Shown: one piece after another, positions 1 to 19,676 of the stretch
How positions within the stretch are numbered: the first letter of the stretch is position 1
Layout of the letters: every line of letters starts with the position of its first letter
Origin: Paramoeba atlantica
Lineage: Eukaryota > Protista > Discosea
Assembly (NCBI GenBank): GCA_977017575.1
Contig: CDRNVI010000209.1
Span: 1 to 19,676 of the forward strand
DNA length: 19,676 nt
Direction: 5' to 3'
Notes under the pieces: generated by a model
Seen by the model: only the letters and a program-made list of their open reading frames with translations
The model's database searches: none
What the model was told of the DNA's origin: nothing
Position numbers and translations under genes: made by a program

Positions 1-745
1 CCTAAACCCTAAACCCTAAACCCTAAACCCTAAACCCTAAACCCTAAACCCTAAACCCTAAACCCTAAACCCTAAACCCTAAACCCTAAACCCTAAACCC
101 TAAACCCTAAACCCTAAACCCTAAACCCTAAACCCTAAACCCTAAACCCTAAACCCTAAACCCTAAACCCTAAACCCTAAACCCTAAACCCTAAACCCTA
201 AACCCTAAACCCTAAACCCTAAACCCTAAACCCTAAACCCTAAACCCTAAACCCTAAACCCTAAACCCTAAACCCTAAACCCTAAACCCTAAACCCTAAA
301 CCCTAAACCCTAAACCCTAAACCCTAAACCCTAAACCCTAAACCCTAAACCCTAAACCCTAAACCCTAAACCCTAAACCCTAAACCCTAAACCCTAAACC
401 CTAAACCCTAAACCCTAAACCCTAAACCCTAAACCCTAAACCCTAAACCCTAAACCCTAAACCCTAAACCCTAAACCCTAAACCCTAAACCCTAAACCCT
501 AAACCCTAAACCCTAAACCCTAAACCCTAAACCCTAAACCCTAAACCCTAAACCCTAAACCCTAAACCCTAAACCCTAAACCCTAAACCCTAAACCCTAA
601 ACCCTAAACCCTAAACCCTAAACCCTAAACCCTAAACCCTAAACCCTAAACCCTAAACCCTAAACCCTAAACCCTAAACCCTAAACCCTAAACCCTAAAC
701 CCTAAACCCTAAACCCTAAACCCTAAACCCTAAACCCTAAACCCT
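1..745 (+). repeat. Telomere, (CCCTAAA)n, about 106 units; the G-rich strand TTTAGGG runs toward position 1
   Basis: Uninterrupted CCCTAAA array from base 1 to ...ACCCT at 745, followed by an abrupt switch to unique sequence. Confidence 0.99.
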
Positions 746-1151
746 GACAACCAAAGATAACCATACTTTTGAGTAATTTAAACCCTAAACCTTTAGAGTA
801 TGCTCCTGGCGCACATAGAGTGCCTATGACTTGGGAACCTATGTCATTTGGGAACCTTGAATGGATCAGAATGTCATGTTTAAACCCTAAATGGTCATCA
901 GTGGAGATAGTGTTATCTAGGGGCCAATTGGGGAAGGGGTTACCCTTCAAAAATGAGGGAGAAATAGAGATTAGAATTGATCCCACATCCCACTTTGCTG
1001 TCTTCCAGAAAGTGATTCAAATACCTGAAGTGATCCTTATAGTCTAGCCATGAAAGCTAATAACTATGGGAGTAATTCCTTCAATAGTTATTTTTATCAC
1101 TTCTGGGCTTTGACAACCAAAGATAACCATACTTTTGAGTAATTTAAACCC
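745..1151 (+). repeat. 41-bp exact direct repeat at the telomere junction (745-785 and 1111-1151)
   Basis: TGACAACCAAAGATAACCATACTTTTGAGTAATTTAAACCC occurs twice, 366 bp apart. The distal copy overlaps a 13-nt telomeric stretch (TAAACCCTAAACC, 779-791). Confidence 0.95.
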
Positions 1152-1334
1152 CTTAATGAGAACTAAAGTTGGTAAAGAAACTCCAATGCATCCCATGTTG
1201 AAGAGATCTTTGGATCTAACTCTTAATTTATCTTCCCTCCCCCCCCCCTTTCTTCCCCCCTCTTTTCCATCCTAGAGATGGTTTTTTAACTCTAATAAAT
1301 GGCACCTAGTGTCTGAACCTTTAAAAAAAAAAAA

Positions 1335-1755
1335 AAGAAGAGTCAAGCTGTTGTTAAATGGATTCCTTCAGAGTTCAATCTTGCTGATCTATTAACCAAG
1401 TCTTCAAGAAACCTTGCTTTATTCAATCATTTGAGAGACCATATCATGTGATGGTCACTCATTGTGGGGGAATGTCAATTGGCAATAGCCTAAGGCTTGC
1501 TTGTGGTCTTTTTGTTCCAATGATGATGTCACTCTTTTGATCCATTTCTCCCCTTCAATGAATTGCTGATCCAGTTCCCAAACCTCCATTCTTCCTTTTG
1601 GTAAACTTAGTGACTTAGTTCTTTACCCTCTGCATTCTGTGAATAGTTAGTGCTAAGTACTGAAGTCAAAATAAAGCTCTCACTCTTGTTTTTCCCTGAT
1701 TTGATTTCTGAGTTTATTTCTCAGTTTTGTCTCTGCACCATTTCTCTGTTTGTTA
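1335..1755 (+). mobile_element. 5'-truncated fragment of the same Copia family: end of RNase H, PPT and 3' LTR
   Basis: 1335-1472 aligns with 8594-8731 (encodes ...VVKWIPSEFNLADLLTKSSRN...). GGGGGAA PPT at 1466-1472, then the LTR. The fragment starts directly at an A14 run (1323-1336). Confidence 0.95.
1473..1755 (+). repeat. LTR copy 1 (283 bp, TG...TA)
   Basis: Colinear with 3638-3920 and 8732-9014; 11 substitutions versus the 8732 copy and no indels. Confidence 0.95.
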
Positions 1756-2759
1756 TCAAAGACACAAGAGGGTTTTATGGTTGTTGTCACCACAACTCAA
1801 GCAAGTGTTTGCCTTCTCAAGCACATCTTTGGCTTGCTTATACTCACTGCCTTGAGGATCAAGACATATCATCCTCTTTTGAGGGGGAGGAGAAGGAGAA
1901 GTTGAGTGAATTCTTGGATACTTAATATGGTTTTCCATTTGTGAAATCAATAATTAGTATGAGGTAGCAGAATGCTCTCTCCTCAAGTCACACCAAGTGT
2001 GGATGAATGGTGAGGGTCTCATCTTTGATTCAAAAAGTTCTCTTATTTTTTCATCTGCAAGAGTTACATCTTCACCAAATTTCTTCCTAATGTGTTTCAT
2101 AAACTGGACATAATGTTCAATCAGGTGATACTGGTTGTTGAAAACTAATTCATCAATCCACTCATGGTTCTTGAGTGGGTCATTCCTTCCTTTTCCAAGA
2201 TTCAAATTCTTCAAATATTGTTTGAGGGTGGAGTTACAATTGACTTGGAGTTAGGGTCCAACTCACCAGCCAAAGCAGTGACTGTGTCATTCATGTTGGG
2301 CCAACCCACACAACACCACTTTTAGTAGAATTTCACCAAAAAAAAATGCCAGTTGTTGTGAGGTGATTGAATTGCTGGCTTCTGTACTTTTCTCAAATAA
2401 TTTTTCACTAACTTTGAAATTTTCTTTGAATTCATTTGTTTTATGCTCTTCAATTTTTTCAGCAATAGAACAGATTCTGTGGTTGGTTGAATCATTGAAA
2501 GGTCATCAAACAGGTTTGTCAGCAACAGTTGTTGGTGAGTCAGGTTAGACTCTATCCTTGGGTTCTGGGTTCCCAATGCAGTTGTAGTTAGAGTGGTTCC
2601 TTCAGCTACAGTAGGTGCTGTCTGGTTTTGAACCAAGTTTGGTTGAATTGTGGCATTGCTAGATGCACCATTGGTTTCTTGGTCAGGCTCCTCAATTGGT
2701 TCATCAATCTCAAGATCTTCAATAGCATTTTCCACTTGTTGGGGTTGATTTTGTTCCAT
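1756..2759 (-). pseudogene. Decayed gag/ORF1-like frame of an older retroelement with a C-terminal CCHC zinc knuckle
   Basis: ATG at 2759 (MEQNQPQQ...). After one frameshift and several in-frame stops the frame runs through KNHEWIDELVF... to CLSCGDNNHKTLLC (CX2CX4HX4C), then a TGA at 1756-1758 abutting LTR1. Confidence 0.6.
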
Positions 2760-2922
2760 TTGAATATTAATCTTCAATTCAAAATTTGGAATTTGAAAAA
2801 TGTTTTTATTCTTTTGATTTCATCAAGAAAGAACATGAGTCACAGTGTTCTTAAAACAATCCAAAAGAACTTGGAGATTTCAGTGAAATAGTTCAGAAGA
2901 GGGGCCAAATAAATAATTTAAG

Positions 2923-2963
2923 TAATTGAATAAAATCTGCCTCAAAAAGGAAAAAAAAAAAAA
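2923..2963 (+). mobile_element. 3' tail of a non-LTR retroposon related to the SINE at 5657-6083
   Basis: TAATTGAATAAAatcTGCCTCAAAAA followed by a poly(A) run matches the SINE 3' end TAATTGAATAAAgttTGCCTCAAAAA at 24/26 positions. No TSD was found. Confidence 0.65.
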
Positions 2964-3060
2964 CCTGTTTTGTTTGTTTTGATTCGACTTGATTATTCTT
3001 CAAACATCTTCCCCATCATTGGAGACTCTGTGGAGAGATGCTTCTCATCCCCCAGGAGGA

Positions 3061-3479
3061 TGCACAGGAGCTCTGTGCTCCTTGCAGATTGCAACAAAAC
3101 AACAAAATCAATTTTGGTGCTTCAAATTTAGTGTGCTTGTCCAAGTTGCACTTTTGCCAAACCAACATGCATCAATTCCTCTTCTTGGAAATTTCTTTTG
3201 TGGAACACCTTTCCCTTTCTCTTTTCACAATTTCCTTTCTGATTTCCTTTTTCCAAATTGTTCTTCCAATTCCTTTTTCTCAACAAACATGCTTCCAAAC
3301 CAAAAAGAATAAAACACAAACCAAAAGCAGCAGCAGCAACATATTGCCCTTGTGCAAGAGGAATCAACATGTATCTATTTGGTGAAAGTGTGACTCAGAC
3401 AAGCACACTAAATTTAAAACATCAAAAATCAACTTTGTTGTTTTGTTGCAATCTGCAAGGAGCACAGAGCTCCTGTGCA
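3061..3479. repeat. Fold-back (MITE-like) element with inverted arms of about 125 bp (about 3061-3184 and 3355-3479)
   Basis: The outer 46 bp are a perfect inverted repeat (TGCACAGGAGCTCTGTGCTCCTTGCAGATTGCAACAAAACAACAAA). The inner arms match mostly through C/T and G/A differences. No TSD was recognised. Confidence 0.8.
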
Positions 3480-3637
3480 CTTGTGTTTCTTGACTCAAGC
3501 CAGGAAACTCATCTTTTTTCTGCAAGGAGGAGATGTAAATAAGGAAATATCCAAATATATAATATTCAAATATGTATATCACTTTATATAGAATCTTGAC
3601 TCTGTAACTTGCAATTTTGGTGAAATTGGTTGTTACC

Positions 3638-3920
3638 TGTCAATTGGCAATAGTCTAAGGCTTGCTTGTGGTCTTTTTGTTCCAATGATGATGTCACTTT
3701 TTTGATCTATTTCTCCCCTTTGACGAATTGCTGATCCAATTCCCAAACCTCCATTCTTCCTTTTGGTGAACTTGGTGACTTAGTCCTTTGCCCTCTGCAT
3801 TCTGTGAATAGTTAGTGCTAAGTACTGAAGTCAAAATAAAGCTCTCACTCTTGCTTTTCCCTGATTTGATTTCTGAGTTTATTTCTCAGTTTTGTCTTTG
3901 CACCATTTCTCTGTTTGTTA
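3638..3920 (+). repeat. 5' LTR (copy 2), TGTCAATTGG...TTTGTTA
   Basis: 10 substitutions versus the 3' LTR, all transitions. The left boundary is fixed by the TSD and the right boundary by loss of identity with the other copies. Confidence 0.96.
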
Positions 3921-3948
3921 GATTAAGAGTCTAGTGTCTCTACCACTG
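3921..3948 (+). promoter_or_regulatory. Primer-binding site complementary to the 5' half (D-loop to anticodon arm) of tRNA-Lys(CUU)
   Basis: The reverse complement CAGTGGTAGAGACACTAGACTCTTAATC resembles the eukaryotic tRNA-Lys-CTT segment CAGTCGGTAGAGCATGAGACTCTTAATC. There is no TGG (CCA-end) PBS next to the LTR. Confidence 0.8.
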
Positions 3949-3958
3949 TAGTATCACA

Positions 3959-5063
3959 ATAAACAAAACAGTTGTGAAAGTGCTGAAGCTAACCGAGACG
4001 AACTATGATACGTGGACCGAAATGATGTCTTACTTGTTCAACTCTAATGGTGGTCACAAGTACATCAACGAGTTGATACCAATTGCAGACATTGAGGAAC
4101 AGGCCGAGAGGGAGATCTTTACGAACACAGCCATGCTTATTGTAGCGCATGTTCACTTTGATCTCCAGAATTTGATTCGTTCTGACCAATCAGATCCCAA
4201 CTCCTGTAACTCCTCAAACCTTCTCCCATCGACACACCCTCAAAACTTTGTTTTACATGCTGGTCATGGATGATTTCGAATCAATTGAAGCGTTTGTCCT
4301 ACAGATCAAATCCACTGCAGAGAAGCTGAATTCTCTCACAGAAAAACAAGCTGGTTGAGAACATCATATCTCCAAATATGAGTGATATGAGCAATATGTT
4401 AAGAGAGAAATTTTCTCTAAGCTCAGTACGCATACTGCTCATTGACCTGATTCTCTTTGACCTTCTCCTTCTTCTTCTTCTTCTTCTTCTTCTTCTTCTT
4501 CTTCTTCTTCTTCCTCTGCTCCCCCCTCTTCATCCACTCCAAGAGAGTCTAAGTTTAAGTCAAGACAAGAATAGGATCCAACCGAAATCCGAAATTCCCT
4601 TTTCTACTATTTCAAGAATCACTTTGATATCTTCAAGACCTTCTTGAAGGAGCTTGGCTTTGAGTTGGCTGGGTATGTATCTGATGATGATAAACTCTCT
4701 GTGCTTTTAGTCAGTGTTAAAGCAAACTATGAGATCATGTACAACCATCTTGTGGGTCGTGAGCATTTGACATTCCAGTCTGCATCAGAATATTTAATTC
4801 AACACACAACTGATTCATGTTCAGACACAATCAACCGAATGGAAGAGAAGAAGAGACACAATCCAGACAAATCTCCAAAAGAAAATTTGTCTCATAGGGA
4901 TGTAGATAAACCGAAGAAATCTTGCCAAAAGTGTGGAAAGAAACACCCACTGCATGTTTGCTGTAAGCATAAGCCGAAAAAGAATTCGGACGATATTTTC
5001 CTTTGTGCTTTTGGAGACAAGAAAGAGACTGTTTCCTCTTCTTCTCACCATGCCACCTGTTAG
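3959..5063 (+). pseudogene. gag: Copia gag, with one frameshift and several premature stops
   Basis: KLTETNYDTW N-terminal motif, UBN2-like ESIEAFVLQIKSTAEKLNSL and VSDDDKLSVLL, and knuckle CQKCGKKHPLHVC. Frameshift between about 4175 and 4240; in-frame TGA/TAG codons. A start at 3959 (ATA, presumed ATG>ATA) is inferred. Confidence 0.85.
4468..4512 (+). repeat. (CTT)15 microsatellite, encoding poly-Ser in the gag frame
   Basis: Direct reading of the sequence. Confidence 0.95.
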
Positions 5064-8000
5064 TTGATTTTGGATAGTGGTTGTTCGTGGCATGTTGTTG
5101 GAAAGAAGTTGTTTTCCAATCTGTTTGATATCCATGAGGTTTCTCCTCACATTATCAGTCTTGTGGATGCAAAGACTTACACCTCCAACCATGCTGAGAC
5201 TCTGATTGTGCAGCCTGTGAAAGGTGGCAAAACACTTCACATTACTGATGTTACATATGTCCCTGAGATTAATGATTGTTTCATTTCTATCAGTCAGTTA
5301 GCAAAAAAGAATTTAATTTCAATCTTCAAGGGTGATATTTGCCAAATCTGTTCGAAGAATGATGTTCTTATTACTGCGAAACACACAGGTGGTTTGTATC
5401 GTGTTGAGACTTTCAAAGTTGTGGCTGATTCCCTTCTTTGCTCAGATAGCAAGCCTTCACCAACTGAGAAGAACAATGAAACTATTATGGATATTCATTC
5501 CAAACTTGGTCATGTCTCTGGCCCTGCTTTATTGAAAGCTATTGTTGATCATTATATTCATGGGGTTGATCTTACTAAGGTCGACCAAGTCTTGAAGAAG
5601 TGTCCTGTGTGTTGTGAGGCTAAATCCAAAGCTCATAAGAAACTTGGTACCAAACCTTTTTTTTTTTTTTTTTTGAGGCAAACTTTATTCAATTAGTAGT
5701 TTTTAATCTAAGCCATTTGAATTACATTAAATTATGTTTGTTTTTTTAACCTCTAACAAGAGGTGAAGTTTTAAACTTCAGCTTAGTTCAGTCGGTCTTT
5801 ATGCTGAACTTTAGAACTTCTACAAGTTCAGGCTGGAGGATGCACATCAGAAGGGAGAATAATCCAAAGCTCCTTCCAAGGGAATTTATCCTCAACTTTT
5901 TAGCAAACAGGGCTGAAATGTAACCTGTTCTGATTTTCACACTTCTTCAAGAGCTCCTCACTCCAATCAAATCACTCTACAGCACCAGAAAAATTTTCTT
6001 TAATATCGAAAAACTGGGATTTGAACTCGCCCCCCCAGGGTTGGACATAGTTGAATTTACAACTAAACTACGGGCACCAACCCAACTTGGTACCAAACCC
6101 TCTTGTGCTCAATATCCCTTGGATGTGACACAAGCTAACTCTAGTGGTCTTCTATCTCCTACAATGAAAGGTAATTGTGGTTTTCAAGTTGCTATTGATG
6201 TGTATAGTTGACGGAAACATGTTGATTTGTTCAAAGTCAAGACAGAGAACCCCCACCACATAAAGGGTTATATTGAGGCTGGAGAGTTGGAAACTGGTAA
6301 CCTTGCTCGAACACTTCGAACTGACTGTGCTGGTGAATACGAGTCTGCGTGGTTTACCAAATATTTGAAGGATAAAGGTATACATCAGGAGTTTTCTGTG
6401 CCTCATTGTCAGTCGCAGAATGGCCTTGCTGAGCGTGCGATTGGTACACTCTCAGATATGGCGAATTGCATGTTAGTTGAGAGTGGACTTCAAAGGAAAT
6501 ACTGGGGTTATGCGGTTAAGTATGCTGCCAAAGTTTCTAATGTCACTCCAACATCTGCTTTGAATGGTTTGACGCCCTATGAAATGTATTATGGACACCC
6601 ACCCAAGATTACCATGTACCACACCTTTGGTTGCCTCTGCTTTCATCAAGTACCCAAAGACCAACACAAGAAATTTACACCTAAGTCTGAACGCTGTTTG
6701 TTTCTTGGCCTTTCCGACAATCATGAAGCTTTTATTGTTTTATGGCTTGATGATAGTCGTGTGATGATATCACGAGATGTCAATTTTATTGACAATTCCT
6801 TCCCTCTTACCTCAAAGTCTACTTCTGTTTCTGATGATGATGATGATGATGATGAAGATGATGACCATGAAGGTGAAGTTGATGTTTCCATTTTTGGTTC
6901 TAAAGAATACGAGAAAGAAGAGAAAGATGATGAAGATGATGATCTGACTGTTAACCTCACTCCTGGCAAGATTACCAGGTTGGTCTATTTACCACCTCGT
7001 AAATCCCACAACCTCTCGAAATTTGAAGCTGATGTTGAAGTAATTTGGAAGAAAAAGAGAGTTTCCATGCCTAATCCCAGATATGCTAAGAACACTAAGG
7101 ATTCTGCTAATCCAATTTTTGATATATCTGATCCAAATCTTGATTTCCTTTTGGCTGCTTCTGTTGTTGATGATGCCCCCAAATCTTATGCTGCTGCTAT
7201 GAAAAGTAAGGATGCTAAGAAGTGGAGACAAGCTGCATGTGAGGAGATTGAGGCTCTACTCCATAACAGCACGTGGGAAGTTGTTCCGATTCAGGATGTC
7301 CCTGCTGGCACTCAAATTCATAACCCGGTTTGGAGATTCAAACAGAAATTGGATGGCCGTTATAAAGGACAGATGTGCTTTAACAGTAGTGACCAATTGA
7401 GAGGTGTTGATGTTGAGGAATCATCTTCACAAGTTCCCACCATGGAAACTGTACACACTATTATTACTGCTATGGTACAAAAGACAGCTCGCATTGTTCA
7501 AGCAAATGTATTCAACACGTTTTTACATGCTGAAGTGGATGTGGATGTCTATATGCACCACCCCCCTGGTTTTCCTGGGCCTCCTGGTACTGTATGTAAA
7601 ATTAAAAAGGGTCTGTATGGTATGCGTCAGGCATCTCTTCTTTGGCAAGAAAAGGCACACAAAACTTTTGTTTCTATGGGATTTGTACGCTCTAAGAAGT
7701 GCAAATGTCTTTACTTCTACAAGTATAATGGTCATTGGTGTGCAATTCTCATTTATGTTGATGATCTTTTGATGGCTTCGAGTTACCTACCTTGGATTGA
7801 TAAAATACTCACGACTCTTGATAAACGCTTTGGTATTCACTATGTTGAGGGTCTGGGTCTTTACCTTGGTATTAAGTGTGATCACGATTCTATAAAGAAA
7901 ACCATCCACATGTCCCAACCACACATTGTCGAAAAACTCACTTCTCTACTTCAAACTCAGGATCTTAAGCCTACCAAATCTCCTGCTAATCTCAAAATTA

Positions 8001-8710
8001 CACTTGTAAAGGATGCTGGTGATCCAATTGATATTTCAAACTACCAATCTGCGATTGGGTTGTTGTTGTGGCTTGCTCGGTGTACTCAACCTGACATCAT
8101 GTTTCAAGTAATTATGTTGTCACAGTTCCAAGTTGATCCTCGAACTGAACATTGGGGTGTGGTTAAACATTTGGTTTGATACCTTATGGGGACTTTGCAT
8201 TTGGGAATTACCATCAACAAAGTGAATAGTTCTAAATTTATTGCAATTTTTGACGCAAATCATGCTGATGTACAACTACAAAGAAAATCTGCATCTGGAT
8301 GTTTTGTTTTTCTGAGTGGCACACCTGTGGTTTTTACAACAAATAAGCAGAAATGCACTGCGTTGACATCTGCTGAGGCCGAGTATGTATCCATGAGTGA
8401 TGGAATGAAGAAAGTTGCTTGGATTGCTGGTCTGCTTGCTGAATTGAACCAAAATCTGGGTTTTGACTATCCTATAATCCCGGAAGTTTGGACTGATTCC
8501 CAACCTGTGATTGCTTTGTTGGAAAAGAACGATCCTGAAAATACACGTTTGCAACATATTGATATTCGATGTCATTGGATTTTGGAATATATTAAGAAAA
8601 GTCAAGCTGTTGTTAAATGGATTCCTTCAGAGTTCAATCTTGCCAATCTATTAACCAAGTCTTCAAGAAACCTTGCTTTATTCAATCGTTTGAGAGACCA
8701 TATCATGTGA
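5064..8710 (+). pseudogene. pol: Copia pol (protease, GAG-pre-integrase, integrase, RT, RNase H), disrupted by a SINE and nonsense/missense changes
   Basis: Motifs LILDSGCSWH (protease), HSKLGH...CPVC, RTDCAGEY and QNGLAER (integrase), KGLYGMRQA and IYVDD (RT), SAEAEY and HIDIR (RNase H). Removing the SINE and one TSD restores the frame. TGA sits at conserved Arg positions (YS*R, LV*YL), and several conserved Asp read Asn (QAN, QANV, LANLLTK). Confidence 0.95.
5657..6083 (-). mobile_element. tRNA-derived SINE, 427 bp, inserted by target-primed reverse transcription
   Basis: 16-bp TSD AACTTGGTACCAAACC (5641-5656 and 6084-6099) and an A18 tail preceded by AATAAA. A-box-like TAGTTTAGTTGTAAA (6070-6056) and B-box GAGTTCAAATCCC (6028-6016) have tRNA-like spacing. 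Confidence 0.9.
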
Positions 8711-8724
8711 CAGTCACTCATTGT

Positions 8725-8731
8725 GGGGGAG
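8725..8731 (+). promoter_or_regulatory. Polypurine tract GGGGGAG
   Basis: Directly 5' of the 3' LTR; the equivalent tract precedes LTR copy 1. Confidence 0.85.
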
Positions 8732-9014
8732 TGTCAATTGGCAATAGCCTAAGGCTTGCTTGTGGTCTTTTTGTTCCAATGATGATGTCACTCTTTTGAT
8801 CCATTTCTCCCCTTCGACGAATTGCTGATCCAGTTCCCAAACCTCCATTCTTCCTTTTGGCGAACTTGGTGACTTAGTCCTTTGCCCTCTGCATTCTGTG
8901 AATAGTTAGTGCTAAGTACTGAAGTCAAAATAAAGCTCTCACTCTTGCTTTTCCCTGATTTGATTTCTGAGTTTATTTCTCAGTTTCGTCTCTGCACCAT
9001 TTCTCCATTTGTTA
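8732..9014 (+). repeat. 3' LTR (copy 3), TG...TA
   Basis: Followed directly by the TSD TTACC; retains 4 CpGs, versus 1 in LTR2 and 0 in LTR1. Confidence 0.96.
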
Positions 9015-9270
9015 TTACCCACTAAGTGTCACCCCTCTTCCTTTTCATTCTCACTTTTTCCAATTCATTTGAATTCCCCAAGTGTCTTTTCTTGAACTCT
9101 TGAAACCCAAATAAACCACCATTTACAAAAGGTGATATCAGCAATTTTAATAACATCATTAGCTGATGATATCAAAACATGATTATCTTGATGTTGAAAG
9201 TAAAAATGCTCTCCCTTTCAAACCCATGAGAATCCTTGTGTGGGAATTGGGTATTTTTCTGGCCTCATTA

Positions 9271-9313
9271 CGGAATTTTTGTATGGTGCCAACGTGTCAA
9301 TATTTGATTGGTT
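9271..9313 (+). repeat. Left terminal inverted repeat (43 bp)
   Basis: Exact reverse complement of 16482-16524. Confidence 0.95.
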
Positions 9314-9556
9314 TTGTTTTAATTTAGAAGAAAAAGGGGTTCTTATTTCTAAATACGGGAGAAAAGTTTGAAAAAAAACCTTGAAATCAAAAAGACATTT
9401 GATCCTTTAAAGTGCATAAAAAATTGAATGTACGACTTTTAAAAAAGTGCTTTTTTAATTATAAACTTCAGAGAACAATTTAATTTTGAGCAAGCAAAAA
9501 GTGGAACCTTTCTCCTTCTTTTGTGGCATCGGTTTTGTTTTTGATTTGTTGAGAGA

Positions 9557-11524
9557 GTGAAGATGAACGATTTGATTTTTGAGTTTGCTCAAGATGAGAA
9601 TAGTCATGTTCATTTCAAGAAGGAAGAAAAAAGTCGAAAACGAAAACGAAAAAGTGAAAACCAAGGATCAGCTGAAAAAGTGGAGCAGGAACAAACGATC
9701 AAAACCCTCGAAAGAGACTTGTTTTGTGTTTCTTCAACATCAGGTTTCCCCAAGAACCCAGCAAATACCTTCTCATCTCATTTTTTCCAAGTTAAGGGGA
9801 AGATTGAGGCGATTCAAAACTTTCACAAAACTGCTCGTCATCTTGTTTATCAGGAGCTCGACACTCAAGTTCAATCGACTCTTAAAAACTTGCGATCTCA
9901 AAGTGACAGTTACTCATCTCCATTGAAAGAACGAATTCGTTTATTGAATATTGAAATTGAAAACAAAAAAAAGATATGTTCTCTTCCTGGGATGTTGTCA
10001 GAAGAAGAAAAACAGTGTGAACTACTTGCAATCGCTGAAGACGAAGAGTCAATTTCGTTTTTGAAGGACTTTCTCTTTGAATTTGAAGCTGAAAATCGAT
10101 ATTTTGGAAGGTATTTGGAAGAAGAGCGAAGATTTTTGGAGAGTGGACAAAATATAAGCAAAAAGGATCAATTGCCTCCAAACCCACCCCAAACCTTGAA
10201 TGGACAAAAATGGTTGCTGAATATGATGAAAGCTTTTTGTGGCCACGAAACGTTTGATGGAATGAAATTCCTTGAATTGTGGATAAATTACGTCATTTTA
10301 AAGTGAGGTTTTTTCGAAACAAAATTTGAGACTGCAATGAATATTGTTGAAACTGTTCTTGATGAATTTGCCAAAACTCAAATTCAAAATGAATTGAAGG
10401 AAAATAAGTGGGTGCCAGAAAAAGTACGCTCTCAGATTGGGGTTGGGGGGAGGTCTCAACAGAAATGCCACGATGAACTTAATCTCTTGCTTTTCTATCG
10501 ATATTCTAACGAGAATACACAATTTCGAGAAGAGGAAAAACGGTTGGAAGGATTGAACAGTGAGTCATTGCGGGACGAATGGAAATCAAACTTTTGTAAG
10601 TAAAAGATACCGAAGAACTCAGCTCATTTAATCTTGAGAATTGATTTAATGGCAAAGTGGTGGGCTGACTTTCAAGATTTCTCTTCACGTTCATCCTCAT
10701 CGTTGAACTCACCTTCATCTTCCTTACCCTCCTCATCTTCATCCTCTTCCTCTTCCTCTTCCTCTTCCTCTTCATCTTCTTCTTCTTCACCTTCCTCTTT
10801 CCTTTTGTTGAAATCTCGTCTGGAGGAAGAATATGAGAAAAGCTCCACAAAAGAACGATTTGAGAAGAATCACTCATTGAAGACCAAATCATTGAAGTTG
10901 CTGGTCTTTGCATTTTCTAAATGCAAAATTCCTTTTCGATTCCGAGTTGGTGATGATGGAAATTGGAAATTGGGGCGATACACGGGCACTCAAATGCGGC
11001 AAGTATTGGAGAATGTCGAAAGAATCTTTTGTTGCAATCCAAATCGACCATCCACAACATCATTGTGGGTTACCTTTCGAGAATGTTTTCAAATGCTGAC
11101 AAGTGACCCCCCAAAAGGGTCAAATCGTGAAGCAGTCACCATTAATTTTGAAAAAAAAATTGGTTCTTGGAAGGAAAGCTTCACGGATTGGGGAGGGGAG
11201 ATGGGTTCCACCTGGCGAATTTATTTCCACATTCTGGAAGCTCACGCAGCGGATACGTATCGTCAGTTTGGGAATTTGCGACCTTGGGCAGCAGAAGCTG
11301 GGGAGCAGGTCCACTACTTGGATCGTATGCACTTCTATCGGAGTAGCCAACGAGGTTCTGCAAATCTGAACACTAAAGTCCTCACAACTGGACTTTGTTT
11401 TCGATACAGCCATTCTTTAGCAAATCAATATCAAACCTCTTTGGATATCCCACAAGAAATTCGAGCAACCCAAACGAATTTAAATCAAAGAAGTGAAGTG
11501 GTGACGGACCCAAAATTGATTTGA
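9557..11524 (+). CDS. RAG1/Transib/Chapaev-like (CMC-Transib group) transposase; one frame broken by TGA at 10304 and TAA at 10601
   Basis: Three listed ORFs share one frame. The C-terminal part reads HLILRI...IPFRF...W...TG...LW..F...W...F...IYFHILEAHAADTYRQFGNLRPWAAEAGEQVH, paralleling RAG1 [32 protein letters not shown] (H-x4-H zinc pair plus catalytic Glu). The N-terminal D/D and CxxC motifs were not clearly recognised. Confidence 0.7.
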
Positions 11525-11685
11525 GCTGCTCAGGAAGACCTTTTCCTCACATGAATGTACAATCTCGAAACTGAAATTTCTTTGAAAGAAGATGGTGATG
11601 AGAAATAAAATTTACAAGTTTTTTATCAATTTCACTTCAACCAATTTTTTTGAGGGCTTTGGTTTGTGTGTTGCTTTCCTTTTAT

Positions 11686-12684
11686 TTAGTTTTTCAGAGG
11701 GTTTGATTTTTTTTTATGATTAACAAAAGACGCACCCATCATTTTCAACCCTAAATCAAGTGGCAAACTCATGTGAAAGTAACGACAAGCACGAATGGCC
11801 ATTGCAGATTCTGGTGAATTTTTCCAAAGGATTCGAAGTTCGGGGAGACCAACACCACAACCACTTTCCCCCCAATCGAAACCCAAATATTGGCAAAATG
11901 ACAAACCGAAGTTTGAAGCATCTTTGTGGAGGAGGGTTCCACGGCCTCCTCCAATCCAAATTTGTTGAGTACATTTCATTGGAAGTTGAACTCTCATATC
12001 TTTTCCTGTTTCCTTCCAAGCTGTTTGAAATTTCTCACACATCCCAATCTGTTCCGCAAAAAAGTTTGAATTCTTTTTTAATCCAGTTATCCACTTCATC
12101 AAGCGATACTCTCTTATCTCATACGCAATTAAAAGGGACAAAAGAATTTTCTTCATGTCGTCCGTTAGATGTTGAGTTTGAGCCCATTCCATTAAAGAGT
12201 TTTGAATTTCGTGAAGCCCAAGAGCTATGAGGTTCCACCCCCGAGCATTCTGCTTACATTTTGGCAGGAGGAGGTTCAAAGAGAGAAGCAAAGATTGAAG
12301 GATTGACATTTTGTAAACCTCCTCTTCTGAAGCCACCTGGGAGCAAAAAAACGTGTCATTATGACCACTCTGAGACGAAATGTATAAATCCCCAGAAATG
12401 ACATTTAAAAGGTTTTCCTCAACCAATAAATCCAAGTGCTTTAAAAACCCACCTGATTGATCTGAAAGTTGTTCCAAAATTTTGGGTCTGTCATTCAATT
12501 CTGGATGGATTCGAAGCCAACCTTTCCGATCCCATTCGTTATTTAACCCCCCTTCTGACTCATCATTGAACTGAAGGATTTTCAATCCTTTTGTCAAAAA
12601 AGCAAAATCAAAGGAGGTGAAGGCCTTTCTTTGAGCTTCGGAGGGAATCTCCTGGAAGTAACGATCCAAGTAGGATGCATTCAA
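11686..12684 (-). CDS. TET/JBP-like 2OG-Fe(II) dioxygenase (5' end unresolved)
   Basis: 332-codon open frame with TLLHKDASN-GLSFCQYLGFD-GCGVGLPEL-PESAMAIRACRYFH-SLPLDLGLK: HxD at 11928-11920 and a distal His 51 codons later, in the pattern of transposon-linked TET/JBP proteins. The usual 2OG-binding Arg position reads Lys. Confidence 0.7.
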   Translation of the reverse strand: MNASYLDRYFQEIPSEAQRKAFTSFDFAFLTKGLKILQFNDESEGGLNNEWDRKGWLRIHPELNDRPKILEQLSDQSGGFLKHLDLLVEENLLNVISGDLYISSQSGHNDTFFCSQVASEEEVYKMSILQSLLLSLNLLLPKCKQNARGWNLIALGLHEIQNSLMEWAQTQHLTDDMKKILLSLLIAYEIREYRLMKWITGLKKNSNFFAEQIGMCEKFQTAWKETGKDMRVQLPMKCTQQIWIGGGRGTLLHKDASNFGLSFCQYLGFDWGESGCGVGLPELRILWKNSPESAMAIRACRYFHMSLPLDLGLKMMGASFVNHKKKSNPLKN

Positions 12685-12938
12685 CGTGCAATCATGTGAT
12701 CAGGTGCAAGAGGACAGCCTCGAAAACGAACCCCACTTCCTCCAAACTCAAGAACACCATGGTTCCCTTCACTTCCCTCAATTTTTAAATCCCAAATTTT
12801 CGATTGGATGGATTTGCTTTGATAAGTTTTCCCAAGAAATGTTCAATTCTTGTAAAATCTCACGAGCGTTTTGAAAGCAGCCCATTTTTCTCAAACTCCT
12901 CAAGTTTTTTGCCTTGCCTGCCTGCCCCACAAATTGTG

Positions 12939-13285
12939 TTTGAGATATTTAGCCACCACTCCTTTTTAAAATTTTTCAACAACAAAAAAATTCAAAAAGT
13001 TCCTCAAATCGAACTTTTTGAAGTGTTGAAATAAAAAAAGAGTATTTTTGCTTCCCCACAAAAAAAAAAGTTTTTGTGGAAAAAGTTTTAAACCTTCAAT
13101 AAAACTAAAAAATCCTTTTCAGAGGGAGTTTAATTCATTTGAAATATTTAGCCACCACTCCTTTTTAAAATTTTTCAACAATAAAAAAATTCAAAAAGTT
13201 CCTCAAATTGAACTTTTTGAAGTGTTGAAATGAAAAAAGAGTATTTTTGCTTCCCCACAAAAAAAAAAGTTTTTTTGTGAAAAAG
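12939..13285 (+). repeat. Direct repeat of about 147 bp (12939-13085 and 13138-13285, period 199) between divergent genes
   Basis: Near-identical copies differing by four transitions and small indels at the A/T-run end. Confidence 0.92.
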
Positions 13286-13342
13286 ATCTTTCAACCCTTT
13301 CTTCCCTCAGTTTTCCACTTCTATTTTCTTTTCCTTTCCACA

Positions 13343-15642
13343 ATGAAGTGTTTATATTGCAATTCTGAGATTCAAAACGGTTCAGTTCATTATTGGGGTT
13401 TCTTGATTGTTGCTCTGGTTGGTTTTCCAGTTTAATTACAAAATCGAAAATTGAAAAAAACACCAAACTCGTCGCCAATTATCTCGTTGGAGTCTCCGAT
13501 ATTTCCAAGGGGTTCGATTATTTCGATTGCAACACAGCATTTTGCCCAGGTTACGTCGGATACTCAAATTATTGTGGTGGTTCCTATGTGGATTTTTTGA
13601 AGCGAACGTCGTGGTTGGCACGAGTCTCCCCCGCCTTCGAAACCACAATAAAAGTGGACACAAACTCACCCCAAATTGACCACGAGAAAAAAAAATATTT
13701 CAACCTTAGTGAACAAACAAAAAAGGAGGTTACTTTTTTTTCATCAGTTTGCTGGAAAGTCAGCTCAGGAATTGGTGAGTCTTCAACTTACCCTCAGTTC
13801 TGGATTTGGGAAGAGGTCCTTGAAGAAGGTTCCTTTTGGTATTTGGATCCCGGAAAATTACAGAATTTGCAAAGCAACAAAACTTTCCCTCCCCTTTTGA
13901 GGCCTCTTATCTTCGACGAAAAGAAACCACTTGTCGGTCGAGTTGAAACCCTCTGTAGTCAGGGGAAACGGGGATATTCCTGCTTGCTCCAACTCTGCTT
14001 ACCCTTTCCAAATCAAGGGGACCTTTTCGTTAGAAGTAATTCTTGTGGTGAACCATGGGATCCATCAACATCACTAACTCCGTGCCCACTTTTACTTCTA
14101 AAGGATTATTTGCTGGTTCTGAGTAAGAAAGAACTCCTTGATTCATTGCTGAATGAAGTTTTCGTTTTTATTCGAGAAGACGATTTCCCTGCAACCAACC
14201 AAGCGATTTTAGAGAAGTTGAACCCCTCCAAACCACTCAATCCAAGGGATGTTTTTGAACTCGTTCACTCAACGCCGTTGATTAAAGAAAAGATTCAATT
14301 GGACAGAGTGGATTCTCTTTTTCCAAGTTCTGATTACCTCTTCGTCAAGGCCTTGAACACTGACCGTCATCTCCCTTGGCAAAAATCAACCAACCAAAAA
14401 GCCTCAAAGGAGTTTCAGCAAGGAAAGGAAATGCCAAAGCGCAAGAGGAAGGAAAAATCAGCCCGAGAAACCTCTCCTCTTCCCTCGATGATCCCCAAGC
14501 GACCTCAGACTGCACATCCTCAAAATAATAAGAAACAAACTCCAAAACCCTCCCTGCGTCCCACACGACACAACCATTCAGAAGATTACATTTTCGATTC
14601 CCTCCCAAATGAAAAAAAGCAAAAGAAAGCCAACACGAATAAGGAAACTGATCACTCATTACCAGCGACCTCATCTCCACGAGGTTCCCCACTTCCCCAA
14701 TCACCAGAACTTCAACAATCTCCTTCACCAACTGAAACTGACCAATCCTTACAACCTGAAAAACCCGTCTCCAGTCAATTAATACTCCACTCTCCTTCAA
14801 CAAAAATGAAACAATCACAATTAAACACCAATCCACTAACTTTTGAGCCAATGATTTCAAACGTACCAACACTTGACCACATTCAACAATTCCACTCTAA
14901 TTCCACTTCCTCCGATCCAATAGATCGAAACAAATCTATAATTCAACAACTGCCACTTCAGTCTTTTCAATCAAATTCCACCCCCATTCCATTCAAAGAA
15001 GGAGCAACAAACCCCTATCTTTTTATTCAAAATCAACTACCACCAATACCTCAAGTCATTCAAATTCAATCCAACCCATTTTTTCCTCAACAAGAACCAA
15101 CTTCTTATGAAACATTTTCAACTCCACAAACAATAATTCAACTCCCACTTCCTCAATCTTCTCAAACCCAACCAAATTACAATTTCCGACCAGTTCCACG
15201 AAACCAAACTTCCTATCAAATACTTTCTATTCAATCACCCCAACAATTCCAACAAAATTTCAATCCTTCACCCAAAATCCGATTTCAACAAAATGGCAAT
15301 TCACAAATTTATGGATTGGCTCAACAACCAATGTATCAATCAACGGCGGTGGCAAACCCACAACCACTTCGAAATCCCCAACTATCAACGGTGTGTGGCA
15401 ATGACACATCCTCACAAACCCAAGTATTTTTTTTTTGGATTTGAACATTTCTCTTTTTCAATTAATATTTTTTATTAATCCATTTTTTTCAAAATTCAGA
15501 TGAATCAAATTCTTTTACATCAAAGGCAGATGCAGCAAGAACTTGACGAACTGAAAAAGTTAGTTTTTTCATTTACTAATTAAATTTTTTCCCCTTTTTT
15601 TTTCAACATTTTACTAACAATGGAAATAGATCCAAAAAATAG
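13343..15642 (+). CDS. Unknown cargo protein: Cys-rich N-terminus, basic NLS-like segment, P/Q/S-rich tail and short coiled coil; spliced
   Basis: 683-codon ORF 13393-15444. Introns 15424-15499 (GTATTT..TTCAG) and 15559-15629 (GTTAGT..TACTAAC..ATAG) join in frame to MNQILLHQRQMQQELDELKKSKK* (TAG 15640-15642). The ATG at 13343 (MKCLYC) is one base out of frame, so the start is uncertain. Confidence 0.7.
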
Positions 15643-15715
15643 TTTCATTTTTTTCAAGATTTTTTTGTAAAATAAATTTAATTTTGTTTCAAAATAATTC
15701 AACAAATAATTTCCT

Positions 15716-16429
15716 TCAAGTGCAACGAAAGCCAGATGCATTTGTAACTTCAATGATTCCACAGCATTCAAATTGACTTTTTTTTTTCGTAAATTTTAAA
15801 ATCAACTCAGATTCACACTTGATCATTCAATCTTCATCAGTTTGAATAACATCAGATTCAATCCAATGATGAAGAACGATATTTACCTCCCCATTTAAAA
15901 AAATATTGCCGCGAGAACTTTGCGAGAGAATCTTTTTGGTTCGCCATTCAGAACGGTTCAAAAAGCAAGAATCCAGTTTTTTTAAATCGTCTTGAGAACA
16001 GATTCGAGCACATTGTCCTGATTCATCGACTTGAAACTTCACTTTTTCGAATTTTTTCAATGGTTCCCAAAAAATCTTACAGAAAATTTGTTTTGGCAAC
16101 GGTAGCTGAATCCGAAAAGATCGAATTCGTTTCTTCAAGGCAAAATCAAGTCGCTTTTCAAATTCAGGAAGAATCATGGAGTTCACCCATCACTTTGTCT
16201 CATTCAAATTGAAACTCTCTTCATCAACAGGAATGGTCTCCATCAGCAGCAGCTGCTGTGTTTTTTCCACTCCTCTTTTTCGGCGTTTTCTTCGCTTCTC
16301 AACAGTTTTTTGTTTCCTCTTTTTCGTTTGTTGAATTTTCTCAGTAATGAAATCAATCTCCATGATTTCATCTAATGAGATTGGAGGTTCTTTTGGTGTT
16401 CGTTTTGGCAGTTTCTCATTCCCTTTCAT
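15716..16429 (-). CDS. Unknown basic protein starting just inside the right TIR; frame broken by in-frame TGA codons
   Basis: ATG at 16429 (MKGNEKLPKR...KRRKRRKR). The same frame continues across TGA at 16190 and TGA at 15827 to a TGA at 15716. The listed ORF 16190-16627 crosses the TIR, so its first part is spurious. Confidence 0.45.
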
Positions 16430-16481
16430 TGCCAGAATCAAAAACGGAGAACAAAACGAAAAAAAGTCCGATTTATTTTTT

Positions 16482-16524
16482 AACCAATCAAATATTGACA
16501 CGTTGGCACCATACAAAAATTCCG
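16482..16524 (-). repeat. Right terminal inverted repeat (43 bp)
   Basis: Exact reverse complement of 9271-9313. Confidence 0.95.
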
Positions 16525-17370
16525 TAATGTGATGTGAAGATTCACAAAAGATTTTTTTTATGATTATTTTTTGAAAATCCTTAACTGTAAGTTCAAAGAC
16601 AACACCCAAGAGAAAAAAAATCAACAATTAACTTGGCCTCCCCCAATGACCCCAAGGAGGAGAAGGAGTCACAAATAAACAACAATTTGGGAGAAAATCA
16701 CAGCCAAAATAAGTCACTGAAAACTGTAACTTATCTTTGCTGAATTTACAATAAACTGATGTGATTGCAACTGCTGTGAGTTGGTCTCAAAAGGATAAAG
16801 AATGTTGTGAATGCAGCCAATGGGATCCAAGAGCAAAACATATTGAAACCAGTGAAGAGTGGATTGTTTTAAATTCAACTTTGTGGAGTTGGATCAATTC
16901 TCCTCTAGTTTATGACTGAGGTCCAATCCCTTCAACAAATTTTGTAAGAAATGGTTCACTCAGTTCCAAGAGAAGGATCTTGTGAAAAACTTAATGGAAG
17001 ATAACTTTCAAAGGAATGTTATTAACTTTATTGAAAACCAAAAACCAAATTCACTCCATTCTTTCACCAGACAAACAAACAAACACAGATTACTAAGCTA
17101 GAACTGAGCCAGTTGATAAAGTGCCAACTACATCTTTCTTGTGATTCTACTGCAATAAGAACTAAGAGTTTAATTTTCCATCTTAGTGTCTAACAAACAA
17201 AATCTTAGTGACACACTAGTGTCTGACAAACAAAAAAAAAAAAGAGTTTACAACCTGAAGTATCAATTAAAATATCTTTTTTTTTTTTTTAATTTAGACA
17301 TCAGAGATGCCATTTATTGAAATGAAGTGTAATTTCAATTAAAATATCTTGTGAATGCAATTAATGGTTT

Positions 17371-19576
17371 CTAGGTATCATTTTTCGACCAGAAAACAGA
17401 TTCAGAGTTACTGACAGGACTTTTCCCTATGGTTGAGAGAATGAACATTTTGATTGTTTTTAGTTTTTCATTGTTATTTTCTTCTCTCCTTTTGCAATCT
17501 TATAATAAAATGAATATAAAACCTGGTCTCCAAGAAACACATCCATAATCTGAACATTCCAGGTCCCCTAAAAGATTATTGTCTTAAGAAAGAGACAAGG
17601 AAAAAAGAGGGGAAAAAATTGAAAAGAGAATAGAACCCCACTTATTTCATCCCAGAAATATGGTGTTGATAATTTTGAGTTGTTGTACTAAAAAAAAAAA
17701 TTAAAATTTTTTAATTAAAAGTCAATTTTTCATTTTGAAAATATTCTTCAACATTCTCATCTTTTCAAAAGAGAAAGAAGAAAAAAAGGATACCTCAAAA
17801 GCTGAGTATCTGTTAGCTGTTGAAAAAAAAAGTACATCTGTTTTTAAAAAAAATAAGAATTAAAATCTCCAATTTACTTTCTCTATTCTATTTCTCTTCA
17901 CTGTCCTCTTTGTTACCTCTGAACACATAATTCTCAGGGTATTCCAAAACTTGTTCAAACACCATACTTCCCAATTCAGTTGCTGTTGGTTTCTCCAAAT
18001 TCTATTAGAAAGAGAAAGAGAAAGGAGAGTAAGTATTTAAAAAAAACCAAAAGAAAAAGGAATAAAAAAACTAACTTTGAGATCAGCCCTTCCAGCTTCA
18101 CTCACAACAAACACATGGATAGCTCCATGTAACAAACTTTGGATATTATCCTCCTTTTTAAAAAATAAGAGAATGTGAATGAAAGAGGAGAGGGGAGAGG
18201 GGAGAGAGGAGAGAAGAGAAGGAGGAGAGAGACCTGTTCTTTCAGGGAACAACTTGGTGAATAAATAAAAAAAGCAATGAACCTCTGAGAGACAGAGGCT
18301 CCACCACTTACAAAACAATCCCTAAATGAAAGAATTAGAGAGAAAAAAGAAATAGAAAATGAAAAAAAAAATGAGACATAGGGGAATTTGTACAACAATT
18401 ACCAGTCACAGTAACCAGAGAGAGATACTCAAATGTTGTCTGTTTGTTCAAATTAAAATCCTTTTTCTCTTTCTTTTCTCTTTACTCATAAAAATACCGA
18501 TTCAAAAATCTCAAGATTGTACAGATTCAAATCGAATTGTGACATTTTGATTTGCCTGCTATCTTCCAACTAAAAAGAAAAGGGTTGTCAGAAAAGGGTC
18601 AGAAAAGAGAGGAAAAGAGAGGAAAAGTGAGAAAGAACAACCTTAAGCCAATTTGAAGTGCCACTTTCATTGTATCCAAAAGGCTTAGAAAAAAATTAGA
18701 AAAAAAGAAGAAAGAGAAGAAAAGAAGAGAGGGAAAATGAAACCCTATTCAAATGAACTACAGTTCTTGAGGGGGACATTACTGAAATTTGTAAATCCCC
18801 AGCATGAGGGTGTTGAGTTGTTAGAACCACCTAAAAGAAAAGAAAAAAGAAAGAAAAGAAAAGATAAGATAAAAAGACTCAAAATCAAAAAAAGAATAGA
18901 AAGAAATAAAAGAAGAACAAGAACCTCAACATGTTGCAAATAACCATCCATCCTTGGTCTACAACAAAAGATGAACAGAGTGAAGAAAAAAGAGAGAAAT
19001 GATAAAAGGGAGAGAGAAAGAGAGAGAAAAAGGACAAGAGAGAGAAAGAGAAGAAAACCCATCAAAGGGAATCTCGAGAACTACACCATTACTATCCGGA
19101 ATTTCTAATGGCCCTTCCCTAATGATGGAAAGAAGAGAGAAAAAAGAAAAAAGAAGAAGAAATTGGTGAGGATCCTTTTTCTATCTCTCTCCTCCTCTCT
19201 CTTCTCTCAAACAAACCAGACAAGCGATATTTTCTTTCTTTTGGGGTCATGTTGACTTTCGTATTTTTCGACATAATCAAGAGCAGCCCCAGGATTAATC
19301 ATTCCAAACCTATTTTATTTTGTTCAGAGAAGAGAGAAGAGAGAGAAGAAACAACAAAGTAAATAAAAACCCATAATCATAATGAAAGCGTCGAGCAGCT
19401 CCGTTTTTCTTCCAGCCACGAGGACGGGAACATTGAACCTATTTTTGTTGTAAAAAAAAAAGGAAGAAGAGAGAAAAGAAAAGAGAAAAGAAAAAGAGAG
19501 AGAAAAAAAATGGGGACTTGAAGCGGTTTCCATCAACAACAAAATGAACATCTTGCCATGCCAAAGTATTGTCCTT
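17371..19576 (-). CDS. 3' part of a kexin/furin-like subtilase (end of S8 domain, P domain, unknown C-terminus); 16 small exons; gene continues beyond the window
   Basis: Exons read by hand: 19576-~19518, 19438-19371, 19309-19217, 19118-19059, 18958-18925, 18830-18744, 18683-18642, 18569-18498, 18439-18403, 18321-18234, 18150-18076, 18001-17917, 17837-17794, 17687-17642, 17582-17523, 17426-17371. They give LAWQDV..., GWKKNGAARRFHYDYGFGMINPGAAL, EIPDSNGVVLEIPFDG, LQHVEVVLTTQHPHAGDLQISVMSPSRTVVHLNR. Phases match except at two places. Confidence 0.82.
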
Positions 19577-19676
19577 CTATTTTTACAAAAAATTTGGTTT
19601 TTTTTGGTTTTTTGGTTTTTTGGTTTTTTTTCTTCCTTTTCTAATAAATATTTCTTTCTTCTTTGGCCCCTTCTCT

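Follow-up and report, generated by a model that had tools for sequence, protein, structure and literature searches.

Which RNA could have primed reverse transcription of the LTR retrotransposon that lies in the window, that is, in the whole stretch of 19,676 nucleotides analysed here? The question is raised by a block of 28 bases directly behind the 5′ LTR of this element, which is complementary to the inside of a tRNA with a CUU anticodon. We compared the block with the tRNA genes of the host genome, with other copies of the element, with other LTR elements of the same assembly and with elements from environmental sequences, and weighed the primer that these comparisons point to against other explanations of the match.

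The element and its chromosomal setting

The window element has the structure of a Ty1/Copia retrotransposon, with two direct LTRs, a 5-bp duplication of the target site and a purine tract before the 3′ LTR (Table 1). The edges of the LTR were set by the 5-bp duplications of two independent insertions, TTACC in the window and ATTAA in a full-length copy from another ENA assembly (L084). Pfam analysis of the stop-free pieces detected Pol_BBD and gag_pre-integrs at 5064-5693, followed by SH3_retrovirus and then RVT_2 at 6212-8176, and this domain order identifies the element as a Ty1/Copia LTR retrotransposon (Pseudoviridae). Its integrase core is too decayed for Pfam scoring. The nearest outside relatives of its reverse transcriptase are anonymous contigs with an identity of at most 37%, and the contigs of three distant protein relatives (P0003, P0004, P0005) end short of any 5′ LTR. 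Since the two LTRs are 96.5% identical, the start codon is lost and the reading frames are broken, the window copy is a dead, fossil element.

Table 1. Features of the Ty1/Copia element, in positions of the window
Feature	Position	Strand	Evidence
Left target-site duplication, TTACC	3633..3637	+	identical 5-mer at 9015-9019
5′ LTR, 283 bp, TGTCAA...TTGTTA	3638..3920	+	273/283 identical to 8732-9014; LTR recurs in other copies
Probable PBS core	3921..3934	+	exact complement of tRNA-Lys(CUU) positions 27-40
Putative PBS extension	3935..3948	+	alignment, shuffle test, duplex prediction
Position of the gag start codon, ATA in the window copy	3959..3961	+	ATG in L002, L003 and L084
Decayed gag-pol, three reading frames	3959..8710	+	stop-free pieces; Pfam
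Polypurine-like tract, GTGGGGGAG	8723..8731	+	read directly; immediately before the 3′ LTR
3′ LTR	8732..9014	+	96.5% identical to the 5′ LTR
Right target-site duplication, TTACC	9015..9019	+	matches 3633-3637

The window is a chromosome end, because its first 745 bp or so are perfect CCCTAAA repeats of the telomere type (1-745; TTTAGGG type). A subtelomeric motif of about 40 nt, gacaaccaaagataaccatacttttgagtaatttaaacc, occurs twice, at 745-790 and at 1112-1150. Between the telomere repeats and the element lies a third copy of the window family (1335-1755), which is 5′-truncated and consists of the last ~140 bp of pol and a full LTR with 95-96% identity to the other two LTRs of the window element. 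Immediately in front of this truncated copy is an A-run (1321-1336), and the telomere repeats are about 600 bp away. Within its gag region, the window element holds a microsatellite, (TTC)n/(CTT)n, with a length of about 90 bp (4430-4547), and a CT-rich tract resembling it is also found at 10678-10816.

Pairing of the block with the host tRNA-Lys(CUU)

The block begins one base past the last LTR base, A3920, and its 28 bases (3921-3948) read GATTAAGAGTCTAG TGT CTCTACC ACTG. A search of the genome assembly (45.7 Mb, 248 contigs) revealed 28 tRNA-Lys(CUU) genes with the anticodon stem CTAGA/TCTAG, of which 24 are identical and four near-identical (an example is L005:1489-1561:-). ARAGORN placed the anticodon of this tRNA at position 34, so that the numbering of the gene equals the standard tRNA numbering. 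When the host tRNA was aligned to the block, its positions 27-40, CTAGACTCTTAATC, matched the first 14 bases without exception. Beyond this core, T3935 stands opposite G26 as a G·U pair and G3936 is paired with C25, while T3937 is bulged and has no partner in the tRNA. CTCTACC (3938-3944) is then paired with positions 18-24, C17 of the tRNA is bulged with no window base opposite to it, and ACTG (3945-3948) is paired with positions 13-16. The pairing thus involves 27 of the 28 bases, with 26 Watson-Crick pairs and one G·U pair, and it forms a two-part structure, not one continuous helix.

The preliminary description of this DNA had proposed, from the letters of the window, a complement of 28 nt to a CUU tRNA that abuts the LTR and pairs over an unusual length. 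Its place at the LTR and its extent were borne out, but an unbroken complement was not, as the G·U pair and the bulges divide it into a 14-nt exact core and a box that pairs with the D arm. The same description had noted the absence of a TGG-type site, which would match a tRNA 3′ end, and this proved correct: no such site follows the LTR before 4013, where the first TGG lies inside gag.

The duplex predicted for the block with positions 1-40 of the tRNA has an energy of -44.5 kcal/mol, in a model whose pairing would be weakened by t6A37 and other tRNA modifications. When the core was kept and the extension was shuffled, the energy was -28.6 +/- 3.1 kcal/mol, and the observed value was reached in none of 300 shuffles. 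An anchored alignment of the extension against its shuffled versions gave a p value of about 0.003.

The block is an antisense, partial complement of a tRNA and not a tRNA gene. A whole-assembly search with the full 28-mer, allowing up to three mismatches, returned element copies only and no tRNA gene. The sole other Lys(CUU) isodecoder found (L004, with the stem CCAGA, in a cluster of nine tRNAs on C53) does not match the core. Two candidate identities for the site were rejected, as ARAGORN found no tRNA in the window and an Rfam scan of 3850-4020 with E values up to 10 gave no match to an RNA family.

Lys-type sites in related and unrelated elements

The window family is low-copy in the genome. 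The full-length copy L084 has an intact ATG, and its 28-mer is identical to that of the window, whereas the core contains one mismatch in the C199 copy (L002) and three in the truncated C148 copy (L003). Core mismatches in the four copies of the family accordingly number 0, 0, 1 and 3, and not one of the four has lost CTCTACCACTG. Every other copy has the same site at the edge of the LTR and none has a conventional site of the tRNA 3′-end type.

The exact 14-mer of the core was found 49 times in the genome, 28 times in tRNA genes and 21 times elsewhere, although only about 0.3 occurrences are expected by chance in 45.7 Mb on both strands. Reading of the flanks revealed that all 21 non-tRNA sites directly follow LTR ends of the form ..CA or ..TA and are antisense to the tRNA. 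Since neither their upstream nor their downstream sequences can be aligned with each other, these sites represent at least seven families. Thirteen of the 21 are followed on the same strand, 3.3-5.2 kb downstream, by an RVT_2 match, and the one of them on C219 is accompanied by an open frame of 1682 aa. Pfam gave no match in the gag-region ORFs of the other Lys-site families, so that Copia identity there rests on the RVT_2 coordinates. No RVT_2 match was found downstream of families A and B (C140, C163:9242, C199:4700, C143), which may be non-autonomous or truncated. Four copies of one Lys-site family (L044, L045, L068 and L077, on C140, C163 and C199) have a T-rich leader that contains no long ORF, and again no RVT_2 match is found downstream; this family may be a non-autonomous LTR element with the same primer.

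The site also recurs outside the assembly. A metagenome scan with a 19-mer, ACAGATTAAGAGTCTAGGC, gave no matches. A second scan, of JGI metagenome contigs, used a 16-mer made of CA and the 14-mer and gave 77 matches; five or six of these were in Copia elements, and the majority were due to bacterial tRNA-Lys genes or to chance. The environmental Copia elements with the site are L100, L110/L172, L127, L129 and L140. Their order is pol, purine tract, TGTT...CA LTR, site and gag, and G-rich tracts precede the LTRs of these relatives as they do in the window element.

The bases behind the core follow a pattern in these elements. The complement of the D stem, (G)CTCT, often comes after the core, and in most cases a base other than C faces G26. 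An exception is L127, in which the complement runs through G26 to G22 over 19 contiguous bases. Many of the families with the Lys-type site have 0-3 bases between the core and the D-stem complement, and these bases avoid C opposite G26. Family C continues directly with GCTCT and skips G26; family D has G or A opposite G26 and then GCTCT GCC CTG; family E has TGA GCTCT, L100 has CAT CTCT and L129 has AGTGA CTCT, beside the TGT CTCTACC ACTG of the window family. In the C188 family, GATTAAGAGTC is followed by a 7-nt spacer and then by CTCTACCGA, which is the exact complement of tRNA positions 16-24. The complement reaches into the D loop in the window and C188 families, and it is only in these two that the shuffle tests of the extension were significant; in the others they were marginal or not significant. 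The truncated copy L003 keeps the 11-nt box intact, which at its divergence of ~16% would occur by luck alone with a probability of ~15%.

In eukaryotic tRNAs, G26 usually carries the modification m2,2G, which pairs with U and not with C. The U, rather than C, that the window family has opposite this position would suit a modified G26. The D-arm box may possibly be a functional second contact, by which a two-part site shaped around the modified G26 receives the unfolded 5′ half of the tRNA, and we put this forward tentatively. If it is true, the two-part site would explain why the exact pairing ends at position 27, and it would provide a sequence-level handle on how such elements choose their tRNA. 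Alternatively, the extension could be a scar, formed if synthesis of the plus strand continues into the primer and falters where bases are modified. No paper describing a D-arm extension of this kind was found in our incomplete coverage of the literature.

The probable primer, alternative readings and precedents

Taken together, we consider that 3921-3948 is probably the fossil minus-strand PBS of a hemivirus-type, i.e. half-tRNA-primed, Ty1/Copia element. As is characteristic of this type, the site lies directly against the 5′ LTR, and its complement is an internal segment of the tRNA that ends in the anticodon stem at about nucleotide 40; a 3′-truncated tRNA-Lys ending near this nucleotide is well supported in silico as the putative primer. 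The match to the host tRNA and the retention of the site in the family copies likewise favour the earlier suggestion that tRNA-Lys was the primer species of this lineage. According to this reading, the abundant tRNA-Lys(CUU) of the host would be cleaved within the anticodon stem, on its 3′ strand, which would yield a 5′ fragment ending at C40 or possibly at U41. The fragment would anneal to the element RNA immediately 3′ of U5, and its 3′-OH would start minus-strand DNA synthesis. In the window family the pairing would not stop at the 14-nt core but would also reach the D stem and the D loop. Later steps would follow the standard pathway of LTR elements, namely strand transfers, plus-strand priming from the polypurine tract and integration with a 5-bp duplication. 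We infer from the sequence the physical use of a cleaved tRNA as primer, and along with it the cleavage itself, a cutting enzyme, the exact 3′ end of the primer and a role of tRNA modification.

The tRNA-Lys(CUU) could have been bound but with a primer end other than C40, if it was cut after positions 41-43 or if a precursor or unmodified tRNA was used; one or two ribonucleotides left by RNase H would then have given rise to the last LTR bases. In line with this possibility, the terminal A of the LTR (A3920 in the window element) is able to pair with U41 in each of the families, and the window family could reach 16 contiguous pairs, as its T3919 and A3920 match A42 and U41. However, most families have C in front of the terminal A, and C cannot pair with A42, and half-tRNA priming of the published hemiviruses starts at the 3′-OH of nucleotide 40 (PMC1181622). 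A different end is thus improbable, although the sequence does not fix position 40 against 41 or 42, because the terminal LTR bases can also pair with the tRNA.

We regard it as very improbable that the block is not a PBS at all but a target of silencing by tRNA fragments or a signal for packaging or dimerisation, in an element that was primed by itself or by another RNA. Targeting of the PBSs of LTR elements by tRNA fragments is indeed known. The block, however, directly adjoins the LTR end in all cases, at the position required of a primer, and the 38-nt leader before gag contains no other candidate primer site. Self-priming of the Tf1 type was rejected, as no LTR word of 7 nt or longer is complementary to the site. 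It may also be asked whether the match arose by chance, or stems from a piece of a tRNA gene or pseudogene that was captured and has no function, given that the window holds a single copy and that dinucleotide shuffles of the window gave a match with up to two mismatches in 22 of 200 cases. But the match in the window is exact, and the 21 exact non-tRNA copies, all antisense and all at the LTR ends of different families, contrast with the small number expected. This explanation is effectively refuted by the genome-wide count, the placement at LTR ends and the recurrence of the site in environmental Copia elements.

A probable PBS in two parts has counterparts among known elements. Ty1 contains boxes that can pair with the T and D arms of tRNA-iMet, and the primer site of Ty3 is in two parts. 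The window family resembles both in that a short core PBS is joined by additional stretches complementary to the same tRNA elsewhere along its length; it differs from them in that they use the 3′ end of a full-length tRNA, whereas its own second box directly follows the core and is complementary to the D arm of a 5′ half. As for primers made from part of a tRNA, Candida Tca2 uses a fragment of tRNA-Arg.

Hemivirus is defined in the ICTV profile by a short tRNA segment as primer (PMC8515867). Hemivirus-type elements such as Drosophila copia, Ty5, Osser and 1731 share with the window family the Copia superfamily and a PBS that pairs with the anticodon stem-loop and is flush with the LTR (PMC1181622; PMC8515867). 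Their tRNA is the initiator tRNA-Met, whereas the candidate here is the elongator tRNA-Lys(CUU), and the window family adds about 13 pairs with the D arm. The preliminary description had cited half-tRNA priming with iMet and with Arg; the former is indeed published, but the list was incomplete. In plants, 1/2 tRNA-Met is used by Osser, Bryco and Gymco-II and 1/2 tRNA-Ile by Bianca (PMC6317226), and Copia families of the rust fungus Puccinia use the anticodon loops of tRNA-Tyr, Ile, Asp, Asn and iMet (PMC10886601). These non-Met elements are similar to the present ones in that the primer tRNA species differs between Copia lineages, and different in that Lys(CUU) is not among the species named in the two papers.

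That a tRNA-Lys primer would be new for Copia, as the preliminary description supposed, is contradicted by the work of Donnart et al. 2017, in which ATTAAGAGTCT, an "internal region of tRNA-Lys", is given as the PBS of the fungal FunCo1 Copia clade (PMC5445492). This motif is present at 3922-3932, inside the 14-mer core, and the primer species is therefore not new for Copia. FunCo1, which belongs to filamentous ascomycetes (Pezizomycotina; PMC5445492), is like the elements described here a Copia lineage with a tRNA-Lys-type site next to the 5′ LTR. The present genome, unlike those of FunCo1, is non-fungal-looking and has TTTAGGG telomeres, and the comparison with FunCo1 is drawn on the PBS motif and its place at the LTR. 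The paper devotes one sentence to the site and calls it "classical", with neither a D-arm extension nor a check against the tRNAs of the host (PMC5445492). The half-tRNA mechanism proposed here is of an already known kind, and the only detail that is modestly new is the two-part pairing that avoids C opposite G26.

The anticodon arm of tRNA-Lys(CUU) is a primer choice that has seldom been documented, and the precedent for it is the one sentence on a fungal clade. As read from these sites, its use would now reach into a protist-like genome, where at least seven Copia families have the Lys-type site, and into several uncultured eukaryotes that have it too. What is added is a comparison with the tRNA genes of the host itself, the distribution across multiple families and the D-arm extension. 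The two-part pairing around G26 offers a small, testable lead on primer selection. There is also a consequence for annotation, as tools for LTR elements that seek only complements of tRNA 3′ ends would report such elements as lacking a PBS.

A probable second half-tRNA primer and the genome context

Another Copia family of the assembly (C158:60349-60362, L092 position 135; also L093-L096), which includes the best RVT_2 match of the genome, has an LTR end of the form ..TTAAC[A/G] followed by GATTAGAAGTCAGC, the complement of the anticodon arm of tRNA-Arg(UCU). The Arg-TCT genes of the host match this site over 12 contiguous nt (positions 29-40). Judging from this match, a second half-tRNA primer species, Arg(UCU), is apparently used in the same genome. 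The occurrence of Lys-type and Arg-type sites within one genome supports the notion that half-tRNA priming is a flexible strategy that may switch between tRNA species.

A tRNA-Lys(CUU) variant with changes in the acceptor stem is present in just two copies, one on either side of the C158 Copia element (L020 at C158:58685 and L021 at C158:66310). Both copies lie within a 456-bp inverted repeat whose arms are 96% identical. As to the assembly as a whole, HSP90 genes form long tandem arrays with a period of 2587 bp, and these are found only on low-numbered contigs (C12, C48, C88, C90). All Copia RT matches and all tRNA-Lys genes with the CTAGA stem are on C137 and above (C137-C230); the isodecoder with the CCAGA stem is on C53. 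The assembly may hold two different eukaryotes, in which case the host referred to here is the partition from C137 upwards.

Follow-up and report, generated by a model that had tools for sequence, protein, structure and literature searches.

TET-carrying transposons and related elements

TET-carrying EnSpm, Plavaka and ESTA transposons have been described in fungi, including rusts and mushrooms (Kojima 2025, PMC12730594). ESTA is RAG1-like by HHpred and produces TA duplications, while elements of the CMCT clade typically have 5'-CA..TG-3' ends and a target-site duplication of 2–5 bp (Kojima 2025, PMC12730594). The initial annotation of the DNA considered here knew of no RAG1-type element with a TET/JBP gene; this statement is outdated, as the TET-carrying CMCT transposons of that survey include the RAG1-like ESTA. 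In Basidiomycota, the KDZ (Kyakuja–Dileera–Zisupton) transposons are described as carriers of TET/JBP genes (Iyer et al. 2014), and what that account outlines, a pairing of transposase with TET/JBP and a lineage-specific expansion of dioxygenase genes, resembles the present case. KDZ transposases nevertheless form a separate group, and the Pfam KDZ model gave no hit here.

The window (the whole stretch of DNA analysed, 19,676 nucleotides) contains at 9266–16529 a single 7,264-bp copy of a DNA transposon bounded by terminal inverted repeats (TIRs). It would be a further example of the published transposon–TET pairing, TET-carrying CMCT elements being known in fungi. We consider the chances somewhat better than even that it is a young copy of a non-autonomous, cut-and-paste CMCT transposon family carrying a captured, diverged TET/JBP-type dioxygenase gene. 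Like ESTA, EnSpm and Plavaka it is a TIR DNA transposon with a separate TET/JBP-like gene, and the transposases of those elements share a C(2)C / H(3–4)H / last-Glu signature with RAG1; unlike theirs, its transposase gene has no catalytic core.

The dSpm and Ds elements of maize are internally deleted, non-autonomous derivatives amplified by transposase acting in trans. The present element likewise keeps its TIRs and the ends of its transposase gene and has lost the central catalytic part. It differs from dSpm and Ds in having three further intact-looking passenger ORFs. No matching autonomous master was found, nor any autonomous copy with these TIRs at its ends.

Boundaries and termini

The left TIR (9266–9313, plus strand) and the right TIR (16482–16529, minus strand) are 48 bp long and match perfectly. 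The perfect 43-bp arms of the initial annotation (9271–9313 and 16482–16524) are nested inside this repeat, so the inverted repeat stands with a corrected length. The copy is close to a chromosome end, with a (CCCTAAA)n telomere approximately 8.5 kb away. Neither pair of junction flanks (ggcct / tgatg; caact / aaatc) forms a repeat, and the terminus reads CATTACG.

A TA dinucleotide, previously taken as a target-site duplication, is present at 9269–9270 and 16525–16526 and flanks both ends in both complete copies. However, CATTA (9266–9270 at the left end) immediately precedes CGGAATT (CATTA|CGG) at 8/8 element ends seen, so the TA may belong to the terminus instead, and the duplication stays putative. 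If CATTA..TAATG forms the ends, there is no visible duplication of 1–5 bp in 2/2 complete copies; the alternative is a TA duplication with ends CGG..CCG. CAT is thus either part of the terminus (5'-CA..TG-3', with no visible duplication) or the mark of a near-absolute preference for a CAT|TA|ATG target. A BLAST comparison of all flanks against all loci compared found no empty insertion site at the junction.

The second of these options would make the element a true ESTA-type transposon, with TA as its target-site duplication, CGGAATT... as its terminus, insertion into a preferred CAT|TA|ATG palindrome and CATTAATG as the expected empty site. The TA at both ends of both complete copies matches the ESTA duplication, ESTA is itself RAG1-like and carries TET genes, and a CATTA terminus leaves no short duplication visible in the complete copies. 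We nonetheless think an ESTA-type origin rather unlikely. With CAT at every end, near-absolute specificity for an 8-bp target would be needed, and a CATTA terminus would give the element the clade's usual 5'-CA..TG-3' ends. Compared by termini and description, moreover, ESTA ends in CACCAC..GTGGTG, whereas the element here ends in CATTACGG.. (or CGGAAT..).

Copies in the assembly

Nine or more other copies or fragments of the element occur in the same assembly. Copies 89–99.7% identical lie on seven other contigs of this ENA assembly (ERZ24900291; L001, twice, L002–L006 and L011); their end bases are identical and their flanks unrelated. These multiple copies with constant ends and varied flanks bear out the earlier call of a real TIR transposon. 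Four copies are >98.7% identical, which indicates recent movement. The co-occurrence check that had been proposed found the transposase remnant and the TET-like ORF together in every TIR-bounded copy examined; none of these lacked the dioxygenase-like gene. The TET-like ORF has 35 distinct sequence variants in the protein collection. Metagenome scans with the 20-nt TIR core and with a profile of the transposase tail gave no match.

Gene layout and orphan genes

Four ORF blocks (9557–11524, 11686–12684, 13393–15444 and 15827–16627) alternate on strands +,−,+,−, in the order initially reported and with convergent gene ends at 11524 and 11686. The tail-to-tail layout of the first two bears only a superficial likeness to ProtoRAG with its second gene. 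The TET-like ORF and the third block diverge, and the intergenic region that separates them has a duplicated segment at 12939–13296. It comprises two ~160-bp copies that are 93–94% alike, and is seen as cross-matches and duplicated ORF tails.

The third block is ORF683 (13393–15444, plus strand, 683 codons), an orphan whose matches are limited to other copies of the element. Its N-terminal ~345 residues are non-repetitive, and Q, P and S are abundant in the C-terminal half; Pfam, PHROG and NCBIfam gave no hit. It was considered as the missing catalytic core and rejected, hhalign of the core profiles against its N-terminal 369 residues showing no similarity. At the right end lies a second orphan gene (15827–16429, minus strand) with a basic, NLS-like stretch. 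It is split by a TGA at 16190–16192 in young copies, which is TGG in copy L004. Scans of all element ORFs against Pfam, PHROGs and NCBIfam found nothing meaningful. Introns are likely, and the gene models are uncertain accordingly.

A transposase gene without its catalytic core

The plus-strand gene consists of three ORFs in the same frame, split by a TGA (10304) and a TAA (10601). The N-terminal part (9563–10303, plus strand) is coiled-coil-like and contains a ‘WLLNMMKAF..KFLELWI’ block; by tblastn it matches residues 116–212 of ORF1 of the relative L010 (E=1e-5) and residues 308–377 of ORF1 of the relative L007. The TGA (10304–10306) occurs in all copies and overlaps a donor-like GTGAGG site; it represents either an intron start or a stop of long standing. 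The TAA (10601–10603) is a nonsense codon that the young subfamily alone has, the same codon being GAA in the older copies L003, L004 and L006 and AAA in L002. The tail ORF (10634–11524, plus strand) has a Ser-rich tract at ~10690–10800 followed by a RAG1-like module, whose residues are H144 (11228–11230), H149 (11243–11245), E166 (11294–11296) and E169 (11303–11305).

Reassignment of TGA to Trp was raised by the W at TGA positions in database proteins P0002, P0005, P0006 and P0024. It was rejected: under the standard code the loci do not give those proteins, so the W is an artefact of gene calling in metagenomes. Moreover, three older copies have a sense codon (GAA) in place of the TAA at 10601, as has L004 (TGG) in place of the TGA at 16190.

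The plus-strand gene retains an N-terminal region and the C-terminal H(4)H–E module, and lacks ~780 residues, catalytic core included, that full-length relatives retain. The first and second catalytic Asp of the RNase H-like core are absent from the gene by tblastn. Nor does the window contain the C(2)C motif that lies between second Asp and last Glu, and tblastn at E<=5–10 could trace none of the relatives' core blocks there. The CMCT feature of H(3–4)H followed by the catalytic Glu is present, H144, H149 and E169 being invariant or nearly so. As judged from its sequence, the gene is a remnant and not a working RAG1/Transib-type transposase. The lost catalytic core, together with the new stops in young copies, indicates that the family is non-autonomous.

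Class and relatives of the transposase

Homologues of the tail are 37–47% identical to it, and just 15 relatives were found among 1.84 billion representatives. With a profile of these relatives (A1), RAG1 was the sole PDB match (E=0.004). The alignment places H144, H149 and E169 on RAG1 H937, H942 and E962, and the tail's H-x4-H-x16-E-x2-E spacing is that of RAG1 H937/H942/E959/E962.

The structure check proposed for 10634–11524 pointed the same way, less firmly. The tail model has a pLDDT of 70.8, and the top 13 Foldseek matches are RAG1, but at E ~0.1. In the VIA comparison, RAG1, RAGL and Transib matches reach Z 6.3–7.7 over 125–147 residues; generic helical bundles attain equally high Z on 65–85 residues, and the scores do not rise above background. 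The best match is mouse RAG1 (Z 7.7, rmsd 4.5 Å, 129 residues), with model residues 23–170 on RAG1 821–962; BbRAGL follows with Z 7.0 and HzTransib with Z 6.5. In a search independent of Foldseek, BbRAGL (136) and HzTransib (132) alone covered more than 120 residues, and they alone span model residues 23/28–175, which is the whole of the confident model.

The tail belongs to the RAG1/Transib/EnSpm (‘CMCT’) group of transposases, and appears RAG1-like by profile and weakly so by modelled fold. Within this group RAG1/Transib is inseparable from the wider clade, because structures of EnSpm, Chapaev and ESTA are absent from the PDB. The module aligns with mouse RAG1 and shares its residue spacing; in contrast to RAG1, ProtoRAG (BbRAGL) and Transib, the element has no 5-bp duplication or CACAGTG-like (CACNGTG-like) terminal heptamer at its junctions, no RAG2-like partner and no catalytic Asp region. 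The original description of a RAG1/Transib-like transposase thus holds for the tail, as part of a remnant that also lacks the CxxC, and does not extend to the specific class.

The full-length relatives L007, L008 and L010 share conserved ‘WKLHxDGR’, ‘MCGDLA..CPxC’ and ‘LHCLLRIGEF’ blocks, and candidate catalytic blocks (‘WKLHxDGR’, ‘G.ES’ and ‘MCGDLA’) are confined to these three. The CxxC is invariant (C38, C41) in the alignment of relatives A5. Profiles of the relatives' core regions found no sequence match to RAG1. L007 lies in the same assembly and has apparently intact ORFs of 865 and 645 codons. Together L007 and L010 define a rare, unannotated branch of RAG1-related transposases, which could inform the evolution of the C-terminal zinc/Glu module of RAG1.

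The TET/JBP-like gene

The convergent ORF (11686–12684, minus strand) has 332 codons and no ATG at its start. The HxD...H motif reported initially was found, with HKD at 11928–11920 and the distal His at 11775–11773, and a Lys follows at 11745–11743. The ORF reads HKD, 20 residues, GCGVGLP, 20 residues, YFHMSLP. Its motif set (HxD, GxG-hydrophobic-x-hydrophobic-P, aromatic-x-H-x-S/T-x-P and basic-x-G-x-S) has the order and spacing seen in fungal transposon TETs. The composite motif occurred in 0/200,000 shuffles, with a pattern partly shaped after the sequence was seen. The Lys, in a ‘K-MM-GASF’ block, replaces the 2-oxoglutarate-binding Arg, where the fungal sequences have R-x-G-x-S.

Unlike the fungal transposon TETs, the protein is too diverged for an HMM match: Pfam Tet_JBP (up to E=10), PHROG and NCBIfam gave no hit. 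Neither the full ORF nor its C-terminal 107 residues matched any PDB sequence even at E<=10, word-seeded database searches (full ORF; residues 180–332 at E<=10) found its own copies only, and tblastn against phage genomes gave only noise. An AlphaFold2 model built from seven near-identical sequences was unusable (pLDDT 31.9) for judging the double-stranded beta-helix fold of TET/JBP enzymes. The HxD...H triad and flanking motifs therefore suggest a TET/JBP-like dioxygenase at the level of motifs, and the identity proposed at the outset stays putative.

Alternative explanations

The minus-strand ORF may instead have nothing to do with dioxygenases: it could be an orphan gene peculiar to the lineage, or an open frame that does not code, with HxD...H a chance pattern. 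In that case the element would be a non-autonomous CMCT transposon of the ordinary sort, and its passengers would be orphans. Such a reading would account for the want of HMM, PDB or database relatives besides the ORF's own copies, for the poor model, for the Lys in place of Arg and for an ORF head that has no start codon, and no such gene lies near the transposase relatives L007, L008, L010 and L013. We regard it as unlikely. The four ordered motifs match those of fungal transposon TET/JBP proteins and were not reproduced by shuffling, and the frame is open over all 332 codons in young copies while other element genes acquired stops. Far less probable is an autonomous element, in which catalysis would come from unrecognised exons, from ORF683 or from the right-end gene, or in which the short protein would suffice. 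Recent movement of four nearly identical copies would fit autonomy, as would two orphan genes of unassigned function and gene models blurred by introns. The core, however, left no trace in the element by tblastn (E<=5–10) or, for the N-terminal 369 residues of ORF683, by hhalign, and in young copies the plus-strand and right-end genes are interrupted by stops at codons that older copies read as sense.

A model for the family

The reading that we favour, a non-autonomous CMCT family with a captured dioxygenase gene, may be set out as follows. The plus-strand gene would be the leftover of a CMCT-clade DDE transposase (EnSpm/CACTA–Mirage–Chapaev–Transib, including RAG1 and ESTA), which probably lost the residues carrying the catalytic aspartates and CxxC and kept the N-terminal region and a zinc-His/last-Glu module. 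The young subfamily then appears to have gained a fresh nonsense codon. From the core-less gene we infer that the family is unable to transpose by itself and depends on a full-length relative acting in trans, of which L007 would be one. The convergent ORF most likely codes for an Fe(II) dioxygenase of the TET/JBP type, diverged in sequence and taken up as cargo. By oxidising 5-methylcytosine (or thymine) on element DNA, this enzyme may blunt C-to-T decay as well as silencing linked to methylation.

Provided that the dioxygenase call is right and the host is non-fungal, transposon-borne TET/JBP genes extend past the three catalogued fungal lineages. As in the fungal hosts of TET transposons, repeats here are hypermutated C-to-T; unlike those hosts, this one has (TTTAGGG)n telomeres and is probably non-fungal. 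Tentatively, and with rather less than an even chance of being right, we suggest that DNA transposons have captured TET/JBP genes beyond fungi. The host would be a protist, non-fungal and probably with spliced leaders, whose repeats undergo RIP-like C-to-T decay with a CpG bias. In it, a non-autonomous family of an undescribed CMCT lineage (~15 relatives in 1.84 billion proteins) would be spreading a diverged TET/JBP with Lys at the co-substrate site. Were this so, it would amount to convergent anti-silencing cargo across eukaryotes and support oxidation of methylated bases as a recurrent counter-defence of transposons.

Decay of older copies

A dN/dS estimate for the master lineage was unusable, as the differences from the ‘old consensus’ are mostly parallel CpG hits. 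The C-to-T decay of repeats is directly measurable in this host genome. Older copies are heavily decayed, with a CpG-biased C-to-T spectrum: transitions affect 37–56% of CpG positions, 4–17% of other C/G positions and 0.3–1.2% of A/T positions.

Structure and mobility of the element

The element (9266–16529) is bounded by a perfect inverted repeat of 48 bp (9266–9313 and 16482–16529). The initial annotation had reported perfect 43 bp repeats and a TA duplication; those arms are indeed perfect, but both they and the flanking TA lie within the longer repeat, and CATTA/CGGAATT is found at 8/8 intact ends. Its description of the four ORF blocks (+,−,+,−), two of which converge on stops at 11524 and 11686, holds. 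Other copies, located by BLAST against contigs retrieved through their proteins, are present in the same ENA assembly (two on L001, others on L002–L006 and L011) with 89–99.7% identity. Their intact ends all terminate at the identical base, adjoining unrelated flanks, which proves transposition. The element is genuine and recently mobile, but defective.

The CATTA sequence can be read in either of two ways. It may be part of the terminus, giving 5′-CA..TG-3′ ends, which are typical of the EnSpm/CACTA-Mirage-Chapaev-Transib (CMCT) clade (Kojima 2025, PMC12730594); neither of the two complete copies then shows a duplication (flanks ggcct / tgatg in the window, caact / aaatc in L004). Alternatively, a TA duplication is made at a near-invariant CAT/TA/ATG target. 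No empty site to choose between the two was found.

The two L001 copies (L001:1–12792) share the same orientation and lie 300 bp apart, the second lacking the outer 15 bp of the right terminal repeat. Window 9728–10653 is cleanly deleted from within the L011 copy (L011:1801–7608), which is also truncated at 16005.

A RAG1-related transposase tail

The + strand gene (9563–11524) consists of three ORFs in one frame, broken by TGA (10304) and TAA (10601). The latter position reads GAA in the older copies on L003, L004 and L006, and AAA in that on L002; the young subfamily thus carries TAA as a nonsense mutation. All copies have the TGA, which overlaps a donor-like GTGAGG site. Antisense to the Ser-repeat tract of this gene is a 135-codon Lys/Arg-rich open frame (10506–10913, − strand), probably created incidentally by the (TCC/TCT)n repeat.

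For the last ORF, the tail (10634–11524, + strand), an exhaustive HMMER search of 1.84 billion representatives recovered only 15 relatives; each is an unnamed metagenome protein in which no Pfam domain was found. The only PDB matches to a profile of these relatives are RAG1 (14 RAG1 sequences, best E=0.004), and the alignment falls exactly at YFHKTLAH...EGNE; tail residues H144, H149, E166 and E169 have the same spacing as RAG1 H937, H942, E959 and E962. When the tail was modelled with AlphaFold2 (14 sequences, pLDDT 70.8, pTM 0.62), the best 13 Foldseek matches were RAG1 (E ~0.1, probability up to 0.97). VIA-align superposes model residues 23–170 on mouse RAG1 821–962 (Z 7.7, rmsd 4.5 Å, 129 residues), with Z 7.0 for BbRAGL and 6.5 for HzTransib. 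In a Foldseek-independent search generic helical bundles score equal Z over 65–85 residues, so the modelled fold is supportive but by itself not decisive; only BbRAGL (136 residues) and HzTransib (132) span model residues 23/28–175, all other rows covering ≤120 residues. Together, fold, profile match and motif spacing support a RAG1-related (CMCT) C-terminal module. The transposase had been called RAG1/Transib-like; a relationship of its tail to RAG1 is supported, but since structures of EnSpm, Chapaev and ESTA are absent from the PDB, Transib/RAG1 is inseparable from the rest of the clade.

Loss of the transposase core

Full-length relatives of the transposase are found on L007 (same assembly; ORFs of 865 and 645 codons), L010 (456 and 764 codons) and L008, and share the conserved blocks WKLHxDGR, FPF(I/L)I..G.ES, HHCVF.MCGDLA...CPxC and LHCLLR(V/I)GEF. 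The L007 paralogue (L007:1500–6130) is apparently intact, with ORFs 95 bp apart and 40% identity to the window tail; its contig stops short of the element ends. The + strand gene matches these relatives in just two stretches (L010 ORF1 residues 116–212 and ORF2 residues 538–749), the intervening ~780 residues being represented in the window by ~180 unrelated, partly Ser-repeat residues. No core-like sequence was found elsewhere in the element.

The core-less structure is common to all copies, including those 7–10% diverged, and the right-end gene (15827–16429, − strand) carries a TGA specific to young copies, where L004 has TGG. The missing core and the young-copy stops mark the family, as judged from its sequence, as non-autonomous. 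As four copies are 98.7–99.7% identical, such recent spread implies a transposase supplied in trans, for which no source was found.

Apart from its own copies, the tail has its nearest relative on L013 (550–1293, from another metagenome, 46% identity), where the sequence also seems to pass directly from an HHHC remnant into the tail. Derivatives that have lost the core may be common among these transposases.

A candidate TET/JBP-like dioxygenase

The convergent 332-codon ORF (11686–12684, − strand) had been called a TET/JBP-like dioxygenase. It has no sequence match in Pfam, PHROG, NCBIfam or the PDB, even at permissive thresholds; its relatives are its own copies only (35 distinct variants), and its AlphaFold model was unusable. 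Nevertheless the order and spacing of HKD, GCGVGLP, YFHMSLP and K-MM-GASF agree with those in fungal transposon TET/JBP proteins, as compared with Kojima Table S1, where examples include HQD..GHGFLFP..FEHCTTMPP..GCSF and HSD..GGEFVFP..FAHLTLP..RLGYSV (Kojima 2025, PMC12730594). Across 242,000 translated residues, a composite-motif regular expression, partly tuned after the sequence was seen, matched nothing but this ORF in its various copies; it matched 0 of 200,000 shuffles of the ORF. Lys occupies the position of the family's co-substrate Arg. On motif order and spacing, against the missing matches and the Lys, the ORF is probably a dioxygenase; the assignment is plausible but unproven.

All copies of the family that were examined for co-occurrence have the gene alongside the transposase remnant, but none was detected close to the transposase relatives on L007, L008, L010 and L013, a distribution that identifies it, at the sequence level, as a family-specific acquisition. 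Downstream of the L008 transposase, from another metagenome, is a different convergent gene (L008:3931–4689, − strand) with a weak, below cut-off match to Pfam TIR_2 (Toll/interleukin-receptor; E=0.004). This transposase lineage may habitually carry passenger genes in convergent orientation.

TET/JBP genes have been described in 11 fungal DNA-transposon lineages, those of the CMCT clade being EnSpm, Plavaka and ESTA; ESTA, recognised because HHpred linked it to RAG1, generates TA duplications (Kojima 2025, PMC12730594). The initial annotation's statement that no RAG1/Transib/Chapaev-type element with such a gene was known is therefore out of date: TET-carrying CMCT transposons are a kind already known. 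The ESTA termini, CACCAC..GTGGTG, differ from those of the element, in a comparison made by termini and description rather than by transposase sequence. Literature searches found no TET-carrying elements of this sort described outside fungi.

C-to-T decay of older copies

Decay was scored in the L002, L003, L004 and L006 copies with the young copies (window) as reference. The bias is extreme: C-to-T / G-to-A changes affect 37–56% of CpG positions and 4–17% of other C/G positions, and only 0.3–1.2% of A/T positions are changed; CpG decay is ~48% whichever base is 5′. This pattern points to repeats being subject to cytosine methylation/deamination, a RIP-like process or both. A predicted element-borne 5mC oxidase would plausibly counter such pressure, as has been proposed for transposon TETs in rust fungi (Kojima 2025, PMC12730594).

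Public gene calls P0002, P0005, P0006 and P0024, on the eukaryotic contigs L002, L004, L006 and L011, read TGA as Trp (table-4-like), which artificially extends decayed ORFs; under the standard code these loci do not give the stored proteins.

Chromosomal setting

Neither host genes nor Rfam families were found in the window. It opens with ~106 perfect CCCTAAA units (1–745), which place it at the end of a eukaryotic chromosome whose telomeres are (TTTAGGG)n. Next comes a retrotransposon of Copia type in which RVT_2, integrase and gag-pre-integrase domains are recognised; two of three LTR copies (3638–3920 and 8666–9015; 95.7–96.5% identity among the three) bound this retrotransposon at 3638–9014, and the third (1407–1756), closer to the telomere, is solo-LTR-like. 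A ~40 bp block, gacaaccaaagataaccatacttttgagtaatttaaacc, is present twice (~746–786 and ~1111–1151).
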